From NCBI RefSeq assembly GCF_041886205.1, contig NZ_CP169029.1: a DNA stretch of 64,000 nucleotides. One strand, 5' to 3'. Positions within the stretch are counted from its first letter, which is position 1; every line of letters begins with the position of its first letter. The notes under the pieces were generated by a model. The model ran no database searches. It had not been told where the DNA came from and saw only the letters and a program-made list of their open reading frames with translations. Both the position numbers and the translations under genes were made by a program. Below, piece by piece: positions 1 through 64,000 of the stretch. The DNA comes from Escherichia coli (GTDB taxonomy: Bacteria > Pseudomonadota > Gammaproteobacteria > Enterobacterales > Enterobacteriaceae).

Positions 1-212
1 TCGCTGACCCACAGGCGATAGTTGATGGTATCCGCCACGCCGTAAGGCACGATGCCGAGCGCCAGCAGTAATTCCACCGGCAACCACTCCAGCGCCACAA
101 TACGATTGGGATCAATAGCCACCGCGTGGGCGGTATTAATCTGCCATAACAACGGAGAAAGCGCCATCGCCGTTAACAGTCGACGGCGCGAAATAAGAGG
201 TAAGCCGCTCAT
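1..212 (-). CDS. fhuD: Ferric hydroxamate ABC transporter periplasmic binding protein FhuD, N-terminal part (3-prime end lies beyond window start)
   Basis: Minus-strand ATG at 210-212 reads MSGLPLISRR, the FhuD N-terminus as recalled; overlaps fhuC stop (ATGA); synteny fhuA-fhuC-fhuD. Confidence 0.85.
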   Translation of the reverse strand, partial: MSGLPLISRRRLLTAMALSPLLWQINTAHAVAIDPNRIVALEWLPVELLLALGIVPYGVADTINYRLWVS

Positions 213-1009
213 CAATAAACAAAACTCACAGGTGCAGCACCCGCCGGATGCGGCAAAATACCCATCGGGATGCCATAAATCATTTCGAGGGTTTCGCCGC
301 GCATAATTTCCGCAGGCGTTCCCTGAGCAATCATTTCACCACCGCGCAGGGCGACCAGATAATCACAGTAGCGTGCCGCCATATTGATATCGTGCAGCAC
401 GGCAATGACCGTCAGGCCACGTTTCTGACTTAAACGGTGCACCAGCGCCAGCACATCAACCTGGTGGGCGATATCCAGCGCCGAAGTCGGTTCGTCGAGC
501 AACAGACAACGGCTATCCTGCGCCACCAGCATGGCGATCCACGCCCGTTGACGTTCGCCGCCAGAGAGACTATCGACCAGCCGATGCGCCAGCGGTTTTA
601 AGCCAACCAGCGAGATAGCTTCCTCGACTTTTTCGCGATCTGCCGCACCAAAGCGCCCCAGCGCGCCATGCCATGGGTAACGACCAATCGCTACCAGTTC
701 ACGCACGGTCATCCCTTCTGCCGGAGGAAGCTGCTGCGGCAAATAAGCCACTTTGCGGGCAAACGCTTTGCTGCTCCAGCTTTCCAGCGGTTGGGCATCA
801 AGAAGAATCTCCCCTTCCGACGGCGGCTGATGACGGCCAAGCATTTTGAGCAGAGTGGATTTACCAGAACCGTTGTGACCAATCAGACCGGTCACTTTCC
901 CGGCAGGAAAGGTTAACGACAGCGGATGCAAAAGCGTGCGCCCGGGCACACGAAAGGAGATATTACGCAGTGCAAAAGTGGTATCGGAATGATTCGTGTA
1001 TTCCTGCAT
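212..1009 (-). CDS. fhuC: Ferric hydroxamate ABC transporter ATP-binding protein FhuC
   Basis: ORF 212..1051 translation; start refined to the internal Met of MQEYTNHSDTTFALRN (cat at 1007-1009); Walker A GHNGSGKST and signature LSGGERQR present. Confidence 0.95.
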   Translation of the reverse strand: MQEYTNHSDTTFALRNISFRVPGRTLLHPLSLTFPAGKVTGLIGHNGSGKSTLLKMLGRHQPPSEGEILLDAQPLESWSSKAFARKVAYLPQQLPPAEGMTVRELVAIGRYPWHGALGRFGAADREKVEEAISLVGLKPLAHRLVDSLSGGERQRAWIAMLVAQDSRCLLLDEPTSALDIAHQVDVLALVHRLSQKRGLTVIAVLHDINMAARYCDYLVALRGGEMIAQGTPAEIMRGETLEMIYGIPMGILPHPAGAAPVSFVY

Positions 1010-1059
1010 AACAGCCAACTTGTGAAATGGGCACGGAAATCCGTGCCCCAAAAGAGAAA

Positions 1060-3303
1060 TTAGAAACGGAAGGTTGCGGTTGCAACGACCTGACGTTCTG
1101 CGCCCCAGAAGCAGCCATAAGTGTTAAAGCAGCTGGCGACGTATTCACGATCGAACAGGTTGTTGACATGCAGCGCCACGTTGGAGCCCGCCATGCCGAC
1201 TCGCGCCAGATCATAACGCACTAACGCATCCACGACCGTATAACTTCCCACTTTAAAGGAGTTAGCCGGATCACCATAGCTGGAGCCAGTATAACGACCA
1301 CCGGTGCCCAGCGTCAGACCTGAAAGTGGACCGTCAAAGAAGGTATAGTCAGCCCACAGCGAAGCCATGTGTTTTGGCACCTGTGCAGGCGTATTTCCTT
1401 TGTAGTTGGTGTCAGTGGTGTATTCCGCGTCGGTGTAGGTGTAAGAACCGACTACGTTAACACTCGCCGATAGTGCCGCTTTCGCTTCCAGCTCTACGCC
1501 ACGCGCACGAATCTCACCGCCTTCAACCGAGAAGAAGGAACCCTCAGGGTCCGCCATCAGGTTGTTGGTTTTAGTGAGATTATACACGGCACCAGTAACT
1601 ACAATCGGACGATCTTCCGGTACATATTTCACACCGACTTCATACTGCTTACCCTTAGACGGTGCGAAAATATTACCATCCTTCCCAACTTGCGAAGAAG
1701 GTTCAAACGATTCGCTATAGCTAAAGTAAGGTGTTACGCCATTATCAAACAGGTAGTTAACACCACCACGCCAGGTAAACTGTTTGTCATCACGTTTATC
1801 GGTCGTCCCGGCAACGCGGTTAAGAGATTCTTGATCTGCCCAGTCATAACGACCGCCCAGGGTTACCAGCACTTTATCCCACTGCGCCTGATCCTGAACA
1901 TAAACGCCCGTTTGTTTCTGTTTATTCAGAATGCGGTAAGGGCCGGAGTTTGCCGGATCTTTGGCATTGAAGTCGAAATCGGTATTCACCGGATTGTACA
2001 GATTGAGCAGTGGCACAGAGTCGTCGTAACCAAACCAGGCGTTGATGTCATTACGCATACGCATAAAGTCGACACCGGTCAACAGGGTGTGGTCGATATC
2101 GCCAGTGGCAAACTTGCTCTGCAACTGGGTATCAACGGAGAAGTTTTGCAGCTTCTCATCATCAACGACGTATTTACGTGCCAGATAATGGCCTTTATCC
2201 GCTGGCGCTAATGCCGCACACTGTTTGCTGTAAGCATTCGCCGGATCGGAGCAGACGCCGTAACCATAAACGCTGTTTTGCGAGGTTTTGTTTTCAGCAA
2301 AGCGCAGGTTCTGACGCACAGTAAAGGTGTCGTTAAATTCGTGATCGAAGCTGTAGCCGACCATCTTCTCATTACGAGAATAGGTGTTGTTCTTCGCCCC
2401 TTCATTAAAGTCTGTCGGCAGACGCTTACCGTTCGGCAGCGGCTCAACGGTTCCCTCTTTCGGCAACCAGCCGTAATAACCGGTTTCCGGCTCGTTCTGG
2501 AAGTAAGAAAGGAAGGTGAAATTGGTTTTATCATCCGGACGCCAGGTGAACGCCGGTGCAATAGCATAACGCTGCTCTTCTGACCCTTTCTGCTGGGCAT
2601 TGGCAGAACGCGCAAGACCGGTCAGGCGATAAGAGTAAACGCCGTCATCATCCAGCGCATCGCTAAAGTCAAAACCAGTCTGGAACAGGCTGTCAGTACC
2701 GGCTTTAAACTGAACTTCTTTGAGCGGTTCGGTGGTCGGACGCTTGCTGACCATATTCAACAGACCGCCAGGACTACTTTTACCGTAAAGCACGGAAACC
2801 GGGCCACGCATAATTTCAGCGCGTTCCAGCATATACGGATCAATGACCGCATCGTTATAGAAGTTGCCCTGCAACTTCAGGCCATTCAGATAGTTATTCT
2901 GGCTTTGGCCTTCTGCCGCAAAACCGCGAATGATCAGGTGGTCATAGGTGTTGGATGCGCCACGCGTACCAACAGAGACACCCGGCGTGTAGCTAAGCGC
3001 TTCTTTTACCGACTTCGGCTGATGCAGCGCCATCTCTTCGGCGGTCACAACAGAAATAGACTGTGGCACTTTTTGAATCGGCGTATCGGTTTTAGTGCCG
3101 GTAGCTGACTGTCGCGCCGCAATAGTTGCAGCAGGCCCCCATGCGCTTTCTTGCGGCGCAGGTGCAGCGGTAACGGTGATAGTGTCTTCTTTCGGTTCAA
3201 CCGCTGCCTGTGCATAAACAGACATGCCGCTAACCGCTGTGGCTACTACAACTGCGATTTTACGCAGTGAGTGTTTTGGCTGAGCAGTTTTGGAACGCGC
3301 CAT
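1060..3303 (-). CDS. fhuA: Ferrichrome outer-membrane TonB-dependent receptor FhuA
   Basis: 747-aa ORF with signal peptide, TonB box region and C-terminal beta-barrel ending ATFRF; length matches FhuA. Confidence 0.96.
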   Translation of the reverse strand: MARSKTAQPKHSLRKIAVVVATAVSGMSVYAQAAVEPKEDTITVTAAPAPQESAWGPAATIAARQSATGTKTDTPIQKVPQSISVVTAEEMALHQPKSVKEALSYTPGVSVGTRGASNTYDHLIIRGFAAEGQSQNNYLNGLKLQGNFYNDAVIDPYMLERAEIMRGPVSVLYGKSSPGGLLNMVSKRPTTEPLKEVQFKAGTDSLFQTGFDFSDALDDDGVYSYRLTGLARSANAQQKGSEEQRYAIAPAFTWRPDDKTNFTFLSYFQNEPETGYYGWLPKEGTVEPLPNGKRLPTDFNEGAKNNTYSRNEKMVGYSFDHEFNDTFTVRQNLRFAENKTSQNSVYGYGVCSDPANAYSKQCAALAPADKGHYLARKYVVDDEKLQNFSVDTQLQSKFATGDIDHTLLTGVDFMRMRNDINAWFGYDDSVPLLNLYNPVNTDFDFNAKDPANSGPYRILNKQKQTGVYVQDQAQWDKVLVTLGGRYDWADQESLNRVAGTTDKRDDKQFTWRGGVNYLFDNGVTPYFSYSESFEPSSQVGKDGNIFAPSKGKQYEVGVKYVPEDRPIVVTGAVYNLTKTNNLMADPEGSFFSVEGGEIRARGVELEAKAALSASVNVVGSYTYTDAEYTTDTNYKGNTPAQVPKHMASLWADYTFFDGPLSGLTLGTGGRYTGSSYGDPANSFKVGSYTVVDALVRYDLARVGMAGSNVALHVNNLFDREYVASCFNTYGCFWGAERQVVATATFRF

Positions 3304-3339
3304 TGGTATATCTCTGATGTAAAGTGAATGATAACGTAA

Positions 3340-3372
3340 ACGAGAATGATTATTATAAAGATAAGATAATAT
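3340..3372 (-). promoter_or_regulatory. Putative Fur box in fhuA promoter region
   Basis: Minus-strand reading contains ATAATAATCATTCTC, close to the Fur consensus GATAATGATAATCATTATC, about 40-70 bp upstream of the fhuA start. Confidence 0.5.
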
Positions 3373-3481
3373 TCGAAACGCTGGCGGGTTCGCAAGCGGT
3401 ACGCAATCTGAGCGTTCCTGAAGGGTTAATAAACAACCAGATGAAAAGAAAGGGTTAATACTTTGGGTGGGATGTTATTTT

Positions 3482-3506
3482 ACCGGATGGCAACTCGCCA
3501 TCCGGT
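3482..3506. other. Perfect 10-bp stem hairpin (accggatggc/gccatccggt) just downstream of mrcB; possible terminator but lacks a clear T-run
   Basis: Inverted repeat read directly from sequence. Confidence 0.3.
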
Positions 3507-3522
3507 ATTTCACGCTTAGACG

Positions 3523-6057
3523 TTAATTACTACCAAACATATCTTTAATCCAACCGGCTACACCGTCGCTGTCTTTCTGCTCTTGCTGAGCAGGTTGCTG
3601 TTGCGGCTGTTGCTGCGGCTGAGAAGACTGATCAAACGGATTGCTTGACGGCTGCTGCTGCATCTCACTCTGCTGGCACAGCGATTGCGGATCGCTGGTC
3701 CAGACCGGCAAGACACGCATGCCACCGCTGCAAACAAAGTTGCCGTCGTAGTCCACGCCCATATCTGCAATATCTTCTGGCGGAACAAGATTCAGCGGTG
3801 TTGGCGTCTGGTTAGCCAGATAACGCTGATAAATCGACATTGCCCCGCTGGCTCCATACAGTTTGGTCGGCTGGTTGTTATCACGGCCTACCCAGGTGAT
3901 GGTCACCGTGCTGCCGTCAATGCCCGCAAACCAGGTATCTACGTTATTGTTAGTAGTCCCTGTTTTCCCTGCCAGATGCAGGTTCGGGTATTTCGCCCCA
4001 AGCTGACGACCCGTACCGCGTTGTACCACCTGCTGCATGGTCCATAGTGTCAGATACGCCGCCTGCGCCGGAACAGCGCGTTCCGCCTGCGGGAAGCTCT
4101 GATACAGCACTTTGCCATCTTCCGCGATTACCGAACGCAGCGCAGAAAGCGGTGCACGGTTACCGCCGCTGGCGATGGTCTGGAATGCCTGCGCCACTTC
4201 GATTGGCGTTAAGTTCAACGCCCCCAGCAGCATCGCCGGAACCGGATGCAGCTGATCTTTCGGCACGCCCAGTTTGATCCAGGTCTCCGTAACCGCAGGC
4301 AGCCCCAGTGCCATCCCCAGATTTACCGTCGGCACGTTCATCGAACGGGTCAACGCATCCACCAGCATCACTCTGCCACTTTCGCTATAACGACGATCAT
4401 CGTTCTGCGGTGACCAGACCTGGCCATTCGGCTGACGCAGCGCGATTGGCGCATCCGCAATCCACGTGTTCAGGCGATAGATTTTCGGCTGGCTTAAGGC
4501 AGTCAGATAAGTCGCTGGTTTTGCAAGGGAACCAATCGAACGACGCGCCTGCATCGCACGGTTGTAGCCCGCAAACTGCGGCTCAGAACCTCCGACCATC
4601 GCACGAACTTCACCACTAAAGCGGTCGACGACCACAATCGCGGTTTCCAGATCGCTCAGCTTACGCTGTTTCTTCAGTGCCGGAATGCCTTCCACGGCGG
4701 CTTTTTCTGCCGCGTCCTGGGCCACCGAGTCAAAGGTAGTGAAGATCTTCACGCCGGACAGATCTTTTACCTTATCGCCTAATTTCTCCTGCAACTCCTG
4801 ACGCACCAGTTGCATAAAGGCTGGCTGTGGAGAGATTACCCCACCGCGCGGCTGTACGCCCAGAGGACGCGCGCTGAGCATTTCATACAGTTCACCATCG
4901 ATAATCTGCTGTTGTTGTAGCAAACGCAGCACCAGATTACGTCGCTCCAGCGCCAGTTTCGGGTTACGCCACGGGTTGTAGATGGACGCCCCTTTCACCA
5001 TGCCAACTAACAGCGCCTGCTGGTCAAGGCTCAACTCTTCTACCGGGCGACCAAAGTAGTACAGGCTCGCCAGCGGGAAGCCACGAATTTCGTTGTCGCC
5101 GCTCTGACCGAGATACACCTCATTCATATACAGCTCAAGAATGCGATCTTTGCTGTAACGCGCATCCATGATCAACGCCATATAGGCTTCGTTCGCTTTA
5201 CGCCAGTAAGAGCGCTCGCTGGAGAGGAACAGGTTTTTCACCAGCTGTTGCGTCAGCGTACTCGCACCCTGCACCGTGCGACCTGCGGTCAGGTTTGCCA
5301 GCACCGCACGTCCGATGGAGTAGAGACTGATTCCATCATGCTCGTAGAAATGGCGGTCTTCTGTCGCCAGCAAAGTATCCACCAGCAAATCCGGGAAACC
5401 ACTGCGCGGCACAAACAAACGCTGCTCACCGTTTGGTGAGGAGATCATGGTGATCAGGCGCGGATCAAGACGGAAGAAACCGAACTGACGGTTGTTCTCC
5501 ATATTGACGATCGTCGCCAGATGATCGCCATCAAAGGTCAGACGCGCGCGCACCTGTCCTTCTTTACTGTCCGGGAAATCAAACGGACGGCGAATCATCT
5601 CAATGCTGTTGGCCTGCACGGTAAATTCGCCAGGACGGGTCATTTTTGACACCTGACGATACTGGGTTGCCTCCAGCAGCTTCACCATCTCGTTCTTGCT
5701 GATGGTCATGTCTGGCTCAAGGTTGACCATTCGGCCATAAACTGCCGCAGGCAGTTGCCAGACCTTGCCATCAATACGGCTGCGAATTTTTTGATCGAGA
5801 TAAACGCCGTAAATGGCGATCAGCACGGCAAAAACGATAGCCAGTTTTAACAGCAGCCATAGCCAGCCGCGTTTGCCACGAGGCTTACGCCCTTTGCCTT
5901 TGCCCTTACCTTTGCGCGGCATCGGTTCTTCATCCTCATAGTCATCATAATCGTCGTAATCATCGTCATCTTCGTAACGACGACGGCTTACCTTTTGTTT
6001 GACCGGACGCGTCGGTTTCCCTTTGCGTCCAATTGGCTCGCGGTCATTCCCGGCCAT
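3523..6057 (-). CDS. mrcB: Penicillin-binding protein 1B (bifunctional glycosyltransferase/transpeptidase)
   Basis: ORF 3523..6072; start refined to [10 protein letters not shown] (cat at 6055-6057); acidic [15 protein letters not shown] tract then TM segment; 844 aa. Confidence 0.95.
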
Positions 6058-6152
6058 GCTTTTTCTCCGCAATATTCAGGCGCAAAAGCCCGATTTTCTG
6101 TTCTTCTGTTACAAGACAGAAGAAGATATCTCTCAAAATTTGTGCTCGATCG

Positions 6153-6239
6153 GTCCCCTCTCCCTTAAGGGAGAGGGTTAGGGTGAGGGTGAACGTGCGC
6201 GCTGATGCCCTCACCCCGGCCCTCTCCCACAGGGAGAGG
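6153..6239. repeat. GC-rich intergenic repeat with three nested hairpins (ccctctccc/gggagaggg twice, flanking gggtgaggg/ccctcaccc); boxC-like
   Basis: Inverted repeats read directly from sequence between hrpB stop and mrcB start; family name from memory. Confidence 0.5.
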
Positions 6240-6252
6240 GAGAAAACCAACC

Positions 6253-8682
6253 TTACGAATACTTTTTCGTCCGTCGCGTCGGTGCCGTGTTTGCCGGGTC
6301 GTCCGGCCAGACATGTTTGGGATAACGCCCTTTCATCTCTTTTTGCACCTCACGGTACGCTCCTTTCCAGAAGGCGCTCAAATCTCGTGTGATTTGTAAT
6401 GGCCTTTGGGCAGGGGAAAGCAACTCCAGCACCAGCGGCACGCGCCCCTGGGCGATCGTCGGATTGGTGGCCTCACCAAACATCTCCTGCATTCTCACCG
6501 CCAGCGCGGGCGGGTTATCTTCATGATAACGAATGGCGATCCGGCTTCCCGTCGGCACAGTGTAATGCGCAGGCAATTCACTATCCAGACGTTGCTGCAT
6601 TCCCCAATCAAGTAATCCGCGTAGTGCCTGATAAATGTCGAGTGATTTCAGGCCGCGTAGTGAATGCACGCCGGTCATATGTGGCAGCAGCCACGTTTCC
6701 AGCGTCGCCAACAAACTTTCATTATCAACCGCAGGCCAGTCATATTCCGGCAACCACTTTGCGGCGCATAACAAACGCAAGCGTAGCTGTTCCGCTTCCG
6801 CCGTCCAGTTGAGCACGCTTAAACCTTTATCACTAATGCCGTTAAGCATCGCCTGATGCAACTCGTCTTCTGACGGTTTCGCCAGTGGCTGCACTTTCAC
6901 CGTCAGCTGACCGATTTGCAGCCGACGCCAGGCTTTCAGCGTACCTTGCGCGTCATCCCACTCCACAGTGTCAGACTGCTGTACCAGCTGCGGGCAGCGT
7001 TGTACTAACTCATCAATATCGACCGGCAGCGCCAGTAAAATCCGCGCATCCGGCGAGGCGCTGCCCTGCAATAATAACGGTGCGATCAACCATTCGTGGC
7101 GGCTTAGCGCATCGTCGGCATCGAGCATCGCTCCCATGCCGTTTGCCAGTTGATAGCGTCCATCTTGCCCACGGCGATGAGCAATGCGATCGGCAAACGC
7201 CCCGGCAAGTAGCGGCGCGATAAGCGAACTGTCTGCCTCTCCGCCGCGTACGTTTAAGCGTTTTAACAGTTGCTGACTACGTTGCTGCCAGGCTGGTTGA
7301 TTGCGCGAAAACGCCACGCCCAGGTCACTATTGCCCATCCGTGGCGGCTCTTCGAGAATGGCGGCAATTTTTGCCGCGGTAGCAGCTTCGTCGTCGTTCT
7401 TTGCGCTAACCAGCATTGCCGCTAAACGCGGATCGTTACCCAGCGCTGCCATTTTTTGCCCCTGCGCACTAAGCCGTTCACCGTCCAGCGCCCCCAGCAT
7501 CTTTAACAGGCGTTTCGCGGCCAGTAAATTCACTGCTGGCGGTTGATCCAGCCAGCTCATCTGCGCCGGATCGCTGCATCCCCATTGCAGTAATTCCATC
7601 AGCAAACCGGAAAGATCGCTTTGTAAGATCTCCGGTTCACTTTGCGCGGCAGCGCGTTCTGCTTGTTCTTTGGCGATTAAATGCAGGCTGATACCCGGCT
7701 CCAGACGCCCGGCGCGCCCGGCACGCTGCGTCATCGACGCCTGACTGATTCGCTGAGTAATCAACCGCGTAAGCCCTGTTCGCGGATCAAAACGCGCCAC
7801 CCTTTCCTGGGCACAATCCACCACCAGACGAATACCTTCGATGGTTAAACTGGTTTCAGCAATATTGGTCGCCAGCACCACTTTGCGCATCCCTTGCGGT
7901 GCCGGAAGGATCGCTTTTCGCTGATCGTTCAGCGACAACGCGCCATACAGCGGGCAGAGCAACACATCACTGCCGATACGCGAAGCCAGTTGTTCCTGCA
8001 CACGCTGAATTTCTCCGACGCCTGGTAAAAATAACAGTAATGATCCACTTTCCTGACGCAGCATTTCAGCGGTGGCTACCGCAACGGCTTCGTCAAAACG
8101 CTGATGCGCGGGCAGCGGTAAATAACGGCGTTCAACCGGAAACGAGCGCCCTTCTGAGATGACGACGGGCGCTTCTGGTAGCATTTGTTGCAAGCGGTCG
8201 TTGTCCAGCGTAGCCGACATAATCAGCAGTTTAAGGTCATCACGCAGACCTTGTTGCACATCGAGTAACAGCGCCAACGCCAAATCCGCCTGCAAGCTAC
8301 GCTCATGAAATTCATCAAGGATCACCAATCCAACACCGCTCAACTCCGGGTCACGCTGGATCATCCGCGTCAGCACGCCTTCGGTAACTACTTCCAGGCG
8401 GGTATTCGGCCCGACGCAGTTTTGCGCACGCATCCGGTAGCCAACGGTATCGCCTGGCTTTTCGTTAAGCAGCTCCGCCAGCCGTTGCGCGACGTTACGC
8501 GCCGCCAGACGACGCGGCTCCAGCAGGATAATTTTCCCGTTAATGCCGGGATGCGCCAGCAGTTGCAGCGGCAGCCAGGTTGATTTCCCGGCCCCGGTCG
8601 GCGCACTTAATAATACCTGCGGCGCATAATCGAGAGCGGTAAGTAATTCAGGTAAGACGGCAGCAACGGGCAACGACGACAC
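6253..8682 (-). CDS. hrpB: ATP-dependent DEAH-box RNA helicase HrpB
   Basis: ORF 6253..8727; start refined to GTG at 8680-8682 giving MSSLPVAAVLPELL and 809 aa; helicase motifs APTGAGKST, DEFH, SATL. Confidence 0.92.
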   Translation of the reverse strand: MSSLPVAAVLPELLTALDYAPQVLLSAPTGAGKSTWLPLQLLAHPGINGKIILLEPRRLAARNVAQRLAELLNEKPGDTVGYRMRAQNCVGPNTRLEVVTEGVLTRMIQRDPELSGVGLVILDEFHERSLQADLALALLLDVQQGLRDDLKLLIMSATLDNDRLQQMLPEAPVVISEGRSFPVERRYLPLPAHQRFDEAVAVATAEMLRQESGSLLLFLPGVGEIQRVQEQLASRIGSDVLLCPLYGALSLNDQRKAILPAPQGMRKVVLATNIAETSLTIEGIRLVVDCAQERVARFDPRTGLTRLITQRISQASMTQRAGRAGRLEPGISLHLIAKEQAERAAAQSEPEILQSDLSGLLMELLQWGCSDPAQMSWLDQPPAVNLLAAKRLLKMLGALDGERLSAQGQKMAALGNDPRLAAMLVSAKNDDEAATAAKIAAILEEPPRMGNSDLGVAFSRNQPAWQQRSQQLLKRLNVRGGEADSSLIAPLLAGAFADRIAHRRGQDGRYQLANGMGAMLDADDALSRHEWLIAPLLLQGSASPDARILLALPVDIDELVQRCPQLVQQSDTVEWDDAQGTLKAWRRLQIGQLTVKVQPLAKPSEDELHQAMLNGISDKGLSVLNWTAEAEQLRLRLLCAAKWLPEYDWPAVDNESLLATLETWLLPHMTGVHSLRGLKSLDIYQALRGLLDWGMQQRLDSELPAHYTVPTGSRIAIRYHEDNPPALAVRMQEMFGEATNPTIAQGRVPLVLELLSPAQRPLQITRDLSAFWKGAYREVQKEMKGRYPKHVWPDDPANTAPTRRTKKYS

Positions 8683-8755
8683 AAAACGCTCCAGAGGGTT
8701 AACATTCTTCGCGCCACATTGTAGCATCGCGGTAATTCATAACCGAGTGCCTCAC

Positions 8756-10005
<1,250 letters not shown>

Positions 10006-10182
10006 TAAAGTAAGTAACTGGTTAATTTACATTCTGGTCGCGTGCGCAAATACGCTTTTCCTCACACAGTTGTCAAGTGTTACGTTTAGATAATTGCTAT
10101 CCGGAAAAGCATCTGCTATTTATAGCGGCCTCATTTTTCCCCCGAACATGGGGATCGATAGTGCGTGTTAAGGAGAAGCAAC

Positions 10183-10638
10183 ATGCAAGAAGGGCAAAAC
10201 CGTAAAACATCGTCCCTGAGTATTCTCGCCATCGCTGGGGTGGAACCATATCAGGAGAAGCCGGGCGAAGAGTATATGAATGAAGCCCAGCTGGCGCACT
10301 TCCGTCGTATTCTGGAAGCATGGCGTAATCAACTCAGGGATGAAGTCGATCGCACCGTTACACATATGCAGGATGAAGCAGCCAACTTCCCGGACCCGGT
10401 AGACCGTGCAGCCCAGGAAGAAGAGTTCAGCCTCGAACTGCGTAACCGCGATCGCGAGCGTAAGCTGATCAAAAAGATCGAGAAGACGCTGAAAAAAGTG
10501 GAAGACGAAGATTTCGGCTACTGCGAATCCTGCGGTGTTGAAATTGGTATTCGCCGTCTGGAAGCGCGCCCGACAGCCGATCTGTGCATCGACTGCAAAA
10601 CGCTGGCTGAAATTCGCGAAAAACAGATGGCTGGCTAA
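10183..10638 (+). CDS. dksA: RNA polymerase-binding transcription factor DksA
   Basis: ORF 10165..10638; start at ATG 10183 ([11 protein letters not shown]); C4 zinc finger [25 protein letters not shown]; 151 aa. Confidence 0.96.
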
Positions 10639-10666
10639 TTACAGCCGTTCCATCACGTTTACCACA

Positions 10667-10694
10667 GGCGGGAAATGCTCCCGCCTTATTTTTT
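10667..10694 (+). terminator. Rho-independent terminator of dksA (stem ggcggga/tcccgcc followed by TTATTTTTT)
   Basis: Hairpin plus T-run read from sequence immediately after dksA stop and before gluQ start. Confidence 0.8.
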
Positions 10695-10704
10695 GTTCAA
10701 AGAG

Positions 10705-11601
10705 ATGACAGACACACACTATATTGGCCGCTTCGCCCCCTCTCCTTCCGGCGAGCTTCATTTTGGTTCTCTGATTGCTGCGCTTGGCAGCTATTTGCAG
10801 GCTCGCGCCCGGCAAGGTCGCTGGCTGGTACGCATAGAAGATATCGACCCGCCTCGTGAAGTTCCCGGTGCCGCAGAAACTATCCTGCGCCAGCTGGAAC
10901 ATTACGGCCTGCACTGGGACGGCGATGTTCTCTGGCAATCGCAACGTCACCACGCCTATCGCGAAGCACTCGCCTGGTTACATGAGCAAGGACTAAGTTA
11001 TTACTGCACCTGCACGCGTGCGCGTATTCAAAGCATTGGTGGTATTTACGACGGTCATTGCCGGGAATTGCATCATGGACCAGATAACGCCGCAGTGCGT
11101 ATCCGCCAGCAGCATCCGGTCACCCAGTTTACTGACCAGCTGCGCGGCATTATTCACGCCGAAGAAAAACTGGCGAGGGAAGATTTTATTATTCATCGCC
11201 GTGATGGTTTGTTTGCCTATAACCTGGCGGTGGTGGTGGATGATCACTTCCAGGGCGTGAGCGAAATTGTCCGCGGGGCAGATTTGATCGAACCGACAGT
11301 GCGGCAAATCTCGCTGTACCAGCTTTTTGGCTGGCAAGTGCCAGATTACATTCATCTGCCGCTGGCGCTTAATCCACAAGGCGCTAAACTTTCCAAGCAG
11401 AATCATGCGCCTGCGTTGCCGAAAGGCGATCCACGCCCGGTACTAATCGCGGCACTTCAATTTCTGGGGCAGCAGGCAGAAGCACACTGGCAGGATTTCA
11501 GCGTCGAGCAAATCCTTCAGTCAGCCGTCAAAAACTGGACGCTGACCGCCGTGCCTGAGTCGGCAATTGTAAATTCAACATTCTCAAATGCGTCATGCTG
11601 A
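10705..11601 (+). CDS. gluQ: Glutamyl-Q tRNA(Asp) synthetase (truncated GluRS paralog lacking anticodon-binding domain)
   Basis: ORF 10675..11601; start refined to ATG 10705 ([22 protein letters not shown], class I HxGx-type motif); 298 aa. Confidence 0.92.
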
Positions 11602-11660
11602 GCTATGATTAGCCGCTATTTTTTTGTCCTGAATGATGTTTGACACTACCGAGGTGTACT

Positions 11661-13058
11661 ATTTTTACCCGAGTCGCTAATTTTTGCCGCAAGGTGCTAA
11701 GCCGCGAGGAAAGCGAGGCTGAACAGGCAGTCGCCCGTCCACAGGTGACGGTGATCCCGCGTGAGCAGCATGCTATTTCCCGCAAAGATATCAGTGAAAA
11801 TGCCCTGAAGGTAATGTACAGGCTCAATAAAGCGGGATACGAAGCCTGGCTGGTTGGCGGCGGCGTGCGCGACCTGTTACTTGGCAAAAAGCCGAAAGAT
11901 TTTGACGTAACCACTAACGCCACGCCTGAGCAGGTGCGCAAACTGTTCCGTAACTGCCGCCTGGTGGGTCGCCGTTTCCGTCTGGCTCATGTGATGTTTG
12001 GCCCGGAGATTATCGAAGTTGCAACCTTCCGTGGACACCACGAAGGTAACGTCAGCGACCGCACGACCTCCCAACGCGGGCAAAACGGCATGTTGCTGCG
12101 CGACAACATTTTCGGCTCCATCGAAGAAGACGCCCAGCGCCGCGATTTCACTATCAACAGCCTGTATTACAGCGTAGCGGATTTTACCGTCCGTGATTAC
12201 GTTGGCGGCATGAAGGATCTGAAGGACGGCGTTATCCGTCTGATTGGTAACCCGGAAACGCGCTACCGTGAAGATCCGGTACGTATGCTGCGCGCGGTAC
12301 GTTTTGCCGCCAAATTGGGTATGCGCATCAGCCCGGAAACCGCAGAACCGATCCCTCGCCTCGCTACCCTGCTGAACGATATCCCACCGGCACGCCTGTT
12401 TGAAGAATCGCTTAAACTGCTACAAGCGGGCTACGGTTACGAAACCTATAAGCTGTTGTGTGAATATCATCTGTTCCAGCCGCTGTTCCCGACCATTACC
12501 CGCTACTTCACGGAAAATGGCGACAGCCCGATGGAGCGGATCATTGAACAGGTGCTGAAGAATACCGATACGCGTATCCATAACGATATGCGCGTGAACC
12601 CGGCGTTCCTGTTTGCCGCCATGTTCTGGTACCCACTGCTGGAGACGGCACAGAAGATCGCCCAGGAAAGCGGCCTGACCTATCACGACGCTTTCGCGCT
12701 GGCGATGAACGACGTGCTGGACGAAGCCTGCCGTTCACTGGCAATCCCGAAACGTCTAACGACGTTAACCCGCGATATCTGGCAGTTGCAGTTGCGTATG
12801 TCCCGTCGTCAGGGTAAACGCGCATGGAAACTACTGGAGCATCCTAAGTTCCGTGCGGCTTATGACCTGTTGGCCTTGCGAGCTGAAGTTGAACGTAACG
12901 CTGAACTACAGCGTCTGGTGAAATGGTGGGGTGAGTTCCAGGTTTCCGCGCCACCAGATCAAAAAGGGATGCTTAACGAGTTGGATGAAGAGCCGTCACC
13001 GCGTCGCCGTACTCGTCGTCCACGCAAACGCGCACCGCGTCGTGAGGGTACCGCATGA
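11661..13058 (+). CDS. pcnB: Poly(A) polymerase I
   Basis: ORF 11640..13058; recalled N-terminus [13 protein letters not shown] aligns to an ATT codon at 11661-11663 (non-canonical start); 465 aa; basic C-terminus. Confidence 0.93.
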
Positions 13059-13534
13059 CAGTGGCGTATATTGCCATAGGCAGCAATCAGGCCTCTCCGC
13101 TGGAGCAGGTCAATGCTGCCCTGAAAGCATTAGGCGATATCCCTGAAAGCCACATTCTTGCCGTTTCTTCGTTTTACCGCACCCCACCGCTGGGGCCGCA
13201 AGATCAACCCGATTACTTAAACGCAGCCGTGGCGCTTGAAACTTCGCTCGCCCCGGAAGAGTTACTCAATCACACACAGCGTATTGAATTGCAGCAAGGT
13301 CGCGTCCGTAAAGCTGAACGCTGGGGACCGCGCACGCTGGATCTTGACATCATGCTGTTTGGTAATGAAGTGATAAATACCGAACGTCTGACCGTTCCGC
13401 ACTACGATATGAAAAATCGTGGCTTTATGTTATGGCCGCTGTTTGAGATTGCACCGGAGCTGGTTTTTCCTGATGGGGAGACGTTGGCGACAAGGCTCAC
13501 CAATTTGAACGCCTTATGCCCACAACGCTGGTGA
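13055..13534 (+). CDS. folK: 2-amino-4-hydroxy-6-hydroxymethyldihydropteridine pyrophosphokinase (HPPK)
   Basis: 159-aa ORF; ATG overlaps pcnB stop (ATGA at 13055-13058). Confidence 0.95.
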
Positions 13535-13938
13535 ACTTGCTATAGCAAAGAGTAAATTCATTCAGCGTTTTTATTACGTTTTTTTAATATTAATTCTTTC
13601 TCAAATCTAAGCATAATATTTAATAAAACGCATTTCATAGCTTTCGTGTTTTTGTCTGTGCGCTAACTATTCTGACAATAGATTAGTTAAAAAAGTCTTC
13701 ACCACCTTATTGATACATTGAAAGAATAACAGATTTAACAACACAGGCTTTTTAACGTCCAATTAATAAAAATATCACTCAAACAAATAACTAAATATTG
13801 CATATACACACAGTGAATATTATTTATTTTATCGAACTTCACATTCACCAGATCTATTTTTATTCCATTTGTATAAGCTTTATAATTTGCTGAGGTGACT
13901 CTTCTCACCTCTCTATTATTTTTATAAGGACATTAAAT
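13535..13938 (+). promoter_or_regulatory. About 400-bp strongly AT-rich upstream region of the yad fimbrial operon (probable nucleoid-protein-silenced promoter region)
   Basis: Conspicuously AT-rich, ORF-free sequence ending at an AAGGA Shine-Dalgarno before yadN. Confidence 0.55.
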
Positions 13939-14511
13939 ATGTTAAAGAAAAGCGCTATTGCTGCGGCATTAGTTATGTTTACCAGTTCGGCCTTCGCGCT
14001 GGATGGCGGCCAACTGGATTTCGCAGGTTTGGTAAGTGACAACACGTGTATCCTGCACGTCAACGGTGGTGCACAGGATGGACAAATTAACCTGGAAACC
14101 GCAACAACGGCTGAAGTTACAGGTGCTGGCGTAGTCAATGCAGCCAATGTCGGCGCGAAAGCTGAACCGTTCTCTATTACAGTGGATTGCTCAGCAAACA
14201 CGCCTGCCGCCGCTGAAGCCAATCTGAATATGAGCTCAGTTTTCTTCAGTAACAGCCAGGGCACCCTGAATAACGATATGTCCGTAAGCCAGGCGGCAAG
14301 CGGCGTCGCTATTGCCGTTCACTATGTACCAAGCGCCGGCACTTTCGAGCAGGTCAAAATCAATGACAGCACCGATATTAAAAACCTCACGTTAACCAAC
14401 GGTAAAGGGACCTGGAACTTCCAGGCATCTTACGTTAAGCAGGCAGCGTCGATTCCTGTCGTTGCCGGGTTTGTGAAAACCAACGCGGCTTATACGATCA
14501 CTTACCCGTAA
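13939..14511 (+). CDS. yadN: Fimbrial major subunit (chaperone-usher family)
   Basis: 190-aa ORF with signal peptide and C-terminal beta-strand TITYP; first gene of fimbrial operon. Confidence 0.8.
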   Translation: MLKKSAIAAALVMFTSSAFALDGGQLDFAGLVSDNTCILHVNGGAQDGQINLETATTAEVTGAGVVNAANVGAKAEPFSITVDCSANTPAAAEANLNMSSVFFSNSQGTLNNDMSVSQAASGVAIAVHYVPSAGTFEQVKINDSTDIKNLTLTNGKGTWNFQASYVKQAASIPVVAGFVKTNAAYTITYP

Positions 14512-14573
14512 TTCAGATACAGACCAGGCAGTCGATGTCGGGCTGCCTGTATGACTTTAATAAGGACATCATT

Positions 14574-15317
14574 ATGACCAGGACGCGTCAGTTACTCCTT
14601 GCTTCACTTTTCACCTGCGCAGGTGCATTAGCCAGCTTTTCTGCCTGTGCCGATATTGTGCTTTCCGGCACGCGTATTATTTACAACGCAAACCAGAAAG
14701 AAGTCTCCCTGCGTATGGAAAACAAAGGCAGCCGCCCGCTGCTGGTACAAACCTGGATCGATACCGGGAGTGAAAACGCGGATCCCAGCACCATCACCGT
14801 GCCTTTTACCGTCACGCCACCGGTCTCTCGTGTGGACGGTAAACGTGGGCAGACGGTGAAAATCGCCTGGAATACCAGCCAAACGTTGCCCGCCGATCGC
14901 GAAAGTGTTTTCTGGTTCAATGCGCTGGAAGTCCCCCCCAAAATGAGCGAGACCGAGGCTCAGGGGAAAAATATCCTGCAACTGGCGTTCCGCACCCGCA
15001 TCAAGCTGTTTTATCGCCCGGCTAACCTGGTCGGCAGCGCCCCGGACGCCCCCAAACAACTGACCTGGCATCTGCAATCCTCTGGCGGGAAAGTTGTGCT
15101 TCAGGCCACTAACCCAACGCCATTTCACGTCTCTTTCAGCAGCATTAGCCTGATTTCGGGCGGAAAAAAATACGCCGTCGACGCCACGATGGTCTCCCCA
15201 AAAAGCAGCGCTGACATGACAGTGAAAGGTCTGAGCACTGCATCTGCTGGTGCAACGATTGAATATACCGCCATTAATGACTTCGGCGGTGCCATTGAAG
15301 GCAAAGTGAAGCTTTGA
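14574..15317 (+). CDS. yadV: Periplasmic fimbrial chaperone (PapD-like)
   Basis: ORF 14535..15317; start placed at ATG 14574 after AAGGA (MTRTRQLLLASLF... signal peptide); chaperone motifs LLVQTWID, FWFNALEVPP. Confidence 0.82.
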   Translation: MTRTRQLLLASLFTCAGALASFSACADIVLSGTRIIYNANQKEVSLRMENKGSRPLLVQTWIDTGSENADPSTITVPFTVTPPVSRVDGKRGQTVKIAWNTSQTLPADRESVFWFNALEVPPKMSETEAQGKNILQLAFRTRIKLFYRPANLVGSAPDAPKQLTWHLQSSGGKVVLQATNPTPFHVSFSSISLISGGKKYAVDATMVSPKSSADMTVKGLSTASAGATIEYTAINDFGGAIEGKVKL

Positions 15318-15347
15318 CGCACTGACTAACTACGCAGGGATTGCACA

Positions 15348-17969
15348 ATGACGACGCCTTTCAACGGCACAAAATTTCCCCTCTCTCCACTCGCTTGTCT
15401 GGTGGCGTTCAGTCTGCTGCCCTGCGCCTACAGCGCCATGGCGGCAGAGGAAGCTGTTGAATTTGATAACACCTTCCTGATGGGGGCCGGTGCCAAAAAT
15501 ATCGACGTCAATCGCTACAGTGATGGCAACCCCGCATTGCCAGGCCGTCACGACGTAAGCGTGTTTATCAACAATAAGCCGATCAGCAATCTGTCCATGG
15601 AGTTTATTGAAATAGCGAATAGCCGTAGCGCCAAACCCTGTATCTCTGCCAGCACCCTGCTCCAGCTGCATATTCGCCTGCCGGATAATCTCGACGATAC
15701 GGCGATTTTGCAAAAGCGCGACAGTACCGCGCAGGACTGTCTTAATCTTGAGGTCGCCATTCCCCAGTCCAGCCTCACCTATAACAGTAACGATCAGCGG
15801 ATGGACATTAATGTGCCTCAGCTGTGGTTACAAAAAACTTACGCTAACTATGTGGATCCTTCCCTGTGGGACGAAGGGATCAACGCAGCCATGTTTTCTT
15901 ACACGCTGAATGGCTGGCGCAGTGAATCGCCCGATCAAACCGCAGAGAGTACCTATGCCGGGCTGATGGGCGGCTTTAATTTATGGGGATGGCATTTCCG
16001 TTCGCACGGCAACTATTCATGGGACAAAGAGAGTGGCGGCAGTTTCGAGTTCCAGGACAAGTACCTGCAACGTGATATCACCAGGCTGCGGTCACAACTG
16101 GTTGTCGGTGAAACCAACACTACGGGGGAAACCTTTGATTCCGTTCGTATTCGCGGTGTTCGTCTCTACAGCGAAAGCCGCATGCTGCCACCGACGCTCG
16201 CCTCTTACGCGCCGGTGATCCGTGGGGTCGCGAACTCCAACGCCAAAGTAACAATTACCCAGAACGGCTACAAGATTTACGAAACGACGGTGCCGCCAGG
16301 CCCCTTTGCTATCGATGATTTGTCGCCAGCCGGATTTGGTGCCGATCTCGAAGTCACGGTCACCGAGTCTGACGGCTCACAGCGAACATTCACTCAGGCC
16401 TATTCGTCGGTGATCCAGATGATGCGCCCCGGCGTGGGCAAATGGGACATCAGCGCGGGTGAAATCAAAAAAGATGAGCTGAAGGACAAGCCCAATCTGA
16501 TACAGGGAACGTACTACTACGGGTTAAGTAATACGTTTACCGGCTATACCGGCCTGCAAATGACCGATAACGGCTACTGGGCCGGATTGTTAGGCCTTGG
16601 GATGAACACCTCATTGGGGGCATTTTCTCTTGATGTGACGCAGTCGCACACCGAAATCCCCAACGACAAAACCTATGAGGGCCAGAGCTACCGTATTTCG
16701 TGGAACAAATATTTTGCACCGACCGAAACGTCACTCAACATTGCGGCCTATCGCTACTCGACAAAAAACTATCTCGGTTTGAACGACGCCCTGACGCTGA
16801 TCAACGCTGCTAACCATCCTTATGATGAAGGTTACAAGGGAATCGTCTCCTATGGGCGTATGAAAAACCAGTTCAGCGTCAGCCTCAACCAGACGTTAAA
16901 AAATAGCGAGCGGGATTATGGTTCCTTCTACTTGAACGGGACATGGACGGACTACTGGGCCACTAATGAATCACAGAGTAGTTTTGCGTTTGGTTACAGC
17001 AGCGGCTTTGACTGGGCCAGCTACAGCGTCAGCCTGCAACGTACCTATGACGAAGACAATAACAAAGATGACTCTATCTATCTCAGCCTGACCATTCCGC
17101 TGGACAAACTGTTCGGCAGCGATAGCCGCGAAGGTGGCTTTAGGACACTGAATACCAGCGTCAACAGCGATATGAAGGGCAGTTCGCAATACAACGCTAA
17201 TGCCACCGGCTACAGCCAGGACAACCGCTGGAACTACAGCGTCAACACCTCCTATAACGCATTGAAAGAGACGGAAAGCCTGAAAACCATCAGTGGTTTC
17301 ACCAGCTATGAGTCACCCTGGGACACCCTTTCCGGTTCCGTCTCCGCCAGTAGCGACCACAGTCGTCAGTATGGCGTGAGTACCGATGGCGGCTTTGTGT
17401 TACATCGCCACGGGCTTACGTTCAGTAACGACAGCTTTACCGATTCAGACACGCTGGCGCTGGTCAACGCCCCCGGCGCGAAAGGTGCGCAAATTAACTT
17501 TGGCAGCAGTACCGTGGACCGATTTGGCTACGGGGTAACCAGTGCGCTTTCTCCGTATCATGAAAACACCGTCGCCCTCAACGTGGACAACCTGGATGAA
17601 GATGTGGAACTGAAAAGCACCAGCACCGTCGCGATCCCGCGCCAGGGTGCGATTATCTTCAGCCATTTCGACACCGACACCGGGCGTTCAGCCATTCTTA
17701 ACCTGCTGCGCAGTGATAAGCAGCCCGTACCGTTTGCTTCCGATGTGACAGACAGCAGCGGGCAGTCCATCGGCACAGTTGGGCAAGGGAGCCAGGCTTT
17801 CGTTCGCGGCATTGCCGACGAAGGGGAGCTGGTGGTTTCCTGGTATGAAAAAAATAGCCAGAAACAGTGCCGCATTCACTACCAGATACCGCCCTCTCCC
17901 ACCATGACGGGCAAAACTATCGTATTAAACGCCGTGCCCTGCACCCTGCAATCACAGGAGAGGAAATGA
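15348..17969 (+). CDS. htrE: Fimbrial outer-membrane usher
   Basis: 873-aa ORF with signal peptide; position between chaperone and minor subunits. Confidence 0.88.
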   Translation: MTTPFNGTKFPLSPLACLVAFSLLPCAYSAMAAEEAVEFDNTFLMGAGAKNIDVNRYSDGNPALPGRHDVSVFINNKPISNLSMEFIEIANSRSAKPCISASTLLQLHIRLPDNLDDTAILQKRDSTAQDCLNLEVAIPQSSLTYNSNDQRMDINVPQLWLQKTYANYVDPSLWDEGINAAMFSYTLNGWRSESPDQTAESTYAGLMGGFNLWGWHFRSHGNYSWDKESGGSFEFQDKYLQRDITRLRSQLVVGETNTTGETFDSVRIRGVRLYSESRMLPPTLASYAPVIRGVANSNAKVTITQNGYKIYETTVPPGPFAIDDLSPAGFGADLEVTVTESDGSQRTFTQAYSSVIQMMRPGVGKWDISAGEIKKDELKDKPNLIQGTYYYGLSNTFTGYTGLQMTDNGYWAGLLGLGMNTSLGAFSLDVTQSHTEIPNDKTYEGQSYRISWNKYFAPTETSLNIAAYRYSTKNYLGLNDALTLINAANHPYDEGYKGIVSYGRMKNQFSVSLNQTLKNSERDYGSFYLNGTWTDYWATNESQSSFAFGYSSGFDWASYSVSLQRTYDEDNNKDDSIYLSLTIPLDKLFGSDSREGGFRTLNTSVNSDMKGSSQYNANATGYSQDNRWNYSVNTSYNALKETESLKTISGFTSYESPWDTLSGSVSASSDHSRQYGVSTDGGFVLHRHGLTFSNDSFTDSDTLALVNAPGAKGAQINFGSSTVDRFGYGVTSALSPYHENTVALNVDNLDEDVELKSTSTVAIPRQGAIIFSHFDTDTGRSAILNLLRSDKQPVPFASDVTDSSGQSIGTVGQGSQAFVRGIADEGELVVSWYEKNSQKQCRIHYQIPPSPTMTGKTIVLNAVPCTLQSQERK

Positions 17970-18538
17970 GATTCTTTTTACGGTTAACACTGTTATTAAC
18001 GACGCTGTTCAATGCATCGTGGGCATTGGCTGTCGAAATTTCGGTTAATTTTACCGCGACAATCAAAGAGACCACCTGCGCCATGACGGTGAGCGCGCTC
18101 AATGGCGCGAATATTAGCGGTGACTCGGCGTCAGAAAACTACTTTCTGGATATACCCGCAATGGGGGTTTCTGATATCACCAATAAAACGTCCAAAACCG
18201 AAGCCAGCTTTAAGTTGTTGCCGATTAACTGTAATAACTACATCTCCAGCATGTCGATGACCATTGGCGGTAAACACAGCGATTATACCGACACGCTGCT
18301 GGTGAATGAATCCTCGGTAACAGGCGGCGCAAATTATATTGGCGTGGGCTTTAAACGACTCAATGACGATGACAGCCTGCGGTTTAAGGTGGATGGAACA
18401 ACGTCAATTAACTGGACACGAAATGATATTGCCAATGGATTTGATATTACAGGGATAGTTCGCCAGACAACCTCATCTCATACCATGGAACCAGGTACAG
18501 TTCAGACAAAAGCGATATTCGTTTTTACTTATAACTAA
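17966..18538 (+). CDS. yadM: Fimbrial minor subunit
   Basis: ORF 17867..18538; start refined to ATG 17966 overlapping htrE stop (ATGA); signal peptide MRFFLRLTLLLTTLFNASWA. Confidence 0.75.
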   Translation: MRFFLRLTLLLTTLFNASWALAVEISVNFTATIKETTCAMTVSALNGANISGDSASENYFLDIPAMGVSDITNKTSKTEASFKLLPINCNNYISSMSMTIGGKHSDYTDTLLVNESSVTGGANYIGVGFKRLNDDDSLRFKVDGTTSINWTRNDIANGFDITGIVRQTTSSHTMEPGTVQTKAIFVFTYN

Positions 18539-18550
18539 CAGGGATGGTGT

Positions 18551-19147
18551 ATGAATTATCAACGCATAATTGTGGCGCTACTGTTGATCATCGGAATAAA
18601 TACGCAAAGTCTGGCCGGTTCCAGTACGTTGAACGTGACGGTGAGGACAACCGTTACCGCCAGTACCTGCACAGCAGAACTTCACAATGCGCAAGACCTG
18701 CAAGCAACAACGATTGATATTGGTGATGTCTATCTGAACGAACTTGCAAATAAGACTAAATATCAGAATTTCAGCCTGGTATTTTCAAATTGTGAAGGAT
18801 TAGCCAAAGATCAGGCGACCGTCACACTTTCGCCGCAAACAGGCTGCGATGGTGCTTCCAGTACGGGTGGCGGATTTCGCAACGCACTGGCCTCCAGCAA
18901 CAATGATGCCGCAACCGGCGTATCGATTGAAGTATGGACGACCAATCAGCCGGAAGGTCAGGGAAGTGTGCAGCTAAACTGCAAAACAAAACCGACCAGT
19001 ATTGTTGATCTGACGGGCGCGTCAGGTGTGAACGTTGTCCACTGGTGGTTAAGCTCCAGAATTGTCGTCGCCGCGGATAACACTATCGCCGATGTACGCG
19101 CGGGACAGTTCTCCACTAATGCTGTCTTTTCAGTAACCTATGAGTAA
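18551..19147 (+). CDS. yadL: Fimbrial minor subunit
   Basis: 198-aa ORF with signal peptide and pilin-like C-terminus. Confidence 0.78.
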   Translation: MNYQRIIVALLLIIGINTQSLAGSSTLNVTVRTTVTASTCTAELHNAQDLQATTIDIGDVYLNELANKTKYQNFSLVFSNCEGLAKDQATVTLSPQTGCDGASSTGGGFRNALASSNNDAATGVSIEVWTTNQPEGQGSVQLNCKTKPTSIVDLTGASGVNVVHWWLSSRIVVAADNTIADVRAGQFSTNAVFSVTYE

Positions 19148-19153
19148 ACGACG

Positions 19154-19726
19154 ATGAAATCACGCTTTCGACTGTTCGTTTCCAGCTTAGGGTTTATTTC
19201 AGCGGTCTGTATTGCCAACACCAATATTAATATGACCGCCAACGTTGTCAGCACCAGTTGCAAAGTCACGCTCGACAATAGCGGCAGCATTGATTTGGGC
19301 ACCGTAGATTACAACTATCTGAACACAAATACTGCTGTCGATCGCGTTTATACCGGTGGCCAGGCGTTCTACATTACTGTCAGCGACTGCGCGCAGGTTG
19401 CAGGGAAAAATCCTTCCCGTCTTACGGTGAGTTTTACGCCCGTCGGGGGCACCCTCGGCGCAACCAATCAACAGGTTTTCGCCAATCAGGCTGCCGATGG
19501 CGCTAAAAATGTCGGCATCGTAATTTTATCCACCCAGGATGCGCAAAGTATTTTCAATGTGCTGGACACCCACGGCCAACCGCAAAGTATTTATCCCGTG
19601 AGCGCGGATCAGTTAGTCAATGCTACTTACCATTTTTATGCACGGATGCAGAAGATCGACCTGACGCAAGCCGCGACCGGTGGTGTCGTGCGGGCCAGTG
19701 TGTTTGTCGGTGTTTATTATGAATAA
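19154..19726 (+). CDS. yadK: Fimbrial minor subunit
   Basis: 190-aa ORF with signal peptide and pilin-like C-terminus (VFVGVYYE). Confidence 0.78.
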   Translation: MKSRFRLFVSSLGFISAVCIANTNINMTANVVSTSCKVTLDNSGSIDLGTVDYNYLNTNTAVDRVYTGGQAFYITVSDCAQVAGKNPSRLTVSFTPVGGTLGATNQQVFANQAADGAKNVGIVILSTQDAQSIFNVLDTHGQPQSIYPVSADQLVNATYHFYARMQKIDLTQAATGGVVRASVFVGVYYE

Positions 19727-19752
19727 TCTTATTCGTTCTCAAGGATGATGAA

Positions 19753-20973
19753 ATGAACCGTTTTCTGTTACCTAAATGGGCCAAAATTTTACTGCTTTTA
19801 TTGCCCTTATATTCTGGTTACTTGCAAGCCGCAAATACATTGATCGTTGGCAGTAAAACAACCTCTGACGGTAGTGGTATCAATAAAAACAGAGGCCCGG
19901 CCGGCGACGGTTATTCCACAACCACCTTCACCACCGGTAACAGTCAGATTGTTATCGGCCGCGCCACTACGCTGCAATACAGTAATATCAAAATCCAGCT
20001 ACAGGCCGATACCGCAGGCAATGGTAACACGGGGGTCATTTACTGTGCACCAGGGGGGATGGGCGGACCCATTTCACTGGAAAGTCATTTTGTCGCAAGC
20101 CCCTACGTCTATAATAATCACAAGCTTTTCAAAACCAACATGCCAGGGCTGTATTTTACCATGCGCATGTATAATTTATGGTCCTATGCTCTGACGTCAT
20201 CAGAAGACTTTTATATCGGCGATACCAATCCATACTCTTTGAATCTACACTCAACGATATGCGCGAAATCTCTCGGTTGGTACCAGACCCTTGGTGGGTT
20301 AGTTGCTAGTATCGACATTGATTTTTATAACGACGCCACATTTGACCCCAACGCCAGCGGCAGTGTTGCTCTACTGAGTGATACCACCTATCACTACTCG
20401 TTGAAAAACCAGTCTCCCGGGGGGAATCTCGTTACCAAAACTATTTATCAGACCTTCAATATGGGGAATGTCACATTAACCTCTCCAACCTGTTCGTCGG
20501 CGATACTCTCCGGCAGCAGCGTCAGTAAGGGCGACACGGTAGGATTGGGCGAATACAGTTCGAAAGAGGTTATCGACGGCCTGAACGGCGTGCCTTTTTC
20601 AATTGTGCTGAAAGGGTGTTATCGGGTAACCAATATTGATGTCAAACTGACTACTGGGGCGCCTGCGGTATCGACGTCGCTATTGGGCAACTCGCTGACA
20701 ACCAATGCTGCCAGCGGCGTAGGCGTAGAAATTAAAGGCGAGTCCAACTCGCATTATCCTGAAGTGGTGCTCAAGCCAAACGACGCTTCCTCAATCTATA
20801 AAGCATATGGCGATAACCCGGAAACCTCAAACGGTATTATTGGCAGCAATGCTTCGGGTTCGCCTGCCGACCAGACGCTGAATTTTACCGCGACGCTCAA
20901 GCAGGATGGTAATCAGCAAATCCGGGGCGGAGATTTCAAAGCGACGGGAGTCTTCTCCATCACCTACCCCTGA
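19753..20973 (+). CDS. yadC: Fimbrial tip adhesin-like subunit
   Basis: 406-aa ORF with signal peptide, two-domain size typical of tip adhesins, pilin C-terminus GVFSITYP. Confidence 0.8.
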   Translation: MNRFLLPKWAKILLLLLPLYSGYLQAANTLIVGSKTTSDGSGINKNRGPAGDGYSTTTFTTGNSQIVIGRATTLQYSNIKIQLQADTAGNGNTGVIYCAPGGMGGPISLESHFVASPYVYNNHKLFKTNMPGLYFTMRMYNLWSYALTSSEDFYIGDTNPYSLNLHSTICAKSLGWYQTLGGLVASIDIDFYNDATFDPNASGSVALLSDTTYHYSLKNQSPGGNLVTKTIYQTFNMGNVTLTSPTCSSAILSGSSVSKGDTVGLGEYSSKEVIDGLNGVPFSIVLKGCYRVTNIDVKLTTGAPAVSTSLLGNSLTTNAASGVGVEIKGESNSHYPEVVLKPNDASSIYKAYGDNPETSNGIIGSNASGSPADQTLNFTATLKQDGNQQIRGGDFKATGVFSITYP

Positions 20974-20980
20974 GTAAAAT

Positions 20981-21006
20981 CCCGGCAGTTAACCCTGCCG
21001 GTTTTG
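20981..21006 (+). terminator. Rho-independent terminator of the yad fimbrial operon (ccggcag/ctgccgg then TTTTG)
   Basis: Hairpin plus T-run right after yadC stop. Confidence 0.7.
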
Positions 21007-21090
21007 ACCACAAAGGGCTAACACTCATCACTCACATCCCCTACAATGCCCTCATACTATTGATGATATTTATGGCTAACAGGGGTTATG

Positions 21091-21885
21091 ATGAAACCGA
21101 CCACCATCTCCTTATTGCAGAAGTACAAACAAGAAAAAAAACGTTTTGCGACCATCACCGCTTATGACTACAGCTTCGCGAAACTCTTTGCTGATGAAGG
21201 ACTTAACGTCATGCTGGTAGGCGACTCGCTGGGCATGACGGTTCAGGGTCACGACTCCACCCTGCCGGTGACCGTTGCCGATATCGCCTACCACACTGCC
21301 TCCGTACGTCGTGGTGCGCCAAACTGCCTGCTGTTGGCTGACCTGCCGTTTATGGCGTATGCCACGCCGGAACAAGCCTTTGAAAACGCCGCAACGGTTA
21401 TGCGTGCCGGGGCCAATATGGTCAAAATTGAGGGCGGTGAGTGGCTGGTCGAAACCGTAAAAATGCTGACCGAACGTGCCGTTCCTGTATGTGGTCACTT
21501 AGGTTTAACCCCACAGTCAGTGAATATTTTCGGTGGCTACAAAGTTCAGGGGCGCGGCGATGAAGCGGGCGATCAACTGCTCAGCGATGCATTAGCCTTA
21601 GAAGCCGCTGGGGCACAGCTGCTGGTGCTGGAATGCGTGCCGGTTGAACTGGCAAAACGTATTACCGAAGCACTGGCGATCCCGGTTATTGGCATTGGCG
21701 CAGGCAACGTCACTGACGGGCAGATCCTCGTGATGCACGACGCCTTCGGCATTACCGGCGGTCACATTCCTAAATTCGCTAAAAATTTCCTCGCCGAAAC
21801 GGGCGACATCCGCGCGGCTGTGCGGCAGTATATGGCTGAAGTGGAGTCCGGCGTTTATCCGGGCGAAGAACACAGTTTCCATTAA
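21091..21885 (+). CDS. panB: 3-methyl-2-oxobutanoate hydroxymethyltransferase
   Basis: ORF 21088..21885 (MMKPTT...); second ATG at 21091 gives the 264-aa form. Confidence 0.95.
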
Positions 21886-21896
21886 GGAGTCACGTT

Positions 21897-22748
21897 GTGT
21901 TAATTATCGAAACCCTGCCGCTGCTGCGTCAGCAAATTCGCCGCCTGCGTATGGAAGGCAAGCGCGTGGCGCTGGTGCCTACTATGGGTAATCTGCACGA
22001 TGGCCATATGAAGCTGGTCGACGAAGCCAAAGCCCGCGCCGATGTGGTCGTCGTCAGTATTTTCGTTAACCCGATGCAGTTCGACCGCCCGGAAGATCTG
22101 GCACGTTATCCACGGACCTTGCAAGAGGACTGCGAAAAGCTAAACAAACGTAAAGTGGATTTAGTTTTCACCCCTTCGGTAAAAGAGATCTACCCGAACG
22201 GTACTGAAACCCATACTTACGTTGACGTTCCCGGGCTTTCGACCATGCTGGAAGGCGCGAGCCGTCCGGGGCATTTTCGCGGCGTTTCGACTATCGTCAG
22301 CAAGCTGTTTAACCTGGTCCAGCCGGACATCGCCTGCTTCGGTGAAAAGGACTTTCAGCAACTGGCGCTAATCCGCAAAATGGTTGCCGATATGGGCTTC
22401 GATATTGAAATTGTCGGCGTCCCGATTATGCGCGCCAAAGATGGCCTTGCGCTCAGTTCCCGTAATGGTTATCTGACGGCGGAACAACGCAAAATTGCGC
22501 CCGGTCTGTACAAAGTTTTAAGTTCAATTGCCGACAAATTGCAGGCTGGCGAGCGGGATCTTGATGAAATTATTGCCATTGCAGGGCAAGAACTGAATGA
22601 AAAAGGCTTCCGCGCCGATGATATTCAGATTCGCGATGCCGACACGTTGCTGGAAGTCTCTGAAACCAGCAAACGAGCTGTAATTCTGGTAGCCGCCTGG
22701 CTTGGCGATGCCCGCCTGATCGACAACAAAATCGTCGAACTGGCGTAA
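21897..22748 (+). CDS. panC: Pantoate-beta-alanine ligase (pantothenate synthetase)
   Basis: 283-aa ORF beginning at GTG 21897 ([10 protein letters not shown]...); HDGH motif. Confidence 0.95.
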
Positions 22749-22779
22749 TGCTTTTACTCTAAATAATTCAAGTTGCAGG

Positions 22780-32270: not shown

Positions 32271-33821
32271 TTATACCGTAAACCCTAACATCATCCCCGT
32301 ATCTTCATGCTCCAGCAGATGGCAGTGCGCCATATAAGCATGTTCTTTCGGTGCATCGTGATTAAACTTCACCAGCACTTCGCTGACATTACCTTCTACC
32401 TTAACGGTATCTTTCCAGCCCGCGCGATGAGCCGCTGGCGGTTTGCCATTTTCTGACAAGATACGGAACTGCGTGCCGTGGATATGGAACGGATGCAGCA
32501 TCATGTCGCCCACGCCAGAGATAACCCAACGTTCGTATTGCCCTTTCGCCGCCGCAAACATCGGCTTGTTCATATCAAACGCCTGACCGTTGATTTTGTT
32601 GGCATGGTGGAAATCGAACTTCCCGCCGTGGTTCATATGATTCATATTGCCGTGCCCCATATGGCCCATCATCTGGCTGTGATCCATCCCGGCCATCGCC
32701 TGATCGCCATATTTCTCCATTAGCATCTGCATCCCCATCATATCGAGCATCGGGTCCATAGAGAGTTGCAGCTTGCGTACCGTCAGCCCTTCCAGCGAAG
32801 GTAACGCAGGCAGGCTACTTAATGTGTCTGGCAAAGCACCGGAGGCACTAATAGCAATCGGCTGAATCCGCATTACCGGATGAGGCTTATCAAACGGCGC
32901 AATCGCCATCCCCATCTGGCTGACCGGCAGCGTCACCAGGTCAAAGGGTTTGTTATCGTTAACCTCCACCAGCACTTCAAAACGCTCGCCCATCAGCACC
33001 GGCAGTTCGCTCACCTTCACTGGTTCAGGTAGCAGACCACCGTCGCTGGCAATCACATACAGCGGGCGATTGTCGCTGGTGGCGAAATTGAGCGAACGGG
33101 CATTACAGCCATTGAGCAAACGCAGGCGCAGCCAACCACGCGGGGCAGCGTGTTGCGGGTAGATTGCACCGTTGGTCAGCAACGTATCGCCAAACCAGCC
33201 CACGGCGGCGGTCATCACATCCAGTTGATAATCAATCTGCCCGTCGGCGCTAAATTTCTTATCCTGAACGATCACCGGAACATCATCGATACCCCACTGT
33301 TTTGGCAGCATTAATTTCAGGATCTCGTCATCTTCAATCACCACCAGCCCAGCCAGCCCCATCGCCACCTGTCGCCCGGTTTTGCCGTGCTGATGCGGAT
33401 GGAACCAGCAGGTAGCGGCAGGTTGATCAACGTTCAACGTCACCGAGCGCTTGCCACCTGGCGGAATAATTCCCTGCGGGCCGCCGTCGACTTCACCCGG
33501 TACTTCCAGCCCGTGCCAGTGCAACGTTGTCTCTTCCGTCAGTTGGTTGTAGATATCAACCGTTACCGCTTTGCCGCGCTGTAATTTCACCGCCGGCCCC
33601 AGCAGATTGCCGTTATAGCCCCAGGTAGTTGCAGTTTTCCCGCCAAAGGTGGACTGGCCTGCGCCAATAGTTAACTGAATGCGATTACGGGCATCGGTCG
33701 TGAGCAAATCAGGGATCGGTAACGTTGGGCGTTCTGCCGCAAATACTGCGCGGCTCCACAGCGGCAAAGCCGAAGCCACACCCAGCGCGACGGAATATTT
33801 TAAGAAATCACGACGTTGCAT
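32271..33821 (-). CDS. cueO: Periplasmic multicopper oxidase CueO
   Basis: ORF 32271..33860; start refined to [18 protein letters not shown] (twin-arginine signal); HCHLLEH copper site; Met-rich insert; 516 aa. Confidence 0.95.
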
Positions 33822-33860
33822 AGTTATTTCCTTATTCTTAAGCAGGCGAAACAAAATCAA

Positions 33861-33900
33861 ACGTTGAGCATAGTCCTTCCCCTTACGGGAAGGTCAAGCC
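33861..33900 (-). promoter_or_regulatory. cueO promoter with CueR operator (19-bp palindrome CCTTCCCCTTACGGGAAGG at 33875-33893) and adjacent TTGACC -35
   Basis: Perfect inverted repeat matching the recalled CueR box, between a -35-like TTGACC and a -10-like element upstream of cueO. Confidence 0.7.
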
Positions 33901-33986
33901 GCAGACACAATTTAATCGACAATAATGGTCGTCGCCTCGCTCGCAGTGTGCTAACGTTTATCTTCTTTAAGCCCCTGGTAGAAGCA

Positions 33987-34334
33987 ATGAAGACGTTTTT
34001 CAGAACAGTGTTATTCGGCAGCCTGATGGCCGTCTGCGCAAACAGTTACGCGCTCAGCGAGTCTGAAGCCGAAGATATGGCCGATTTAACGGCAGTTTTT
34101 GTCTTTCTGAAGAACGATTGTGGTTACCAGAACTTACCTAACGGGCAAATTCGTCGCGCACTGGTCTTTTTCGCTCAGCAAAACCAGTGGGACCTCAGTA
34201 ATTACGACACCTTCGACATGAAAGCCCTCGGTGAAGACAGCTACCGCGATCTCAGCGGCATTGGCATTCCCGTCGCTAAAAAATGCAAAGCCCTGGCCCG
34301 CGATTCCTTAAGCCTGCTTGCCTACGTCAAATAA
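33987..34334 (+). CDS. yacC: Small secreted protein of unknown function (YacC)
   Basis: ORF 33816..34334; start refined to ATG 33987 (MKTFFRTVLFGSLMAVCANSYA signal peptide); 115 aa. Confidence 0.85.
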   Translation: MKTFFRTVLFGSLMAVCANSYALSESEAEDMADLTAVFVFLKNDCGYQNLPNGQIRRALVFFAQQNQWDLSNYDTFDMKALGEDSYRDLSGIGIPVAKKCKALARDSLSLLAYVK

Positions 34335-34439
34335 TCCCTGATACCTTTTTGTAGAAATATTGACCGTGCATCCGCGGTCAATGTTAGCTATTATGTTGCG
34401 CCCTTTTTTTACGGGTGTTAACAAAGGAGGTATCAACCC

Positions 34440-35306
34440 ATGGCCGAAAAAAAACAGTGGCATGAAACGCTACACGACCAGTTTGGGCAGTACTTTGCGG
34501 TAGATAACGTTCTGTATCATGAAAAGACCGATCACCAGGATCTGATCATTTTTGAGAACGCTGCATTTGGTCGCGTAATGGCGCTGGATGGCGTAGTACA
34601 AACCACCGAGCGCGACGAGTTTATCTATCATGAGATGATGACCCATGTTCCGCTACTGGCCCATGGTCACGCGAAACATGTGCTGATTATCGGCGGCGGC
34701 GACGGTGCCATGCTGCGTGAAGTAACCCGACATAAAAACGTTGAGTCAATCACGATGGTGGAAATCGATGCGGGTGTCGTATCGTTCTGCCGTCAGTATC
34801 TACCCAACCATAACGCCGGTAGCTACGACGATCCGCGCTTTAAGCTGGTGATCGACGATGGCGTCAATTTCGTTAATCAAACCAGCCAGACCTTTGATGT
34901 CATTATCTCCGACTGCACCGATCCTATCGGTCCCGGCGAAAGTCTGTTCACCTCAGCATTTTATGAAGGCTGCAAACGTTGCCTGAATCCTGGCGGTATC
35001 TTCGTCGCACAAAACGGCGTCTGCTTTTTACAGCAGGAAGAGGCTATCGACAGTCATCGCAAACTCAGCCATTACTTCAGCGACGTTGGCTTTTATCAGG
35101 CGGCGATCCCGACCTATTACGGCGGTATCATGACTTTTGCATGGGCGACAGATAACGACGCCTTACGCCATCTCTCAACCGAAATTATTCAGGCGCGTTT
35201 TCTCGCTTCTGGCCTGAAATGCCGTTATTACAATCCGGCAATCCATACGGCAGCTTTTGCCTTACCTCAGTATCTGCAAGACGCACTGGCTTCACAGCCG
35301 TCCTAA
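34440..35306 (+). CDS. speE: Spermidine synthase
   Basis: 288-aa ORF; GGGDG motif. Confidence 0.95.
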
Positions 35307-35321
35307 GGAGAAGATAAGAAA

Positions 35322-36116
35322 TTGAAAAAACTGAAACTGCATGGCTTTAATAATCTGACCAAAAGTCTGAGTTTTTGTATTTACGATATCTGCTACGCCA
35401 AAACTGCCGAAGAGCGCGACGGTTATATTGCTTATATCGATGAACTCTATAATGCCAACCGTCTGACCGAAATCCTGTCAGAAACCTGTTCCATTATCGG
35501 GGCCAATATTCTTAACATCGCCCGCCAGGATTACGAACCACAGGGTGCCAGCGTCACTATTCTGGTGAGTGAAGAACCGGTTGACCCGAAACTCATCGAC
35601 AAAACAGAACACCCCGGCCCACTGCCAGAAACGGTCGTTGCCCATCTCGATAAAAGTCATATTTGCGTACATACCTACCCGGAAAGTCATCCTGAAGGCG
35701 GTTTATGTACCTTCCGCGCCGATATTGAAGTCTCTACCTGCGGCGTGATTTCTCCGCTGAAGGCGCTGAATTACCTGATCCACCAGCTTGAGTCCGATAT
35801 CGTAACCATTGATTATCGCGTGCGCGGTTTTACCCGCGACATTAACGGTATGAAGCACTTTATCGACCATGAGATTAATTCGATTCAGAACTTTATGTCT
35901 GACGATATGAAGGCGCTGTATGACATGGTGGATGTGAACGTCTATCAGGAAAATATCTTCCATACCAAGATGTTGCTTAAAGAGTTCGACCTTAAGCACT
36001 ACATGTTCCACACCAAACCGGAAGACTTAACCGACAGCGAGCGCCAGGAAATTACCGCTGCGCTGTGGAAAGAGATGCGCGAGATTTATTACGGGCGCAA
36101 TATGCCAGCTGTTTAA
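35322..36116 (+). CDS. speD: S-adenosylmethionine decarboxylase proenzyme (pyruvoyl-dependent)
   Basis: 264-aa ORF beginning at TTG 35322 ([18 protein letters not shown]); processing site Lys111-Ser112 codons at 35652-35657. Confidence 0.93.
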
Positions 36117-36130
36117 CGGCTCTGGCGGAG

Positions 36131-36166
36131 CTCCCAGGCTCCGCCAGATTTATTTACTTCTGCTGC
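36131..36166. terminator. Bidirectional terminator between convergent speD and yacL (ctggcggagc/gctccgccag), overlapping the yacL stop
   Basis: 10-bp stem hairpin followed by ATTTATTT. Confidence 0.6.
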
Positions 36167-36516
36167 ACGAAATTACGGTAAGCCGCCACGACCTGCAGAA
36201 AATCCTCAACGCCGCATAGCGACAGGCTTTCTTCGTCGTAGTAGTTCATCCCCTCTTCCATTTCATCGCCAGCGAATTCCAGTTGATTGGCGCGAACCAT
36301 CACCTCTTCACCGTCCATCCACAGAGTGTACTCATGCCCTGCCCGTTGCCAGGACCGTTCGCTACCTTTCAGTGCGTGCGCTGCTTGTTCCACTTCATCA
36401 AGCAAGGCCAGGTTTTCTTTCACCTCTTCATTAAACCAGTGCCCGACCACTTCATGCCCCATGGACATACGCACCTTTACCACTCCGGTAATATCGCGCA
36501 GAAATTCGTAATCCAT
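36154..36516 (-). CDS. yacL: UPF0231 family protein YacL
   Basis: ORF 36154..36564; start refined to [11 protein letters not shown] (cat 36514-36516); 120 aa; acidic C-terminal half. Confidence 0.85.
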
Positions 36517-36623
36517 AGTGTGTTCCTCTGCTCCCGGCAATGCGCCGAAATCGCATTGCGCCATTGATGTAATTATCGCAGCCTTACCGGAGAAAAACAG
36601 CGGAACGGCGATGGTTTAGAGAT

Positions 36624-36657
36624 AAAAAAATGCCCGGGAATCTCATTCACCGGGCAT
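36624..36657 (-). terminator. Rho-independent terminator of acnB (tgcccgg/ccgggca with T-run on minus strand)
   Basis: Hairpin followed (minus strand) by TTTTTTT, 35 bp after acnB stop. Confidence 0.75.
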
Positions 36658-36691
36658 TGTGTCGTTTATGCGCAGCGCGTGCGCTTACTTA

Positions 36692-39289
36692 TTAAACCGC
36701 AGTCTGGAAAATCACACCATCGGCTTTTTCAGTGTACTGAGAAAGCTGGTTGAAGTTCAGGTAACGGTAAGTATCAACGGCAGTTTTATCCACCTGCGCC
36801 ACGTAGGTCTGGTACTCTTCCGGCGTCGGTAGTTTGCCAATCAGCGCCGCAACAGCAGCCAGTTCCGCAGAAGCCAGGAAGACATTCGCGCCAGTCCCCA
36901 GACGGTTCGGGAAGTTACGGGTCGAGGTGGAAACCACCGTCGCGCCGTCTGCCACACGCGCCTGGTTACCCATACACAGGGAACAGCCAGGGATCTCGAT
37001 ACGCGCACCACTCTTACCGAAGACGCTGTAGTAGCCTTCTTCGGTCAACTGCGCGGCGTCCATACGGGTTGGCGGTGCTACCCACAGGCGGGTCGGCAAC
37101 TGACCTTTGTGTGCATCCAGCAGTTTACCCGCAGCACGGAAGTGACCGATGTTGGTCATGCAAGAACCGATAAACACTTCGTCGATCTTCTCACCCTGTA
37201 CCGCAGACAGCGGTCGCGCGTCATCCGGGTCGTTCGGAGCACACAGGATTGGCTCTTTAATATCCGCCAGATCGATGTCGATCACTGCCGCGTATTCCGC
37301 ATCTGCATCGGCTTCCAGCAGCTCAGGATTCGCCAGCCATTTTTCCATGCCCTGAATACGACGTTCCAGGGTACGACGATCGCCGTAACCTTCCGCGATC
37401 ATCCACTTCAGCAGGACGATGTTAGAGTTCAGGTATTCGATGATCGGTTCTTTGTTCAGCTTGATGGTACAACCGGCAGCAGAACGCTCGGCGGATGCAT
37501 CGGTCAGCTCAAAGGCCTGCTCAACTTTCAGATCCGGCAGACCTTCAATTTCGAGGATGCGGCCAGAGAAGATGTTTTTCTTGCCTTTCTTCTCAACGGT
37601 CAGCAGACCTTGTTTGATCGCATACAGCGGAATGGCGTGTACCAGATCGCGCAGGGTGATGCCCGGCTGCATTTTGCCTTTGAAGCGCACCAGAACGGAT
37701 TCCGGCATATCCAGCGGCATTACGCCAGTTGCGGCAGCAAACGCCACCAGACCAGAACCCGCCGGGAAAGAGATACCGATCGGGAAACGGGTATGGGAGT
37801 CACCACCGGTACCGACGGTATCCGGCAGCAGCATACGGTTCAGCCAGGAGTGGATTACGCCGTCCCCCGGACGCAGCGACACACCGCCACGGTTCATAAT
37901 GAAGTCCGGCAGCGTGTGGTGCGTGTTCACGTCAACTGGCTTCGGATACGCCGCGGTGTGGCAGAAAGACTGCATCACCAGGTCAGCCGAGAAGCCCAGG
38001 CACGCCAGGTCTTTCAGTTCATCACGGGTCATCGGGCCTGTGGTGTCCTGAGAGCCTACAGAAGTCATTTTCGGTTCACAGTACGCGCCCGGACGAATGC
38101 CTTTCACGCCACAGGCACGGCCTACCATTTTTTGCGCCAGCGAGAAGCCGCGATCGCTCTCAGCGACATCTTTCGCCTGACGGAACACATCACTGTGCGG
38201 CAGACCAAGTGCTTCACGCGCTTTGGTGGTCAGGCCACGCCCGATAATCAGCGGAATACGGCCGCCAGCACGCACTTCATCAATCAGCACGTCGGTTTTC
38301 AGTTCGAAGGTCGCCAGCAGTTCGCCTGTTTCGTGGTTACGCACTTCACCTTTGTACGGGTAAACGTCAATCACGTCGCCCATGTTCAGGTTAGAGACGT
38401 CGACTTCGATTGGCAGTGCACCCGCGTCTTCCATCGTGTTAAAGAAGATGGGTGCAATTTTACCGCCGAGGCACAAACCACCGCCGCGTTTGTTCGGCAC
38501 ATGTGGAATATCATCGCCCATAAACCACAGAACGGAGTTCGTGGCGGATTTACGCGATGAACCCGTACCCACAACGTCACCGACGTACGCCAGCGGGAAA
38601 CCTTTCTGTTGCAGAGCTTCAATCTGTTTGATCGGGCCAACAACACCTGGCTGGTCTGGCTCAATACCTTCACGGGCGTTTTTCAGCATCGCCAGCGCGT
38701 GCAGTGGGATATCCGGGCGCGACCACGCATCCGGTGCCGGAGAAAGGTCATCGGTGTTGGTTTCGCCAGTGACTTTGAAGACGGTAACGGTCAGTTTTTC
38801 AGCCAGCGCCGGGCGATTCAGGAACCATTCGGCATCCGCCCAGGACTGCATTACCTGCTTCGCATATTCGTTGCCTGCTTTGGCTTTCTCTTCTACGTCA
38901 TAGAAGTTATCGAACATCAGCAGTGTGTGAGAAAGTGCTTTGGCAGCGATCGGTGCCAGTTTGGCATCATCCAGCGCGTCGATCAGCGGATGAATGTTGT
39001 AACCACCCTGCATGGTACCCAGCAGTTCGATGGCTTTTTCCGGAGTCAGCAGAGGGGATTTGGCTTCGCCTTTAGCGATAGCAGCCAGGAAGCCTGCTTT
39101 GACATAGGCGGCTTCATCGACGCCAGGGGGAACACGGTTGGTTAATAGATCTAACAGGAATTCTTCTTCGCCCGCGGGCGGGTTTTTCAGCAGCTCTACA
39201 AGTGCGGCCATTTGGTTTGCATCCAGGGGTTTGGGCGCAATCCCCTCAGCGGCACGCTCAGCTACGTGCTTACGGTATTCTTCTAGCAC
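36692..39289 (-). CDS. acnB: Aconitate hydratase B (bifunctional aconitase / 2-methylisocitrate dehydratase)
   Basis: ORF 36692..39442; start refined to GTG at 39287-39289 giving [14 protein letters not shown] and 865 aa. Confidence 0.95.
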
Positions 39290-39643
39290 GACGGTTCTCC
39301 TCGCTCTCATTGTCATAGTGCGGCAGGCGATTCTCTTCACGCTCCTGTGAGACAGCAGTTTGTAGGGTAAATGCCCAGTACCGCAACGGGCAGAATAGCA
39401 GGATTTTGACGAGGTGTTAATCTGTTTACAAAAAAGCAACATAAAAAAGTGGCTGAATCGTTAAGGATGGTCTAGAGATTGTTTCCCTCCGTAAAAACTT
39501 CGTTAATTCGCATGGTGATAATCACCTTTCTCAACGAATCCCAAGATTAGTCAAAATTTAAACTACCGCCTCTTTATACTCGGATTCACAGCACCTGCGG
39601 GTGGCAGTTCGCCGACCATTGCGATTTCCTTGAGATCCGAATT

Positions 39644-41497
39644 ATGAAAATGACTTTGCCGTTTAAACCCCATGTGCTGGCGCTAATTTGCAGTGCCGGG
39701 CTTTGTGCCGCCTCTACCGGGCTATATATAAAAAGCCGCACAGTGGAAGCGCCTGTGGAACCGCAATCGACACAACTGGCTGTGTCTGACGCTGCCGCGG
39801 TTACGTTTCCTGCAACGGTTTCCGCACCTCCCGTAACACCCGCCGTCGTCAAATCCGCATTCAGCACTGCACAAATAGATCAATGGGTCGCGCCCGTCGC
39901 GCTGTATCCCGACGCCCTACTTTCGCAGGTGCTGATGGCATCAACCTATCCGACAAACGTTGCTCAAGCAGTGCAATGGTCGCACGATAATCCACTTAAA
40001 CAAGGCGATGCTGCTATTCAGGCGGTATCTGACCAGCCGTGGGACGCCAGCGTTAAATCACTGGTGGCCTTTCCACAATTGATGGCATTGATGGGCGAAA
40101 ACCCGCAATGGGTGCAAAACCTGGGCGATGCTTTTCTGGCCCAGCCGCAGGACGTGATGGACTCGGTACAGCGATTGCGGCAACTGGCGCAACAAACCGG
40201 CTCGCTGAAGTCATCAACCGAACAGAAAGTTATTACCACAACGAAGAAAGCTGTACCGGTAAAACAGACAGTCACGGCACCCGTCATACCATCCAATACA
40301 GTTTTAACTGCCAACCCCGTCATTACAGAGCCGGCAACAACCGTCATTTCCATTGAGCCCGCCAATCCTGATGTGGTCTATATTCCCAACTACAACCCAA
40401 CCGTGGTTTACGGGAACTGGGCCAATACTGCGTATCCGCCGGTTTATCTGCCACCACCAGCCGGAGAACCGTTTGTTGACAGCTTTGTACGCGGATTCGG
40501 CTATAGCATGGGCGTTGCTACCACGTACGCACTATTCAGCAGCATCGACTGGGACGACGACGATCATGACCATCATCATCATGACGATGATGATTATCAT
40601 CACCACGATGGCGGTCATCGTGACGGTAATGGCTGGCAACACAACGGCGACAACATCAATATCGACGTCAACAATTTCAACCGTATCACCGGTGAGCATC
40701 TTACTGATAAGAATATGGCATGGCGGCACAATCCAAACTACCGTAATGGTGTGCCCTATCATGATCAGGATATGGCAAAGCGGTTTCATCAAACCGATGT
40801 CAACGGCGGAATGAGCGCCACGCAATTACCTGCCCCAACGCGCGACAGCCAGCGTCAGGCGGCAGCAAATCAGTTTCAGCAACGAACACACGCCGCACCA
40901 GTCATTACACGAGATACCCAACGTCAGGCAGCGGCACAGCGGTTTAATGAAGCTGAACACTATGGGAGCTATGACGACTTCCACGACTTCAGCCGTCGCC
41001 AACCACTGACCCAGCAACAAAAGGACGCCGCTCGTCAGCGTTATCAGTCCGCCTCGCCTGAGCAGCGCCAGGCAGTTCGCGAGAGAATGCAGACTAACCC
41101 GCAGATCCAGCAGCGAAGAGAGGCAGCGCGTGAGCGCATTCAGTCCGCCTCGCCTGAGCAGCGCCAGGCGGTTCGCGAGAAAATGCAGACTAACCCGCAG
41201 AACCAGCAGCGAAGAGACGCAGCGCGTGAGCGTATTCAGTCCGCATCACCAGAGCAGCGCCAGGTGTTTAAGGAAAAAGTACAGCAGCGCCCACTGAATC
41301 AACAGCAACGTGATAACGCCCGCCAGCGTGTTCAATCGGCATCACCTGAACAACGTCAGGTTTTTCGGGAAAAAGTTCAGGAGAGCCGCCCACAACGTCT
41401 AAACGACAGTAACCATACTGTCAGGCTGAATAACGAGCAACGGTCAGCAGTACGCGAACGTCTCTCTGAGCGCGGAGCAAGGCGACTGGAAAGGTAA
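39644..41497 (+). CDS. yacH: Secreted DUF3300-like protein of unknown function with His/Asp-rich tract and C-terminal 32-aa tandem repeats
   Basis: 617-aa ORF with signal peptide; low-complexity DWDDDDHDHHHHDDDDYHHHDGGH; four SASPEQRQ-containing repeats. Confidence 0.85.
   Translation: MKMTLPFKPHVLALICSAGLCAASTGLYIKSRTVEAPVEPQSTQLAVSDAAAVTFPATVSAPPVTPAVVKSAFSTAQIDQWVAPVALYPDALLSQVLMASTYPTNVAQAVQWSHDNPLKQGDAAIQAVSDQPWDASVKSLVAFPQLMALMGENPQWVQNLGDAFLAQPQDVMDSVQRLRQLAQQTGSLKSSTEQKVITTTKKAVPVKQTVTAPVIPSNTVLTANPVITEPATTVISIEPANPDVVYIPNYNPTVVYGNWANTAYPPVYLPPPAGEPFVDSFVRGFGYSMGVATTYALFSSIDWDDDDHDHHHHDDDDYHHHDGGHRDGNGWQHNGDNINIDVNNFNRITGEHLTDKNMAWRHNPNYRNGVPYHDQDMAKRFHQTDVNGGMSATQLPAPTRDSQRQAAANQFQQRTHAAPVITRDTQRQAAAQRFNEAEHYGSYDDFHDFSRRQPLTQQQKDAARQRYQSASPEQRQAVRERMQTNPQIQQRREAARERIQSASPEQRQAVREKMQTNPQNQQRRDAARERIQSASPEQRQVFKEKVQQRPLNQQQRDNARQRVQSASPEQRQVFREKVQESRPQRLNDSNHTVRLNNEQRSAVRERLSERGARRLER
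41030..41413 (+). repeat. Four tandem about 96-bp in-frame repeats inside yacH (first two nearly identical)
   Basis: Direct DNA repeats read from sequence: ...cagtccgcctcgcctgagcagcgccagg(c/g)ggttcgcgaga(g/a)aatgcagactaacccgcag... recurring at about 41031, 41127, 41223, 41319. Confidence 0.85.
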
Positions 41498-41508
41498 ATT
41501 ACAGACGT

Positions 41509-41560
41509 AAAAAAAGCGGCGTGGTTAGCCGCTTTTTTAATTGCCGGATGTTCCGGCAAA
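41509..41560. terminator. Bidirectional terminator region between convergent yacH and lpd (agcggc/gccgct flanked by A- and T-runs, plus second hairpin tgccgg/ccggca)
   Basis: Two hairpins read from sequence; AAAAAAA-stem-loop-TTTTTT architecture. Confidence 0.8.
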
Positions 41561-41567
41561 CGAAAAA

Positions 41568-42992
41568 TTACTTCTTCTTCGCTTTCGGGTTCGGCAGGTC
41601 GGTAATGCTACCTTCGAACACTTCTGCCGCCAGGCCCACAGACTCGTGCAGAGTCGGGTGCGCGTGGATGGTCAGTGCGATGTCTTCAGCATCACAACCC
41701 ATTTCGATTGCCAGACCGATTTCACCCAGCAGCTCACCGCCGTTAGTACCGACAATCGCACCACCGATCACACGGTGAGATTCTTTGTCGAAAATCAGCT
41801 TGGTCATACCGTCTGCGCAGTCGGAAGCGATAGCACGGCCAGAAGCAGCCCACGGGAAGGTGGCGGTCTCAAAGCTGATGCCTTTCTCTTTCGCTTCTTT
41901 CTCAGTCAGACCTACCCATGCAACTTCTGGTTCGGTATAGGCGATGGACGGGATAACTTTCGGATCGAAGTAATGTTTTTTACCGGCGATAACTTCAGCG
42001 GCAACGTGACCTTCGTGAACACCTTTATGTGCCAGCATTGGCTGACCGACGATATCGCCGATAGCAAAGATGTGCGGTACGTTGGTACGCAGTTGTTTGT
42101 CAACGCGGATGAAACCACGGTCGTCAACTTCCACGCCAGCTTTGCCTGCGTCGAGGTTTTTACCGTTCGGCACACGACCAATCGCTACCAGCACGGCGTC
42201 GTAACGCTGCGGTTCAGCGGGTGCTTTTTTGCCTTCCATCGTCACATAAATGCCGTCTTCTTTCGCTTCAACGGCGGTAACTTTGGTTTCCAGCATCAGG
42301 TTGAATTTCTTGCTGATACGCTTGGTGAAGACTTTAACGATGTCTTTGTCAGCTGCCGGGATAACCTGGTCGAACATTTCAACCACGTCAATCTGTGAAC
42401 CCAGCGCGTGGTAAACGGTGCCCATTTCCAGACCGATGATACCGCCACCCATTACCAGCAGGCGTTCTGGTACTTCTTTCAGTTCCAGCGCGTCAGTGGA
42501 GTCCCAGATACGCGGATCTTCATGCGGAATAAACGGCAGTTGGATCGGGCGAGAACCCGCTGCAATGATCGCGTTGTCGAAGTTGATCACGGTTTTACCG
42601 TTCTCACCTTCAACTTCCAGGGTGTTAGCCCCGGTGAATTTACCCAGACCGTTGACCACTTTGACTTTGCGGCCTTTCGCCATACCAGCCAGACCACCGG
42701 TCAGCTGATTGATCACTTTCTCTTTCCAGGTACGAATCTTGTCGATATCGGTTTTCGGTTCGCCGAAGACGATACCATGTTCAGCCAGCGCTTTGGCTTC
42801 TTCGATAACTTTTGCTACGTGCAGCAGTGCTTTAGAAGGGATACAGCCGACGTTCAGGCAAACACCGCCAAGGGTGTTGTAACGTTCTACGATTACGGTT
42901 TCCAGACCTAAATCAGCGCAACGGAAGGCAGCGGAGTAACCTGCGGGGCCTGCCCCAAGTACCACGACCTGAGTTTTGATTTCAGTACTCAT
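41568..42992 (-). CDS. lpd: Dihydrolipoyl dehydrogenase (E3 of PDH/OGDH/GCV)
   Basis: ORF 41568..43025; start refined to MSTEIKTQVVVLGAGPAGY (cat 42990-42992); redox CLNVGC; 474 aa. Confidence 0.96.
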   Translation of the reverse strand: MSTEIKTQVVVLGAGPAGYSAAFRCADLGLETVIVERYNTLGGVCLNVGCIPSKALLHVAKVIEEAKALAEHGIVFGEPKTDIDKIRTWKEKVINQLTGGLAGMAKGRKVKVVNGLGKFTGANTLEVEGENGKTVINFDNAIIAAGSRPIQLPFIPHEDPRIWDSTDALELKEVPERLLVMGGGIIGLEMGTVYHALGSQIDVVEMFDQVIPAADKDIVKVFTKRISKKFNLMLETKVTAVEAKEDGIYVTMEGKKAPAEPQRYDAVLVAIGRVPNGKNLDAGKAGVEVDDRGFIRVDKQLRTNVPHIFAIGDIVGQPMLAHKGVHEGHVAAEVIAGKKHYFDPKVIPSIAYTEPEVAWVGLTEKEAKEKGISFETATFPWAASGRAIASDCADGMTKLIFDKESHRVIGGAIVGTNGGELLGEIGLAIEMGCDAEDIALTIHAHPTLHESVGLAAEVFEGSITDLPNPKAKKK

Positions 42993-43039
42993 CATGACCT
43001 CTATATATTTATCTCCGGCGGTCATACCCGTCGTCTTTC

Positions 43040-43135
43040 AGGCCGCAGCGGCGTTAGCTTCACGCCCTCACCCCAGTCACTTACTTATGTAAGCTCCTGG
43101 GGATTCTGGCGCTTGCTACCTTGCTGCACCCAGAA
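43040..43135. repeat. ERIC/IRU element (inverse orientation relative to the panC copy) between aceF and lpd
   Basis: CCCTCACCCCAGTCACTTACTTATGTAAGCTCCTGGGGATTC is the reverse complement of the ERIC core. Confidence 0.8.
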
Positions 43136-43316
43136 ATCCATAGGGTATGTGAAGTAATACCCTAACCACCACCGGGTCGTTCTATCCGTCGGTATTTTAC
43201 AAAATTGTTAACAATTTTTAAACAACAAACGGCAACCGATTTGTCTATTCGCTAATAACCTCAATACATTCATGAGATTACCAGAAAAAAGCCGGCCGTT
43301 TGGCCGGCTCTTTTAC

Positions 43317-45209
43317 TTACATCACCAGGCGGCGAATGTCAGACAGCGTGTTGTTAATGATGGTAATGAAACGGGCACCATCAGCACCGTCGATCACGCG
43401 GTGGTCGAAGGAGAGAGAAATCGGCAGCATCAGACGCGGCACGAACTCTTTACCATTCCACACCGGCTCCATCGCGGACTTGGAAACGCCGAGGATAGCC
43501 ACTTCCGGCGCGTTCACAATCGGCGCGAAGTGGGTAGTACCCAGGCCGCCGATGCTGGAGATGGTGAAGCAACCGCCCTGCATTTCGCCCGCAGTCAGCT
43601 TACCGTCACGCGCTTTCTTAGAAATAGTCATCAGCTCGCGAGACAGCTCGATGATGCCTTTCTTGTTGACGTCTTTGAATACCGGAACAACCAGACCGTT
43701 CGGGGTATCCACCGCCACACCGATGTTGATGTACTTCTTCAGGGTCAGACGCTGACCGTCTTCCGACAGCGAACTGTTGAAGCGAGGCATCTGCTCAAGA
43801 GCTGCAGCAACGGCTTTCATGATGAAGACAACCGGGGTTATCTTCACATCCAGCTTACGTTTCGCCGCTTCTTCGTTCTGCTGTTTACGGAACGCTTCCA
43901 GCTCGGTGATATCGGTTTTGTCGAAGTGAGTAACATGCGGGATCATCACCCAGTTACGGCTCAGGTTCGCCCCAGAGATTTTCTGGATACGGCCCAGTTC
44001 CACTTCTTCGATTTCACCAAACTTGCTAAAGTCCACCTTCGGCCACGGCAGCATGCCTGGGATACCGCCGCCAGTCGCCGCCGGAGCTGCTTCTGCACGT
44101 TTGATAGCTTCTTTCACGTAAGCCTGAACGTCTTCGCGCAGGATACGACCTTTACGGCCAGTGCCCTTCACTTTCGCCAGGTTAACGCCAAACTCGCGTG
44201 CCAGACGGCGGATCAGCGGAGTCGCGTGAACGTAAGCGTCGTTTTCAGCAAATTCAGATTTGCCTTCCGCTTTTGCAGCCGGAGCTGCTGCCGGGGCTTC
44301 AGCTTTTGCTGCCGGAGCCGGCGCTGCCGCTTCCTGTTTCGCAGGAGCTGCAGCAGGCGCTGCGCCTTCAACTTCGAAGATCATAATCAGCGAACCAGTT
44401 TTCACTTTATCGCCAACGTTGACTTTCAGTTCCTTCACGACGCCTGCAAACGGAGCCGGAACTTCCATAGACGCTTTATCGCCTTCTACGGTGATCAGTG
44501 ACTGTTCAGCGGCAACTTTGTCGCCCACTTTCACCATCACTTCGGTGACTTCAACTTCGTCACCGCCGATATCCGGAACGTTAACTTCTTTCACGCCAGC
44601 TGCTGGTGCAGGAGCCGCTGCCGGAGCCGCTTCCTGTTTAGCCGCCGGAGCTGCCGCGCCTGCTTCACCCGCGACTTCGAAGACCATAATCAGCGAGCCG
44701 GTAGACACTTTGTCACCCACGTTCACTTTGATCTCTTTCACGGTGCCAGCAAACGGAGCCGGAACTTCCATAGAAGCCTTGTCGCCTTCTACGGTGATCA
44801 GCGACTGTTCAGCTTCAACTTTATCGCCAACTTTCACCAGGATTTCGGTCACTTCAACTTCGTCGCTGCCGATATCCGGAACGTTAACGTCTTTTGCCGC
44901 TGCAGCCGCTGGTGCTGCTGCCGGAGCTGCTTCTTTCTTCTCTTCTGCCTGAGCAGGTGCAGCGTCTGCTGCACCGTCGGCGGAATCGAAAATCATAATC
45001 AGTGCGCCGGTCTGGGTTTTATCGCCAACAGAGACTTTGATCTCTTTAACAATACCCGCCTGCGGAGACGGAACTTCCATAGAGGCTTTGTCGCCTTCTA
45101 CGGTGATCAGCGACTGTTCGGCTTCAACTTTGTCGCCCACTTTGACCAGGATCTCGGTGATTTCAACTTCATCAGCCCCGATGTCCGGTACTTTGATTTC
45201 GATAGCCAT
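43317..45209 (-). CDS. aceF: Pyruvate dehydrogenase E2 (dihydrolipoamide acetyltransferase) with three lipoyl domains
   Basis: 630-aa ORF; three repeated lipoyl domains (…[10 protein letters not shown]…) separated by Ala/Pro-rich linkers; catalytic DHRxxDG. Confidence 0.96.
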
Positions 45210-45223
45210 TATTCTTTTACCTC

Positions 45224-47887
45224 TTACGCCAGACGCGGGTTAACTTTATCTGCATCGATGTTGAATTTGGCGATTGCGTCAGCAACCACTTTCTTATCGA
45301 TTTCGCCACGTTTAGCCAGTTCGCCCAGCGCCGCTACAACCACGTAGGAAGCATCAACTTCGAAGTGGTGACGCAGGTTCTCACGGCTGTCGGAACGACC
45401 GAAGCCATCAGTACCCAGTACGCGGTAGTCGTCAGCCGGTACGTAAGTACGGACCTGCTCAGCGAACAGTTTCATATAGTCGGTAGATGCCACTGCCGGA
45501 GCGTCGTTCATCACCTGAGCGATATACGGAACGCGCGGAGTTTCCAGCGGGTGCAGCATGTTCCAGCGTTCACAATCCTGACCATCACGCGCCAGCTCGG
45601 TGAAGGAGGTCACGCTATAAACGTCAGAACCTACGCCGTAATCTTTCGCCAGGATCTCTGCCGCTTCACGGACGTGACGCAGGATAGAACCGGAGCCCAG
45701 CAGCTGAACTTTACCTTTGCTACCTTCAATGGTTTCGAGTTTGTAGATACCTTTACGGATACCTTCCTCAGCACCTTCCGGCATTGCCGGCATGTGATAG
45801 TTTTCGTTCAGCGTGGTGATGTAGTAGTAAACGTTCTCTTGTTTTTCACCGTACATACGCTCCAGACCGTCATGCATGATGACAGCAACTTCGTAAGCGT
45901 AAGCCGGGTCGTAAGAGATACAGTTCGGGATAGTCAGCGACTGAATGTGGCTGTGACCATCTTCGTGCTGCAGACCTTCGCCGTTCAGGGTGGTACGACC
46001 GGAAGTACCGCCGATCAGGAAGCCACGCGCTTGCTGGTCGCCAGCCGCCCAGCACAGATCGCCAATACGCTGGAAGCCGAACATCGAGTAATAGATGTAG
46101 AACGGAATCATCGGCAGATTGTTGGTGCTGTAAGAGGTCGCCGCTGCCAGCCAGGAACAACCTGCGCCCAGCTCGTTGATCCCTTCCTGCAGAATCTGAC
46201 CTTTCTCGTCTTCTTTATAGTAAGCAACCTGCTCGCGGTCCTGCGGGGTGTACTGCTGACCGTTCGGGCTGTAAATACCAATCTGACGGAACAGACCTTC
46301 CATACCGAAAGTACGCGCTTCGTCGGCGATGATCGGTACCAGACGATCTTTGATCGACTTGTTCTTCAGCATCACGTTCAGAGCACGAACGAAAGCGATA
46401 GTGGTAGAGATCTCTTTGCTCTGCTCTTCCAACAGCGCGCCGAAGTCTTGCAGGCTCGGCAGCTCAAGCTTCTCGGTGAAGTTCGGCTGACGGCTTGGCA
46501 GATAACCGTGCAGTTTCTGACGCTGAGCGTGCAGATAGGTATGCTCTTCAGAACCTTCCGGGAAGGTGATGTACGGCAATTTTTCGATATCTGCATCAGA
46601 CACCGGCACATTGAAACGGTCGCGGATATGACGCACACCGTCCATGTTCATTTTCTTAACCTGGTGCGCGATGTTTTTACCTTCAGCCGCGTCGCCCATG
46701 CCGTAACCTTTAATGGTATGAGCAAGGATTACTGTCGCTTTGCCTTTGGTTTCCTGCGCTTTCTTGAATGCAGCGTAGATTTTCTTCGGATCGTGACCAC
46801 CACGGTTCAGTGCCCAGATCTGCTCGTCAGTCCAGTCTGCAACCAGTGCTGCGGTTTCAGGATATTTACCGAAGAAGTGTTCACGAACGTACGCACCATC
46901 TTTCGATTTGAAGGTCTGGTAGTCGCCGTCAACGGTTTCGTTCATCAGCTGGATCAGTTTACCGCTGGTATCCTTACGCAGCAGTTCATCCCAACGGCTA
47001 CCCCACATCACTTTGATCACGTTCCAGCCAGCACCTTCGAAGATGCCTTCCAGTTCGTTGATGATCTTGCCGTTACCGGTGACCGGGCCGTCAAGACGCT
47101 GCAGGTTACAGTTGATAACGAAGACCAGGTTATCCAGTTTTTCACGGGTAGCGATGGTGATCGCACCTTTGGATTCCGGTTCGTCCATTTCACCGTCACC
47201 GAGGAACGCGTAAACGGTTTGTTTAGAGGTATCTTTCAGGCCACGGTGTTCCAGATATTTCAGGAATTTAGCCTGGTAAATAGCACCAATCGGACCCAGA
47301 CCCATAGATACGGTCGGGAACTGCCAGAATTCCGGCATCAGTTTCGGGTGCGGATAGGAAGAGAGGCCATTGCCGTGAACTTCCTGACGGAAGTTATCCA
47401 GCTGCTCCTGAGTCAGACGACCTTCCAGGAAAGCACGAGCGTAAACGCCCGGGGAGATGTGGCCCTGGAAGTAAACCAGGTCGCCGCCATCCTGCTCGTT
47501 GCGTGCACGGAAGAAGTGGTTAAAGCACACATCATAAATGGTTGCGGAAGACTGGAAGGACGCCATATGGCCGCCCAGTTCGAGGTCTTTTTTCGACGCA
47601 CGCAGAACCGTCATGATGGCGTTCCAGCGGATAGCTGAACGAATACGGCGTTCCAGTTCCAGATTACCCGGATACTCCGGTTGTTCTTCAACGGGGATGG
47701 TGTTGATGTAGTTGCTGATACCGGTGCCTGCGGCTACGTTTACACCGCCTTTGCGGGCTTCAGCAAGCAGTTGGTCGATCAGATACTGAGCACGCTCAAC
47801 ACCTTCTTCACGGATGACCGATTCGATCGCCTGGAGCCAGTCGCGAGTTTCGATCGGATCCACGTCATTTGGGAAACGTTCTGACAT
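45224..47887 (-). CDS. aceE: Pyruvate dehydrogenase E1 component
   Basis: 887-aa [26 protein letters not shown]. Confidence 0.96.
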
Positions 47888-48047
47888 GGGTTATTCCTTA
47901 TCTATCTAATAACGTTGAGTTTTCTGGAACCTGTCCCATTGAACTCTCGCCGGAAAGCTCAATAAGACAGGTTCTACGTTTAGTTGCCGCGCTTTTATAT
48001 GCGCTTGATTTACAACATCTTCTGGATAATTTTTACCAGAAAAATCA

Positions 48048-48812
48048 CTAATTCTTTCGTTGCTCCAGACGACGCAGAGAACGCTCACGGCGGCTTTCTT
48101 CACGGCTTCTGTCGAGCAAAATTTCTTCGATAAAGGCCAGATGGCGATGCGATGCTTCGCGCGCTTCTTCCGGCTTACCGGCCATAATCGCTTCAAATAT
48201 GCGGGTGCGGTGACTACTCACCAGCGGCAGCATCTCGCGACGCGAATAGAGCAATTCGAAGTTCTGGCGGACATTCTGGGCCAACATCGGCTCCATACAC
48301 CTTAGCAGATGAAGCAGAACCACATTGTGGGCCGCTTCAGTGACAGCAATCTGATACTGGAGTACGGCGTTTGATTCCGCGTCCAGATCGCCAGACTGCT
48401 GCGCCAGTTCTATGGCGTGATGGAGTTCACGGATGCGTTCCTTGTCTTCATCGGTACTACGCAGCGCGGCGTAATAAGCGGCGATACCTTCCAGGGCGTG
48501 TCGTGTTTCGAGCAAGTCATACTGTGACTCAGGATGGTCGGAGAGCAGCTCCACCAGCGGATCGCTGAAGCTTTGCCATAGGCTGCTCTGGACAAAAGTG
48601 CCGCCACCCTGGCGACGAAGCAACAAGCCCTTCGCTTCGAGACGTTGAATCGCCTCACGCAAGGAGGGACGGGAGACGTCAAACTGTTTTGCCAGTTCGC
48701 GTTCCGGTGGGAGTTTTTCGCCCGGGCGGAGAGTGCCTTCGAGGATCAAAAACTCCAGTTGCTGCTCAATCACATCGGAGAGTTTTGGTTGGCGGATTTT
48801 GCTGTAGGCCAT
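48048..48812 (-). CDS. pdhR: Pyruvate dehydrogenase complex repressor (GntR family)
   Basis: ORF 48048..48845; start refined to [17 protein letters not shown] (cat 48810-48812); [28 protein letters not shown]; 254 aa. Confidence 0.94.
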
Positions 48813-48843
48813 GAGTTCCTGTCTTAAGCCACTTGCCGAAGTC

Positions 48844-48860
48844 AATTGGTCTTACCAATT
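48844..48860 (-). promoter_or_regulatory. PdhR operator (perfect palindrome AATTGGTCTTACCAATT) in pdhR promoter/leader
   Basis: Matches recalled PdhR box consensus ATTGGTnnnACCAAT; 32 bp upstream of pdhR start. Confidence 0.8.
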
Positions 48861-49352
48861 TCATGTCTGTGACGCTAAAGTAACAAAGTATTCACCTTAT
48901 GTCCATACAGGTTTTGATTGAAATCATGAAACTGTGCACATTTTAACAACTTGACATATATAACGTTTCAAAGTTGTAACTATGCACAAATGTAGACTTT
49001 ACGTAGGAAAGGAGTTTTTTAACGATTATTAAACTATAAAAATCCGAATTGAACCGATTCACTTACCAATTTTGTGATTTTTAATTCAATTAAAACGAAT
49101 TTAAATTCATTCTACATATTGAGAGGGGTTGAGGCTGAGCTTTACAAACGGTTTCTTTTTAAGCAACTCATCTTCAACCATGCATAAAGCGGGTGCATTC
49201 GCTGCCGCATACCATTATTCTTGATCTGACGGAAGTCTTTTTGTAACAATTCAAACTTCTTTGATGTAAACAAATTAATACAACAAACGGAATTGCAAAC
49301 TTACACACGCATCACTGCGTAGATCAAAAAAACAACCACCGCACGAGGTTTC

Positions 49353-50726
49353 ATGATGGAAGGTCAACAGCACGGCGAGCAGCTAAAGCGCGGCCTTAAA
49401 AACCGCCATATTCAGCTTATCGCGCTGGGTGGCGCGATAGGGACCGGGTTATTCCTGGGTAGCGCCTCCGTAATACAGTCCGCAGGGCCAGGGATTATCC
49501 TGGGTTACGCCATTGCTGGTTTTATCGCCTTTCTGATCATGCGTCAGCTGGGTGAAATGGTGGTCGAAGAACCTGTCGCAGGCTCCTTTAGCCACTTTGC
49601 TTATAAATACTGGGGCAGTTTTGCCGGTTTCGCCTCTGGCTGGAACTACTGGGTACTGTACGTTTTAGTTGCCATGGCAGAGCTGACTGCCGTGGGTAAA
49701 TACATTCAGTTCTGGTATCCGGAAATCCCAACCTGGGTTTCTGCCGCCGTATTCTTTGTGGTGATTAACGCCATCAACCTGACCAACGTTAAAGTGTTTG
49801 GCGAGATGGAGTTCTGGTTTGCCATTATCAAAGTTATTGCGGTAGTAGCGATGATCATCTTCGGCGGCTGGCTGCTGTTCAGTGGCAACGGCGGCCCGCA
49901 GGCGAGCGTTAGCAACCTGTGGGATCAAGGTGGTTTCCTGCCGCACGGCTTCACCGGACTGGTGATGATGATGGCGATTATCATGTTCTCGTTCGGTGGT
50001 CTGGAACTGGTGGGGATCACCGCAGCAGAAGCTGATAACCCGGAGCAAAGTATCCCGAAAGCAACTAACCAGGTTATCTACCGCATCCTGATTTTCTATA
50101 TTGGTTCGTTAGCCGTTCTGCTCTCACTGATGCCGTGGACCCGCGTTACCGCCGATACCAGTCCGTTTGTGCTGATCTTCCACGAGTTAGGCGATACCTT
50201 TGTGGCGAATGCGCTGAACATCGTGGTACTGACTGCGGCGCTCTCCGTGTACAACAGCTGCGTATATTGCAACAGCCGTATGCTGTTTGGTCTGGCACAA
50301 CAGGGTAATGCGCCAAAAGCGCTGGCGTCTGTCGATAAACGTGGTGTACCAGTAAATACCATTCTGGTGTCTGCACTGGTAACGGCGTTGTGCGTACTGA
50401 TTAACTACCTTGCCCCAGAGTCCGCTTTCGGACTGTTAATGGCGCTGGTGGTATCTGCACTGGTAATCAACTGGGCGATGATTAGCCTGGCGCATATGAA
50501 ATTCCGTCGCGCCAAGCAGGAACAAGGCGTGGTAACTCGCTTCCCTGCTCTGCTTTATCCGCTGGGTAACTGGATCTGCCTGCTGTTTATGGCGGCGGTA
50601 CTGGTGATTATGCTGATGACCCCAGGAATGGCGATTTCGGTATACCTGATCCCGGTATGGCTGATCGTGTTAGGTATCGGCTATCTGTTTAAAGAGAAAA
50701 CCGCCAAAGCCGTAAAAGCGCATTAA
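49353..50726 (+). CDS. aroP: Aromatic amino acid:H+ symporter (APC family)
   Basis: 457-aa ORF MMEGQQHGEQLKRGLKNRHIQLIALGGAIGTGLF. Confidence 0.95.
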   Translation: MMEGQQHGEQLKRGLKNRHIQLIALGGAIGTGLFLGSASVIQSAGPGIILGYAIAGFIAFLIMRQLGEMVVEEPVAGSFSHFAYKYWGSFAGFASGWNYWVLYVLVAMAELTAVGKYIQFWYPEIPTWVSAAVFFVVINAINLTNVKVFGEMEFWFAIIKVIAVVAMIIFGGWLLFSGNGGPQASVSNLWDQGGFLPHGFTGLVMMMAIIMFSFGGLELVGITAAEADNPEQSIPKATNQVIYRILIFYIGSLAVLLSLMPWTRVTADTSPFVLIFHELGDTFVANALNIVVLTAALSVYNSCVYCNSRMLFGLAQQGNAPKALASVDKRGVPVNTILVSALVTALCVLINYLAPESAFGLLMALVVSALVINWAMISLAHMKFRRAKQEQGVVTRFPALLYPLGNWICLLFMAAVLVIMLMTPGMAISVYLIPVWLIVLGIGYLFKEKTAKAVKAH

Positions 50727-50732
50727 TCTCTC

Positions 50733-50762
50733 TACGCCCTCACCCGTACAGGGTGAGGGCAA
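50733..50762. terminator. Bidirectional terminator hairpin between convergent aroP and ampE (gccctcaccc/gggtgagggc)
   Basis: 10-bp stem, 5-nt loop read from sequence. Confidence 0.65.
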
Positions 50763-50768
50763 TAATCT

Positions 50769-51623
50769 TTACACCAACGCCCCGTAAATCGTCAGTAGTG
50801 CAATCACCACCACGACCACGAACGAGGTTTTCTTCGCCATTGAAACCGCTGCCTTCGGCGTCTCCACCTTATCGACATGCGGTTCACGCGCCAGAGAGAA
50901 CTGCGCCAGACGCGTTAACACCTGATACTGCGAAGTATGGAAATCACCCAGCGAAGCAAACCAGGCCGGTAACGCTTTCTCACCATGACCGATCAAGGCA
51001 TATACCACACCCGCAAGACGAACCGGCACCCAATCCAGTACATGAAGCACGGCATCAATGCCGGACTGTAAACGATGATGCGGCGTCTGATATCGCGCCA
51101 GCCAGTATTGCCATGCACGCAAAAACGCATACCCCATCAGCGTAACGGGTCCCCAGGTTCCCCCCACAATCAGCCAGAACAGCGGTGCAAGATAAAAACG
51201 AAAGTTAATCCACAGCAATGCATTTTGCAGCTCACGCAAATACTCACGTTCGTCGCAGCCTGCCGGGACGCCGTGAATCATGGTGAGTTCGCCAGCCATC
51301 GTGGCACGGGCATGGCTATCATTACGTGAAGCAGCTGTCAGATAAGCATGATAATGAAGACGAACTTTACCTGCGCCAATACACAGCAAACCAATCAGCA
51401 GCCACACCAGTAGCGTGGGAACGTTGAACAATACTCCCTGCAATGCGCGTAACAGTAAAAAAGTCACGCCCATCGCAATAATGGTCATGCCTAACGTGCG
51501 CCCGAGAGAAAAATGTTTCACCCGCCGAAAGAACGCTTCAAGACGATGATCAAGCTGCCAGTGCTCGCCCAACTTAAACAGGCGCTCGAAAATTAACACC
51601 AGTAAGGTTGTAAATAGCGTCAT
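50769..51623 (-). CDS. ampE: Inner-membrane protein AmpE
   Basis: ORF 50769..51662; start refined to [15 protein letters not shown] (cat 51621-51623), overlapping ampD stop; 284 aa. Confidence 0.92.
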
Positions 51624-52171
51624 GTTGTCTCCTTGCTGACCAGCACACGAAACCGTGCCCAATCAAATGCAGGACCGGGATCGGTTTTCCGATCCGGCGC
51701 AATATCACAATGGCCCGTCATGTTATTAGCGATATCGGGATAGCGATCTATCAGTGCCCGCGTAACCGCCGCAAGCTGTTGATACTGCGCATCGGTATAC
51801 GCCAGCGTATCGGTGCCTTCAAGCTCAATCCCAATAGAAAAATCATTGCAGCGTTCGCGCCCCTGATACTGAGAGACTCCCGCATGCCATGCACGTTTAT
51901 CGAAAGGAACATACTGGACTATTTCACCATCACGGCGAATCAAACAGTGAGCGGAGACGCGCAAATGGGCGATCTCAGCAAAGAAAGGATGTGCCTGCGG
52001 ATCAATAGTTCCAGTGAATAATGCGTCGATCCACGGACCGCCAAACTCGCCTGGCGGCAGGCTAATATTGTGCACCACCAGCAGGGTGGGTGTTTCGTCA
52101 TCCGGGCGGCAATCGTAATGTGGTGAGGGAACGCGGCGCGCGCCAACCAGCCACCCCTGTTCTAACAACAT
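51620..52171 (-). CDS. ampD: 1,6-anhydro-N-acetylmuramyl-L-alanine amidase AmpD
   Basis: 183-aa [28 protein letters not shown]. Confidence 0.95.
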
Positions 52172-52198
52172 GCAGGATCTCCTTATATGTGGTGCTAA

Positions 52199-53152
<954 letters not shown>

Positions 53153-53354
53153 TTGCTGGCAGATTTATCCGCTCCATCGCGGGCGGATAATCTCCCCTTC
53201 CCCAACTTTCTTCGTAACGCCTCGCAAATTTCTTGTCTTTCGCTGCAACGAAATAAAAAACCTCGGAAGCTGCTTTCCCGTTTCGTTTTTTGCCCCTCGC
53301 TTGTGCCGATGGCGTTTGCCAAAGTAGCGCCAACCAAATCAAGGAGCGAAACAG

Positions 53355-53795
53355 ATGGACAAGCAACGCGGTTTTACACTTATCGAACTGATGGTGGTTA
53401 TTGGCATCATTGCCATTTTAAGCGCCATTGGTATTCCCGCTTATCAAAACTACCTGCGCAAAGCTGCACTCACCGACATGCTACAAACCTTTGTGCCTTA
53501 CCGTACCGCCGTAGAGTTGTGCGCGCTGGAACATGGTGGATTAGATACCTGCGACGGTGGCAGCAATGGCATTCCCTCGCCTACCACCACCCGCTATGTT
53601 TCAGCCATGAGTGTGGCAAAGGGCGTGGTGTCGCTGACCGGGCAAGAAAGTCTCAATGGGCTAAGCGTCGTCATGACGCCAGGTTGGGATAACGCAAACG
53701 GCGTCACCGGCTGGGCGCGCAACTGCAATATCCAAAGTGACAGCGCATTGCAGCAAGCCTGCGAAGATGTCTTCCGCTTTGATGACGCCAACTAA
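53355..53795 (+). CDS. ppdD: Type IV prepilin (major pilin-like protein)
   Basis: 146-aa ORF with class III leader MDKQRGFTLIELMVVIGIIAIL (G-F cleavage/methylation motif). Confidence 0.93.
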   Translation: MDKQRGFTLIELMVVIGIIAILSAIGIPAYQNYLRKAALTDMLQTFVPYRTAVELCALEHGGLDTCDGGSNGIPSPTTTRYVSAMSVAKGVVSLTGQESLNGLSVVMTPGWDNANGVTGWARNCNIQSDSALQQACEDVFRFDDAN

Positions 53796-53804
53796 GGAGC
53801 GGCA

Positions 53805-55190
53805 ATGAATATTCCACAGCTCACGGCCCTGTGCCTGCGTTATCAGGGAGTCTTGCTGGATGCCAGCGAAGAAGTGGTTCATGTTGCGGTGGTCGATGCC
53901 CCCTCACATGAGTTGCTGGACGCATTGCATTTCGCTACCACCAAACGTATTGAGATCACCTGCTGGACGCGCCAACAAATGGAAGGTCACGCCAGTCGCA
54001 CACAACAGACATTGCCCGTAGCTGTTCAGGAGAAGCATCAGCCCAAAGCAGAGTTGCTGACTCGAACGTTACAATCTGCGCTGGAACAACGCGCGTCTGA
54101 TATTCATATCGAACCAGCGGACAATGCCTACCGCATCCGCTTGCGTATCGACGGCGTATTGCATCCTTTACCGGATGTTTCACCGGATGCCGGAGTCGCA
54201 TTAACCGCCAGATTAAAAGTGCTGGGAAACCTGGATATTGCGGAACATCGCCTGCCGCAGGACGGGCAATTCACTGTCGAACTGGCAGGAAACGCCGTCT
54301 CATTTCGTATTGCGACCTTACCATGTCGGGGTGGTGAAAAGGTGGTATTAAGGTTGTTACAGCAGGTGAGCCAGGCACTGGATGTCAACACGCTTGGAAT
54401 GCAGCCGTTACAACTGGCGGACTTTGCTCATGCCTTGCAACAACCACAGGGACTGGTGCTGGTAACTGGCCCTACAGGCAGCGGCAAAACGGTCACGCTT
54501 TATAGTGCCCTGCAAACGCTGAATACCGCTGACATTAATATTTGTAGCGTCGAAGATCCGGTTGAGATCCCCATAGCCGGACTAAACCAGACGCAAATCC
54601 ATCCGCGTGCCGGACTCACCTTTCAGGGCGTGTTGCGTGCGTTATTGCGCCAGGATCCTGACGTCATCATGATCGGAGAGATCCGCGATGGCGAAACAGC
54701 AGAGATCGCTATTAAAGCGGCGCAAACTGGTCACCTGGTGTTGTCTACCCTACACACTAATTCCACCTGCGAAACGCTGGTACGTTTACAGCAAATGGGG
54801 GTCGCCCGCTGGATGCTATCATCGGCGCTTACGCTGGTAATAGCCCAGCGTCTGGTACGCAAACTTTGCCCACATTGTCGCCGGCAGCAAGGGGAGCCCA
54901 TCCACATTCCAGACAATGTATGGCCATCGCCGCTGCCCCACTGGCAGGCACCCGGTTGTATACATTGCTACCACGGTTTTTATGGTCGTACGGCCTTATT
55001 TGAAGTTCTGCCCATAACGCCGGTCATTCGTCAGCTTATTTCCGCTAATACCGACGTTGAATCGCTGGAAACGCACGCACGACAGGCGGGTATGCGTACG
55101 CTTTTTGAAAACGGCTGCCTGGCCGTAGAGCAAGGCTTAACCACCTTTGAAGAGTTAATCCGCGTACTGGGGATGCCGCATGGCGAGTAA
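53805..55190 (+). CDS. hofB: Type IV pilus assembly ATPase (GspE/PilB family)
   Basis: 461-aa ORF; Walker A GPTGSGKT; tetracysteine CPHC...CxxC motif. Confidence 0.92.
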   Translation: MNIPQLTALCLRYQGVLLDASEEVVHVAVVDAPSHELLDALHFATTKRIEITCWTRQQMEGHASRTQQTLPVAVQEKHQPKAELLTRTLQSALEQRASDIHIEPADNAYRIRLRIDGVLHPLPDVSPDAGVALTARLKVLGNLDIAEHRLPQDGQFTVELAGNAVSFRIATLPCRGGEKVVLRLLQQVSQALDVNTLGMQPLQLADFAHALQQPQGLVLVTGPTGSGKTVTLYSALQTLNTADINICSVEDPVEIPIAGLNQTQIHPRAGLTFQGVLRALLRQDPDVIMIGEIRDGETAEIAIKAAQTGHLVLSTLHTNSTCETLVRLQQMGVARWMLSSALTLVIAQRLVRKLCPHCRRQQGEPIHIPDNVWPSPLPHWQAPGCIHCYHGFYGRTALFEVLPITPVIRQLISANTDVESLETHARQAGMRTLFENGCLAVEQGLTTFEELIRVLGMPHGE

Positions 55191-56382
55191 GCAACTCTGG
55201 CGCTGGCATGGCATAACCGGCGACGGCAATGCGCAAGATGGGATGCTATGGGCAGAGAGCCGTACTTTACTGCTTATGGCACTACAGCAACAGATGGTTA
55301 CCCCACTAAGCCTGAAGCGAATCGCCATCAATTCTGCGCAGTGGCGAGGAGATAAAAGCGCGGAAGTCATTCATCAACTGGCGACGCTACTCAAAGCCGG
55401 GTTAACGCTTTCTGAAGGGCTGGCACTGCTGGCGGAACAGCATCCCAGTAAGCAATGGCAAGCGTTGCTGCAATCGCTGGCGCACGATCTCGAACAGGGC
55501 ATTGCCTTTTCCAATGCCTTATTACCCTGGTCAGAGGTATTTCCGCCGCTCTATCAGGCGATGATCCGCACGGGTGAACTGACCGGTAAGCTGGATGAAT
55601 GCTGCTTTGAACTGGCGCATCAGCAAAAAGCCCAGCGTCAGTTGACCGACAAAGTGAAATCAGCGTTGCGTTATCCCATCATCATTTTAGCGATGGCAAT
55701 CATGGTGGTTGTGGCAATGCTGCATTTTGTTCTGCCGGAGTTTGCCGCTATCTATAAGACCTTCAACACCCCACTACCGGCACTAACGCAGGGGATCATG
55801 ACGCTGGCAGACTTTAGTGGCGAATGGGGCTGGCTGCTGGTGTTGTTCGGCTTTCTGCTGGCGATAGCCAATAAGTTGCTGATGCGCCGCCCGACCTGGC
55901 TTATCGCGCGGCAGAAATTGCTGTTACGCATCCCGATTATGGGTTCACTGATGAGGGGACAAAAACTCACGCAGATCTTTACGATTCTGGCGCTGACACA
56001 AAGTGCAGGCATTACTTTTTTACAGGGCGTAGAGAGCGTCAGAGAAACAATGCGCTGCCCGTACTGGATGCAACTTCTGACACAAATCCAGCACGATATC
56101 AGTAACGGTCATCCCATCTGGCTGGCGCTAAAAAATACCGGTGAGTTTAGCCCGCTCTGTTTGCAATTAGTGAGAACAGGAGAGGCATCCGGCTCGCTGG
56201 ACCTCATGTTAGACAACCTCGCCCATCATCATCGGGATAACACAATGGCGCTGGCGGATAACCTCGCAGCCTTACTGGAACCGGCGTTGCTGATCATAAC
56301 GGGAGGAATTATCGGTACGCTGGTGGTGGCAATGTATCTGCCAATTTTCCATTTAGGCGATGCGATGAGTGGGATGGGATAA
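55180..56382 (+). CDS. hofC: Type IV pilus inner-membrane platform protein (GspF/PilC family)
   Basis: 400-aa ORF overlapping hofB end by 11 nt; polytopic. Confidence 0.9.
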   Translation: MASKQLWRWHGITGDGNAQDGMLWAESRTLLLMALQQQMVTPLSLKRIAINSAQWRGDKSAEVIHQLATLLKAGLTLSEGLALLAEQHPSKQWQALLQSLAHDLEQGIAFSNALLPWSEVFPPLYQAMIRTGELTGKLDECCFELAHQQKAQRQLTDKVKSALRYPIIILAMAIMVVVAMLHFVLPEFAAIYKTFNTPLPALTQGIMTLADFSGEWGWLLVLFGFLLAIANKLLMRRPTWLIARQKLLLRIPIMGSLMRGQKLTQIFTILALTQSAGITFLQGVESVRETMRCPYWMQLLTQIQHDISNGHPIWLALKNTGEFSPLCLQLVRTGEASGSLDLMLDNLAHHHRDNTMALADNLAALLEPALLIITGGIIGTLVVAMYLPIFHLGDAMSGMG

Positions 56383-56409
56383 CGCTGGCGTGTTGCTCCA
56401 CGCCAGCGT
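56382..56409. terminator. Bidirectional terminator hairpin between convergent hofC and guaC (acgctggcgtg/cacgccagcgt)
   Basis: 11-bp stem read from sequence. Confidence 0.65.
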
Positions 56410-56416
56410 TGGGAGA

Positions 56417-57460
56417 TTAAAGGTTGTTGAAAATGCGGTTTTCTTGTTCCAGCACACGAATAAACGTGGTGCGCTTGGTCAGCTCTTTCAGGCGTGAAGC
56501 CCCAACGTATGTACAAGCTGAACGCAGGCCGCCCAAAATATCACGCGCGGTATTTTCAACCGGGCCTCGCAGCGGCAGCTTAACGGTTTTACCTTCTGCT
56601 GCGCGATATTCCGCAACGCCGCCAACGTGACGTTTCATCGCAGACTCGGAGCTCATGCCGTAGAACAGCATAAATTTCTCGCCGTTCTCCTCAACGATGC
56701 GACCGCCGCTCTCTTCGTGGCCCGCCAGCATGCCGCCAAGCATGACGAAATCGGCACCGCCGCCAAAGGCTTTCGCCACATCGCCCGGCGTGGTGCAGCC
56801 ACCATCGCTGACGATCATTCCGCCCAGACCGTGCGCAGCATCGGCACATTCGATTACCGCAGAAAGTTGCGGATAACCGACGCCTGTTTTGACGCGAGTT
56901 GTACAAACAGAACCTGGGCCAATGCCAACTTTAACGATATCGGCACCTGAGAGGATAAGCTCCTCACACATTTCACCAGTCACTACGTTACCAGCACAAA
57001 TGGTTTTGGTCGGCCACGCTTCACGCGCTTTCGCAACGAACTGCACGAAGTGTTCGGAATAACCATTCGCCACGTCAATACAAACGAAGTTTAATGCCGG
57101 GTTCAGGTCGAGAATCTGTTTAGTTTTTTCGAAATCCGCATCAGACGTACCGGTAGAAACCATCACATGTTTCAGCACATCAGCGGAAGAATTGTTGATA
57201 AACGCTTGCCACTCTTCGACAGAATAGTGTTTATGCACAGCAGTCAAAATATCAAAAGAAGCCAGCGCAGAGGCCATAGAAAATGTGCCTACGGTGTCCA
57301 TATTTGCGGCGATAATCGGCACGCCGGACCAGCTCTGACCTGAATGTTTGAAGGTGAATTGACGTTCCAGTTCAACATCGGAACGGCTTTTAAGAGTGGA
57401 GCGTTTAGGGCGGATGAGAACGTCTTTAAAACCTAACTTCAGATCTTCTTCAATACGCAT
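56417..57460 (-). CDS. guaC: GMP reductase
   Basis: 347-aa [24 protein letters not shown]; IMPDH/GMPR TIM-barrel motifs. Confidence 0.96.
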
Positions 57461-57684
57461 GTGCGGATTCCTGGGGTTAATGGCTATAAGGGTAAGAGCG
57501 CAACTCCAGTGACGCTATCATACGCACTAATCAATGCGGCGCAAGACTGCGAAATTGTCTTTTTTTACGCTACAATCCCATAAATTTACCTGGTAAATAG
57601 TGAGCGAACGTTTCATCAATTTCGCTTTCGTGCACTCATTTTTAACGTTTTGATAATCATGATGAATTCCCGGGAATATAAATT

Positions 57685-58305
57685 ATGAGGTATATAGTTG
57701 CCTTAACGGGAGGCATTGGCAGTGGCAAGAGTACCGTTGCCAATGCGTTTGCTGATCTCGGAATTAACGTCATTGATGCCGATATTATTGCGCGTCAGGT
57801 GGTTGAACCAGGTGCACCTGCGCTACATGCCATTGCTGATCACTTTGGCGCTAACATGATTGCTGCTGATGGAACATTGCAGCGCCGGGCCTTGCGCGAG
57901 CGGATCTTCGCCAACCCGGAAGAGAAAAACTGGCTTAACGCCCTGCTGCATCCGCTGATTCAGCAAGAGACGCAACACCAGATCCAGCAAGCTACTTCCC
58001 CCTATGTACTGTGGGTTGTGCCATTGCTGGTAGAAAACTCACTGTATAAAAAAGCGAATCGAGTGCTGGTGGTGGATGTCAGCCCAGAAACGCAACTTAA
58101 GCGCACCATGCAGCGCGATGATGTAACTCGCGAGCATGTCGAACAAATCCTTGCTGCTCAGGCAACGCGCGAAGCCCGCCTTGCCGTGGCAGATGACGTC
58201 ATTGATAATAACGGCGCACCGGATGCTATCGCATCGGATGTTGCCCGCCTGCACGCACACTATTTGCAGCTTGCGTCGCAGTTTGTCTCACAGGAAAAAC
58301 CGTAA
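57685..58305 (+). CDS. coaE: Dephospho-CoA kinase
   Basis: 206-aa ORF; P-loop GGIGSGKST. Confidence 0.95.
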
Positions 58306-59048
58306 TGCAGACCCAGGTCCTTTTTGAACATCCACTAAATGAAAAAATGCGTACATGGCTGCGCATTGAGTTTTTGATTCAGCAACTCACCGTTAATTTA
58401 CCCATCGTTGACCACGCTGGCGCGCTGCATTTCTTCCGTAATGTCAGTGAATTACTGGATGTTTTCGAGCGCGGCGAAGTCCGCACTGAGCTGTTGAAAG
58501 AACTTGACCGGCAGCAACGTAAACTCCAGACCTGGATTGGCGTGCCTGGCGTGGACCAGAGCCGTATTGAAGCATTAATTCAGCAGTTAAAAGCGGCGGG
58601 GAGCGTATTAATTTCCGCGCCGCGTATCGGGCAATTTCTGCGTGAAGATCGTTTGATTGCTCTGGTGCGTCAGCGACTGAGCATCCCAGGCGGCTGTTGC
58701 AGCTTTGATTTACCTACATTGCACATTTGGCTGCATCTACCCCAGGCGCAGCGCGACAGCCAGGTAGAAACCTGGATTGCCAGCCTGAACCCGCTCACCC
58801 AGGCACTTACCATGGTGCTGGATTTAATTCGCCAGTCGGCCCCCTTCCGTAAACAAACCAGCCTGAATGGTTTTTATCAGGATAACGGTGGCGATGCCGA
58901 CTTGCTGCGCCTGAATCTGTCGCTCGATTCACAGCTTTATCCGCAAATTTCCGGACATAAGAGCCGTTTTGCCATTCGTTTTATGCCGCTGGACACTGAA
59001 AACGGACAGGTACCGGAACGTCTGGATTTCGAACTGGCCTGTTGCTAA
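58305..59048 (+). CDS. zapD: Cell division protein ZapD (FtsZ-associated)
   Basis: 247-aa ORF; ATG overlaps coaE stop (TAATG at 58303-58307). Confidence 0.92.
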
Positions 59049-59057
59049 GGAGTAAAA

Positions 59058-59255
59058 ATGTCAGAAACTATTACGGTGAATTGCCCAACCTGCGGGAAAA
59101 CGGTGGTGTGGGGTGAAATCAGCCCGTTTCGGCCATTTTGCTCCAAACGTTGTCAGCTGATCGACCTCGGAGAATGGGCTGCTGAAGAAAAACGAATCCC
59201 CAGCAGTGGCGATCTTTCCGAAAGCGATGACTGGAGCGAAGAGCCAAAGCAGTGA
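59058..59255 (+). CDS. yacG: DNA gyrase inhibitor YacG (zinc-finger protein)
   Basis: 65-aa ORF with CPTC...CSKRC zinc-binding cysteines. Confidence 0.92.
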
Positions 59256-59261
59256 CATTTG

Positions 59262-59470
<209 letters not shown>

Positions 59471-59476
<6 letters not shown>

Positions 59477-59860
59477 ACGTTTAAGCTTCGCAATTACCGG
59501 TTCATTGGCTGGCGGAAAATCATCGGCATTAAGATCGACCAGCGCCATCCACTCACCGGGTTGCCCTTCTTTACCCCACGGCTTCCCTTCCCAGCGTTCG
59601 ACCAGCCAGAACCACAGTGTTATATGCCTGTCCGGGAATTCATATTCCAGTTTTTCAAATAGCGAAAAATGTTGTGGGGTAATCCCGACTTCTTCCTGAA
59701 GTTCACGCACCACCGCCTGTTCCGGCGTTTCACCCATTTCAATTTTACCGCCGGGAAACTCCAGTTTATTCGCCATGTGCGCATCTGCTGCGCGACGCGT
59801 TATAAAGATTTCATTGTTCTCGTTGCGAATAATACCTACCGCAATTTGCAGCTTTTTCAT
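59471..59860 (-). CDS. mutT: 8-oxo-dGTP diphosphatase (Nudix)
   Basis: 129-aa ORF with Nudix box GGKIEMGETPEQAVVRELQEEVGI. Confidence 0.96.
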
Positions 59861-59879
59861 TGTCTTAAACCTATAAAAA

Positions 59880-59899
59880 AGGCGCAGAATCCTGCGCCT
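59880..59899 (-). terminator. Hairpin (aggcgcag/ctgcgcct) with T-run on minus strand between secA and mutT; putative partial terminator/attenuator
   Basis: 8-bp stem, 4-nt loop; AAAAAA on plus strand at 59875-59880. Confidence 0.55.
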
Positions 59900-59919
59900 T
59901 TTACTTCAACTGTTAGCTT

Positions 59920-62625
59920 TTATTGCAGGCGACCATGGCACTGCTTGTATTTTTTACCAGAACCGCACGGGCAAGGATCGTTACGTCCTACTTTGCGTTC
60001 ACCGGTTTGCGCCGCCAGTGCAGCTGCGGCTGCAGAGTCGTCATCCTGATGGCTAAGCTGCTGCATTTGCGCTAAACGCTCGGCTTCTATACGACGCTGT
60101 TGTTCCAGCTCCTCAACCTCTTCAGGCATACGTACCTGAACTTTGCTCAGCGTACTGATAACTTCATATTTCAACGACTCCAGCATCGCTGCAAACATGG
60201 AGAACGATTCACGTTTGTATTCCTGCTTCGGATCTTTCTGTGCGTAGCCACGCAGGTGGATACCCTGACGCAGATAGTCCATCGCTGCCAGGTGCTCTTT
60301 CCACAGGGAGTCAAGCGTTTGCAGCATGACGCCTTTCTCGAAGTGACGCATCATCTCAGCACCAACCACTTCTTCTTTACGCTGATACACTTCGATGGAC
60401 TGCGCCAGAATGCGCTCACGCAGCGTCTCTTCATGCAGTTCTGGTTCTTTATCCAGCCACTCAGCAATTGGTAAATCGAGGTCGAAATCGTTCTTCAGAC
60501 GTTCCTGCAGCCCCGGAATATCCCACATTTCTTCCAGCGACTGTGGCGGAATGTAGGCATCAATGGTCGCTTTGAACACATCTTCACGAATGCTGTTAAT
60601 GGTTTCGCTCACATCACTGACATCCAGCAGTTCGTTACGCTGGGAGTAAATGGCGCGACGCTGATCGTTAGCCACGTCATCATATTCCAGCAGTTGCTTA
60701 CGAATGTCGAAGTTACGGCTTTCAACTTTACGCTGGGCGTTGGCAATCGCTTTGGTCACCCACGGGTGTTCAATGGCTTCGCCTGGCTTCATACCCAGTT
60801 TACGCATCATGCCGGATACTCGGTCGGAAGCAAAAATACGCATCAGCGCATCTTCCATCGACAGGTAGAAACGGGAAGAACCAGCATCCCCCTGACGACC
60901 AGAACGACCGCGCAACTGGTTATCGATACGACGGGATTCGTGACGCTCGGTACCGATGATATGCAGGCCACCTGCTGCCAGTACCGCATCGTGACGTACC
61001 TGCCAGTCGGCTTTAATTTTTTCAATTTGCTCTGCGGTCGGATTTTCCAGCGCGGCAACTTCTGCCTGCCAGCTACCACCGAGCACAATATCTGTACCAC
61101 GACCCGCCATGTTGGTCGCGATAGTCACCGCAGCCGGATAACCTGCCTGAGCAACAATCGCCGCTTCGTTGGCGTGGAATTTGGCGTTCAGGACGTTGTG
61201 CTTAATACCGGCTTTGGTCAGTTCGTTTGATACCAGCTCCGATTTTTCGATGGAGATAGTACCCACCAGCACCGGTTGGCCTTTCGCAGTACGTTCTTTG
61301 ATATCTTCAATGATCGCCTGAATTTTTTCCGCTTCAGTCATGTAGACCAGGTCCGGCAGATCTTTACGAATCATTGGACGGTTGGTCGGAACAACGACGG
61401 TATCCAGCTTGTAGATGGAGCTGAATTCGAAAGCTTCGGTATCAGCAGTACCGGTCATCCCCGCCAGTTTTTCATACAGACGGAAGTAGTTCTGGAAGGT
61501 GATCGAAGCCAGCGTTTGGTTTTCGTTCTGGATCTGCACACCTTCTTTCGCTTCCACAGCCTGGTGAAGACCATCGGACCAGCGACGGCCCTGCATGGTA
61601 CGACCGGTGTGTTCGTCAACGATGATAACTTCACCATCTTTAACGATGTAGTCGACGTCACGGGTAAACAGCGCATGAGCGCGCAGCGCCGCCGTTACGT
61701 GGTGCATCAGCATGATGTTGGCCGGAGAGTACAGAGACTCCCCTTCATCCATGATGCCTTCTTTCACCAGCAGTTCTTCAATCAGCACCAGACCACGTTC
61801 GGTCAGGTTCACCTGGCGAGATTTTTCGTCCACCGAGAAGTGGCCTTCGCCCTGGAAGGTTTCGGAGTCTTCTTTTTCCTGACGGATCAGGTGCGGAATA
61901 ATTTTATTCACGCGTTTATACATTTCCGAGCTGTCTTCTGCCGGGCCAGAAATGATCAGCGGTGTACGCGCTTCATCGATCAGGATGGAGTCCACTTCGT
62001 CCACCAGCGCATAGTGCAGTTTACGCTGTACACGTTCTTCAGGACTGAACGCCATGTTGTCGCGCAGGTAGTCAAAGCCGTATTCGTTGTTCGTACCGTA
62101 AGTGATGTCAGCTGCGTAAGCTTCACGCTTCGCTGGTGCTGGCATACCCGGCAGGTTGATACCGACAGTCAGGCCAAGGAATTCAAACAGCGGACGGTTG
62201 TTTTCGGCGTCACGTTGCGCCAGGTAGTCGTTCACGGTAACTACGTGCACGCCTTTACCGGTTAGTGCGTTCAGGTAAGCAGGCAGCGTTGCGGTCAGGG
62301 TTTTACCTTCACCGGTACGCATTTCGGCGATGCAGCGTTCGTTAAGAACCATACCGCCGAGTAACTGAACGTCGAAGTGACGCATACCAAAGACGCGCTT
62401 ACTTGCCTCACGCACCACGGCGAAAGCTTCCGGGATCAGATTTTCCAGCACTTCGCCTTTTTCCAGACGTGCACGAAACTCTGCGGTTTTACCTTTCAGT
62501 TCTTCGTCGGAGAGTTTTTCCATCTCCGGTTCCATGGCATTGATGATGTTGACCACTTTGCGCATCCGGCGCAGGGTGCGATCGTTACGACTACCGAAAA
62601 CTTTAGTTAATAATTTGATTAGCAT
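59920..62625 (-). CDS. secA: Preprotein translocase ATPase SecA
   Basis: 901-aa [26 protein letters not shown]...; C-terminal zinc-binding [14 protein letters not shown]. Confidence 0.97.
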
Positions 62626-62686
62626 AATAAAATCTCAAACGCCCCGCGTTGCGGAGTTAATAAAATGAAGTAAAGGTTTATTGTTG

Positions 62687-63367
<681 letters not shown>

Positions 63368-63429
63368 TCACCTGGCCGGAGAGAGTGCCAGATTTGCCAG
63401 TCGAATTTTATACGACAGTATAAATGTCG

Positions 63430-64000
<571 letters not shown>

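Follow-up and report, generated by a model that had tools for sequence, protein, structure and literature searches.

The sequence immediately upstream of fhuA in the stretch of DNA analysed here is almost certainly the Fur operator of the Escherichia coli fhuACDB operon. This operator is real, conserved, and already known and experimentally characterised, and is not new. That Fur controls fhuA has stood in textbooks for decades. Its confirmation is a useful positive control, as it indicates that a reading of raw sequence can recognise a real operator. The additions made here are the operator span (3333–3363), its position at +3 to +21, a discrepancy over the transcription start site with a study of the regulator HypT, and the assignment of a nearby hairpin to mrcB.

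The fhuA operator and its identity with the known Fur site

The window, by which we mean the whole 64,000-nucleotide stretch, is E. coli chromosome, and strain ATCC 8739 is identical to it across all 401 bases compared. The 331 bases around the Fur box are 100% identical to many RefSeq genomes, including ATCC 8739, and in all of these matches the flanking genes are annotated as mrcB and fhuA (Table 1). K-12 shares 97.9% identity over the same bases. It equals the window base for base over 3407..3297, from the -35 box through the fhuA ATG, and departs from the window strain at only a few bases at about 3462–3469, further upstream than the operator. The product of fhuA is identified by the NCBIfam equivalog NF007465, with 1474 bits against a cut-off of 803. 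The intergenic region between mrcB and fhuA is 219 bp long and has an A+T content of 59%, compared with 48% in the window; its minus-strand sequence includes TTGCGAACCCGCCAGCGTTTCGAATATTATCTTATCTTTATAATAATCATTCTCGTTTACGTTATCATTCACTTTACATCAGAGATATACCAATG.

Table 1. Features around the fhuA promoter, in window coordinates. Identity is identity to the window in a 75-sequence alignment of orthologous promoters.
Feature	Position	Strand	Identity	Basis
hrpB	8727..6253	minus
mrcB, PBP1b, 844 aa; upstream gene, same strand as fhuA	6057..3523	minus		ORF; NCBIfam NF007061, 1732 bits; RefSeq annotation
Hairpin, perfect 11-bp stem, 5-nt loop	3481..3507 (arms 3481–3491, 3497–3507)	minus		Repeat search, folding
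AACCCTTTCTTTTCA, counterpart of upstream HypT footprint (AACCCTTCCTTTTCA in Salmonella), 1 base differs	3456..3442	minus
-35 hexamer TTGCGA (TTGCTA in many relatives)	3395..3390	minus		Promoter consensus scan
-10 hexamer TATTAT	3371..3366	minus	0.98	Promoter consensus scan; 18-nt spacer to -35
Spacer, -10 to box, 8 bp	3365..3358		0.33
Full Fur operator cluster, 31 bp	3333..3363			Primary site plus overlapping 6-bp-offset sites, local matrix profile
fhuA transcription start (+1)	3359	minus		Cappable-seq, K-12 167428 (+), score 31.4
fhuA 5′ untranslated leader, 56 nt, includes Fur box	3304..3359	minus		Transcription start to ATG
Primary Fur site TATAATAATCATTCTCGTT, 19-bp 9-1-9 inverted repeat, centre 3348	3357..3339	read on minus	0.89	Independent 15-site matrix, 21.3 bits
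TTACGTTATCATTCA block, identical to downstream HypT footprint of Salmonella fhuA promoter	3339..3325	minus	0.97	Footprint sequence of Jo et al., 2019
fhuA, ferrichrome outer-membrane transporter, 747 aa; first of fhuACDB	3303..1060	minus		ORF; RefSeq annotation under 100%-identical DNA
fhuC	downstream of fhuA	minus

The box is most readily seen as the 15-mer ATAATAATCATTCTC on the minus strand at 3356..3342, which lies 39–53 nt upstream of the fhuA ATG (3303) and falls within the 19-bp inverted repeat of Table 1. We scored it with a Fur matrix constructed from 15 footprinted or gel-shifted K-12 sites, with fhuA excluded and the counts symmetrised. For 12 of these sites, the centres listed in Chen et al. 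(2007; Tables 3 and 4) were mapped to NC_000913.3 via the gene-start offsets of that paper, while the other three were set at the best position within the fepB, fur, and tonB footprints. The matrix consensus is AATGATAATAATTATCATT. At 21.3 bits, the 19-mer ranks first among the ~64,000 positions of the window. In leave-one-out scoring, the training sites themselves have a mean of 20.8 bits (range 8.4–28.2), so that the fhuA box is typical of verified sites. The first-pass annotation had pointed to a likeness to the Fur consensus on the minus strand and had proposed a matrix scan as its check; the likeness is borne out at the level of verified sites, under a matrix that had not seen fhuA.

Matches of this strength are rarely expected by chance. 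Exact score statistics give an expectation of 0.0025 per 64 kb at the composition of the window and 0.0001 per 219 bp at that of the intergenic region. A score of 21.3 bits was reached by 2 of 200 versions of the window shuffled by dinucleotide, and by none of 2000 shuffled versions of the intergenic region. The runner-up in the window, at 15.3 bits, is located within aceF (44985–45003); with ~0.13 chance matches of at least 15.3 bits expected per 64 kb, this match is mildly unexpected. The other next-best scores are found in the divergent guaC–hofC intergenic region (13.3 bits, 57649–57667), in the aceF–lpd intergenic region (13.2 bits, 43204–43222), and at the aceE–aceF junction (11.3 bits, 45198–45216).

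Two secondary Fur sites, each offset by exactly 6 bp, flank the primary one, with centres at 3354 (9.4 bits) and 3342 (2.8 bits). The operator had earlier been placed at 3340–3372. An operator is indeed present there, but this span extends ~8 bp beyond it on the upstream side and includes the -10 hexamer at 3366–3371; the functional span is better given as that of the 31-bp cluster. The same 9-1-9 inverted repeat, in the form AATGATAATNATTATCATT, is found in the classical Fur boxes of fepA–fes, fepD–entS, entC, cirA, fecA, exbB, and fhuF. These siderophore-uptake operators of E. coli also have in common with fhuA the clustering at 6-bp offsets, and are likewise positioned at the core promoter of iron-uptake operons. 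The fhuA operator differs from those of fepA–fes, entC, cirA, and others in that its main site is placed shortly after the mapped start of transcription instead of over the -35 and -10 elements. It agrees with the consensus at 14 of 18 positions, with T, A, C, and G replacing A, G, A, and A at outer positions.

The cluster coincides with one that has already been described. In K-12, the strongest site of the fhuA Fur cluster was placed at position 167439, 45 bp before the ATG, and was listed with 19.5 bits, three walkers (overlapping sites), and a span of 31 bp (Chen et al., 2007, NAR, Table 4). Position 167439 maps to 3348 in the window. The two clusters thus agree in their centre, in having three overlapping sites, and in a span of 31 bp, and their sequences do not differ. 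Fur at 150 nM gel-shifted DNA of this same sequence (Chen et al., 2007). In the literature accessible to us we found no DNase footprint of Fur on fhuA, and the direct in vitro evidence is the gel shift; we found no evidence contradicting Fur binding at the fhuA box.

In vivo, Fur ChIP-exo peaks have been mapped upstream of fhuA in K-12 and W3110 (167456–167466/8) and in strain Crooks, which is ATCC 8739 (3832325–3832337, corresponding to 3319–3331 in the window; Gao et al., 2023). Expression of fhuA, by RNA-seq, increased in Δfur mutants of eight of nine strains, ATCC 8739 among them, and derepression of fhuACDB in Δfur has been published for both K-12 and ATCC 8739 (Gao et al., 2023). In that study the fold-repression of fhuA by Fur in K-12 MG1655 is modest (log2 1.09). 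A PfhuA-lacZ fusion was found to be repressed by Fur (Beauchene et al., 2015). The proposal that the ferrichrome receptor gene is under iron regulation is therefore supported, as the gene is fhuA and both Fur binding and derepression have been published for K-12 and ATCC 8739.

The ChIP-exo intervals sit 8–20 bp downstream of the 19-mer and not on it. The interval 3319–3331, TCATTCACTTTAC, is the second copy of an ATCATTC[T/A]C repeat with a spacing of 18 bp, and this copy also has a good Fur half-site, GTTATCATT. Judging from the position of these peaks, Fur binding may extend downstream of the 19-mer. The K-12 ChIP-exo side peaks P2 and P4, located in mrcB and within fhuA, were considered as additional operators and rejected, as there is no Fur motif beneath them (2.9 bits or less).

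Conservation of the box and promoter

Of 5426 complete E. coli genomes, 5421 contain an 80-bp promoter–operator segment as a single copy, with an identity of at least 99% in 3822 of them, 95–99% in 1537, and 90–95% in 62. We aligned six divergent E. coli alleles, including two with a fimbrial operon upstream. No variation was seen in a stretch that starts with AGCGTTTCGAATA, includes the box, and reaches the leader, other than in a TTATCTT patch situated after the -10 hexamer and ahead of the box. The CTTGC of the -35 region was also invariant in these six alleles, and it is at least 95% conserved across genera.

Beyond E. coli, a single scan of representative genomes with FhuA yielded 78 loci, of which 77 were usable and 75 were aligned. 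They include Escherichia, Salmonella, Citrobacter, Enterobacter, Leclercia, and Lelliottia, as well as Kosakonia, Phytobacter, Buttiauxella, Atlantibacter, Hafnia, and Ewingella. Among the 77 enterobacterial loci, 76 have the orthologous box as their best matrix match within the 300 bp ahead of fhuA; it scores 13.8–22.9 bits, has its centre ~45 bp before the ATG, and follows the pattern [CT]ATAATAAT[AC]ATT[CA]TCGTT or a close variant of it. As read from the alignment, a conserved box beside a variable spacer is a clean phylogenetic footprint (Table 1). The two secondary sites behave differently from each other: the downstream one, at a +6 offset, has a score of more than 0 bits in each of the 75 aligned promoters (median 6.0 bits), whereas the upstream one, which has 9.4 bits here, exceeds 5 bits in only four of the 75.

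Natural variants of the region were also observed. Strain Combat13F7 (L005) has a natural 5-bp deletion, aligned to 3362–3366, that removes one copy of a tandem TTATC. It lies between the -10 hexamer and the Fur box and brings the operator 5 bp closer to the promoter. Some 570 of the 5426 complete E. coli genomes (count 564) carry a divergent allele of the mrcB–fhuA intergenic region. Both of the divergent-allele genomes that were examined have a four-gene chaperone–usher fimbrial operon between mrcB and fhuA, encoding a subunit, a chaperone, an usher, and a 336-aa fimbrial protein [L095 (NZ_CP029576.1), L002, and L003]. This operon stands in place of the hairpin and of the intergenic sequence further upstream, and leaves the -35 hexamer (TTGCGA or TTGCTA), the -10 hexamer, the Fur box, and the leader intact.

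Start site, neighbouring HypT sites and alternative readings of the box

The TTGCGA-18-TATTAT promoter found by the consensus scan is identical to the one given for fhuACDB by Shimada et al. (2014). The sole strong transcription start in the mrcB–fhuA intergenic region, as mapped by Cappable-seq in iron-replete K-12, is 167428 (Ettwiller et al., 2016), and the -10 hexamer ends 7 nt upstream of the corresponding window position, 3359. Counted from this start, the Fur 19-mer occupies +3 to +21 and the cluster -4 to +27. The first-pass annotation had described the box as lying in the AT-rich fhuA promoter. The intergenic region is A+T-rich as described, but the box is located just downstream of the transcription start, and not within or upstream of the core promoter.

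A different start underlies the study of HypT (YjiE), a HOCl-sensing LysR-type repressor, in which the promoter was numbered from a position equivalent to 3345, adopted from the computationally derived promoters of Huerta and Collado-Vides (Jo et al., 2019, PNAS). This lies 14 nt downstream of the Cappable-seq start and makes the TATAAT inside the box (3357..3352) the -10 element. We favour the upstream promoter, TTGCGA/TATTAT, because its CTTGC and TATTAT are conserved, while the in-box TATAAT is CATAAT in most genera and has no -35 partner. As Cappable-seq was done on iron-replete cells, a second fhuA start at ~3345, served by the in-box TATAAT and normally masked by Fur, may be used in derepressed cells.

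Two HypT footprints were shown in Salmonella Typhimurium, with a separate Fur box marked between them (Jo et al., 2019). Both sequences of this operator pair are present in the window, the downstream one unchanged and the upstream one with a single substitution, where they are neighbours of the Fur box and not the box itself. Re-numbered from 3359, they occupy +21 to +35 and -97 to -83, as opposed to +7 to +21 and -111 to -97 in Jo et al. (2019). The Fur ChIP-exo peaks of K-12 and ATCC 8739 (3319–3331) overlap the TTACGTTATCATTCA block. An exact 11-nt direct repeat, TATTAACCCTT, occurs on the minus strand at 3460..3450 and 3431..3421, with its copies 29 bp apart, and a repeat search found no third copy anywhere in the 64 kb. 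Its first copy overlaps the counterpart of the upstream HypT site, and its TTAACCC core is partly conserved across genera.

These features allow a number of other readings of the box. Its likeness to a Fur site could be a chance by-product of an AT-rich promoter in which the TATAAT at 3357..3352 serves as the -10 element. The region is indeed AT-rich, at 59% A+T, and the hexamer inside the box is perfect, with the -10 element and start drawn there by Jo et al. (2019). We nevertheless consider this reading extremely improbable. Even at 70% A+T, only 0.0007 sites of 21.3-bit strength would be expected per 219 bp, and it is the TATTAT at 3371..3366 that serves the mapped start at 3359. In most genera the in-box hexamer reads CATAAT and no usable -35 hexamer lies 15–18 bp upstream of it, and yet the whole palindrome is kept. 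The promoter scan reported no promoter that uses the in-box TATAAT, and Fur itself shifts the fhuA box DNA in vitro. Equally hard to credit is a reading of the conserved block as mainly the operator of another regulator, HypT, with the Fur control of fhuA being indirect. It could draw on the Salmonella footprints, which cover the TTACGTTATCATTCA sequence adjoining the box and a second site ~100 bp upstream, and on the conservation of that block, which at 97% exceeds the 89% of the Fur 19-mer. However, the HypT footprints lie on either side of the 19-mer and are no substitute for it, a separate Fur box was marked in the same study, and direct gel-shift and ChIP-exo data exist for Fur at fhuA. 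The effects of HypT were only about two-fold and required HOCl (Jo et al., 2019), and Fur and HypT are complementary and not alternatives.

As the box lies wholly within the 56-nt 5′ leader, and the leader is strongly conserved, the transcribed box (+3 to +21) could instead work as RNA, either in a leader structure or as a pairing site for a small RNA that affects fhuA translation or stability. This is very unlikely. What is conserved is a palindrome in the DNA of the kind bound by Fur, and pairing by RNA would not require one. The leader folds with only -2.8 kcal/mol (z = +1.1), and 182 of 200 shuffled sequences fold equally well. The reading of the leader as an RNA element was dropped, since its folding is no better than chance. 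An Rfam scan of 3150–3700 (E ≤ 10) returned only chance matches to eukaryotic or unrelated families, the best having E = 2.3, far below gathering scores.

For the Fur operator, the geometry described above suggests the following mode of action. When iron is sufficient, Fe2+-Fur dimers bind the inverted repeat centred on 3348 and the overlapping sites at 6-bp offsets (~3333–3363). This operator DNA lies in the region that RNA polymerase has to cover when it uses the TTGCGA-18-TATTAT promoter. Because Fur would be sitting on DNA that the polymerase requires, open-complex formation or promoter escape would be blocked, and the ferrichrome receptor and its ABC transporter would be repressed. When iron is scarce, Fur would leave and fhuACDB would be transcribed. 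The exact step that is blocked, whether by occlusion or by a roadblock, and the downstream reach of Fur are points that we infer. The HypT-matching sites at 3325–3339 and 3442–3456 would add HOCl-dependent repression. Given that HypT is described in the literature as a HOCl-sensing repressor, the fhuA promoter would then integrate iron and hypochlorite signals.

A more specific version of this scheme is offered tentatively, as possible rather than probable. The published promoter cartoon could be mis-registered, such that, with the start at 3359, Fur would act wholly downstream of the -10 element (+3 to +21), blocking open-complex formation or promoter escape and not covering the -10. The block at 3339..3325, together with the ChIP-exo peak on the second ATCATTC repeat, could then represent a shared site in the leader for the extension of Fur and for HypT.

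The stem-loop at the 3′-end of mrcB

A perfect hairpin had also been noted in the first-pass annotation, at 3482–3506, with its function called unclear. The hairpin is real, with arms that extend over 3481–3507, and its role is reasonably clear, as a stem-loop at the 3′-end of mrcB. It has a GC-rich stem, begins 15 nt past the mrcB stop codon, and folds with -23.2 kcal/mol (z = -5.1). It is found as a single copy in 4855 of 5426 E. coli genomes (median of one place per genome), and the 571 genomes without it correspond approximately in number to the 564 with the divergent allele.

Like Rho-independent terminators, the E. coli hairpin is a GC-rich perfect stem-loop after a stop codon, but it is without a U-tract. 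On the mrcB strand the stem is followed by AAAAUAAC (tail AAAATAACATCC), in which there is no U-tract, and a terminator scan reported the hairpin at 3481–3507 on neither strand. A canonical intrinsic terminator was therefore rejected, the stem-loop being present and the U-tract not. An origin as a REP/BIME element was rejected as well, as the hairpin is single-copy and not a dispersed repeat; the rest of the window has just one loosely similar CCGGATG..CATCCGG hairpin. A short hairpin of like flavour, CCGGATGCAACACATCCGG, is located at 28907–28925.

In most other genera, unrelated sequences at the position of the hairpin form canonical terminators consisting of a hairpin and a T-run, such as AAAACCCGCTTCGGCGGGTTTTTCTTT, while in Salmonella and in some Citrobacter the same place is taken by REP-like GCCGGATAAG...CATCCGGC palindromes. 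REP-like palindromes of the form GCCGGATAAGRCG...CGCCATCCGGC were observed ~180–220 bp upstream of fhuA in Salmonella and Citrobacter (L019, L087, L036, and L047). The supplements of Adams et al. (2021) give no mrcB 3′-end at the hairpin. The position of a stem-loop is conserved here and its sequence is not, a pattern that suggests a 3′-terminal element of the mrcB transcript. On comparative grounds, the most likely role of the hairpin is termination, possibly Rho-assisted, combined with the protection of the mrcB transcript from 3′ exonucleases. By ending or stabilising the mrcB transcript, it would insulate the Fur-controlled fhuA promoter from read-through.

Follow-up and report, generated by a model that had tools for sequence, protein, structure and literature searches.

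The spacer between hrpB and mrcB in the Escherichia coli chromosome, 195 bp in length, contains a GC-rich triple-hairpin element, and the locus raises the question of what this element is and whether it acts on the transcripts that run through it. The window, by which we mean the whole analysed stretch of 64,000 nucleotides, carries fhuA (1060-3303), mrcB (3523-6057) and hrpB (6253-8682), all three on the minus strand according to the ORF list and the annotation of a K-12-like record. The element occupies positions 6156-6240; on the transcript it starts 12 nt downstream of the hrpB stop codon TAA (6253-6255, minus strand) and is followed, 98 nt further downstream, by the mrcB start codon ATG (6055-6057, minus strand). 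The MG1655 RefSeq record has nothing annotated at the position of the element.

The element is made up of six 9-mers of the CCCTCNCCC / GGGNGAGGG type. In outer hairpin 1 (6156-6177) the inverted-repeat scan pairs CCCTCTCCC (6156-6164) with GGGAGAGGG (6169-6177) to a perfect 9-bp stem closed by the loop TTAA. Outer hairpin 2 (6220-6240) possesses the same 9-bp stem, formed by CCCTCTCCC (6220-6228) and GGGAGAGGG (6232-6240), around the loop ACA. The central hairpin (6181-6216), found by the same scan and by pattern matches, has the arms GGGTGAGGG (6181-6189) and CCCTCACCC (6208-6216), which enclose 18 nt. The triple hairpin that the earlier note had described is thus real: the six 9-mers lie within one to three bases of the positions it gave, and each 9-mer occurs five times where 0.2 to 0.3 occurrences are expected (pattern counts), which is far beyond chance. 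The overall dyad symmetry which the note had also claimed is reflected in 21-nt arms that are 86% complementary (inverted-repeat scan), and its description of two identical hairpins applies to the outer stems but not to their loops, which differ.

Folding of the minus-strand RNA, put forward as a check in the earlier note, predicts for region 6140-6255 a strong structure of -73.6 kcal/mol compared with -43.5 +/- 3.9 kcal/mol for shuffled sequences (z -7.65, with none of 200 shuffles reaching a fold as good). A fold with three local hairpins is feasible at -53.5 to -59.6 kcal/mol, while the more stable, minimum-energy fold is one single long hairpin. Open reading frames overlapping the element were rejected as by-products of the palindrome. 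Rfam holds no curated family for it; what it returns are sub-threshold miRNA-precursor matches to a generic long GC hairpin, and whalefall-1 scores 17 bits against a gathering score of 37.

The arrangement of the 9-mers reveals the identity of the element. They form two units of three blocks, both of which fit the consensus CCCTCNCCC-N3-6-GGGNGAGGG-N3-GGGNGAGGG exactly, one at 6156-6189 on the plus strand and the other at 6240-6208 on the minus strand. This three-block BoxC/TMECO pattern is found twice in the window versus 0.00 times expected from 100 shuffles, which excludes chance. The type A unit (6156-6190, plus strand), an exact consensus match, reads CCCTCTCCC-TTAA-GGGAGAGGG-TTA-GGGTGAGGG-T with its linker TTA at 6178-6180, and the type B unit (6207-6240, minus strand), found as a consensus pattern match, reads CCCTCTCCC-TGT-GGGAGAGGG-CCG-GGGTGAGGG-C with its linker CCG at 6219-6217 of the minus strand. 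The two units face each other with their G-rich ends pointing inward across a spacer of 16 nt (GAACGTGCGCGCTGAT, 6191-6206), which constitutes the loop of the central hairpin. With nhmmer, a profile built on all 23 K-12 units recognises type A with E=6e-9 and type B with E=2e-7, and within the 64-kb window it gives significant E-values at these two units only.

Repeats of this kind have been described as BoxC (Bergler 1992; Bachellier 1999), as PIT elements (Hoyne et al. 2000; Hoyne & Maher 2002) and as TMECO triplex motifs (Holder et al. 2015, PMC4666352). The present locus itself appears in Table 1 of Holder et al. 2015 as TMECO no. 1 (type B, MG1655 164547-164580) and TMECO no. 2 (type A, 164631-164597). 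Our type B unit is identical to TMECO no. 1 and our type A unit deviates from TMECO no. 2 by one loop base (TTAA here, TTGA in K-12), this being the one base that differs in an otherwise gap-free alignment of the window with K-12 across the locus. Kaplan et al. 2016 (PMC5100583) list the same site between hrpB and mrcB as HPG1-6/HPG2-5, among putative G-quadruplex/hairpin switches. Hence the element, its family, its pairing rule and the very locus are already known, under four names. We conclude with high confidence that the hrpB-mrcB element is a composite BoxC repeat, that is, one copy of a dispersed intergenic family which was inserted in Escherichia and which is dispensable and structurally unstable there. 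The suspicion of a "boxC-like" repeat family in the earlier note was correct, as attested by the consensus match, the profile E-values and the many copies of conserved architecture.

As to these copies, a 96-nt query finds the family in 5408 of 5426 complete E. coli genomes, at a median of 20 places per genome and with a range of 1 to 38. Nearly all of the places (99671 of 99754) are chromosomal and 83 are on plasmids. For K-12, Holder et al. 2015 (PMC4666352) report 23 units, with an inverted A+B pair at five loci. The genome-wide search suggested in the earlier note therefore reveals a family with further copies of conserved architecture and clearly not the case, considered there as fatal to a repeat family, of a structure confined to one locus.

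Over about 120 bp the hrpB-mrcB copy can be aligned with the K-12 pairs at fepB-entC, ygfF-gcvP and alx-sstT, which display the same A-spacer-B layout, while the lldD-trmL pair of K-12 shows the reversed arrangement. Shared by the four aligned pairs are the flank GTGCTCGATCAGTC on the A side, a spacer of the form GAACAGGCCAGCACTGGTGCGAA.ATT and AGAAAA on the B side. In the window the outer flank on the type A side (6142-6155, plus strand) reads GTGCTCGATCGGTC, in agreement with the K-12 composites, and that on the type B side (6241-6246) is the conserved AGAAAA, so that conservation at the family level extends from about 6142 to 6246, slightly past the limits drawn for the element before. The spacer of the hrpB-mrcB copy is 11 nt shorter than that of the three pairs aligned with it.

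The paired pattern is by no means restricted to E. coli. Searching species genomes, with one genome per species, retrieves at least 120 loci, a number which conveys breadth and is not a census. The matches listed all lie outside Enterobacteriaceae, a family which the listing does not reach, in Beta-, Alpha- and Gammaproteobacteria and a few non-proteobacterial MAGs, and include Pseudomonas, Rhodoferax, Polaromonas, Hydrogenophaga, Sphingomonas, Hyphomicrobiaceae, Azospirillum and Bradyrhizobium. Across many of these proteobacteria and a few other phyla the three-hairpin A-spacer-B architecture is nearly unchanged among the matches listed. Among the same matches, the counts being non-independent because many copies come from one genome, a CNG linker is present in one of 38 units flanked by GTCCCC versus 43 of 87 units flanked by CT or TT, and pairs in which both units carry the TC (GTCCCC) outer flank, i.e. 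combinations of A-type with A-type, are rare (2 of 78, likewise non-independent). Among the cross-species matches listed, it seems to be a conserved feature that units with the outer flank GTCCCC carry a TTA-type linker. In the Rhodoferax MAG RYN_565 we observed at least 19 near-identical copies, in most of which a larger palindromic repeat, about 215 bp long and with the arms ..GGATACCGGACGCGTCGCTGCGCTGGCTACCG.. and their complement, encloses the BoxC-like core.

The earlier note had extended the family to two further sites of the window since they share the hairpin arm. A pattern search indeed recovers GGGTGAGGG at 50737-50759, in both arms of the hairpin between aroP and ampE, and at 43065-43073, so that the recurrence as such is genuine. 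The membership in one family that was derived from it is not supported. The aroP/ampE hairpin, GCCCTCACCC-GTACA-GGGTGAGGGC, was rejected as a BoxC member as it comprises the first two blocks only, has neither a third block nor the flanks of the family and obtains E=1.3 with the nhmmer profile. It is found at one place per genome, matches over its entire length in 5368 of 5426 E. coli genomes and is essentially invariant. In aroP direction this hairpin (50736-50770) passes the scan for terminator-like sites with a 10-bp stem and the tail AATAATCTTT, whereas the BoxC pair does not pass it; Adams et al. 2021 list no Term-seq 3' end for the aroP/ampE hairpin. The 9-mer at 43065-43073 was likewise rejected, with E=25 and nothing resembling BoxC beyond the 9-mer. 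It is part of an ERIC (IRU) copy: the minus-strand sequence of 43065-43086, AAGTAAGTGACTGGGGTGAGGG, equals the ERIC2 primer AAGTAAGTGACTGGGGTGAGCG except for one C->G change, and due to this match with a single mismatch the 9-mer has to be regarded as ERIC's own end, namely its terminal consensus (..ACTGGGGTGAGCG) with one substitution. As far as can be judged from the sequences, nothing speaks in favour of a common origin of the aroP/ampE hairpin or the ERIC edge with BoxC, and neither is a detectable family member. A second match to the ERIC2 consensus, AAGTAAGTGACTGGGGTTAGCG, with one mismatch is present at 22887-22908; the window therefore probably contains another ERIC copy.

The history of the element can be read from its alleles. 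The locus is filled in 3535 of the 5426 E. coli genomes and 1884 (35%) show a short empty-site junction instead. The full pair is present in this window, in K-12 and in EDL933 (allele alignment), while in EC958 and AST240 the element is absent. The empty site of E. albertii equals that of EC958, down to a stop codon TGA in place of TAA, which identifies the empty state as ancestral. Strain E105 has lost 12 bp between adjacent G blocks, and the O111 strain 99.1145 has lost 64 bp between the direct copies of CCCTCTCCC, which leaves a single hairpin. In GF3-3 the whole pair is present in opposite orientation with the same short spacer; as this locus-specific spacer is retained, the GF3-3 copy suggests a flip in situ rather than a second insertion. 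E. marmotae harbours a decayed BoxC remnant after hrpB. In Citrobacter amalonaticus and C. freundii a REP (PU) element is found at exactly this position after the hrpB stop codon, so that different repeat families hold the spot in different genera. Upstream of mrcB, conservation between Escherichia and Citrobacter resumes at TTGAGAGAT(A/T)TCTTCTTCTGTC. Taken together, the alleles show that insertion took place within the genus Escherichia, directly behind the hrpB stop codon, and that the element is not needed at this site.

Within the block conserved from Escherichia to Citrobacter, we noted a separate 9-bp inverted repeat, TTCTTCTGT-N6-ACAGAAGAA, at 6101-6124, i.e. 44-67 nt upstream of the mrcB ATG. 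The few substitutions in its 3' arm keep G-U pairing, and judging by its sequence this repeat may represent a leader or promoter structure of mrcB.

At other loci BoxC pairs vary as well. The alx-sstT pair of strain EC22 has undergone the same collapse between direct CCCTCTCCC copies to a solo hairpin, and the alternative alleles of this locus represent collapse or replacement by other sequence with no empty site among them. In strains MS 198-1 and BS-01 an unrelated GC-rich insert of about 300 bp takes the place of the alx-sstT pair or comes after it. At ygfF-gcvP a large share of E. coli genomes cease to be homologous some 35 bp away from the pair and do not have the ygfF side; the BoxC pair there forms the edge of a presence/absence region the flank of which is itself variable. 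A "palindrome effect" and instability of BoxC had been reported by Holder et al. 2015 (PMC4666352), with which our alleles agree.

An insertion that is polymorphic on an ancestral empty site (1884 genomes empty, 3535 filled; E. albertii) and a family whose copy number ranges from 1 to 38 places per genome bring to mind a non-autonomous mobile element. Accordingly, the pair could be of MITE or REPIN type, units A and B being its two different ends, and be mobilised as single-stranded DNA by an enzyme encoded by the host. This possibility, which we consider rather unlikely, fits the recurrence of the same two-ended architecture at several K-12 loci and in distant bacteria as well as the many near-identical copies in one Rhodoferax MAG. 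It is also in line with the near exclusion of the CNG linker by the GTCCCC flank and the rarity of pairs with two TC flanks among the matches listed, although these counts are not independent given the many copies per genome. Comparison of the empty, filled and flipped alleles at hrpB discloses no recognisable target-site duplication, and its lack is what one expects of HUH/Y1 systems (IS200/IS605, RAYT). The same comparison, however, reveals no clean insertion signature either: the junctions differ between the two orientations and are messy, with a 4-nt loss and microhomology. Moreover, only 83 of the 99754 places are on plasmids, and Holder et al. 2015 (PMC4666352) found no link of the family to transposons, phages or plasmids. 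The mobile-element reading is compatible with the explanation we prefer below, to which it adds active transposition.

A more specific form of it may be put forward tentatively, and we regard it as doubtful. The A-spacer-B composite would be a REPIN-like element with asymmetric ends, GTCCCC...TTA on one side and CTCCC...CNG...GAGAAAA on the other, and recognition of these ends by a widespread candidate ssDNA enzyme (HUH/Y1-type or similar) would be the reason for their conservation from E. coli to Pseudomonas, Rhodoferax and Sphingomonas. The hrpB copy would then be a datable insertion in Escherichia which later flipped in situ. We know of no transposase link and of no RAYT-type transposase or binding protein for BoxC.

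The names TMECO and HPG stand for a different notion, namely that the DNA itself adopts a non-B structure, be it an intrastrand triplex of the purine motif (Hoyne/Maher; Holder et al. 2015, PMC4666352), a switch between G-quadruplex, hairpin and duplex (Kaplan et al. 2016, PMC5100583) or a cruciform, and that this structure regulates transcription or replication or yields useful variability. The three-block mirror arrangement does fit the triplex rule, the G-rich strand satisfies the G4 criteria, and in vitro a stable triplex was detected by CD and NMR for oligonucleotides of both types, A and B (Holder et al. 2015, PMC4666352). The double-stranded form, however, gave no triplex signal and in vivo DMS footprinting no protection in the published work, which also found no link to the function of the neighbouring genes or to their distance. 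The variability of BoxC loci exceeds that of control intergenic regions, and the allelic series at hrpB-mrcB agrees with this, but slippage between the direct 9-mers and 12-mers accounts for this instability equally well. Considering in addition that the element is dispensable at hrpB-mrcB, we deem a DNA-level function of this kind very unlikely here.

It remains to be asked whether the element acts on RNA, as assumed in the earlier note, according to which the hairpins were recruited as terminators. The element would then terminate hrpB transcription and insulate mrcB. Its location 12 nt past the hrpB stop codon and the great stability of its RNA hairpin are what one would look for in a terminator, and hrpB and mrcB are separate units in RegulonDB-based tables. 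Taghavi et al. 2010 (PMC2869309) presumed such a role for the CCCTCTCCCxx(x)GGGAGAGGG repeats of Enterobacter sp. 638. The hairpin, however, is followed by GACCGAUCGAGCACAAAUUUUG and hence by no T/U run, and a scan of 5900-6500 for terminator-like sites and promoters yielded none on either strand. According to the account given in Holder et al. 2015 (PMC4666352), PIT/BoxC elements exhibited neither terminator nor promoter activity in the reporter assays of Hoyne & Maher 2002. Furthermore, 35% of the E. coli genomes have the same flanking genes without the element, and one BoxC pair is situated in the fepB leader and not at the 3' end of a gene.

Term-seq data bear directly on this issue. Adams et al. 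2021 (supplementary files 1 and 3) list a K-12 RNA 3' end at MG1655 164636(+), reading ...GGGAGAGGGGACCG, whose equivalent in the window, mapped through the gap-free K-12 alignment, is position 6151 on the minus strand. On the transcript, the last G block precedes this end by 5 nt and the hrpB stop by 102 nt, and mrcB follows 94 nt later. At lldD an equivalent end, classed "primary", is located 4 nt past the same hairpin. An RNA 3' end at the foot of the hairpin, for which the earlier note had wished to consult such data, thus exists; it is, however, weak, with a score of 987 compared with 1e4 to 1e7 for others, is listed once across three growth-condition sheets, and does not separate termination from trimming. 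A terminator would release the RNA at ...GGGGACCG, a site which transcription would read through if the end arose from trimming. At eight of the 11 K-12 BoxC loci that we looked up in Adams et al. 2021 there is no Term-seq end at or just past the foot, which makes end protection by these hairpins opportunistic at best. The same study lists no Rho-termination region on the plus strand between 152 and 173 kb, although one may be concealed there by low expression; hrpB is not mentioned in the TERMITe 2025 tables. In view of the missing U-tract, the failed scan, the negative reporters and the majority of copies without a 3' end, the recruitment of the family as terminators finds little support, and we consider the terminator reading of the hrpB copy unlikely.

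At the fepB-entC pair (MG1655 624567-624680) we observed a strong Term-seq end (score 243213) 4 nt before the pair and another one 12 nt after it. The BoxC pair may affect the fepB leader transcript.

REP hairpins protect upstream mRNA against 3' exonucleases, and it appears more likely, from the weighing of the above observations, that the BoxC hairpin opportunistically defines a protected 3' end in a REP-like manner than that it terminates transcription. Because the element resides within the 3' untranslated region of hrpB, the transcript acquires an extremely stable hairpin. RNA of hrpB that has been read through, or that ends further downstream, would be trimmed by 3'-5' exonucleases back to the foot of this hairpin, and such trimming would give rise to the 3' end of K-12, weak but discrete, much as REP elements shield the mRNA upstream of them. 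The element would accordingly be a selfish or neutral structured repeat which persists without a dedicated function at the DNA level, providing a hairpin-protected hrpB 3' end and not a canonical intrinsic terminator. To this mechanism as a whole we assign an even chance. Neutrality in the strict sense does not easily account for how extremely the 9-mers and the A/B asymmetry are conserved among distant bacteria; this conservation suggests a conserved partner or a mobilising enzyme for BoxC.

As a finding the hrpB-mrcB element matters little, and the useful outcome is a negative one. It should be annotated as a BoxC pair and not as a new terminator family, with the aroP hairpin and the ERIC end kept out of the group. 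The spacer offers a clean natural series comprising the ancestral empty site, the full and the flipped pair, two slippage deletions, a decayed remnant and the REP element of Citrobacter, and the published 3' end at the hairpin foot makes an effect of BoxC on transcripts testable in filled versus empty strains, be they isogenic or natural.

Compared with known systems, the element resembles a Rho-independent terminator in that it is a GC-rich hairpin shortly after a stop codon, with a weak RNA 3' end mapped at its foot in K-12. In contrast to such terminators it has no U-tract, its stem-loop is far longer than typical, and the reporters of the family were negative. The palindromes of Enterobacter sp. 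638 described by Taghavi et al. 2010 (PMC2869309), which often occur in duplicate or triplicate at the 3' ends of genes and are presumed terminators, possess the same outer hairpin as the BoxC pair including the TGT/ACA loop; they belong to another genus, however, and were described as simple hairpins only. With REP/BIME elements and REPINs the BoxC pair has in common that these, too, are short GC-rich intergenic palindromes, often in inverted pairs which give a long hairpin, that they are frequent just after stop codons and polymorphic in presence, and that a REP element takes this very position in Citrobacter. Their sequences are nevertheless unrelated to BoxC, each unit of which consists of three blocks. 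ERIC copies, one of which contributes the 9-mer GGGTGAGGG near 43065-43086, show no other similarity to BoxC. The HPG1/HPG2 "G-quadruplex-hairpin-duplex switch" motifs (PMC5100583) are the same sequences, GGGAGAGGGTTAGGGTGAGGG and GGGAGAGGGCCGGGGTGAGGG, at the same site and differ from BoxC in the proposed structure alone, which is a G4 instead of a triplex or hairpin. With the BoxC/PIT/TMECO repeats, finally, the element shares sequence, locus, intergenic position and the inverted A+B layout, the loop base of the A unit being its sole difference from K-12.

Follow-up and report, generated by a model that had tools for sequence, protein, structure and literature searches.

A leaky intrinsic terminator between dksA and gluQ in Escherichia coli, set against published transcript maps and 80 related loci

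We consider it very probable that the terminator of dksA, which is Rho-independent, doubles as a partial terminator within a dksA-gluQ(-pcnB) transcription unit, and that the minority of transcripts reading through it are the only detected source of gluQ mRNA. In the model that we propose, RNA polymerase coming from the dksA promoters would transcribe dksA, and roughly 75-90% of the complexes would be released at 10666-10694. The minority that read through would supply the gluQ message, to be translated from the ATG at 10705, 10 nt beyond the U-tract, behind a U-rich leader with no Shine-Dalgarno (SD) sequence. The output of gluQ would be held low at the levels of both transcription and translation, and the result would be a roughly fixed, low ratio of GluQ-RS to DksA, tied to dksA promoter activity. 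The leaky dksA terminator before gluQ is already known, from Caballero et al. 2012 and two corroborating K-12 transcriptome datasets; the element here is no different in kind, and our additions are a comparison across 80 species and the application of the K-12 transcriptome numbers to the junction. The arrangement is thus real but ordinary, and its biology was published in 2012.

The window analysed here is a stretch of 64,000 nucleotides of E. coli DNA, and the gene cluster at the feature is sfsA-dksA-gluQ(yadB/gluQRS)-pcnB (Table 1). Positions 10000-11700 are 100% identical to E. coli strain 6EVA and are matched in 5424 of 5426 complete E. coli genomes, of which 5092 carry the 101-nt junction with an identity of at least 99%. 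As the 66-nt spacer (10639-10704) does not differ from K-12, K-12 transcript maps transfer directly to the window, with the conversion K-12 position = 160112 - (window position - 10675). GluQ matches PDB 1NZJ (E = 2e-202).

Table 1. Positions of the features at the dksA-gluQ junction, numbered from the first letter of the window
Feature	Position	Strand	Basis or remark
Proximal dksA transcription start, K-12 160656	10131	+	SMRT-Cappable-seq Supplementary Data 1 and 2, mapped via identical K-12 sequence
dksA CDS (151 aa)	10183..10638	+	ORF list, RefSeq annotation; strong Shine-Dalgarno AAGGAG
dksA stop TAA	10636-10638	+	Sequence
Spacer from dksA stop to hairpin, 27 nt	10639..10665	+	Poorly conserved between genera (alignment)
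Terminator stem-loop AGGCGGGA/AATGC/TCCCGCCT	10666..10686	+	Sequence, folding, alignment
In-frame ATG in hairpin loop, start of 308-aa frame	10675..10677	+	Very likely unused
U-tract UAUUUUUU	10687..10694	+	7 T in 8 nt, one A interruption near stem
gluQ leader GTTCAAAGAG, 10 nt, without functional Shine-Dalgarno	10695..10704	+	Sequence, anti-SD duplex energies
gluQ (gluQRS/yadB) CDS, 298 aa, glutamyl-queuosine tRNA(Asp) synthetase	10705..11601	+	RefSeq PGAP, PDB 1NZJ, start conserved across species

The terminator itself is readily seen in the sequence. Its hairpin has 8 pairs, 6 of them G-C, around a 5-nt loop (-14.5 kcal/mol), and TATTTTTTG stands directly 3' of it, the T-run ending at 10694; the T-tract TATTTTTT at 10687-10694 adjoins the 3' side of the stem, as the U-tract of an intrinsic terminator should. 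Hairpin and U-tract follow the dksA stop and precede the gluQ ATG at 10705. A first-pass annotation of this DNA had placed the terminator at 10667-10694 with 11 bp separating it from the gluQ ATG: the terminator is present and the gap is indeed short, but the 5' end was one base off, the closing A-U pair having been left out (the true start is 10666), and the gap counts 10 nt, 10695-10704. The 80-nt junction folds at -18.5 kcal/mol (z = -2.6 against shuffles), the stem pair probabilities are 0.86-1.0 in every upstream context tried (partition-function folding with six 5' extents), and a consensus scanner returned the junction as the strongest terminator-like match in the 4-kb region. Comparable sites, defined for the shuffle test as a perfect stem of 7 bp or more, of which 5 or more are G-C, and then at least 6 T in 8, occur at 4 loci on both strands of the 64-kb window, as opposed to 0.2 +/- 0.4 in 30 dinucleotide shuffles. 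The junction terminator exceeds chance, such sites being about 20 times rarer in shuffles.

Published K-12 datasets place RNA 3' ends in vivo inside the U-tract, at 10690-10691. By Term-seq (Adams et al. 2021, PMC7815308), a 3' end maps to K-12 160097 on the minus strand, which is window 10690, with 3,097,035 reads in LB at OD 0.4; it was seen in other conditions too, and its intrinsic-terminator score is 7.47, where a value >3 predicts intrinsic termination. DirectRNA-seq coverage in 800-nt windows falls from 250 upstream to 62 downstream of this end in untreated cells, and from 250 to 72 with bicyclomycin (BCM), giving a Rho score of 1.16 that was flagged 'No' (PMC7815308); bicyclomycin did not relieve termination, and the dksA terminator, identical in sequence here, is Rho-independent.

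Full-length primary transcripts from SMRT-Cappable-seq (Yan et al. 2018, PMC6131387) likewise end at a termination site at 160096, window 10691. In M9, 18 of the 24 reads from the transcription start site (TSS) at 160656 end there and 3 pass through, as against 17 and 1 of the 30 reads from TSS 161058; in rich medium the corresponding figures are 27 and 9 of 49 for TSS 160656, and 10 and 3 of 20 for TSS 161078 (PMC6131387). The operon variants b0145, b0145|b0144 and b0145|b0144|b0143, i.e. dksA, dksA-gluQ and dksA-gluQ-pcnB, all start from dksA promoters (PMC6131387), and the proximal start in Table 1 is the origin of both dksA-only and dksA-gluQ(-pcnB) transcripts in K-12. Once pooled, the read-through amounts to 10% in M9 as compared with 24% in rich medium, a difference that is not significant at these small SMRT read counts (Fisher p = 0.10). 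From these two fractions, the coverage ratio of 62/250 and the reporter effect of roughly 10-fold described below, we arrive at a termination efficiency of about 75-90%. Neither dksA nor gluQ is listed in the TERMITe supplements, and no coordinate of the junction turned up in those of Cappable-seq 2016, in a text that possibly lacks the TSS table.

The reporter evidence comes from Shigella flexneri, where Caballero et al. 2012 (BMC Microbiol 12:226, PMC3542578) detected a dksA-gluQ co-transcript by RT-PCR. Removal of the intergenic region gave about 10-fold higher lacZ activity than a fusion containing it, and mutations disrupting the stem raised downstream reporter activity >2-fold (PMC3542578). 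The dksA-gluQ-rs operon of S. flexneri and E. coli described in that work is the same locus as ours, with the same hairpin, the same two candidate AUGs, the same dependence on the dksA promoters and the same read-through (PMC3542578). Indeed, the checks that the first-pass annotation had proposed, namely RT-PCR across the junction, terminator-reporter fusions and mutation of the stem, are essentially the experiments of Caballero 2012, and their outcomes were favourable. Its claim of a functional intrinsic terminator directly upstream of gluQ is borne out by that study, by Term-seq and by SMRT-Cappable-seq, and its claim that gluQ is expressed via read-through from dksA agrees with the RT-PCR co-transcript, the lacZ fusions and the SMRT read-through transcripts.

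How widely is this arrangement shared? A DksA query yielded 80 species loci from Enterobacterales, Vibrionaceae and Shewanella, and gluQ stands directly downstream of dksA in 74 of them, across a short spacer (median 70 nt). A strict T-tract rule misses terminators in many species, and a relaxed hairpin search with direct inspection was used instead. A spacer hairpin of -12 kcal/mol or stronger is found in 72 of the 74 (median -18.8 kcal/mol), and it beats all 10 shuffles in 91% of the 66 spacers tested. The distance from the dksA stop to the start of the hairpin has a median of 18 nt in the 57 species whose spacers are short, and in 54 of these the hairpin ends no more than 25 nt from the gluQ start. 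Its sequence differs between families, from GGCGGGAG in Enterobacteriaceae and GCAGTGAGGC in Erwinia and Pantoea to ACGGCGCC in Photorhabdus and Xenorhabdus, GGGAGC in Vibrio and Photobacterium, and CGCGGGGCC in Shewanella, so that position and structure are what is conserved.

At closer range, an alignment of 26 Enterobacteriaceae gives the spacer a mean column identity of 46% with many indels, around an invariant GGCGGG/CCCGCC core. Three pairs at the base of the stem co-vary, with 10 cells changed on both sides, and the observed values were reached by 3 to 5 of 500 shuffles. The U-tract, on the other hand, is much less conserved. Escherichia, Shewanella and some species of Vibrio and Photobacterium have a strong one; across Enterobacteriaceae the tract is T-rich with interruptions, and Erwinia, Pantoea, Photorhabdus and Xenorhabdus have practically none. 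The spacer hairpin is nearly universal, and the U-tract is the variable part. In genera without a clear U-tract the hairpin may not act as a canonical intrinsic terminator, and termination strength probably differs between lineages.

Is the junction a regulated attenuator, or a fixed leak? The first-pass annotation had called the arrangement attenuation-like. That description holds only loosely, for partial termination; the search for an antiterminator fold, a leader peptide or an Rfam riboswitch found none. No competing antiterminator fold emerged from partition-function folding with six 5' extents or from constrained folding. When the 3' arm is withheld, the 5' arm pairs best with 6 nt that lie about 110 nt upstream, within translated dksA, and the resulting fold is weaker by 12.6 kcal/mol than that containing the terminator. 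An Rfam scan of 9900-11800 at E <= 1 returned only a chance snoRNA match (19 bits against a gathering score of 50), and the riboswitch server run by the authors of the S. flexneri study also found nothing (PMC3542578). The ORF list holds no separate small ORF or leader peptide in the 66-nt spacer, and the alignment of 26 Enterobacteriaceae no conserved spacer sequence outside the stem. Moreover, with a gap of 27 nt, ribosomes that terminate at the end of dksA should not reach the hairpin.

The case for true regulation, in which growth phase or stress would switch read-through via a trans-acting factor and gluQ would be induced independently of the dksA promoters, begins with the stationary-phase RT-PCR of Caballero et al., where the intergenic amplicon rose 20-fold and those of dksA and gluQ changed only 1.3-fold (PMC3542578). 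That assay is an end-point, semi-quantitative one (PMC3542578), and its result is internally odd, as the gluQ amplicon itself stayed level. The core of the stem is invariant in sequence and not merely in structure across 26 species, which could point to recognition by a factor; however, an invariant core of 6 G-C pairs is also expected from plain selection on stem stability. The higher read-through in rich medium than in M9 leans the same way, against which stands its lack of significance. The 2012 authors left the possibility open (PMC3542578), and our literature search found no later paper on regulated read-through at dksA-gluQ. Considering also that the stem pairs with probabilities near 1.0 in all contexts, we regard a regulated attenuator as unlikely.

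There is a slim chance that a factor recognising the invariant GGCGGG/CCCGCC stem, or RNA polymerase modified by DksA/ppGpp, tunes the leak in stationary phase or osmotic stress. Were this so, the stringent response would regulate glutamyl-queuosine modification of tRNA(Asp) independently of dksA mRNA levels, with a second control, at translation, coming from the conserved U-rich leader that lacks an SD. The junction is best described as an internal terminator with a constitutive leak, not a proven attenuator, and this leak as probably fixed.

Such an element would be in familiar company, as the rplL-rpoB attenuator is another internal partial terminator that sets a gene ratio within its operon. 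With that system, and with rpsU-dnaG and recA-recX, the dksA-gluQ junction shares an intrinsic terminator between co-transcribed genes, a downstream gene without a detected promoter, about 10-25% read-through and poor downstream translation signals. It differs from all three in the genes concerned, in its very short spacer, and in that the U-tract of the terminator forms most of the gluQ 5' leader. Terminator T1 of rpsU-dnaG-rpoD and the terminator of recA-recX, which likewise set gene ratios by partial termination within an operon, are cited by Caballero et al., who also mention the unusual SD of dnaG (PMC3542578).

A different comparison is offered by the trp and his leaders and the preQ1 riboswitches, where a terminator hairpin directly upstream also lowers transcription of a coding sequence; gluQ, moreover, belongs to the queuosine modification pathway, in which riboswitches are common. 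Unlike these, the dksA-gluQ junction comes without leader peptide, antiterminator, aptamer or Rfam match, and the ORF upstream of its hairpin is no leader, as in classical attenuators, but the full-size, highly expressed dksA, which ends 27 nt short of the hairpin. Such an arrangement would explain how a tRNA-modifying enzyme of low abundance can be kept in a set proportion to an abundant stringent-response factor with no detected promoter of its own, and it provides a clean natural example of a terminator U-tract doubling as the leader of the next gene.

Could gluQ nonetheless have its own weak or conditional promoter, be it sigma-24-dependent or in the 3' half of dksA, such that read-through is not its sole source? 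The first-pass annotation had ruled out an independent promoter for want of room in 11 bp. Its conclusion is in keeping with the data, as no such promoter was detected and a promoterless fusion gave baseline activity; its reasoning is invalid, because dksA itself could house a promoter. The window offers a parallel in the pcnB promoter (TTCTCA-17-TATGAT, 11581-11609), which extends over the 3' end of gluQ and agrees with the mapped starts at 11615/11617, SMRT-Cappable-seq having pcnB-folK transcripts begin at 159170/159172 (PMC6131387). The same method recorded read-through and, at low sequencing depth, no gluQ-initiated class among the K-12 operons (PMC6131387).

The lacZ fusion without the dksA promoters (pVCDT) had baseline activity (PMC3542578), a result to be read with the caveat that this construct retains the terminator, by which a weak dksA-internal promoter would be damped about 10-fold and could be missed. 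RegulonDB lists a predicted sigma-24 promoter for gluQ without experimental support (mentioned in PMC3542578), and by the filtering rule of Adams et al. a dRNA-seq TSS should be present 21-200 nt upstream of the 3' end (PMC7815308). From further afield, deletion of dksA in Acinetobacter baumannii, a different organism, left gluQ expression unchanged. A separate promoter seems to exist in some strains of P. syringae (PMC3542578). On the other side, our sigma-70 scan returned a single site near the junction and a total number of sites equal to the shuffle expectation; that lone site (10696-10725, 9/12 matches) was rejected as a gluQ promoter, as its transcripts would begin within gluQ. Transcripts from any dksA-internal promoter would themselves have the terminator to pass, so that the core model stands regardless, and we hold a separate gluQ promoter to be quite improbable.

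Another reading would make the hairpin mainly a stabiliser of the mRNA 3' end or a processing stop, the mapped 3' ends then arising from exonuclease trimming of longer transcripts. The conservation of the hairpin in many genera that lack a U-tract speaks for such a role, and the Term-seq end lies only 4 nt past the stem, nearer than typical release sites, which suggests some trimming. In E. coli, however, 7 of the 8 nt after the hairpin are T, and the hairpin carries the high terminator score quoted above, with a 4-fold fall in downstream RNA coverage (PMC7815308); its removal or mutation lifts downstream reporter transcription (PMC3542578), and full-length primary transcripts end at the site (PMC6131387). 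We therefore find it very unlikely that stabilisation or processing is the main role of the hairpin.

Beyond the terminator, partial termination could be compounded by poor translation of what is let through. An SD motif (GGAG, GAGG or AGGA) occurs in only 2 of 74 gluQ leaders, leaving 72 of the 74 species without one, and the median anti-SD duplex energy of gluQ leaders is +0.4 kcal/mol, compared with -2.4 for random 20-mers of the window and -9.2 for dksA. Caballero 2012 had also remarked that gluQ has no obvious SD (PMC3542578); the SD-less, often pyrimidine-rich leader is a conserved property of gluQ, which extends that single-species remark. It fits a low expression enforced at both transcription and translation, and the leader may well serve to limit the latter. 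Part of the SD-less effect reflects the T-rich composition that follows a terminator. We also considered a hairpin between the U-tract and AAAGAGAU (10700-10707, reaching into the start codon), which can pair weakly in the read-through RNA, as a translational switch; this candidate was rejected, being too weak (-2.9 kcal/mol) and poorly conserved across genera.

There remains the question of where gluQ begins, given that the first-pass annotation had the terminator overlapped by an extended gluQ frame. The frame is indeed open from the ATG in the hairpin loop, giving a 308-aa ORF (10675-11601) in place of the 298-aa gluQ from 10705-10707, and K-12 NC_000913.3 annotates it in this form, whilst PGAP on the identical strain 6EVA starts at 10705 with 298 aa. 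N-terminal sequencing of GluQ, however, read TDTQYIGRFAP, which sets the start at the second Met and the protein at 298 aa (PMC3542578), and the chains of PDB 1NZJ and 4A91 (YadB/GluQ-RS) are also of 298 aa and begin with MTDTQ at that same Met. In the alignment of 26 Enterobacteriaceae, every species has an ATG at the position of 10705, and E. coli and E. albertii alone have the one in the loop; the loop ATG is absent from E. fergusonii (PMC3542578). In more distant genera the chosen gluQ start mostly falls within a few codons of the position equivalent to 10705, and 8 of 74 species have some other in-frame upstream ATG. In addition, the distance from hairpin to ATG changes between genera by non-multiples of three, so that this stretch is non-coding.

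That the 308-aa frame is the real gluQ product, with the hairpin inside its coding sequence, is thus scarcely credible and already largely refuted: beyond the open frame and the reference annotation it has to its credit an SD-like GGCGGGA upstream of 10675 (anti-SD duplex -6.3 kcal/mol), and both this and the loop ATG are buried in a -14.5 kcal/mol stem, whilst the crystallised, active enzyme is the 298-aa form. The extended frame is very likely an annotation artefact and not a translated extension, and correcting it has some practical value, as the K-12 record still carries the 308-aa gluQ starting in the terminator loop; it is because of this extended ORF that the Term-seq 3' end was classed as internal to gluQ ('ORF-internal', PMC7815308). 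Within the 298-aa protein, the window strain carries His in place of Gln at residue 5 (10719 C vs G).

Across 26 species of Enterobacteriaceae, the six-pair core of the dksA terminator stem is sequence-invariant in our spacer alignment (A1), and in the same species divergence is close to saturation in the stem base, loop and U-tract as well as in the remaining spacer. Outside this family, unrelated hairpin sequences occupy the equivalent position in other families. Between the window and K-12, identity is 100% in both dksA and the spacer (10183-10704), and all 44 differences over 10183-11601 fall within gluQ, from 10719 onward (~5% divergence). Such an abrupt rise in divergence, located precisely where gluQ begins, could mark a recombination boundary; alternatively, it could reflect a very strong constraint on dksA that includes its synonymous sites.

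Coordinates of sequence features around dksA, gluQ and pcnB
Feature	Window position	Sequence	Location
Terminator stem core	10667-10672 and 10680-10685	GGCGGG/CCCGCC	A1 columns 94-99 and 108-113
Promoter-like site	11581-11609	TTCTCA-17-TATGAT	overlaps gluQ 3' end
Weak hairpin and the sequence that follows it	within 10113-10135	CTGCTATTTATAGCGG, then CCTCATTTTT	sfsA-dksA spacer

A further Term-seq 3' end is ORF-internal in dksA, at K-12 160387, i.e. window 10400 (Adams et al., PMC7815308). The filtering rule of the same study implies that a dRNA-seq TSS precedes the 3' end at the terminator by 21-200 nt; this would place it at ~10490-10669, either within the 3' half of dksA or in the part of the spacer that precedes the hairpin.

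Considering translation, a Shine-Dalgarno motif is missing from the gluQ leaders of 72 of 74 species, when the 20 nt upstream of the gluQ starts (10685-10704 in the window) are scored across our set of dksA loci (L002-L081). The median anti-SD duplex energy of these leaders is +0.4 kcal/mol, against -2.4 kcal/mol for random 20-mers; as pairing is weaker than that of random sequence, SD-like sequences appear to be depleted, beyond mere absence. No gluQ was found within 2.5 kb downstream of dksA in six of the 80 loci (L035, L053, L060, L062, L067 and L071), which include Providencia vermicola DSM 17385, Morganella psychrotolerans, insect-symbiont Pantoea and one Enterobacterales MAG. One of the six, L035, ends at a contig end, and gluQ is present in another P. 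vermicola genome (L055).

Downstream, the promoter-like site at the gluQ-pcnB junction agrees with TSSs mapped by SMRT-Cappable-seq at K-12 159170/159172, i.e. window 11617/11615 (Yan et al., PMC6131387). The same data contain a dksA-gluQ-pcnB read-through transcript, and an effective terminator is therefore absent downstream of gluQ. The annotated start codon of pcnB, at 11661, is ATT instead of ATG.

Upstream of dksA, an 'orphan' Term-seq 3' end at K-12 160652 (window 10135; PMC7815308) is separated by just 4 nt from the proximal TSS of dksA identified by SMRT-Cappable-seq at K-12 160656 (window 10131; PMC6131387), so that upstream transcripts, whether from sfsA or a distal promoter, have a 3' end at almost the same position as the start site of dksA.

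Follow-up and report, generated by a model that had tools for sequence, protein, structure and literature searches.

The pcnB locus and its product

The DNA analyzed here, referred to as the window, is a stretch of 64,000 nucleotides from Escherichia coli and represents an ordinary segment of the E. coli chromosome, in which the genes follow the order dksA-gluQRS-pcnB-folK (Table 1). Of 5426 complete E. coli genomes, 5424 match a 1.7-kb stretch of it. Collinearity of the window with strain LHM10-1 extends from fhuD to aroP, and the pcnB coding sequence (CDS) annotated by RefSeq in that strain corresponds to the ATT-initiated interval listed in Table 1. The order gluQRS-pcnB-folK is also retained at two more distant loci (L083 and L087).

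Table 1. Coordinates of genes and sequence elements in the pcnB region of the window.
Feature	Coordinates	Strand	Basis
dksA	10183-10638		RefSeq, mapped from LHM10-1
gluQRS	10705-11601		RefSeq, mapped from LHM10-1
Sigma-70-like promoter TTCTCA-17-TATGAT, overlapping the end of gluQRS	11581-11609	+	Consensus scan
Upstream in-frame TTG (start of the mechanical ORF; not the functional start)	11640-11642	+	No Shine-Dalgarno sequence; TTG in 26 of 80 species
Shine-Dalgarno sequence GAGGTG for the ATT	11651-11656	+	80 of 80 species, fixed spacing, anti-Shine-Dalgarno duplex of -7.2 kcal/mol
ATT (AUU) initiation codon	11661-11663	+	Sequence, 83 of 83 sequences, E. coli genomes, literature
pcnB CDS (poly(A) polymerase I, 465 amino acids plus stop), ATT start	11661-13058	+	RefSeq/PGAP coordinates, NF008634, identity with K-12
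Codons 2-13, invariant N-terminal peptide	11664-11699	+	Amino acids in 80 of 80 species
In-frame GTG, codon 12 (start of older annotation and ab initio callers; 454 amino acids)	11694-11696	+	33 of 120 clusters; no Shine-Dalgarno sequence
ATGA overlap, folK start on pcnB stop	13055-13058	+	ORF list, RefSeq
folK	13055-13534		RefSeq, mapped from LHM10-1

The product of pcnB is poly(A) polymerase I (PAP I). The RefSeq/PGAP entry WP_010723084.1 comprises 465 residues and begins with MFTRVANF. The PcnB protein of the window shows no amino-acid difference from that of K-12, and the two genes are distinguished by 13 synonymous nucleotide differences. We therefore find no substantial difference from the K-12 gene (b0143; Binns and Masters, 2002, Mol Microbiol 44:1287), with which the window shares the ATT, the Shine-Dalgarno sequence and the neighbors dksA-gluQRS-pcnB-folK. 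The protein scores 997.1 bits against the NCBIfam PcnB equivalog model NF008634 (cut-off 702), with residues 1-464 aligned to positions 1-468 of the 469 in the profile, and 523 bits against TIGR01942 (cut-off 305.65). Precomputed Pfam assignments on identical or near-identical database proteins give PF01743, PF12627 and PF12626, corresponding to the head, RNA-binding and arginine-rich C-terminal regions. Residues 28-442 are identical to the solved PAP I structures 3AQK-3AQN. These structures begin at residue 28 or 29, leaving residues 1-27 (11661-11741) without structural information.

Several minor features of the surrounding sequence may be recorded here. The ATG of folK overlaps the TGA of pcnB, a layout typical of translational coupling, and folK starts across species with either ATG (38) or GTG (30). 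The fimbrial operon located 3' of folK (13939-20973) resembles that of LHM10-1 and not that of K-12; its first gene measures 573 nt in the window vs. 585 nt for yadN of K-12. Rfam matches reaching the gathering threshold comprise the tp2 sRNA between aceE and pdhR on the opposite strand (47890-48003, + strand), STnc40 (59875-59944, - strand) and two copies of naRNA4 (59278-59355 and 59395-59471, - strand).

The AUU start codon and its ribosome-binding site

From position 11640 onward the frame reads TTG ACA CTA CCG AGG TGT ACT ATT TTT ACC CGA GTC GCT AAT TTT TGC CGC AAG GTG CTA, and within 11400-11900 the sequence 5' of the TTG is CCTGAATGATGT. The program-made list of open reading frames opens this frame at the TTG (11640-13058, 472 amino acids). 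An in-frame TGA at 11634-11636, two codons before the TTG, closes the frame, leaving the TTG as the sole canonical start in this frame ahead of the ATT. An earlier sequence-only reading had placed the start of pcnB at the ATT, 21 nt downstream of the TTG, from the PcnB N-terminus. This assignment is borne out, as the ATT lies in frame with the TTG and the codons that follow it match that N-terminus. The same reading had regarded the TTG as the only canonical in-frame alternative, which holds upstream of the ATT and fails downstream, where GTG occurs at 11694 (codon 12), 11745 and 11751 and ATG at 11814 (codon 52).

The sequence-only reading had asked for a Shine-Dalgarno sequence at the proper distance from 11661, and one is present. 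The GAGGTG motif is separated from the ATT by 4 nt, or by 6 nt when the spacing is counted from GAGG. Its predicted duplex with the 3' end of 16S rRNA (-7.2 kcal/mol) is stronger than the background of the window (mean -2.2 kcal/mol, 5th percentile -6.4 kcal/mol). The corresponding values are +0.4 kcal/mol for the TTG at 11640 and +0.5 kcal/mol for the GTG at 11694, neither of which has a Shine-Dalgarno sequence. Among these three candidate starts, the ATT is the only one provided with a ribosome-binding site. Papers citing Binns and Masters (2002) term the pcnB ribosome-binding site "poor" (PMC3561954; PMC9764084); contrary to this label, GAGGUG at its spacing looks good by sequence.

We compared the region across the Enterobacteriaceae, taking one genome per species, which yielded 80 loci. 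The ATT is kept at the start position in all 80 species (83 of 83 sequences), and GAGGTG is invariant at a fixed spacing in every one of them, being the only invariant stretch upstream of the ATT. Upstream, the frame breaks down immediately: codon -1 specifies five different amino acids, and codons -4 to -10 show free variation with frequent stops, which are found at codons -5 to -10. Downstream, the amino acids encoded by codons 1-13 are unchanged in all 80 species, and where nucleotides differ within codons 2-13, at seven sites, the change is always synonymous. The substitution pattern thereby switches sharply from non-coding to coding exactly at the ATT, a signal well outside what chance would produce. 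Such a boundary is the prediction for the true start codon and excludes the 472-residue reading.

The conservation extends to the genomes of E. coli themselves. A 61-mer spanning 11632-11692 is identical in 5416 of 5424 genomes, and an ATG version of the pcnB start was found in none of the 5424. In H45, one of the eight genomes whose 61-mer differs, the annotated CDS start is unchanged. When metagenomes were scanned for this flank with ATG, ATA or ATC in place of the ATT, a single contig was found among the matches listed, and it carries ATC. On this contig (SMLE01000210.1; L090, positions 966-992) ATC replaces ATT, GAGGTG is kept and codon 12 is GTA.

Within codons 2-9, the sequence is frozen at the nucleotide level (see below), and conservation among Enterobacteriaceae is therefore by itself no proof of translation. 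The case for codons 2-13 being translated is built on the purely synonymous nature of the variable sites, on conservation at the protein level in distant relatives and on published experiments. Three such relatives with 62-67% identical PcnB proteins (L083, L084 and L086) show GAGGTG, a spacing of 4 nt, ATT and then a related FTRV-type peptide, which is encoded by different nucleotides while the frame and the hydrophobic/basic pattern are kept. Still more distant homologs have an ATG or GTG start before a similar basic N-terminal peptide, as in L088, where an ATG precedes the basic peptide MLIIKKLFKKIF, and in L089, where the start is GTG; the N-terminal alignments of these two loci and of L087 are uncertain. 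A further locus, L087, has a PcnB with 54% identity in the order gluQRS-pcnB-folK-panB, and at about 905-1000 it encodes the related peptide I-R-R-V-I-E-L-C-K-K-V-I upstream of the called ATG. This peptide lies in an open frame only five codons past a stop, which suggests that translation may start there from ATC or CTG.

The pcnB gene hence presents several features of the AUU-start class to which infC also belongs, namely an in-frame AUU before a conserved peptide with no usable canonical start upstream, a Shine-Dalgarno sequence at a functional distance and an AUN codon retained at the start. From the sequence and its conservation, we conclude that PAP I is almost certainly translated from the AUU at 11661, placed by the GAGGUG Shine-Dalgarno sequence. 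The AUU start of pcnB is already known, having been published in 2002, and it is in the reference annotation. AUU initiation was shown by Binns and Masters (2002), as cited in PMC2939334, PMC3561954, 10.1101/063800, PMC4245954 and PMC5499595; according to what PMC2939334, PMC3561954 and PMC4447247 relate of that work, the N-terminus was that expected from the AUU, and changing AUU to AUG raised expression. Together with infC, pcnB is described as one of only two genes of E. coli with a confirmed AUU start in 10.1101/063800, PMC4245954, PMC5499595 and PMC4447247. Phylogenetic evidence mentioned in PMC3561954, PMC2939334 and PMC9764084 suggests AUU starts in many Proteobacteria.

Competing starts and database annotation

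Three other starts can be considered for pcnB. The one that survives best retains the AUU protein as the main product and adds a shorter isoform initiated at the ATG at 11814 (codon 52), with mRNA supplied by the sigma-S promoter pS1. According to PMC2939334, pS1 is active in vitro, and in vivo under special conditions, and two bands detected by anti-PAP I Western blotting were reported along with a Shine-Dalgarno-like sequence before this ATG. The authors of the same article, who suggested the isoform, termed it unproven. Only 2 nt separate the Shine-Dalgarno-like AAGG from the ATG. Among 79 Enterobacteriaceae species, 71% have leucine (CTC, CTT or CTG) at codon 52, and any short isoform would therefore be confined to Escherichia and its close relatives. 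We consider this two-product scheme improbable. As a separate observation, the ATG at 11814-11816 was once proposed as the start of pcnB, and it is not a conserved start site.

According to the second proposal, translation begins at the GTG of codon 12, giving a protein of 454 amino acids, and the preceding 33 conserved nucleotides constitute a regulatory element of the 5' UTR. Most ab initio callers choose this codon, it is invariant in all 80 species, and codons 2-9 show the nucleotide-level conservation expected of a non-coding element. The evidence presented above is nevertheless difficult to reconcile with it: the GTG lacks a Shine-Dalgarno sequence, all seven variable sites in codons 2-13 are synonymous, distant homologs preserve the frame and the hydrophobic/basic pattern with other nucleotides, and L088 bears a similar basic peptide behind a canonical ATG. 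Moreover, codon 12 is not GTG in L090 (GTA) or in L084 (GTC), and the published evidence (PMC2939334; PMC3561954) favors the AUU. The GTG start is therefore very unlikely to be the start of PcnB, although a minor second product from either this GTG or the ATG of codon 52 may accompany the AUU protein.

The least credible proposal, to which we assign next to no probability, takes the TTG at 11640 as the start of a 472-residue protein with the ATT as an internal isoleucine codon; it can invoke the absence of any earlier canonical start in the open frame and the annotation of a corresponding 7-residue extension in 13 of 120 database clusters, and it is contradicted by the lack of a Shine-Dalgarno sequence, by the free variation of codons -1 and -4 to -10 around an invariant GAGGTG, by the occurrence of TTG at -21 in only 26 of the 80 species (TTG or ATG in 28), by 43 species that offer no canonical start in this frame anywhere from the closest upstream stop to the ATT, by an in-frame stop at -15 in three species, and by the published placement of the start at the AUU (PMC2939334; PMC3561954).

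We tallied the start positions in the 120 closest protein clusters of a large database. The ATT start (465 amino acids in E. coli) was used by 51 clusters. The GTG of codon 12 was taken as the start in 33 clusters, whose proteins of about 454 residues begin with MLSRE or MLTRE, and 20 further clusters start still further downstream and give shorter products. Upstream extensions were found in the remaining 16, of which 13 are the 7-residue TTG-type, including many NCBI entries of Salmonella and Kosakonia. The expectation of the sequence-only reading that ORF callers would mis-start this gene was thus correct for 69 of the 120 clusters; the usual error is truncation to the GTG of codon 12, not extension to the TTG. 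The modern PGAP start for pcnB is correct.

The practical value of the present analysis lies in this caution for annotation. The AUU start of pcnB itself is a textbook exception, and we add nothing new to it. The N-terminus is wrong in more than half of the closest clusters, mostly by truncation of at least 11 residues, and what the truncated entries lose is a 12-residue peptide, invariant in the family and missing from the solved structures.

Control of PAP I synthesis and constraint on the initiation region

According to the literature, the AUU start keeps PAP I scarce. The AUU start and the ribosome-binding site are reported to hold down PAP I synthesis (PMC3561954), the enzyme being present at about 30-50 molecules per cell, and an excess of PAP I is lethal through polyadenylation of mature tRNAs (PMC3561954). 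Near-cognate codons including AUU supported roughly 1-2% of AUG initiation in reporters (10.1101/063800), and IF3 discriminates against the AUU of infC (PMC9410913). The AUU start put forward in the sequence-only reading agrees with the RefSeq CDS start, with the alignment of NF008634 from residue 1, with the literature and with our comparison, and its limiting effect on PAP I agrees with the literature.

As for the mRNA, the promoter listed in Table 1 is the only promoter-like site on the + strand within 11000-11900, and both of its hexamer regions are at least 90% conserved over the 80 species. A promoter of pcnB termed pB has been described in PMC2939334, and the site at 11581-11609 is probably this pB. 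On this basis, the following scheme can be proposed. The pcnB mRNA is probably made mainly from the promoter at 11581-11609, and ribosomes guided by the GAGGUG Shine-Dalgarno sequence begin its translation 4-6 nt further on, at the AUU at 11661. As a near-cognate codon presumably disfavored by IF3, AUU would initiate with only a few per cent of the efficiency of AUG. The dependence of the pcnB start on IF3 is presumed here by analogy with infC. The start codon would act as a built-in throttle that limits each cell to a few tens of PAP I molecules, surplus enzyme being lethal through the polyadenylation of mature tRNAs. No ATG replaces the ATT in any of the 5424 E. coli genomes or the 80 species, as would be expected from the toxicity reported for surplus PAP I. 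Judging from this conservation, the putative ATT throttle is under very strong purifying selection.

Two known systems resemble this arrangement. As in pcnB, a conserved near-cognate AUN start (AUU, AUC or AUA) restrains translation of infC, which encodes IF3, and the ATC of the one natural pcnB variant (L090) has its counterpart in some infC genes (PMC5499595). However, the product of infC itself senses the codon in an autoregulatory loop, whereas PAP I is no initiation factor and the pcnB codon would be a fixed throttle. In Enterococcus faecalis, a rare ATT start likewise attenuates expression of ebpA, which was mis-annotated at a downstream ATG (PMC4447247). The ebpA gene is, however, unrelated to pcnB, encodes a pilus tip protein and comes from an unrelated organism.

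A further observation on the initiation region concerns its synonymous sites. Over the 80 species, the synonymous sites of codons 2-9 (11664-11687) are almost invariant, with the rare codon CGA present in 80 of 80. The codon entropy of codons 2-12 is 0.18 bits vs. a gene mean of 0.95, the lowest of any 11-codon window in pcnB. A generic effect of the 5' end on synonymous sites was considered as an explanation and rejected, because the control genes gluQRS and folK of these loci lack a comparable dip (1.11 vs. 1.17 bits for gluQRS, 1.14 vs. 1.17 bits for folK), although dksA has one. In dksA, codons 2-12 (10186-10218) have an entropy of 0.01 bits vs. a gene mean of 0.57 over 61 species, the lowest window of that gene, which suggests a nucleotide-level constraint on the initiation region of dksA as well.

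We also considered a hairpin sequestering the Shine-Dalgarno sequence, in which GAGGUG would pair with UACCCG of codons 2-4 and the AUU would lie in a 9-nt loop. This candidate was rejected as unsupported, its predicted stability being only -4.7 kcal/mol and no better than that of shuffled sequences (z = -0.49), and the pairing being absent from the more distant L083 and L086. Over the 105-nt leader region, predicted structure is weaker than in shuffled sequences (z = +1.12). Rfam families gave no match over 11450-11900 even at E <= 1, and a consensus scan for a promoter-like site overlapping codons 2-9, following the idea of pS1, found none.

The simplest guess for the frozen codons is a sequence-context constraint on the initiation region that works together with the weak start codon. 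More specifically, the frozen codons 2-9 and the invariant Shine-Dalgarno sequence might reflect an undescribed cis-acting requirement, either an initiation context that accepts AUU or a site bound by some regulator acting on the translation of PAP I. We hold this proposal to be rather doubtful; if true, it would go beyond the explanation by a weak start codon. A second, smaller island of synonymous constraint occurs within pcnB at codons 41-46 (11781-11798), where CGC AAA GAT is invariant in 79 of 79 sequences. The ATG at 11814 follows shortly after this island, which may be related to the published internal sigma-S promoter pS1.

Follow-up and report, generated by a model that had tools for sequence, protein, structure and literature searches.

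The 64,000-nucleotide stretch of Escherichia coli DNA analysed here (NZ_CP169029.1; hereafter the window) carries a fimbrial operon between folK (13055-13534) and panB (21088-21885), which raised the question of what kind of operon occupies this site and how it came to be there. A preliminary description had taken it for an AT-rich chaperone-usher island, horizontally acquired and silenced by nucleoid proteins, inserted between the two genes and representing an allelic variant of the K-12 yad operon. The analyses favored, with a probability of about 80%, a reading in which positions 13487-21090 form a replaceable cassette at an ancient folK-panB locus of the Enterobacteriaceae, holding a rare, deep-branching Yad/Sta operon that has been exchanged by recombination.

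Seven co-oriented open reading frames were found at 13939-20973, on the + strand like the other annotated parts of the cassette. All seven were intact, with lengths in agreement with those of their homologues, and the PGAP annotation of strain wlxctx60, whose operon was 100.0% identical by blastn, contains the same seven coding sequences, likewise intact. The best K-12 match of each gene was its positional counterpart, from yadN through yadC, and these matches were reciprocal best hits gene by gene. Open reading frame calls, PGAP and the K-12 matches agree on a seven-gene chaperone-usher operon in the position and order of yad, as previously described.

The first gene (13939-14511) is predicted to encode a YadN/StaA-like major pilin of 190 amino acids, 51% identical to K-12 YadN, with a signal peptide and a C-terminal TYP recognized by inspection; its best NCBIfam model was StaA, with a score below the cutoff (145.6, cutoff 230). 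It is followed by a YadV/EcpD-like periplasmic chaperone of 247 amino acids (14574-15317; 55% identity to YadV), which scored 358.9 with NF007398 (cutoff 285), matched 19 other fimbrial chaperone models and has orthologues carrying the PapD_N and PapD_C domains, as is typical of PapD-like chaperones. The HtrE/StaC-like outer-membrane usher of 873 amino acids (15348-17969) showed 58% identity to HtrE; its PapC_N (PF13954), Usher (PF00577) and PapC_C (PF13953) domains are those recorded for P0001, which represents the cluster 100% identical to the query usher. The ATG of minor pilin 1 (YadM/StaD-like, 190 amino acids, 17966-18538; 32% identity to YadM) overlaps the usher stop codon (ATGA), the start codons of this gene and of the chaperone gene being set according to PGAP; its best NCBIfam model, StaD, also scored below the cutoff (87.9, cutoff 228). 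Minor pilin 2 (YadL/StaE-like, 198 amino acids, 18551-19147; 38% identity to YadL) fell below the cutoffs of the YadL and StaE models (YadL, 146.8, cutoff 206), while minor pilin 3 (YadK-like, 190 amino acids, 19154-19726; 41% identity to YadK) scored 193.7 with NF011794 (cutoff 132). The last gene (19753-20973) would encode a two-domain, YadC-like tip adhesin of 406 amino acids, 40% identical to YadC overall, with an NCBIfam equivalog score of 280.6 (cutoff 382). By inspection, all five subunits have hydrophobic N-termini and a penultimate tyrosine, ending in TYP, TYN, TYE, YYE or TYP, and PF00419 was found on the adhesin and on the orthologues.

The resemblance to K-12 Yad is nevertheless distant at the protein level. 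The seven fimbrial proteins were 32-58% identical to K-12 YadN, YadV, HtrE, YadM, YadL, YadK and YadC, whereas flanking proteins were 98-100% identical (99-100% for PcnB, PanB and PanC). The suspicion that the subunits, adhesin included, differ from the K-12 alleles was therefore borne out, and far beyond what had been suggested; a mild allelic variant does not describe an operon with such values, the more so as the usher tree placed the clade of the window operon apart from the E. coli HtrE clade. In the scheme of Nuccio and Baumler, the HtrE and StaC ushers reportedly belong to the gamma4 clade. Yad in the strict sense has been defined by an usher that aligns with HtrE over 80% or more of its length at an identity of 80% or higher (Ellison et al., 2026; PMC13245861); the window usher showed 58% identity to HtrE of K-12, which was used here in place of the EC958 HtrE query of that paper, and no named E. 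coli HtrE cluster exceeded 59% identity to it. Similarly, the NCBIfam equivalog cutoffs were passed by the usher, the chaperone and the YadK-like protein and missed with the YadL, StaA, StaD and adhesin models. The broader Yad/Sta type is defined by locus position and usher phylogeny (Wurpel et al., 2013; PMC3559732), and here both agree: the operon lies at folK-panB with genes for a pilin, a chaperone, an usher, three minor pilins and an adhesin, and the usher scored 1348 with the HtrE equivalog NF007337 (cutoff 830) against 554 for the next family. On sequence evidence, it is an intact, rare and deeply divergent Yad-type fimbrial operon, which belongs to a family already well known rather than representing a novel class of system.

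Composition analyses revealed that the operon body has 50.8% GC, compared to 52.0% in the whole window and 42.4% in K-12 yad. Per-gene GC3 was 0.559 against 0.567 in the 37 other genes of the window (p = 0.47), rare-codon use did not differ significantly between the same groups (p = 0.37), and the codon adaptation index was 0.289 against 0.372 (p = 0.08), with the Sharp and Li (1987) weights; an index referenced to the genes of the window itself led to the same conclusion. Total GC per gene was slightly lower (0.499 against 0.528, p = 0.018), a difference driven by the four distal genes. The label of AT-rich coding island thus fits the K-12 allele (42% GC, GC3 of 0.34-0.41) and not this one. 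Since GC3 and codon adaptation match those of the neighbours, the compositional case for foreign, H-NS-silenced DNA is limited to the leader (27% GC), and the coding body speaks against it. GC and codon usage clearly below the host core, as expected of a xenogeneic island, were not observed; AT-richness was confined to the 404-bp leader.

The leader (13535-13938), by contrast with the body, was as AT-rich and free of genes as had been described: 404 bp with 27.0% GC, containing only spurious open reading frames of at most 57 amino acids. When compared to every 404-bp stretch of the 64 kb, a lower GC was found just in a segment shifted by 12 bp (0.262), and 0.04% of such segments were as GC-poor. 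Leaders were AT-rich in all types examined at this locus (280-570 bp, 21-33% GC), regardless of the GC of the body. Within the clade of the window operon, leaders could not be aligned outside a few conserved elements. These were an ATTCACC box (13843-13849), retained by four of five distinct leaders and replaced by ATTCATG in Pseudocitrobacter vendiensis; a candidate -10 hexamer TATAAT with a weak -35 (13881-13886), an inferred promoter whose sequence TTTATAAT is kept in four lineages, with TTTATGAT in P. vendiensis; and an inverted repeat, GAGGTGA-N6-TCACCTC (13892-13911), which begins about 6 nt past the candidate -10 and may form a 5' stem-loop. The core GGTGA-N6-TCACC is common to all five lineages, P. 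vendiensis having GATGA and TCATC, so that covariation amounts to one compensatory change among five sequences. A sigma-70 consensus scan, whose total promoter counts were at chance level, reported no promoter on the + strand of the leader, and the folding of the folK-proximal leader yielded no significant folK terminator. A scan of the whole window against Rfam at gathering thresholds gave no match in 13000-21500.

The H-NS motif TCGATAAATT, allowing at most two mismatches, occurs 68 times in the window, which is not above chance (56.7 ± 7.7), and one site with a single mismatch lies within the leader (13826-13835). H-NS represses the yad promoter in K-12 and CFT073 (PMC13245861); by analogy, H-NS silencing probably nucleates at the leader, though with a body that is not AT-rich it could be less strong here than in K-12 yad. 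Downstream, a stem-loop with a 9-bp G+C stem in the gap between the pilin and chaperone genes (14525-14549; whole 81-nt segment, z = -1.1) might possibly be an element of mRNA processing or attenuation. The terminator attributed to the operon was recovered as a prediction: 9 nt past the adhesin stop codon, a hairpin with a 7-bp G+C stem (CCGGCAG-TTAACC-CTGCCGG, 20982-21001) is followed by TTTT (20982-21005 in all; -13.2 kcal/mol, z = -3.6).

The borders of the operon were sharp. DNA homology to both K-12 and ATCC 8739 ended at 13486, inside the 3' end of folK, and resumed at 21091; these breakpoints were identical although the two strains hold different fimbrial types, and megablast extended the left-hand homology to 13493. 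The left edge of the cassette thus comprises the last 48 bp of folK (13487-13534), which encode a type-specific C-terminal tail: FolK residues 1-139 are nearly invariant, and the last 17 or so vary with the fimbrial type. The right edge is the type-specific spacer between the adhesin gene and panB, including the region upstream of panB (20974-21090), in or near which the sigma-70 consensus scan placed promoter-like sites at 21018-21047 and 21063-21092. Beside the cassette, DNA identity was 93-97%, compared to about 99% further away. Elsewhere in the window, apparent drops in identity to K-12 at 41-42 kb and 44-45 kb were rejected as artefacts of secondary internal-repeat hits that had overwritten the main alignment. 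No tRNA gene, integrase, transposase or other mobility open reading frame was found around the borders, and no att-like, long or significant flanking direct repeat, the features expected of a mobile genomic island. Shared breakpoints together with this absence fit a cassette-like allelic replacement at an ancient locus and not an insertion. All seven genes had dN/dS values of 0.05-0.18, by which they are under purifying selection.

Relatives that proved to have this locus, with the seven genes in identical order, were E. albertii, Escherichia sp. 94.0001, two Pseudocitrobacter species, Salmonella, Citrobacter werkmanii, O157:H7 and ATCC 8739; two of the species have additional pilin genes in tandem. 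Other deep types occupy the site in Salmonella, which holds two of them, in Citrobacter, in O157:H7 and in ATCC 8739, and a similar usher was found in Pluralibacter. Wherever the context of a homologue of 54-83% identity was checked, the gene lay at folK-panB. The site was never empty among the relatives examined, save for an IS1-associated deletion in strain T2, and the word "inserted" is misleading because a homologous seven-gene operon is otherwise present there in every one of them. In accordance with these results, the literature places Yad and Sta at one locus and regards them as ancestral to the two genera (PMC3559732); the fimbrial locus at folK-panB is an ancient one, with synteny extending over Escherichia, Salmonella, Citrobacter and Pseudocitrobacter.

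Among complete RefSeq genomes of E. coli, 8 of 5,426 carry the operon type of the window. These carriers fall into at least three backgrounds; six of them look clonal, and a right-flank allele at least 99% identical is shared among those six alone. In VE-T9, a clonal relative, the operon carries an IS1 insertion. In the sister type, exchange between genera can be seen: the operon of E. coli E400634 shares 89% DNA identity with its P. vendiensis counterpart and 97% with the one in Escherichia sp. 94.0001. For the window operon itself, no donor above 83% usher identity was found outside E. coli; a search of GTDB species representatives by exact peptide words, which misses more distant or unsampled donors, returned two Pseudocitrobacter loci only (usher 81-82% identical). 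Recent import and long residence within E. coli are therefore not distinguishable.

Several other explanations were weighed against allelic replacement. That the operon is an AT-rich, horizontally acquired and H-NS-silenced island, a modest variant of K-12 yad, would agree with its position and gene order, with the 27% GC of its leader and with the H-NS repression reported for yad in K-12 and CFT073 (PMC13245861), but is quite improbable in view of a coding GC of 50.8% with GC3 and codon adaptation like the neighbours, of proteins 32-58% identical to K-12 with an usher in a different deep clade, and of a locus that is ancestral without insertion (PMC3559732). Delivery into the folK-panB spacer by an integrase, an insertion sequence or a phage, to which the sharp borders and the AT-rich edge might point, is effectively refuted: tRNA, integrase, transposase and meaningful flanking repeats are missing, the site is occupied in all relatives examined except the strain T2 deletion, and the left border lies inside the essential folK with the reading frame kept.

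Vertical descent without any transfer, namely an old trans-species balanced polymorphism from which most E. coli switched to other types, appears unlikely. The match of GC3 and codon usage to the host and the lack of a close foreign donor favor it, as does a flank identity of 93-98%, which corresponds to divergence within E. coli and not between genera; yet the carriers occur in at least three backgrounds with differing flank alleles, the lectin domain is mosaic, the sister type was clearly exchanged between genera, and ATCC 8739, the nearest by core sequence among the strains examined, carries a third type. A decaying, non-functional relic is very improbable, since the seven open reading frames are intact and of homologue-like length, with dN/dS of 0.05-0.18, and signal peptides and C-terminal pilin motifs are present, even if operons of the Yad family stay cryptic under laboratory culture (PMC3559732, PMC13245861) and VE-T9 bears its IS1.

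In the preferred reading, that of a replaceable cassette, whole alleles, and the lectin module separately, would be swapped by homologous recombination through the conserved flanks, the cassette arriving without a mobile element. Transcription would most likely start in the leader at the candidate -10 (13881-13886), directly followed by the conserved stem-loop, and would end at the hairpin at 20982-21005, the leader probably nucleating H-NS silencing by analogy with yad of K-12 and CFT073. Homology suggests that the pilins, chaperone, usher and adhesin build a fimbria on the cell surface by donor-strand exchange.

The lectin domain of the adhesin would determine which receptor is bound. In the AF2 model (pLDDT 86.4), a lectin domain (about residues 25-243) precedes a pilin domain (about 244-406), and the top Foldseek matches were FimH, FocH, LpfD and CupB6; the adhesin is, as modelled, a FimH-like two-domain protein, the tip adhesin typical of chaperone-usher operons. 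A sequence search of the PDB gave marginal FimF-like matches to the pilin domain only, and no solved YadC-like lectin domain. Compared to YadC, the pilin domain was 51% and the lectin domain just 36% identical; a receptor specificity other than that of K-12 YadC is therefore plausible, and the xylose or annexin A2 binding reported for YadC should not be assigned to the window adhesin. The lectin domain had a synonymous divergence (dS) of 1.22, compared to 0.04-0.30 elsewhere, and this points to a lectin module of mosaic origin.

Surveys that require at least 80% identity to HtrE score such strains, and those of the O157:H7 and ATCC 8739 types, as "Yad-negative". To judge from their genes, the same site in these strains does hold a homologous fimbria that is intact and maintained by selection, and both the fimbrial repertoires and the adhesin diversity of E. 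coli are counted too low as a result. The locus also illustrates how reasoning from composition can mislead: the common K-12 allele is AT-rich and the rare allele host-like, and the AT-rich leader alone is constant across the types examined. A wider and more tentative reading, which we consider rather doubtful, would make folK-panB a trans-species adhesin cassette locus, with a logic like that of O-antigen or flagellin loci. Several deep lineages (usher identity of at most 60%) would persist under frequency-dependent or niche selection, and homologous recombination with fixed breakpoints, one of them inside the essential folK, would move them between Escherichia, Pseudocitrobacter, Salmonella and Citrobacter, with the lectin domain as a separately exchangeable module. 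If this were true, the window allele would give a receptor specificity absent from the common E. coli types, possibly related to the origin of its carriers from wildlife, livestock and amphibians.

Compared to known systems, the operon shares with Yad of K-12, CFT073 and EC958 (yadN-ecpD(yadV)-htrE-yadMLKC) its site, its seven genes, their order and an AT-rich leader of similar size, but differs from Yad of K-12 in coding GC (50.8% against 42.4%), in its proteins (32-58% identical) and in its lectin domain (36%). It shares locus and architecture with Salmonella Sta (staABCDEFG) and with the Salmonella and Citrobacter folK-panB operons, whose ushers were 54-61% identical; the Sta models StaA and StaD were the best for its major pilin and minor pilin 1, yet below the equivalog cutoffs. 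The tip adhesins of type 1 (FimH), F1C (FocH), long polar (LpfD) and CupB6 fimbriae have only about 12-13% sequence identity to the window adhesin, with low full-length TM scores (0.23-0.42) and a larger lectin domain, of about 220 amino acids, in the latter. [Enterobacter] lignolyticus has a similar usher and adhesin. The closest relatives are the folK-panB operons of E. albertii, Escherichia sp. 94.0001, E. coli E400634-like strains and Pseudocitrobacter, annotated just as "fimbrial protein": their ushers were 81-83%, their adhesins 61-77% and their DNA 70-76% identical to those of the window operon, their bodies have 49-53% GC, and their leaders share the module of the -10 and the stem-loop.

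Sequence comparisons revealed seven open reading frames, all in one orientation (+ strand) and located at 13939-20973, between folK (13055-13534) upstream and panB (21088-21885) downstream, confirming that a chaperone-usher operon exists at the position assigned to it in the preliminary description. The operon was 100.0% identical (blastn) to that of E. coli wlxctx60, in which PGAP annotated the same seven CDS, all intact; based on this annotation, the start codon of the chaperone gene was placed at 14574 and that of the first minor pilin gene at 17966, in an ATGA overlap with the usher stop. The best K-12 match of each product was its positional counterpart, with identities of 51% for the major pilin (YadN), 55% for the chaperone (YadV), 58% for the usher (HtrE), 32, 38, and 41% for minor pilins 1, 2, and 3 (YadM, YadL, and YadK, respectively), and 40% for the adhesin (YadC). 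The flanking proteins were far closer to K-12: PcnB (100%), PanB (99%), PanC (99%), and FolK (98%, limited to its first 144 residues). Subunits differing from the K-12 alleles had been anticipated, and the values obtained go well beyond that expectation; with such divergence and an usher outside the HtrE clade, the operon is not the mild K-12 variant earlier described. In NCBIfam searches, three products exceeded equivalog cutoffs (the usher for HtrE, the chaperone for YadV, and the YadK-like pilin for PRK15262); matches of the other four products (major pilin, adhesin, and two minor pilins) to Sta/Yad models stayed below cutoff. The AlphaFold2 model of the adhesin (27 homologues; pLDDT 86.4) showed two beta-rich domains, and its best PDB matches were the two-domain tip adhesins FimH, FocH, LpfD, and CupB6; a sequence search of the PDB found no solved YadC-like lectin domain.

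Outside E. coli, the nearest ushers (81-83% identity) belong to E. albertii, Escherichia sp. 94.0001, [Enterobacter] lignolyticus, Pseudocitrobacter vendiensis, and P. faecalis, followed by a tier at 54-62% formed by Salmonella, Citrobacter, Kluyvera, Superficieibacter, and E. coli HtrE, and a neighbour-joining tree placed the window clade apart from the HtrE clade. The operon lies in the same order at folK-panB in every relative whose context was examined, namely E. albertii, Escherichia sp. 94.0001, both Pseudocitrobacter species, two deep Salmonella types, C. werkmanii, O157:H7, and ATCC 8739. Two tandem major-pilin genes were observed at the operon head in P. vendiensis (4832-5404 and 5602-6168 of locus L005) and in C. 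werkmanii (3503-4093 and 4556-5143 of L016). The usher of O157:H7 shows 60% identity to HtrE, and that of ATCC 8739 shows 81% identity to the usher of the O157 type and 54% to that of the window type. The ATCC 8739 operon (L018, 14890-21849) is thus of the O157:H7-related type and not of the K-12 type, and the core sequence of this strain is close to that of the window. Since ATCC 8739 is a laboratory strain of phylogroup A, the types are scattered over phylogroups. Wurpel et al. (PMC3559732) regarded Yad/Sta as ancestral to both Escherichia and Salmonella, and the conserved placement is consistent with this: the folK-panB fimbrial locus is ancient and multi-allelic. Ellison et al. scored Yad by at least 80% identity to HtrE and reported phylogroup E as Yad-negative (PMC13245861); strains scored negative in this way, including the window strain, hold a divergent homologue at the site rather than an empty one.

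Among 5,426 complete E. coli genomes, megablast of 13535-21006 detected the window operon type in 8, of which seven matched at 99% or more and GF4-3 at 93.4%, and a version approximately 76% identical in thirteen further genomes; in a distant-mode search with the usher gene, 5,210 genomes matched at 60-80% only. Six carriers (wlxctx60, 6EVA, XJ5.2, LHM10-1, VE-T9, and CP52E) also come closest to the window in a core segment 9-19 kb away (99.8-100%), and they alone have the right-flank allele in common at 99% or more, so that they appear to represent a single lineage; ET201 and GF4-3 have other backgrounds. In VE-T9, a clonal relative of the window strain, an IS1 is inserted within the operon, and strain T2 has an IS1A element, with just an adhesin remnant left in the folK-panB interval. 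The window operon is a rare, intact, deep-branching Yad/Sta chaperone-usher member at a conserved cassette locus.

Regarding its origin, DNA homology to both K-12 and ATCC 8739 stops at 13486, 48 bp short of the folK stop, and restarts at 21091, at the panB start; the breakpoints are identical although these two strains hold different types. Over 11 loci, FolK residues 1-139 were nearly invariant, while the last ~17 residues (~143-159; 13487-13534) were hypervariable and co-varied with the fimbrial type, indicating that the variable cassette begins inside folK. The 0.5 kb adjoining the cassette on its left and the ~3 kb adjoining it on its right showed 93-97% identity, compared to ~99% farther out. 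Farther along the right flank, the window has 195 bp (22754-22948) that K-12 and ATCC 8739 lack between panC, after its stop, and rpnC; this insertion contains AATCCCCAGGAGCTTACATAAGTAAGTGACTGGGGTTAGCG, which, going by the ERIC1R and ERIC2 primer sequences, is the core of an ERIC/IRU repeat element. No tRNA, integrase, transposase, or att-like repeat was found at the operon borders, and with a homologous operon at the site in every relative examined, the operon cannot be regarded as inserted between folK and panB. The operon of E. coli E400634, a second rare type (13 genomes, represented here by a human isolate from Kenya), showed 97% DNA identity to that of Escherichia sp. 94.0001 and 89% to that of P. 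vendiensis, far above what core genes would allow (the GluQRS and PcnB proteins of the window are 77-90% identical to those of Pseudocitrobacter), and the operon as a whole appears to have passed between genera. Comparison of the window and GF4-3 alleles gave dN/dS of 0.05-0.18 for each of the seven genes, indicating that all are maintained by selection, and a dS of 1.22 in the lectin domain versus 0.04-0.30 elsewhere, indicating that this domain is a module exchanged separately; family-wide, lectin domains diverge faster than pilin domains. Taken together, the breakpoints, the flank divergence, the absence of mobility features, the sister-type transfer, and the lectin dS support placement of the window operon by homologous-recombination cassette replacement. 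The allele may either have entered E. coli recently or have persisted at low frequency for a long time.

The AT-rich leader reported before the operon (13535-13938) was confirmed: it has 27.0% GC and no credible ORF, and among all 404-bp stretches of the 64 kb only the one shifted by 12 bp was lower (0.262). Its last 110 bp hold a module common to five divergent relatives, comprising ATTCACC (13843-13849; conserved in four, whereas P. vendiensis has an altered form), a perfect -10-like TATAAT (13881-13886; TATGAT in P. vendiensis), a stem-loop (13892-13911) enclosing the inverted repeat GGTGA-N6-TCACC, in which P. vendiensis has a single compensatory pair, GATGA/TCATC, and the Shine-Dalgarno AAGGA (13926-13930). 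The TATAAT may mark a promoter, proposed here as a candidate because its -35 is poor and a consensus scan of the leader reported no + strand promoter. Just 3' of it, the repeat (13894-13909) matches the CRP core TGTGA-N6-TCACA at four of five positions per half and could be an operator instead of, or besides, an RNA stem-loop; in more distant types (Salmonella), other palindromes occupy this position. Between the pilin and chaperone genes lies a 9-bp stem-loop (14525-14549), and 9 nt past the adhesin stop there is a 7-bp G+C hairpin with TTTT directly after it (20982-21005; -13.2 kcal/mol, z = -3.6). The Rfam scan gave no match in the operon region; elsewhere, gathering-score matches at 47890-48003, 59278-59471, and 59875-59944 correspond to tp2 sRNA, two naRNA4 (CssrE) copies, and STnc40. 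An AT-rich leader (21-33% GC) is retained in all types examined, though the body ranges from 42 to 53% GC. The yad promoters of K-12 and CFT073 have been shown to be repressed by H-NS (PMC13245861) and, by analogy, such repression may extend to the window allele, for which an H-NS motif scan was uninformative.

The coding body, in contrast to the description of an AT-rich island, has 50.8% GC, compared to 52.0% for the window and 42.4% for K-12 yad. The seven operon genes did not differ significantly from 37 other long ORFs of the window in GC3 (0.559 versus 0.567; p = 0.47), CAI (0.289 versus 0.372; p = 0.08), or rare codons (0.037 versus 0.029; p = 0.37), and total GC was lower (0.499 versus 0.528; p = 0.018). 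Thus, of the preliminary description, the compositional part did not hold, whereas the lack of identity to the K-12 subunits did. As K-12 yad genes have a GC3 of 0.34-0.41, well below that of the window operon genes, the AT-rich island fits the K-12 allele and not the window sequence.

Follow-up and report, generated by a model that had tools for sequence, protein, structure and literature searches.

The chromosomal cueO gene of an Escherichia coli genome and its methionine-rich insert

The cueO gene and its surroundings

The window analysed here is a stretch of 64,000 nucleotides of Escherichia coli DNA (contig NZ_CP169029.1), and the features of its cueO gene are collected in Table 1. Translation of the coding segment on the minus strand gave 516 uninterrupted sense codons followed by a stop. 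The frame was checked and showed no frameshift, no internal stop and no loss of a copper ligand. A plus-strand reading of the same segment was rejected, its translation containing many stops; the strand had been left unstated in the sequence-only reading of this DNA, which is refined on this point.

In the program-made list of open reading frames, the cueO frame was prolonged upstream to a TTG codon at position 33860. This start was rejected, as it is located 6 nt past the −10 box of the promoter and would bury the twin-arginine translocation (Tat) motif. The true start is the ATG at position 33821, because the sequence AAGGA is found 7 nt upstream of it, because the −10 box of the promoter ends at position 33867, and because the NCBIfam model and the full-length PDB sequences begin with MQRR. 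The same list contained an 81-amino-acid His-rich frame at positions 32478–32723 on the plus strand, antisense to the Met-rich region. This frame is not a gene but a shadow cast by the many ATG codons of the coding strand, which read as CAT on the opposite strand and so account for its richness in histidine.

The protein is 100% identical over residues 1–516 to CueO of E. coli K-12 (YacK, b0123), represented by PDB entries 1KV7, 1N68, 3OD3, 3NT0, 5B7E and others; experimental structures of this identical protein number in the dozens. The full-length PDB chains 5b7e and 7f0v were 100% identical, with 5b7e chain A aligned over residues 1–516. The chains of the mature form (1kv7, 3od3 and others), which begin at query residue 29, were likewise identical. 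Chains 5b7e, 1kv7 and 3od3 are deposited as ‘Blue copper oxidase CueO’. The NCBIfam CueO equivalog model NF008205 scored 982.9 bits for a cutoff of 525, residues 1–516 corresponding to model positions 1–528 out of 529. Three Pfam domains were found above their gathering scores: PF07732 (Cu-oxidase_3, E = 3.5e-32), PF00394 (Cu-oxidase, E = 1.6e-7) and PF07731 (Cu-oxidase_2, E = 7.1e-25). At the DNA level, the gene was 100% identical to cueO at positions 137083–138633 of a K-12 derivative, the insert was 100% identical to that of MG1655, and the gene order gcd-cueO-yacC-speE was that of the E. coli chromosome. The gene of the window and that of K-12 thus share the 516-residue protein, the gene DNA, the neighbours and the CueR-type promoter, and nothing differs between them. 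The sequence-only reading had called the gene CueO, a name borne out by the identity to the PDB chains, by the NF008205 score and by the annotation of cueO in 5424 of 5426 complete E. coli genomes.

Two related families were considered and rejected. The FtsP/SufI model NF008135 reached 297 bits for a cutoff of 581, and all the copper ligands are kept in the protein of the window, unlike in FtsP. This E. coli paralogue (PDB 2UXT), a cell-division protein that is not known to bind copper, has a Tat-exported three-cupredoxin fold and was aligned to CueO residues 2–342, the match ending before the Met-rich insert. The PcoA/CopA model TIGR01480 matched partially, with 119.6 bits for a cutoff of 478.95. 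The feature is almost certainly the chromosomal cueO gene of E. coli, encoding the reference K-12 CueO sequence with a Met-rich insert made of two parts.

Four motifs conserved in multicopper oxidases of this type, HxH, HxH, HxxHxH and HCHxxxHxxxxM, were found in the protein. All 12 catalytic copper ligands were present (H101, H103, H141, H143, H443, H446, H448, H499, C500, H501, H505 and M510), and the corresponding columns of the alignment read HHHHHHHHCHHM in CueO. The four ligands of the substrate site Cu5 (M355, D360, D439 and M441) were also present, their columns reading MDDM. At the N-terminus, MQRRDFLK, the twin-arginine motif QRRDFLK occupies residues 2–8. The Pfam TAT_signal model matched residues 1–20 with 21.1 bits (E = 2.9e-4), which is 1.6 bits below its cutoff of 22.7. 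The sequence-only reading had pointed to this twin-arginine signal, and the start of the mature chains at residue 29 and the description of CueO as a Tat substrate (PMC11494321) support it. Judging from the motif and the literature, the predicted Tat signal is unambiguous in spite of the marginal Pfam score.

A scan for sigma-70 promoters with spacers of 16–18 bp gave no match upstream of cueO, because the spacer there is of the MerR type, with 19 bp. A dedicated MerR-type promoter pattern had a single match in the window, upstream of cueO, for 0 expected by chance. Within the spacer of this promoter is an inverted repeat whose 7-bp arms match perfectly and are 5 nt apart. On the basis of the known E. 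coli cue regulon, the operator is presumably that of CueR, a member of the MerR family. The over-long spacer and the dyad operator mark the promoter as CueR-type, with a predicted CueR site. On the other side of the gene, in the intergenic region (32176–32249) between the convergent cueO and gcd genes, a perfect 7-bp stem, GCCCGGA-tctc-TCCGGGC, was seen at positions 32232–32249, just past the cueO stop; no T-run accompanies it. Further on, at about 32176–32205, comes a REP-like palindrome, GCCTGATGCGCTACGCTTATCAGGCCTACG. A terminator scan flagged neither the stem nor the palindrome downstream of cueO.

Table 1. Features of the cueO locus, with positions in the window.
Feature	Position	Strand	Basis or remark
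cueO promoter, TTGACC, 19-bp spacer with dyad CCTTCCC-n5-GGGAAGG, TATGCT	33867–33897	−	Dedicated pattern; predicted CueR site
Shine-Dalgarno sequence AAGGA	33829–33833	−	7 nt upstream of the ATG; read from the sequence
cueO coding sequence	32271–33821	−	516 codons and a TAA stop at 32271–32273
Predicted Tat signal peptide, residues 1–28 (MQRRDFLK...AVFA, then AERP)	33738–33821	−	Translation, Pfam, mature PDB chains from residue 29
Copper motif 1, H101-W-H103 (trinuclear-centre ligands)	33513–33521	−	Motif search; His in all listed homologues
Copper motif 2, H141-P-H143	33393–33401	−	Motif search and homologue alignment
Met-rich insert, residues 355–400	32622–32759	−	String found verbatim
Proximal part of the insert, residues 355–379, Met-rich helix	32685–32759	−	Nearly all columns invariant in Escherichia and Citrobacter
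Distal part of the insert, residues 380–400, flexible Met/His/Gly/Asn loop	32622–32684	−	Sole site of length variation among close orthologues
D439-M440-M441, two further Cu5 ligands (D439 and M441)	32499–32507	−	Alignment; role from PMC11494321
Copper motif 3, H443-PF-H446-I-H448 (HPFHIH)	32478–32495	−	Motif search and alignment
Copper motif 4, H499-C500-H501-LLE-H505-EDTG-M510	32292–32327	−	Type-1 Cu Cys, His and axial Met, trinuclear-centre His

The window is not that of K-12, although cueO is identical. Positions 22949–64000 (about 41 kb) were 98.97% identical to MG1655, and the panB-panC stretch at 21091–22753 was only 95.9% identical. Upstream of position 21091 there was no alignment to the compared MG1655 stretch, 106904–156903, which holds the yad fimbrial operon. 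Positions 1–23000 of the window were covered to at least 80% in only 12 of 5426 complete E. coli genomes, and the yad/usher region is therefore a rare allele. Directly after the end of panC, about 195 bp at positions 22754–22948 (…CCCCAGGAGCTTACATAAGTAAGTGACTGGGGTTAGCG…) are absent from MG1655. Judged against the ERIC consensus, this segment looks like an intergenic repeat of the ERIC/IRU type that carries an insertion inside it. Four Rfam matches exceeded the gathering score, corresponding to sRNA tp2, two tandem naRNA4 (CssrE) and STnc40, at positions 47890–48003 (plus strand), 59278–59471 and 59875–59944 (both minus strand). All are commonplace in E. coli, and none has to do with cueO.

The insert and its variation among homologues

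The sequence-only reading had described a Met/His-rich segment ahead of the C-terminal copper site. This segment was recovered verbatim at residues 355–400, with 14 Met, 5 His and 8 Gly in 46 amino acids, and it precedes the C-terminal copper motifs HPFHIH (443–448) and HCH (499–501). The remaining 470 residues of CueO hold 15 Met, so that the 14 of 46 in the insert correspond to a binomial tail probability of about 1e-10; no other 46-residue stretch of the protein is denser in Met. The GC content was 53.6% for the insert compared to 54.7% for the cueO gene, and the Met enrichment is therefore not an effect of base composition. Tandem Repeats Finder detected no DNA repeat in the E. coli insert, and this allele therefore gives no sign of slippage.

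The two parts into which the insert is divided in Table 1 also differ in published structures. The proximal part bears the Cu5 ligands M355 and D360 together with the crystallographic Cu6 and Cu7 ligands M358, M362, M364, M368 and M376 (PMC11494321). Most crystal structures of CueO show disorder in the loop near the type-1 (T1) copper (370–398 in the numbering of PMC6155172), 3OD3 being the only one that resolves it (PMC6155172).

Within E. coli, a 198-bp probe centred on the insert was found at full length and with at least 95% identity in 5430 of 5431 records. The one exception, strain L37, with 88% identity in the insert and a gene of 1533 bp, was rejected as a natural length variant, because its annotation is that of a pseudogene with a frameshift and an internal stop. 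Copies of cueO 98.8–100% identical to the chromosomal gene were also observed on 19 PLSDB plasmids from E. coli and E. fergusonii, several of them from pigs. On the IncY plasmid pE6474.2 from pig faeces (L005, NZ_CP116983.1, 38950–40500), which carries phage portal and head-processing genes, cueO is located between two transposase genes of ISVsa5 (IS4 family), as if a chromosomal cueO had been captured by a composite transposon. The capture of cueO by plasmids was possibly selected by copper feed supplements.

In close orthologues (83–92% identical, mostly from Citrobacter), residues 355–379 were essentially invariant. All the length change was located in the distal loop, which was 3 to 28 residues longer than that of E. 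coli. The Citrobacter orthologues (P0012, P0037, P0009 and P0074, 83–87% identical) share the proximal helix; in C. freundii the longer loop is built of repeats, whereas the E. coli insert has no detectable one.

The family-wide alignment comprised 118 representatives from a library search at 50% identity. All eleven invariant copper ligands, ten His and the Cys, are retained in 115 of them, from which the insert statistics were drawn. The region matching E. coli residues 353–401 varied from 1 to 71 residues in these distant homologues, with a median of 7, and was of 10 residues or fewer in 79 of them. Met made up 18% of the inserts of at least 20 amino acids compared to 3.3% elsewhere in the proteins, and only two representatives reached the 14 insert Met of E. 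coli. The long inserts had unrelated sequences, yet they were usually Met-rich. From these alignments, the Met-rich segment appears as a true lineage-variable insertion in which the composition, and not the sequence, is conserved.

Two E. coli-like CueO sequences of 470–471 amino acids, P0008 and P0011, were rejected as natural deletions of the insert, as their gaps of 45–46 amino acids are located in domain 2, at about residues 233–290. A third E. coli-like sequence, P0002, showed an internal duplication of 47 amino acids and a truncated C-terminus. All three come from metagenomes or short contigs (2 to 7.5 kb), and an assembly artefact is the most likely explanation for each.

The sequence-only reading had also suggested that the length and composition of the insert vary between species and may tune cuprous oxidase activity, and had proposed a comparison of orthologues and assays of insert-deletion variants. 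In the present alignments the segment was present, Met-rich and variable, without any frame error. Experiments on the CueO of Hafnia alvei (PMC12041951) support the tuning, and both of the proposed approaches are already published.

Copper recruitment and gating by the insert

Gene identity, motifs, insert boundaries, enrichment and variation were computed here; copper sites, gating and recruitment are taken from published experiments. CueO couples the periplasmic oxidation of Cu(I) to Cu(II) with the reduction of O2 to water, and its Met-rich domain covers the type-1 copper (PMC11494321). Experiments on the identical protein have established its cuprous oxidase activity and its contribution to copper tolerance (PMC11494321, PMC12510620). 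Crystal structures place Cu5 where the insert meets domain 3, and Cu6 and Cu7 inside the insert (PMC11494321). The importance of Cu6 and Cu7 is disputed among earlier papers (reviewed in PMC11494321), and a multimodal study of 2024 found Cu5 to be the sole substrate site, Cu6 and Cu7 being functionally negligible (PMC11494321). The sequence-only reading had held that such Met-rich segments bind Cu(I) and gate the access of substrate. Both functions agree with the position of Cu5, Cu6 and Cu7 in or next to the insert and with the effect of its deletion on phenol oxidation, given below; for the binding, a collective and transient recruitment is favoured over discrete Cu(I) sites.

The following picture emerges. 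CueO is a cuprous oxidase of the periplasm that belongs to the CueR copper-stress regulon and is exported in a folded state via Tat. At a labile fifth copper site, termed Cu5 or sCu, it converts Cu(I) into Cu(II), which is less toxic. From Cu5, electrons reach the trinuclear centre by way of the type-1 copper, and O2 is reduced there to water. Inserted in cupredoxin domain 3, the 46-residue Met-rich segment is organised in two parts. On the current view, the proximal helix (about 355–379) lies over the type-1 copper, gives M355 and D360 to Cu5 and sterically excludes bulky phenolics. The thioethers of the distal loop (about 380–400) form a transient Cu(I) surface of low specificity, stripping Cu(I) from strong chelators and passing it to Cu5. 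The conservation pattern described above fits this two-part picture, with a conserved helix for ligands and lid and a length-variable loop for the Cu(I) pool.

It is also conceivable, although unlikely, that the insert is chiefly a steric lid or gate providing Cu(I) specificity, its Met being incidental beyond the two Cu5 ligands. Deletion of the insert increases the phenol oxidase activity 33-fold, a lid effect, and leaves the oxidation of free or weakly chelated Cu(I) in place, the insert being dispensable for it (PMC11494321). In addition, the T1 site is uncovered by helix movements in the G304K mutant (PMC6155172). A simple lid, however, would not need 30% Met, and the homologues with inserts of at least 20 amino acids have Met-rich ones in spite of unrelated sequences, which argues for a selection on composition, that is, on thioether ligands. 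The lid is also at odds with the behaviour of the enzyme towards strong chelators: Met-deleted variants lose 80–90% of the activity on strongly chelated Cu(I), with 10–20% left on Cu(I)-BCA, and the Met domain was concluded to facilitate the recruitment of Cu(I) from chelates (PMC11494321).

The CueO of H. alvei (PDB 8R4F; Met-deleted form 8R4H) bears on the same question. It matched residues 29–516 with E = 3.5e-218 and has the same fold, copper centres and Cu5, and a Met-rich domain at the same position, but larger and with more Met (PMC12041951). In a study of 2025, the enzyme with this larger domain was reported to surpass that of E. coli in the oxidation of strongly chelated Cu(I), in correlation with the Met content (PMC12041951), which again speaks against a simple lid. 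The PcoA/CopA oxidases, the Thermus thermophilus multicopper oxidase (2XU9) and the Ochrobactrum CueO (6EVG) also combine a multicopper oxidase core with Met-rich segments near T1. Their Met-rich elements differ from that of CueO in length, in effect and in structure, the one of Thermus being a hairpin. Deletion of the Thermus hairpin left the phenol oxidase and cuprous oxidase activities unchanged (PMC11494321).

A second alternative, which we consider very improbable, is that the insert serves mainly in maturation, by capturing Cu(I) to load the four coppers of the apo-enzyme when copper is scarce, or in docking to a Cu(I) partner in the periplasm, for instance CusF or CopA, rather than in turnover. 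The possibility was raised by the authors of PMC11494321, since Met-deleted variants show little phenotype in vivo; the same authors hold that complementation data disfavour an obligatory partner. The purified Met-deleted enzymes keep their catalytic coppers and were active and crystallised, which does not suit a role in maturation; the PDB matches of the protein studied here include two such deletion-variant structures, 2yxv and 8r4h. Finally, the possibility that the Met-rich string is an artefact of a wrong frame or strand, or a meaningless low-complexity accident, is refuted in spite of the nonsense read on the plus strand and of the His-rich shadow frame, as the 516-codon frame is that of a crystallised protein, insert included, and the near-universal conservation of the insert DNA in E. 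coli and the probability attached to the Met enrichment exclude it.

Under the conditions tested, Met-deleted variants had almost wild-type copper resistance in vivo (PMC11494321; also PMC12510620), and the physiological benefit of the insert is for this reason not fully established.

The distal loop in the CueO family

The Met-rich insert of this window is already known, and the allele is the reference K-12 sequence. The domain has been recognised since the first crystal structure (1KV7) and has been studied by deletion variants, site mutants, electrochemistry and an orthologue with a larger domain. The present check shows that the segment is no translation artefact, and the window adds nothing to the question of the physiological advantage of the domain. 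That the diversity of the Met-rich domain tunes the activity is also already published.

The repeats of Citrobacter concern the CueO family rather than this window. In cueO of C. freundii (L004, 1656–1772), a 15-bp tandem repeat present in four copies, CAATATGAACCACGG, codes for the variable loop as pentapeptide units resembling HGNMN. Two CueO alleles of C. freundii, of 544 and 539 amino acids, differ by exactly one repeat unit, which suggests a variation in copy number by slipped-strand events. In E. coli there is almost no length polymorphism of the insert across 5,400 genomes. We tentatively raise the possibility, without giving it even odds, that the distal loop of CueO is a slippage-prone coding repeat, whose copy number would quickly retune the stripping of Cu(I) from chelators, and of which the E. 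coli allele would be a degenerate and frozen remnant.

Follow-up and report, generated by a model that had tools for sequence, protein, structure and literature searches.

We have analyzed the region between two divergent genes in a window of 64,000 nucleotides from Escherichia coli (contig NZ_CP169029.1). The segment 33000-35000 of this window matches E. coli chromosomes with identities of up to 100%, and the genes annotated there are cueO, yacC and speE. The coding sequence of cueO, annotated under this name in identical E. coli genomes, occupies 32271-33821 on the minus strand. Its open reading frame begins with MQRRDFLK, a twin-arginine signal, and the product is a multicopper oxidase. The divergent gene yacC is annotated at 33987-34334 on the plus strand, with its ATG at 33987. 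The 165 nt that separate both genes (33822-33986) are 100% identical to those of E. coli K-12 MG1655 and reach 99% identity or more in 5,366 of the 5,431 E. coli records that matched this region. A Shine-Dalgarno sequence, AAGGAA, can be read directly at 33828-33833 on the minus strand, 6 nt before the ATG of cueO, and the corresponding block, ATAAGGAA, is conserved in the ortholog alignment described below. Elsewhere in the window there are small RNA matches at the Rfam gathering level, namely tp2 (47890-48003, plus strand), STnc40 (59875-59944, minus strand) and two of naRNA4 (59278-59355 and 59395-59471, both minus strand).

Since cueO lies on the minus strand, its promoter reads from right to left. 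From 33897 down to 33867 the minus strand contains a -35 hexamer TTGACC (33892-33897), a spacer of exactly 19 nt, TTCCCGTAAGGGGAAGGAC (33873-33891), and a -10 hexamer TATGCT (33867-33872). The transcription start would fall at 33860-33862, as predicted from the promoter geometry (5-7 nt downstream of the -10). An inverted-repeat search detected in the same place a dyad (33875-33893) whose arms, CCTTCCC and GGGAAGG, enclose a centre of 5 nt, GTAAG, and on the plus strand these positions read CCTTCCCCTTACGGGAAGG, precisely the 19-mer quoted in the original prediction. There it had been called a perfect 19-bp dyad. This holds for the 7-nt arms, which are perfect around the 5-nt centre, and not for the 19-mer as a whole, in which 16 of the 19 positions are self-complementary. 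It had also been placed between the -35 and the -10. Most of the dyad is indeed inside the spacer, but it reaches over the final 2 nt of the -35, while its other end stops 2 nt short of the -10, and all these elements belong to the minus strand. The spacing itself, which had been described as the one expected for activation by a MerR-family regulator, was borne out by the measured 19 nt. The start codon of cueO is found 72 nt downstream of the beginning of the dyad. A generic scan of 33600-34200 for promoters and terminators, restricted to promoter spacers of 16-18 nt, found nothing; with this restriction the empty result is the expected one and is no evidence against a promoter here.

The dyad is an exact match to CCTTCC-N7-GGAAGG, which PMC8169799 gives as the core binding sequence of CueR and credits to Yamamoto and Ishihama (2005). 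A longer form of the CueR site, ACCTTCCC-(5)-TGGAAGGT (PMC1526738), is matched at 8 of 8 positions in its left half and at 6 of 8 in its right half. We compared the number of such matches in the window with the values expected by chance. Allowing up to one mismatch, the core has a single match in the 64 kb (0.10 expected from shuffled sequences), which is the site at cueO. A 14-base form with up to two mismatches gave 2 matches against 0.11 expected, and the only exact one was again the cueO site. Besides, both strands of the window together contain a single TTGAC[AC]-N19-TAnnnT, that of the cueO promoter. Perfect inverted repeats with 7-nt arms and a 5-nt centre were more frequent than expected (16 versus about 4), so symmetry alone proves little, and the significance of 33875-33893 comes from its sequence and its position, not from its symmetry alone. 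The only other match to the extended CueR-box pattern in the 64 kb, CCTTCCCAACTTGCGAAGA at 1680-1698 on the plus strand, carries two mismatches and is compatible with chance. In place of a position weight matrix the published CueR consensus served as the pattern for the operator, the copA promoter (PcopA) being the only independent site that was verified.

The copA promoter sequence lies 29 nt before the start of copA in 5,422 of 5,426 E. coli genomes. When it is aligned to the cueO promoter (PcueO), 22 of 31 positions are identical. Both have the -35 TTGACC, the arm cores CCTTCC and GGAAGG and the 19-nt spacer, and also the register of the dyad is alike, beginning in both at the fifth base of the -35 with a 2-nt overlap (the overlap of the repeat with the -35 in PcopA has been described in PMC8169799). 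They differ in the dyad centre (CGTAAGG in PcueO, CCTTGCT in PcopA), in the direction in which the arms are extended (inward in PcueO, CCTTCCC/GGGAAGG, and outward in PcopA, ACCTTCC/GGAAGGT), in the -10 (TATGCT versus TAACCT) and in the gene downstream, which codes for an oxidase in one case and for an efflux ATPase in the other. The gene cueR itself is absent from the 64-kb window. An annotated cueR ("Cu(I)-responsive transcriptional regulator") is found in the K-12-like genome of E. coli strain 7A, in which the cueO-yacC intergenic region is 100% identical to that of the window. We also looked for cueR beside copA in E. coli O157:H7 and it was not there; other genes come after ybaT.

Control of cueO by CueR and copper is reportedly described in Outten et al. 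2000, as cited elsewhere. The control of both copA and cueO by CueR, which bends the 19-bp spacer, is presented in PMC8169799. A PcueO-lacZ fusion was induced by copper, PcopA and PcueO are treated as the CueR target promoters, and the FRET signal of CueR bound to DNA is lost when both are deleted (PMC9396075). PcueO is also included among the CueR operator sites in PMC4507017, where a strain with a deletion of the cueO promoter was used. By comparative genomics, a site for CueR and a promoter whose spacer is 19 nt long were assigned to the yacC-yacK divergon (PMC1526738). Four more publications (PMC12589874, PMC10995868, PMC13201067 and PMC2919089) gave no sequence detail for PcueO. For the dependence of PcueO on CueR and copper we rely on this literature, in part on secondary citations.

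A dyad in the middle of a 19-nt spacer is common to MerR-family promoters in general (PMC1526738, PMC7911910), and the site could in principle be the operator of another member, such as ZntR, SoxR or a GolS-like regulator, or of an unrelated dimeric factor, with CueR not being the main effector. MerR at Pmer (Tn21/Tn501) and ZntR at PzntA resemble PcueO in having an over-long spacer, a dyad, a dimeric regulator and distortion of the DNA (PMC7911910, PMC1526738). However, they have other repeat sequences and other inducing metals, and the spacer of PzntA is 20 bp long (PMC7911910) versus the 19 nt of PcueO. The arms at cueO contain the core that is specific to CueR, PcopA has an identical one, and PcueO is named as a CueR target in three of the publications mentioned above (PMC9396075, PMC4507017, PMC1526738). 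We consider it very improbable that a regulator different from CueR is the main effector here.

Conservation was examined at two levels. Within the species, 5,424 of 5,426 complete genomes of E. coli carry the 42-nt cueO promoter, and it is identical in 5,267 records. Beyond it, a search anchored on the protein, and unbiased toward the promoter, yielded 80 cueO loci. They belong to about 20 named genera of enterobacteria, among them Escherichia, Citrobacter, Salmonella, Enterobacter, Klebsiella, Raoultella, Kosakonia and Kluyvera. Loss of the dyad in orthologous promoters had been named beforehand as an outcome that would speak against the operator, and a search with the exact core, which recovered only 12 of the 80 loci, gave the appearance of such a loss. 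This was rejected, as a search tolerant to mismatches finds the site in 79 of 80 loci with its register unchanged. The number of mismatches was 0 in 12 loci, 1 in 48, 2 in 12 and 3 in 7, the commonest being a single A-to-G change in one arm. In 79 of the 80 loci the site stands at a matching distance from the cueO start codon, and every one of these 79 sites fits TTGAC-N20-TAnnnT, i.e. a 19-nt spacer. Among the 47 distinct ortholog sequences TTGAC is invariant in the -35, with C as the sixth base in 46. In the orthologous loci the -10, whose position does not change, is TATGCT (39) or TAAGCT (38). The promoters of cueO (cuiD) in Salmonella, Citrobacter, Enterobacter, Klebsiella and other Enterobacteriaceae are like that of E. 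coli, with TTGACC, a 19-nt spacer and TA(T/A)GCT. The divergent neighbour yacC is also found in 78 of the 80 loci, and most of the other genera have a 5' UTR that is shorter than the one of E. coli by about 10 nt. The one locus of the 80 without the site belongs to Intestinirhabdus alba (NZ_WMJZ01000002.1, 1-1500). Nothing resembling a CueR box was found there (4 mismatches in the best match), and the 1.5 kb upstream of cueO contained no homolog of yacC. This upstream region appears rearranged.

The mean identity of the orthologs to the window was 0.996 for the -35, 0.92 for the -10 and 0.84 for the whole promoter block, versus 0.31 for the 5' UTR and 0.28 for the 22 nt upstream of the -35. 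These values amount to a clear phylogenetic footprint over the cueO promoter block. The symmetry of the dyad followed a different pattern. The arm proximal to the -10 is GGAGGG in 32 of the 47 distinct sequences, and E. coli, with its symmetric arms, represents the minority state; the pair 3/17 of the dyad is symmetric in only 14 of 47, and the centre of the dyad contains nearly invariant G's that are not palindromic (loci L008-L082, with the site about 60-72 nt upstream of cueO). Judging from the alignment, what is conserved is the operator together with its geometry, not a perfect symmetry.

These data also bear on the idea that the function of the inverted repeat is to form an RNA hairpin (a terminator, an attenuator or a structure in a transcript that crosses the intergenic region) and not to bind a protein. 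A segment of 41 nt does fold into a GC-rich hairpin of 7 bp on either strand, with -13.1 and -15.2 kcal/mol. The z-scores of these folds, however, are only about -2, and neither a T-run nor any terminator-like site was found in 33600-34200. The repeat is located upstream of the -10 hexamer and is consequently outside the cueO mRNA. In the orthologs the pair 5/15 is non-complementary in 16 of the 47 distinct sequences, and the trait conserved in them is a constant register relative to the -35 and -10 hexamers. We have rejected the intrinsic terminator or structured RNA on the basis of the missing T-run, the weak z-scores and the broken pair, and a hairpin as the explanation of the repeat must be deemed highly unlikely.

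Our analysis indicates that the stretch 33867-33897 (minus strand) is almost certainly the sigma-70 promoter of cueO with a CueR operator built into it. The CueR-type operator originally proposed for this promoter is supported by the exact core, the 19-nt spacer, the register of PcopA, the presence of cueO downstream, the 79 of 80 orthologs and the literature. All the sequence-level traits of a CueR-dependent promoter of the MerR type are found here, and we came across no evidence contradicting this explanation.

The way in which such a promoter would work can be outlined from the architecture that it has in common with PcopA, on which, and not on PcueO, the CueR-DNA and CueR-RNA polymerase structures were solved (PMC8169799). 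With 19 nt, the gap from the -35 to the -10 is 2 nt above the optimum, and RNA polymerase would be unable to engage both hexamers properly. A CueR dimer would sit on CCTTCCC-N5-GGGAAGG in the spacer, on the helix face opposite to the polymerase, and without Cu(I) it would hold the promoter in an inactive shape. When it carries Cu(I), or else Ag(I) or Au(I), CueR would kink and undertwist the spacer. The hexamers would then be spaced and phased as in a 17-nt promoter, and cueO would be transcribed. In the published description, Cu(I)-CueR bends and undertwists the 19-bp spacer, and the -35 and -10 come to about 55 A, as in a 17-bp promoter (PMC8169799). For PcueO we infer the same distortion from the common architecture. 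The product, CueO, is a periplasmic multicopper oxidase, exported by the Tat system, that converts Cu(I) into the less toxic Cu(II).

The opposite side of the intergenic region deserves a separate comment. A mechanical open reading frame of yacC does exist from a TTG at 33816 to 34334, and its first part (33816-33986) had been dismissed in the original prediction as not coding, a view that our comparison upholds. That this part codes for an N-terminal extension of 57 codons, to which we give practically no credence, has in its favor the frame uninterrupted from 33816 to the yacC ATG, but the gene is annotated from 33987, and in 78 orthologs residue 1 falls on this ATG. The frame that stays open before the ATG varies from 1 to 135 codons in the 78 orthologous loci (5 codons in three other Escherichia lineages). 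A coding extension would also overlap the start codon and the promoter of cueO, and in the ortholog alignment there are indels with lengths not divisible by three, and conservation is low away from the promoter blocks.

Within the same intergenic region there is a second conserved block, at 33920-33958 on the plus strand, with a mean identity of 0.75 versus 0.28 in the adjacent 22 nt. Its sequence is AATAAT, TCGTCGC, a variable part and AGTGTGCTAACGTT, in this order and with gaps between the elements. It looks like a candidate promoter for yacC, with a weak putative -35 (TCGTCG, 33929-33934) separated by a spacer of 17 nt from an extended -10 (TGcTAACGT, 33949-33957), all on the plus strand. 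This candidate is placed back to back with PcueO and does not overlap the CueR site.

We have also found cueO copies from which the operator is missing. In the plasmid pTBE6_2_blaCTX-M-55 (NZ_CP154402.1, 2685-8049), cueO and a 3' fragment of gcd are located between two copies of the IS10-like element ISVsa5. The end of the insertion sequence (...GGGGATTCATCAG) abuts TGCTCAACG, with the junction at the equivalent of position 33870 of the window. In the plasmid cueO, ISVsa5 thereby takes the place of the -35, of the CueR dyad and of the first 2 nt of the -10. The same ISVsa5-cueO junction appears on 10 plasmids of PLSDB, which come from E. coli and Escherichia fergusonii and from pig and human sources. 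It is a possibility that operator replacement by IS10-like elements creates a mobile cueO that is independent of CueR.

The CueR operator in the cueO promoter is real, was correctly interpreted and is already known. The site in the promoter of cueO (yacK) has been described since 2000 and has been used in biosensor and single-molecule studies. What the present comparison adds is modest, specifically a footprint across genera in which the -35, the 19-nt spacer, the arm cores and the -10 are fixed in about 20 named genera while the perfect symmetry is not, and further the plasmid copies of cueO that lost the operator. As to the conserved asymmetry, it might be functional, tuning the affinity of CueR or the distortion of the spacer in such a way that the Cu(I) threshold of cueO differs from that of copA, a proposal that we regard as rather doubtful. 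If it were true, Escherichia, with its arms fully symmetric, would show a derived state of higher affinity. This case also confirms that a promoter of the MerR type can be recognised from the raw sequence.

Follow-up and report, generated by a model that had tools for sequence, protein, structure and literature searches.

The yacH gene of Escherichia coli encodes a protein with two low-complexity regions, a His/Asp-rich tract and an array of 96-bp coding repeats, which raises the question of whether these regions are working parts of the protein or slippage products that it tolerates. The gene was examined within a window of 64 kb (the whole stretch of DNA analysed, 64,000 nucleotides), where its open reading frame starts with ATG and is flanked by acnB and lpdA, both on the minus strand (Table 1). 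Its K-12 counterpart is b0117. Of 5,426 complete E. coli genomes, 5,425 already have the gene annotated, either as yacH or as a "DUF3300 domain-containing protein", and repeat variation of this kind is familiar from other genes. A match covering at least 80% of yacH was found in 5,369 of 5,425 genomes; the gene is present in essentially every E. coli genome, and its family has thousands of members. The initial annotation described the function as uncharacterised, in agreement with our searches, in which no NCBIfam family, solved relative or functional paper was found and the papers found gave regulon and phenotype remarks only. Downstream of the gene, a consensus terminator scanner did not report the hairpin at 41510-41538 that was read directly from the sequence, and scans of 39300-41700 for RNA families, promoters and terminators gave nothing above chance.

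Table 1 Features of the yacH locus (positions in the window; residues of YacH)
Feature	Residues	Position	Strand	Evidence and properties
yacH coding sequence, 617 aa, with TAA stop at 41495-41497		39644-41497	+	Open reading frame list; yacH annotation in E. coli genomes
N-terminal hydrophobic export segment HVLALICSAGLCAASTGLYIK, predicted Sec signal peptide or uncleaved signal anchor	9-29	39668-39730	+	Kyte-Doolittle, AlphaFold2, family signal peptides
Pro/Ala/Val/Thr-rich linker, fast-evolving, low confidence	31-74	39734-39865	+	pLDDT 51-56; dN/dS 0.55-0.79 between E. coli alleles
Pfam DUF3300 (PF11737) match	75-333	39866-40642	+	E 2.7e-78, score 263, model positions 2-227 of 227
All-helical core subdomain; two similar helical segments (ALYPDxLL..., AFPQ.L...)	75-190	39866-40213	+	pLDDT 95-98; dN/dS 0.00-0.04
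Thr/Val/Pro-rich inter-subdomain linker	191-235	40214-40348	+	dS comparison
Conserved strand-/Pro-rich core part, ...IEPANPDVVYIPNYNPTVVYG..., up to invariant Trp303	236-303	40349-40552	+	pLDDT, alignment
His/Asp tract DDDDHDHHHHDDDDYHHHDGGH, GAY/CAY codon run	304-325	40553-40618	+	Composition, loop position, pLDDT <50, length variants
NINIDVNNFN strand, then W-x-H-N-P-x-x-R-x-G-V-P-Y motif	336-375	40649-40768	+	Alignment; pLDDT 84-94 for 341-380
Two degenerate TRDxQRQAAAxxF helix copies, start of Gln/Arg-rich tail	397-437	40832-40954	+	Direct reading; AlphaFold2 helices 397-414, 423-437
Four in-frame 96-nt (32-aa) tandem units	454-581	41003-41386	+	Self-comparison, Tandem Repeats Finder, AlphaFold2
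Unit 1		41003-41098	+	100% identity to unit 1
Unit 2		41099-41194	+	83% identity to unit 1
Unit 3		41195-41290	+	69% identity to unit 1
Unit 4		41291-41386	+	66% identity to unit 1
Arg-rich C-terminal tail; extra helix-motif copy EQRSAVRERLS at residues 598-608	582-617	41387-41494	+	pLDDT <50
Likely bidirectional terminator, common to convergent lpdA: A-run, GCGGC stem, GTGGTTA loop, GCCGC stem, T-run		41510-41538	.	Direct sequence reading

YacH is predicted to be an exported envelope protein. Residues 9-29 are its sole segment above a Kyte-Doolittle value of 1.6 over 19 residues (peak 1.91), AlphaFold2 places a helix at residues 9-22, and most DUF3300 family members have clear, canonical cleavable signal peptides. 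The YacH stretch, however, spans 19-20 hydrophobic residues without a clean AXA cleavage site and might for that reason act as an uncleaved membrane anchor. The protein had been called secreted, with a signal peptide. The lone N-terminal hydrophobic segment and the signal peptides of the family uphold the export part of that description, but cleavage and secretion go beyond this evidence, and "exported" is the safe wording. Direct reading of the end of the signal found no lipobox ([LVI][ASTVI][GAS]C), with A-L-I preceding Cys16 and A-G-L preceding Cys21.

The family of the globular core numbers 9,581 cluster representatives at E<=1e-3. The majority of the nearly invariant columns in family alignments lie in the helical subdomain. 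The linker that follows is a strongly diverged allele block in phylogroup-B2-type strains, with a dS of 1.1-1.2 relative to ZH063 and CFT073 compared to 0.03-0.37 in its flanks. In the strand-/Pro-rich part, AlphaFold2 pLDDT is approximately 93-95 at residues 231-270 and 69-85 at 271-303, and near-invariant family columns are I237, P242, Y246, V247, P248, Y250, P252, Y256, G257, W259, P266 and W303. Beyond the tract, Trp360 and His362 are invariant in a core alignment of 30 sequences, and Arg367 is nearly so. Structural and PDB searches found no solved relative of this core; the PDB sequence search returned only FLAG/His-tagged constructs and noise. NCBIfam had no match for YacH, for a DUF3300 protein from outside E. 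coli, or for DUF2950.

The His/Asp tract comes directly after Trp303. Nineteen of its 22 residues are His or Asp (9 His, 10 Asp), compared to 6.7% in the rest of YacH, and 2,000 shuffles of the whole protein never gave more than 10 of 22. The low-complexity segment reported at about 40547-40630 is real and lies at 40553-40618. In the AlphaFold2 model it is a disordered loop (pLDDT <50), an observation that is neutral as to metal affinity. The loop at this position has a median of four residues among 121 family sequences, 13 of which have at least three His in it. Three Enterobacterales relatives at 45-58% identity (Scandinavium, Rahnella and one metagenome sequence) have a longer, His/Asp-rich loop, and in three family sequences (P0129, P0173 and P0249) it is His-rich with fewer acidic residues. 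By these comparisons, the YacH tract is a surface loop of normally four residues that has expanded in particular lineages. Its composition makes divalent-metal binding, as suggested in the initial annotation, plausible.

Tract length varies from 9 to 36 residues among natural E. coli alleles. Eleven tract variants occur on one otherwise identical protein backbone, several tract variants were seen on 9-326 contigs each, and alignment of the tract DNA gave insertions of 6 and 24 nt, read as tandem duplications, and deletions of 6 and 39 nt. A clinical isolate (L002) carries the nine-residue tract; this length in clinical isolates, together with the four residues of most of the family, shows that the tract is not essential to the fold. 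The modal 22-residue tract was present in approximately 80% of the complete genomes sampled, across divergent phylogroups. This dominance, and the stability of individual alleles inside a clone (the ST131-type +6 allele, for instance), indicate that instability is moderate, unlike that of a contingency locus. A longer His/Asp tract is found in the Nissle 1917 allele, and a longer tract with three units in the ExPEC-type strains examined, CFT073 and ZH063.

The second region is the repeat array in the C-terminal tail. Tandem Repeats Finder reported a period of 96 with 2.3 copies at 41044-41264 (93% matches, score 386). Each unit consists of two helices of about 16 aa, PQxQQRRDAARERIQSA and SPEQRQAVREKMQTN, and the helix core motif occurs eight times at a spacing of approximately 16 aa. 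AlphaFold2 models the units as alternating helices (pLDDT 62-87), and the array has a net charge of +12 and a pI of 11.5. The four repeats had been placed at about 41030-41413; the array itself holds, with a register offset of 27 nt from ours, and the near identity of the first two copies is confirmed in that shifted register. Purifying selection acts on the amino-acid sequence of the units, with a dN/dS of 0.06-0.11 compared to 0.55-0.79 in the N-terminal linker.

Unit number was counted in evenly spaced samples of 40-60 rows from 5,425 complete E. coli genomes. Among 60 evenly ranked genomes, 32 had four units, about 27 had three and one had two (approximately 53%, 45% and 2%), and gene spans of 1854, 1758 and 1662 nt occur among genomes. 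A five-unit allele is also present (P0004). Chimeric units mark breakpoints between units 1/2, 1/3 and 3/4, and deletion breakpoints differ by lineage, which shows that the events were independent. The prediction that the repeats are a substrate for copy-number change is borne out by these alleles of two to five units and their chimeric units. Invariant repeats with an unconserved tract were not what we found, as unit number varies and the His/Asp insert occupies the same position in Scandinavium, Rahnella and the metagenome sequence. Natural E. coli strains thus differ in both tracts, which are translated and under partial constraint, and the changes arose repeatedly. No description of yacH repeat polymorphism was found in the literature searched. 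The MLVA locus ms11 is a 96-bp VNTR used for typing E. coli and Shigella. The yacH array was rejected as ms11, since neither primer (PMC8215070) is found in the 64-kb window at up to three mismatches. The yacH locus itself could serve as a typing marker, and it is a pitfall when short reads are assembled or pseudogenes are called.

We consider it fairly probable that YacH is an exported DUF3300 envelope protein in which lineage-specific tracts made by slippage embellish a conserved scaffold, and in which the length and charge of the tail are tuned. The scaffold would comprise a Sec signal or anchor, a flexible Pro/Ala/Thr/Val-rich linker, a globular core and a basic Arg/Gln-rich tail, the core being formed by the helical subdomain and a strand-/Pro-rich subdomain with the W-x-H-x-P-x-x-R-x-G-V-x-Y motif. 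The GAY/CAY codon microsatellite may gain or lose codons or blocks of 6-39 nt between short direct repeats. The 4 x 96-bp minisatellite encodes predicted helix-turn-helix hairpins that lengthen the basic tail, and unequal recombination or slippage between units would add or remove whole 32-aa units while keeping the frame. By analogy with the repeats of TolA domain II, unit number may tune how long and how positively charged a functional tail is. The acidic His-rich loop would most likely be a low-affinity site for divalent cations (Zn/Ni/Cu), or an electrostatic site, beside the core.

Published phenotypes bear on where such a protein might act. Expression of yacH increased 3.87-fold under a Cpx-activating condition (cpxA24 or NlpE overexpression), protamine lowers its expression, and cells lacking the gene show better survival in protamine (PMC9600279). 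Its expression is also Rob-dependent (PMC7537768), and ampicillin induces its promoter (PMC8865558). The Cpx and Rob control and the protamine phenotype suggest that YacH acts at the interface of envelope stress and cationic peptides. A bolder proposal, which we regard as quite unlikely, is that DUF3300 is a new-fold family in which an acidic, predicted metal-binding loop and a polycationic repeat tail form a tunable module setting susceptibility to cationic antimicrobial peptides and/or metal stress, with length alleles selected by niche. If so, length alleles would be kept by selection in different host niches and not by neutral drift, the three-unit, longer-tract allele of CFT073 and ZH063 being a possible example. 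Against our main reading of a scaffold with a tuned tail stand the dispensability of yacH in K-12 knockout strains and its pseudogene state in many Salmonella Typhimurium strains. The natural allelic series, with tracts of 9-36 residues and two to five units, could be used to probe the role of YacH in the envelope, above all its reported connections with Cpx, Rob and protamine.

Both tracts could instead be neutral, low-complexity slippage expansions in tolerant regions, with neither composition nor length under selection and a protein that functions, or is of no consequence, whatever their state. Healthy natural isolates do carry the full range of tract lengths and unit numbers, the family loop is normally four residues long, and C-terminal tails in the family are low-complexity with differing, lineage-specific internal repeats. 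The gene is a pseudogene in several Salmonella Typhimurium strains (PMC3391293), and the tract residues other than His and Asp (Tyr, Asn, Gly) are one nucleotide away from His/Asp codons; both points speak for neutrality. However, the units evolve with a dN/dS (0.06-0.11) as low as that of structured parts, far from that of the linker at residues 31-74, and the single modal tract length dominates over divergent phylogroups. A His/Asp-rich loop is moreover kept at only 45-58% identity in Scandinavium and Rahnella, and His-rich expansions occur at the same loop in a few unrelated lineages. On this evidence we judge neutrality of both tracts unlikely.

Two further explanations are weaker. The units might be diverged LTXXQ hairpins of the CpxP/Spy/ZraP type; YacH would then be a chaperone or a modulator of signalling in the periplasm, under Cpx regulation and with a His-rich metal site like that of ZraP. 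A likeness exists between the unit motif SASPEQRQAVREKMQ and the SLTEHQRQQMRDLMQ and LLTPEQQAVLNEKHQ of CpxP, BLASTP of the tail against CpxP gave 30% identity over 130 residues (pairwise E 1e-4), and the Smith-Waterman z was approximately 5 against composition-preserving shuffles, where six control proteins stayed below 1; CpxR regulation of yacH (PMC9600279) would also fit. This pairwise signal with CpxP is real, but profile methods lend the homology no support. DUF3300 is the sole Pfam match even at E<=10 and NCBIfam has none, hhalign gave a probability of 4.6% over 20 columns, and a 16-unit profile searched against all PDB sequences missed CpxP, Spy and ZraP, its top matches being unrelated (S/T)PEQ helix caps at E of about 1. 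Smith-Waterman scores for Spy and ZraP were not significant, and the repeated query counts one short motif twice. S-P-E-Q-R stands at the helix starts of each unit and is a common helix cap, and we downgraded this proposed homology, on the Pfam, PDB profile and hhalign results, to a very unlikely one, leaving a local helix-cap motif. It is still more improbable that yacH is a phase-variable contingency gene in which slippage frameshifts toggle expression. In several S. Typhimurium strains, the loss of 8 bp from within the tract shifts the reading frame and makes yacH a pseudogene (PMC3391293, PMC10048834), and three E. coli genomes among those examined have a yacH annotated as frameshifted (L003, which is a laboratory mutant; L019, with a 1-bp tract deletion; and L014), but a lone frameshift in a long-read assembly may reflect a sequencing error. 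With periods of 96 nt and codon triplets, nearly all changes observed preserve the frame; there is no homopolymer or 2-, 4- or 5-nt tract, and the gene-coverage match of at least 80% in 5,369 of 5,425 genomes also argues against switching.

The reading of YacH as a conserved envelope scaffold with a tuned tail can be set beside several known systems. DUF3300 genes of Proteobacteria form a pair with DUF2950, and a directly downstream DUF2950 gene has been described as universal in root-nodule bacteria (PMC4653623). YacH shares the Pfam family, core architecture and export signal of that system, and a DUF2950 gene follows DUF3300 in a Rahnella relative with the His/Asp insert (L023), in L008 and on the P0194 contig. 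In contrast, yacH of E. coli has no such partner and is flanked by acnB and lpdA. The 64-kb window contains no DUF2950 gene (best tblastn E 1.2), the downstream neighbour being convergent lpdA, and YacH differs further in its long hydrophobic N-terminal segment and its array of 32-aa units. As DUF2950 has no NCBIfam match or PDB relative, guilt by association yields no function. In L008, genes for DUF3299 and a MacB-type ABC transporter precede DUF3300; they were dropped as candidates, not being seen at the other loci examined.

Flexible His-rich loops or tails are found in metal-handling proteins such as ZnuA-type periplasmic zinc-binding proteins, SlyD, HypB and Hpn. Like these, YacH carries a disordered His/Asp-rich segment on a folded, exported domain, with a length that varies between relatives. 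The only database echo of residues 303-325 was a non-significant match to a ZnuA chain (E 9.9), and YacH has no Pfam or structural relation to the solute-binding-protein fold of the ZnuA type. With CpxP, Spy and ZraP, YacH has in common a predicted periplasmic location, Cpx-linked regulation and helix-turn-helix hairpins whose second helix opens with an (S/T)-P-E-Q cap, but its hairpins form a tandem array on a DUF3300 core, whereas those proteins have a single two-motif domain.

The closest comparison for the array is TolA, a precedent for effects of repeat number, whose domain II repeats range from 8 to 16 units among 234 natural E. coli isolates; approximately 30 MG1655 genes have in-frame repeats (Zhou, Michiels and Aertsen 2012, PMC3477136). 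TolA and YacH are both E. coli envelope proteins with in-frame tandem repeats in a helical, charged, extended region, and in both the copy number varies among natural isolates, the changes arising as units recombine or slip. Units in yacH are 96 nt long and number two to five, compared to a length of 15 nt in tolA, and the YacH tail is Arg/Gln-rich, strongly basic and, unlike TolA, outside a known trans-envelope machine. YacH is the second E. coli envelope protein, after TolA, for which polymorphism in the number of in-frame repeats is documented.

The 617-aa open reading frame that the initial annotation identified as yacH was borne out by its position and annotation; yacH, or a "DUF3300 domain-containing protein", is annotated at this locus in 5,425 of 5,426 complete E. 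coli genomes, and its K-12 counterpart is b0117. This is an intact, conserved gene that is itself already known and annotated. DUF3300 is the only Pfam domain in the protein, even at E≤10, and no NCBIfam family matches it. The literature found assigns it no function, in keeping with its earlier description as uncharacterized, and gives no account of repeat polymorphism. YacH is strongly hydrophobic in one place only, an N-terminal stretch of 19-20 residues with Lys and Arg on its flanks. The signal peptide claimed initially stands as far as this sole segment goes, but there is no lipobox and no clean AXA site, and the N-terminus may be either a cleaved signal peptide or a signal anchor. Most full-length family matches carry textbook signal peptides, and YacH is an exported DUF3300 protein. 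Between the convergent yacH and lpdA, an A-run, a GCGGC/GCCGC hairpin and a T-run look like a bidirectional terminator, which was not reported by a consensus terminator scan.

Features of yacH and its surroundings, with AlphaFold2 confidence (pLDDT) and dN/dS between E. coli alleles
Feature	Residues	Window position	Strand	Details
yacH ORF		39644-41497	+	617 aa; neighbors acnB (-) and lpdA (-)
Hydrophobic segment	9-29
N-terminal linker	31-74			dN/dS 0.55-0.79
DUF3300 (Pfam)	75-333			E 2.7e-78
Helical subdomain (core)	75-190			pLDDT 95-98; dN/dS 0.00-0.04
Thr/Val/Pro-rich linker	191-235	40214-40348		low confidence
Strand- and Pro-rich segment	231-270			pLDDT ~93, dropping towards 303
Segment before the tract	236-303			dN/dS 0.05-0.15
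His/Asp tract DDDDHDHHHHDDDDYHHHDGGH	304-325	40553-40618		in disordered loop, pLDDT <50
Inversion candidate (L3_E36_ETEC)		~40607-40772
Second confident segment	341-385			NINIDVNNFN and W-R-H-N-P-N-Y-R-N-G-V-P-Y
C-terminal half				short helices
Site of 45-aa duplication		~40900-41030
Four 96-nt units	454-581	41003-41386		dN/dS 0.06-0.11
Hairpin		41510-41538

Structure was predicted from a 121-sequence alignment and, separately, from a 30-sequence core alignment. Charge is polarized along the protein, with net -10 plus nine His in the tract, net +12 (pI 11.5) in the units, and +5 in the last 36 residues. The low dN/dS of the units means that they are translated and amino-acid-constrained, unlike neutral spacer, and they are under purifying selection. 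Against the B2-type alleles of ZH063 and CFT073, the linker at residues 191-235 has a dS of 1.1-1.2 and a dN of 0.18, with flanks at dS 0.03-0.37, and by its sequence yacH looks like a mosaic in which this linker alone holds an old or imported allele block.

The tract is as striking as first described. Its codons are nearly all GAY or CAY and 19 of its 22 residues are His or Asp, compared with 6.7% in the rest of YacH, and in 2,000 whole-protein shuffles no 22-residue window exceeded 10. Exhaustive HMMER searching of 1.84 billion cluster representatives found 9,581 relatives at E≤1e-3 (6,602 at E≤1e-10), and alignments place the tract in a loop that follows the invariant Trp303 and precedes a V-N-I-N-V-N strand. 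In the family, the median loop is only 4 residues long (e.g., GGGD, GRGD, HHGD), with at least one His in 61 of 121 sequences and three or more in 13. Long His/Asp-rich inserts occur exactly there in three close relatives, from Scandinavium (P0121, 58% identity), a metagenome contig with a gene neighborhood like that of Rahnella (P0124, 48%), and Rahnella victoriana (P0126, 43%); three further relatives (P0129, P0173, P0249) have expanded His-rich inserts with fewer acidic residues. The tract is therefore a loop expansion and not a family feature. As judged from these alignments, the Enterobacterales relatives have kept the composition of the loop, and His-rich forms of it turn up again in other lineages. 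The tract also acts like a natural FLAG-plus-His tag, and a PDB sequence search yields mainly tagged recombinant constructs (DYKDDDDK-HHHHHH), making it a trap for homology searches; the likeness also hints that native YacH might be retained on IMAC resins.

The shortest tract among 125 E. coli YacH sequences has 9 residues and the longest 36, and 11 different tracts occur on one backbone identical apart from the tract. Forms of 21 residues were found on 326, 44 and 36 contigs, forms of 20 residues on 32, 25 and 25, and a 14-residue form on 9. DNA alignment showed a +6 insertion (CATGAC) in ZH063, a +24 insertion (CATGACCATCATCATCATGACGAT) in CFT073 copied from adjoining sequence, deletions of 6 and 39 nt interpreted as having short direct repeats at their ends, and, in strain L26, a 1-bp frameshift. 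About 80% of complete genomes have the modal length, ~10% the +6 allele (seen in ZH063 and Ecol_AZ162, and taken to be typical of ST131-type strains) and ~3% the -39 allele, the remainder being rare. From this spectrum and these frequencies, the tract changes far more readily than the sequence on either side but holds steady within clones. Loss of 8 bp from the corresponding GAT/CAT run has made yacH a pseudogene in the Salmonella Typhimurium strains 14028s, UK-1, SL1344 and D23580, as opposed to LT2 (PMC3391293, PMC10048834). In E. coli L3_E36_ETEC (NZ_LR882997.1), where yacH is annotated as frameshifted, the sequence right after the tract (locus ~2730-2900) appears by eye to be the downstream segment that ends at TATCATGATCAGG, in reverse complement; this could be an inversion of ~170 bp with the GAT/CAT-rich tract at its boundary, either a real rearrangement or an assembly artifact.

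The four consecutive 96-bp repeats initially annotated are the same head-to-tail array, with the register then shifted by 27 nt. Identity to unit 1 is 100/83/69/66%, and Tandem Repeats Finder reports the best-conserved 2.3 copies (period 96, 93% matches, score 386). Each 32-aa unit is predicted to form two helices, PQxQQRRDAARERIQSA and SPEQRQAVREKMQTN (pLDDT 62-87). An 11-residue core motif, [EQ][QR]R.[AVN].[RK][EQ][RK][IVML][QS], occurs eight times at ~16-residue spacing, with looser copies at residues 401, 426 and 459, so the unit is itself a duplicated ~16-aa helix and the entire tail from residue 397 is of one helix type.

Copy number varies, as expected of the substrate for copy-number change that had been proposed. 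Translations gave four units in the window, K-12-type, O157-type and 537-20 alleles, three in EC2, ZH063 (ST131 type), CFT073 and EH01-18-02, two in 210205630 and GmF052, and five in one E. coli protein (P0004). Spans of yacH in complete genomes include 1854, 1758 and 1662 nt, others combining unit and tract changes. Sixty genomes taken in even steps through a ranking of 5,425 comprised 32 with the four-unit span, 14 with the exact three-unit span, 13 with split alignments and one with two units; split alignments were counted as three-unit, every representative fetched being a three-unit allele, which gives roughly 53% four, 45% three and 2% two. Units are chimeric in EC2 (1+2), 210205630 (1+3) and CFT073 (3+4), with different breakpoints inside shared stretches, and the contractions were therefore independent events. 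One allele background (...QQTAPDIT... / ...RRQER type) occurs with two, four and five units. In 662-aa proteins (P0001-P0003, on 19, 3 and 5 contigs), 45 aa (135 nt; AAPVITRDTQRQAAAQRFNEAEHYGSYDDFHDFSRRQPLTQQQKD) are tandemly duplicated immediately before the array, so duplications beyond the recognized units lengthen the tail as well; some alleles have a 17-aa duplication inside units 3/4. The initial observation thus holds in each of its elements and its testable interpretation is supported: repeat number varies and tract composition is kept in relatives, the opposite of the pattern named at the outset as telling against the initial reading.

The yacH of AST85 (NZ_AP043644.1, 601-2460), a genome labeled E. 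coli, is only ~78% identical in DNA and 74% in protein. Its tract is different and its array is made of distinct ~33-aa units (...QRQAFREKVQNQQRPLSQQQRDSARQRIQSA...); array expansion therefore took place separately in a divergent Escherichia lineage. C-terminal halves are of low complexity and rich in Arg/Gln/Asn/Gly in all family members, several with unrelated internal repeats of their own (e.g., GSGDARERAREVASNR x4, PQQAAQRPER x4), and AFDB matches include orthologs as short as 428 aa (Cronobacter) and as long as 618 aa (E. fergusonii).

The tract is thus an expanded family loop, the array lengthens a basic helical tail, and in natural populations each repeatedly changes length while staying in frame. 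We hold this account of anatomy and polymorphism with high confidence and the overall explanation built on it with rather less, as the favored one. From the breakpoints and the tolA precedent, replication slippage would change the codon run, and unequal recombination or slippage the unit number, which probably adjusts how long and how charged a functional tail is. That both regions reflect neutral low-complexity drift would agree with how widely their lengths range and with yacH being dispensable, but it fits poorly with low dN/dS and conserved composition, and we consider it unlikely. Phase variation is contradicted by the in-frame repeat periods and is highly improbable. The units could instead be a CpxP/Spy-type LTXXQ array, since their pairwise similarity to CpxP is genuine (E 1e-4, z about 5); however, Pfam, an unbiased PDB profile search and hhalign do not support this, and the common element is an (S/T)PEQ helix cap present in many unrelated proteins, leaving it improbable.

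Under the favored reading of two length-variable regions, the His/Asp loop would probably bind divalent cations with low affinity or serve the basic tail as its acidic counterpart, as suggested by its composition, by relatives having kept that composition, and by His-rich loops such as that of ZnuA. Metal binding itself is a possibility at slightly under even chances. A tie to envelope stress and cationic peptides is inferred from published work only. Expression of yacH rose 3.87-fold under one of two Cpx-activating conditions used (cpxA24 or NlpE overexpression), its mRNA was lowered by protamine, partly via CpxR, and its deletion improved protamine survival over wild type; cecropin A is cited there as lowering its transcription (PMC9600279). 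Mutation of rob reduced expression (PMC7537768), ampicillin elicits a response from the promoter (PMC8865558), and a cathelicidin-derived peptide raised the mRNA (PMC6737244). That YacH is a selectable charge- and metal-dependent module affecting cationic-peptide susceptibility seems quite unlikely.

Outside E. coli, a DUF2950 gene typically follows the DUF3300 gene, as in R. victoriana, the P0194 contig and a non-enteric contig, and likewise in PMC4653623, where the two are co-localized, secreted and induced in root-nodule bacteria, with function not known. In R. victoriana (6001-8486), the DUF3300 gene with its His/Asp insert lies between nadR-like and zinc-type alcohol dehydrogenase genes, followed by DUF2950; a related metagenome contig (2685-4457) has the same neighbors without DUF2950. 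On the non-enteric contig (2407-7405), an ABC ATPase, a MacB/FtsX-type permease and a weak DUF3299 match immediately precede the pair, an arrangement absent from the other four loci examined that may be coincidental. E. coli yacH, in contrast to the Rahnella gene, occupies a different locus (acnB-lpdA) and has no DUF2950 neighbor, nor is one found within the 64-kb window.

In-frame repeat variation is already familiar from other genes, and yacH is a new example of it. About 30 MG1655 genes have in-frame repeats, and in tolA their number ranges from 8 to 16 among 234 isolates, changing at 6.9e-5 in a RecA-dependent manner and altering stress tolerance (PMC3477136).
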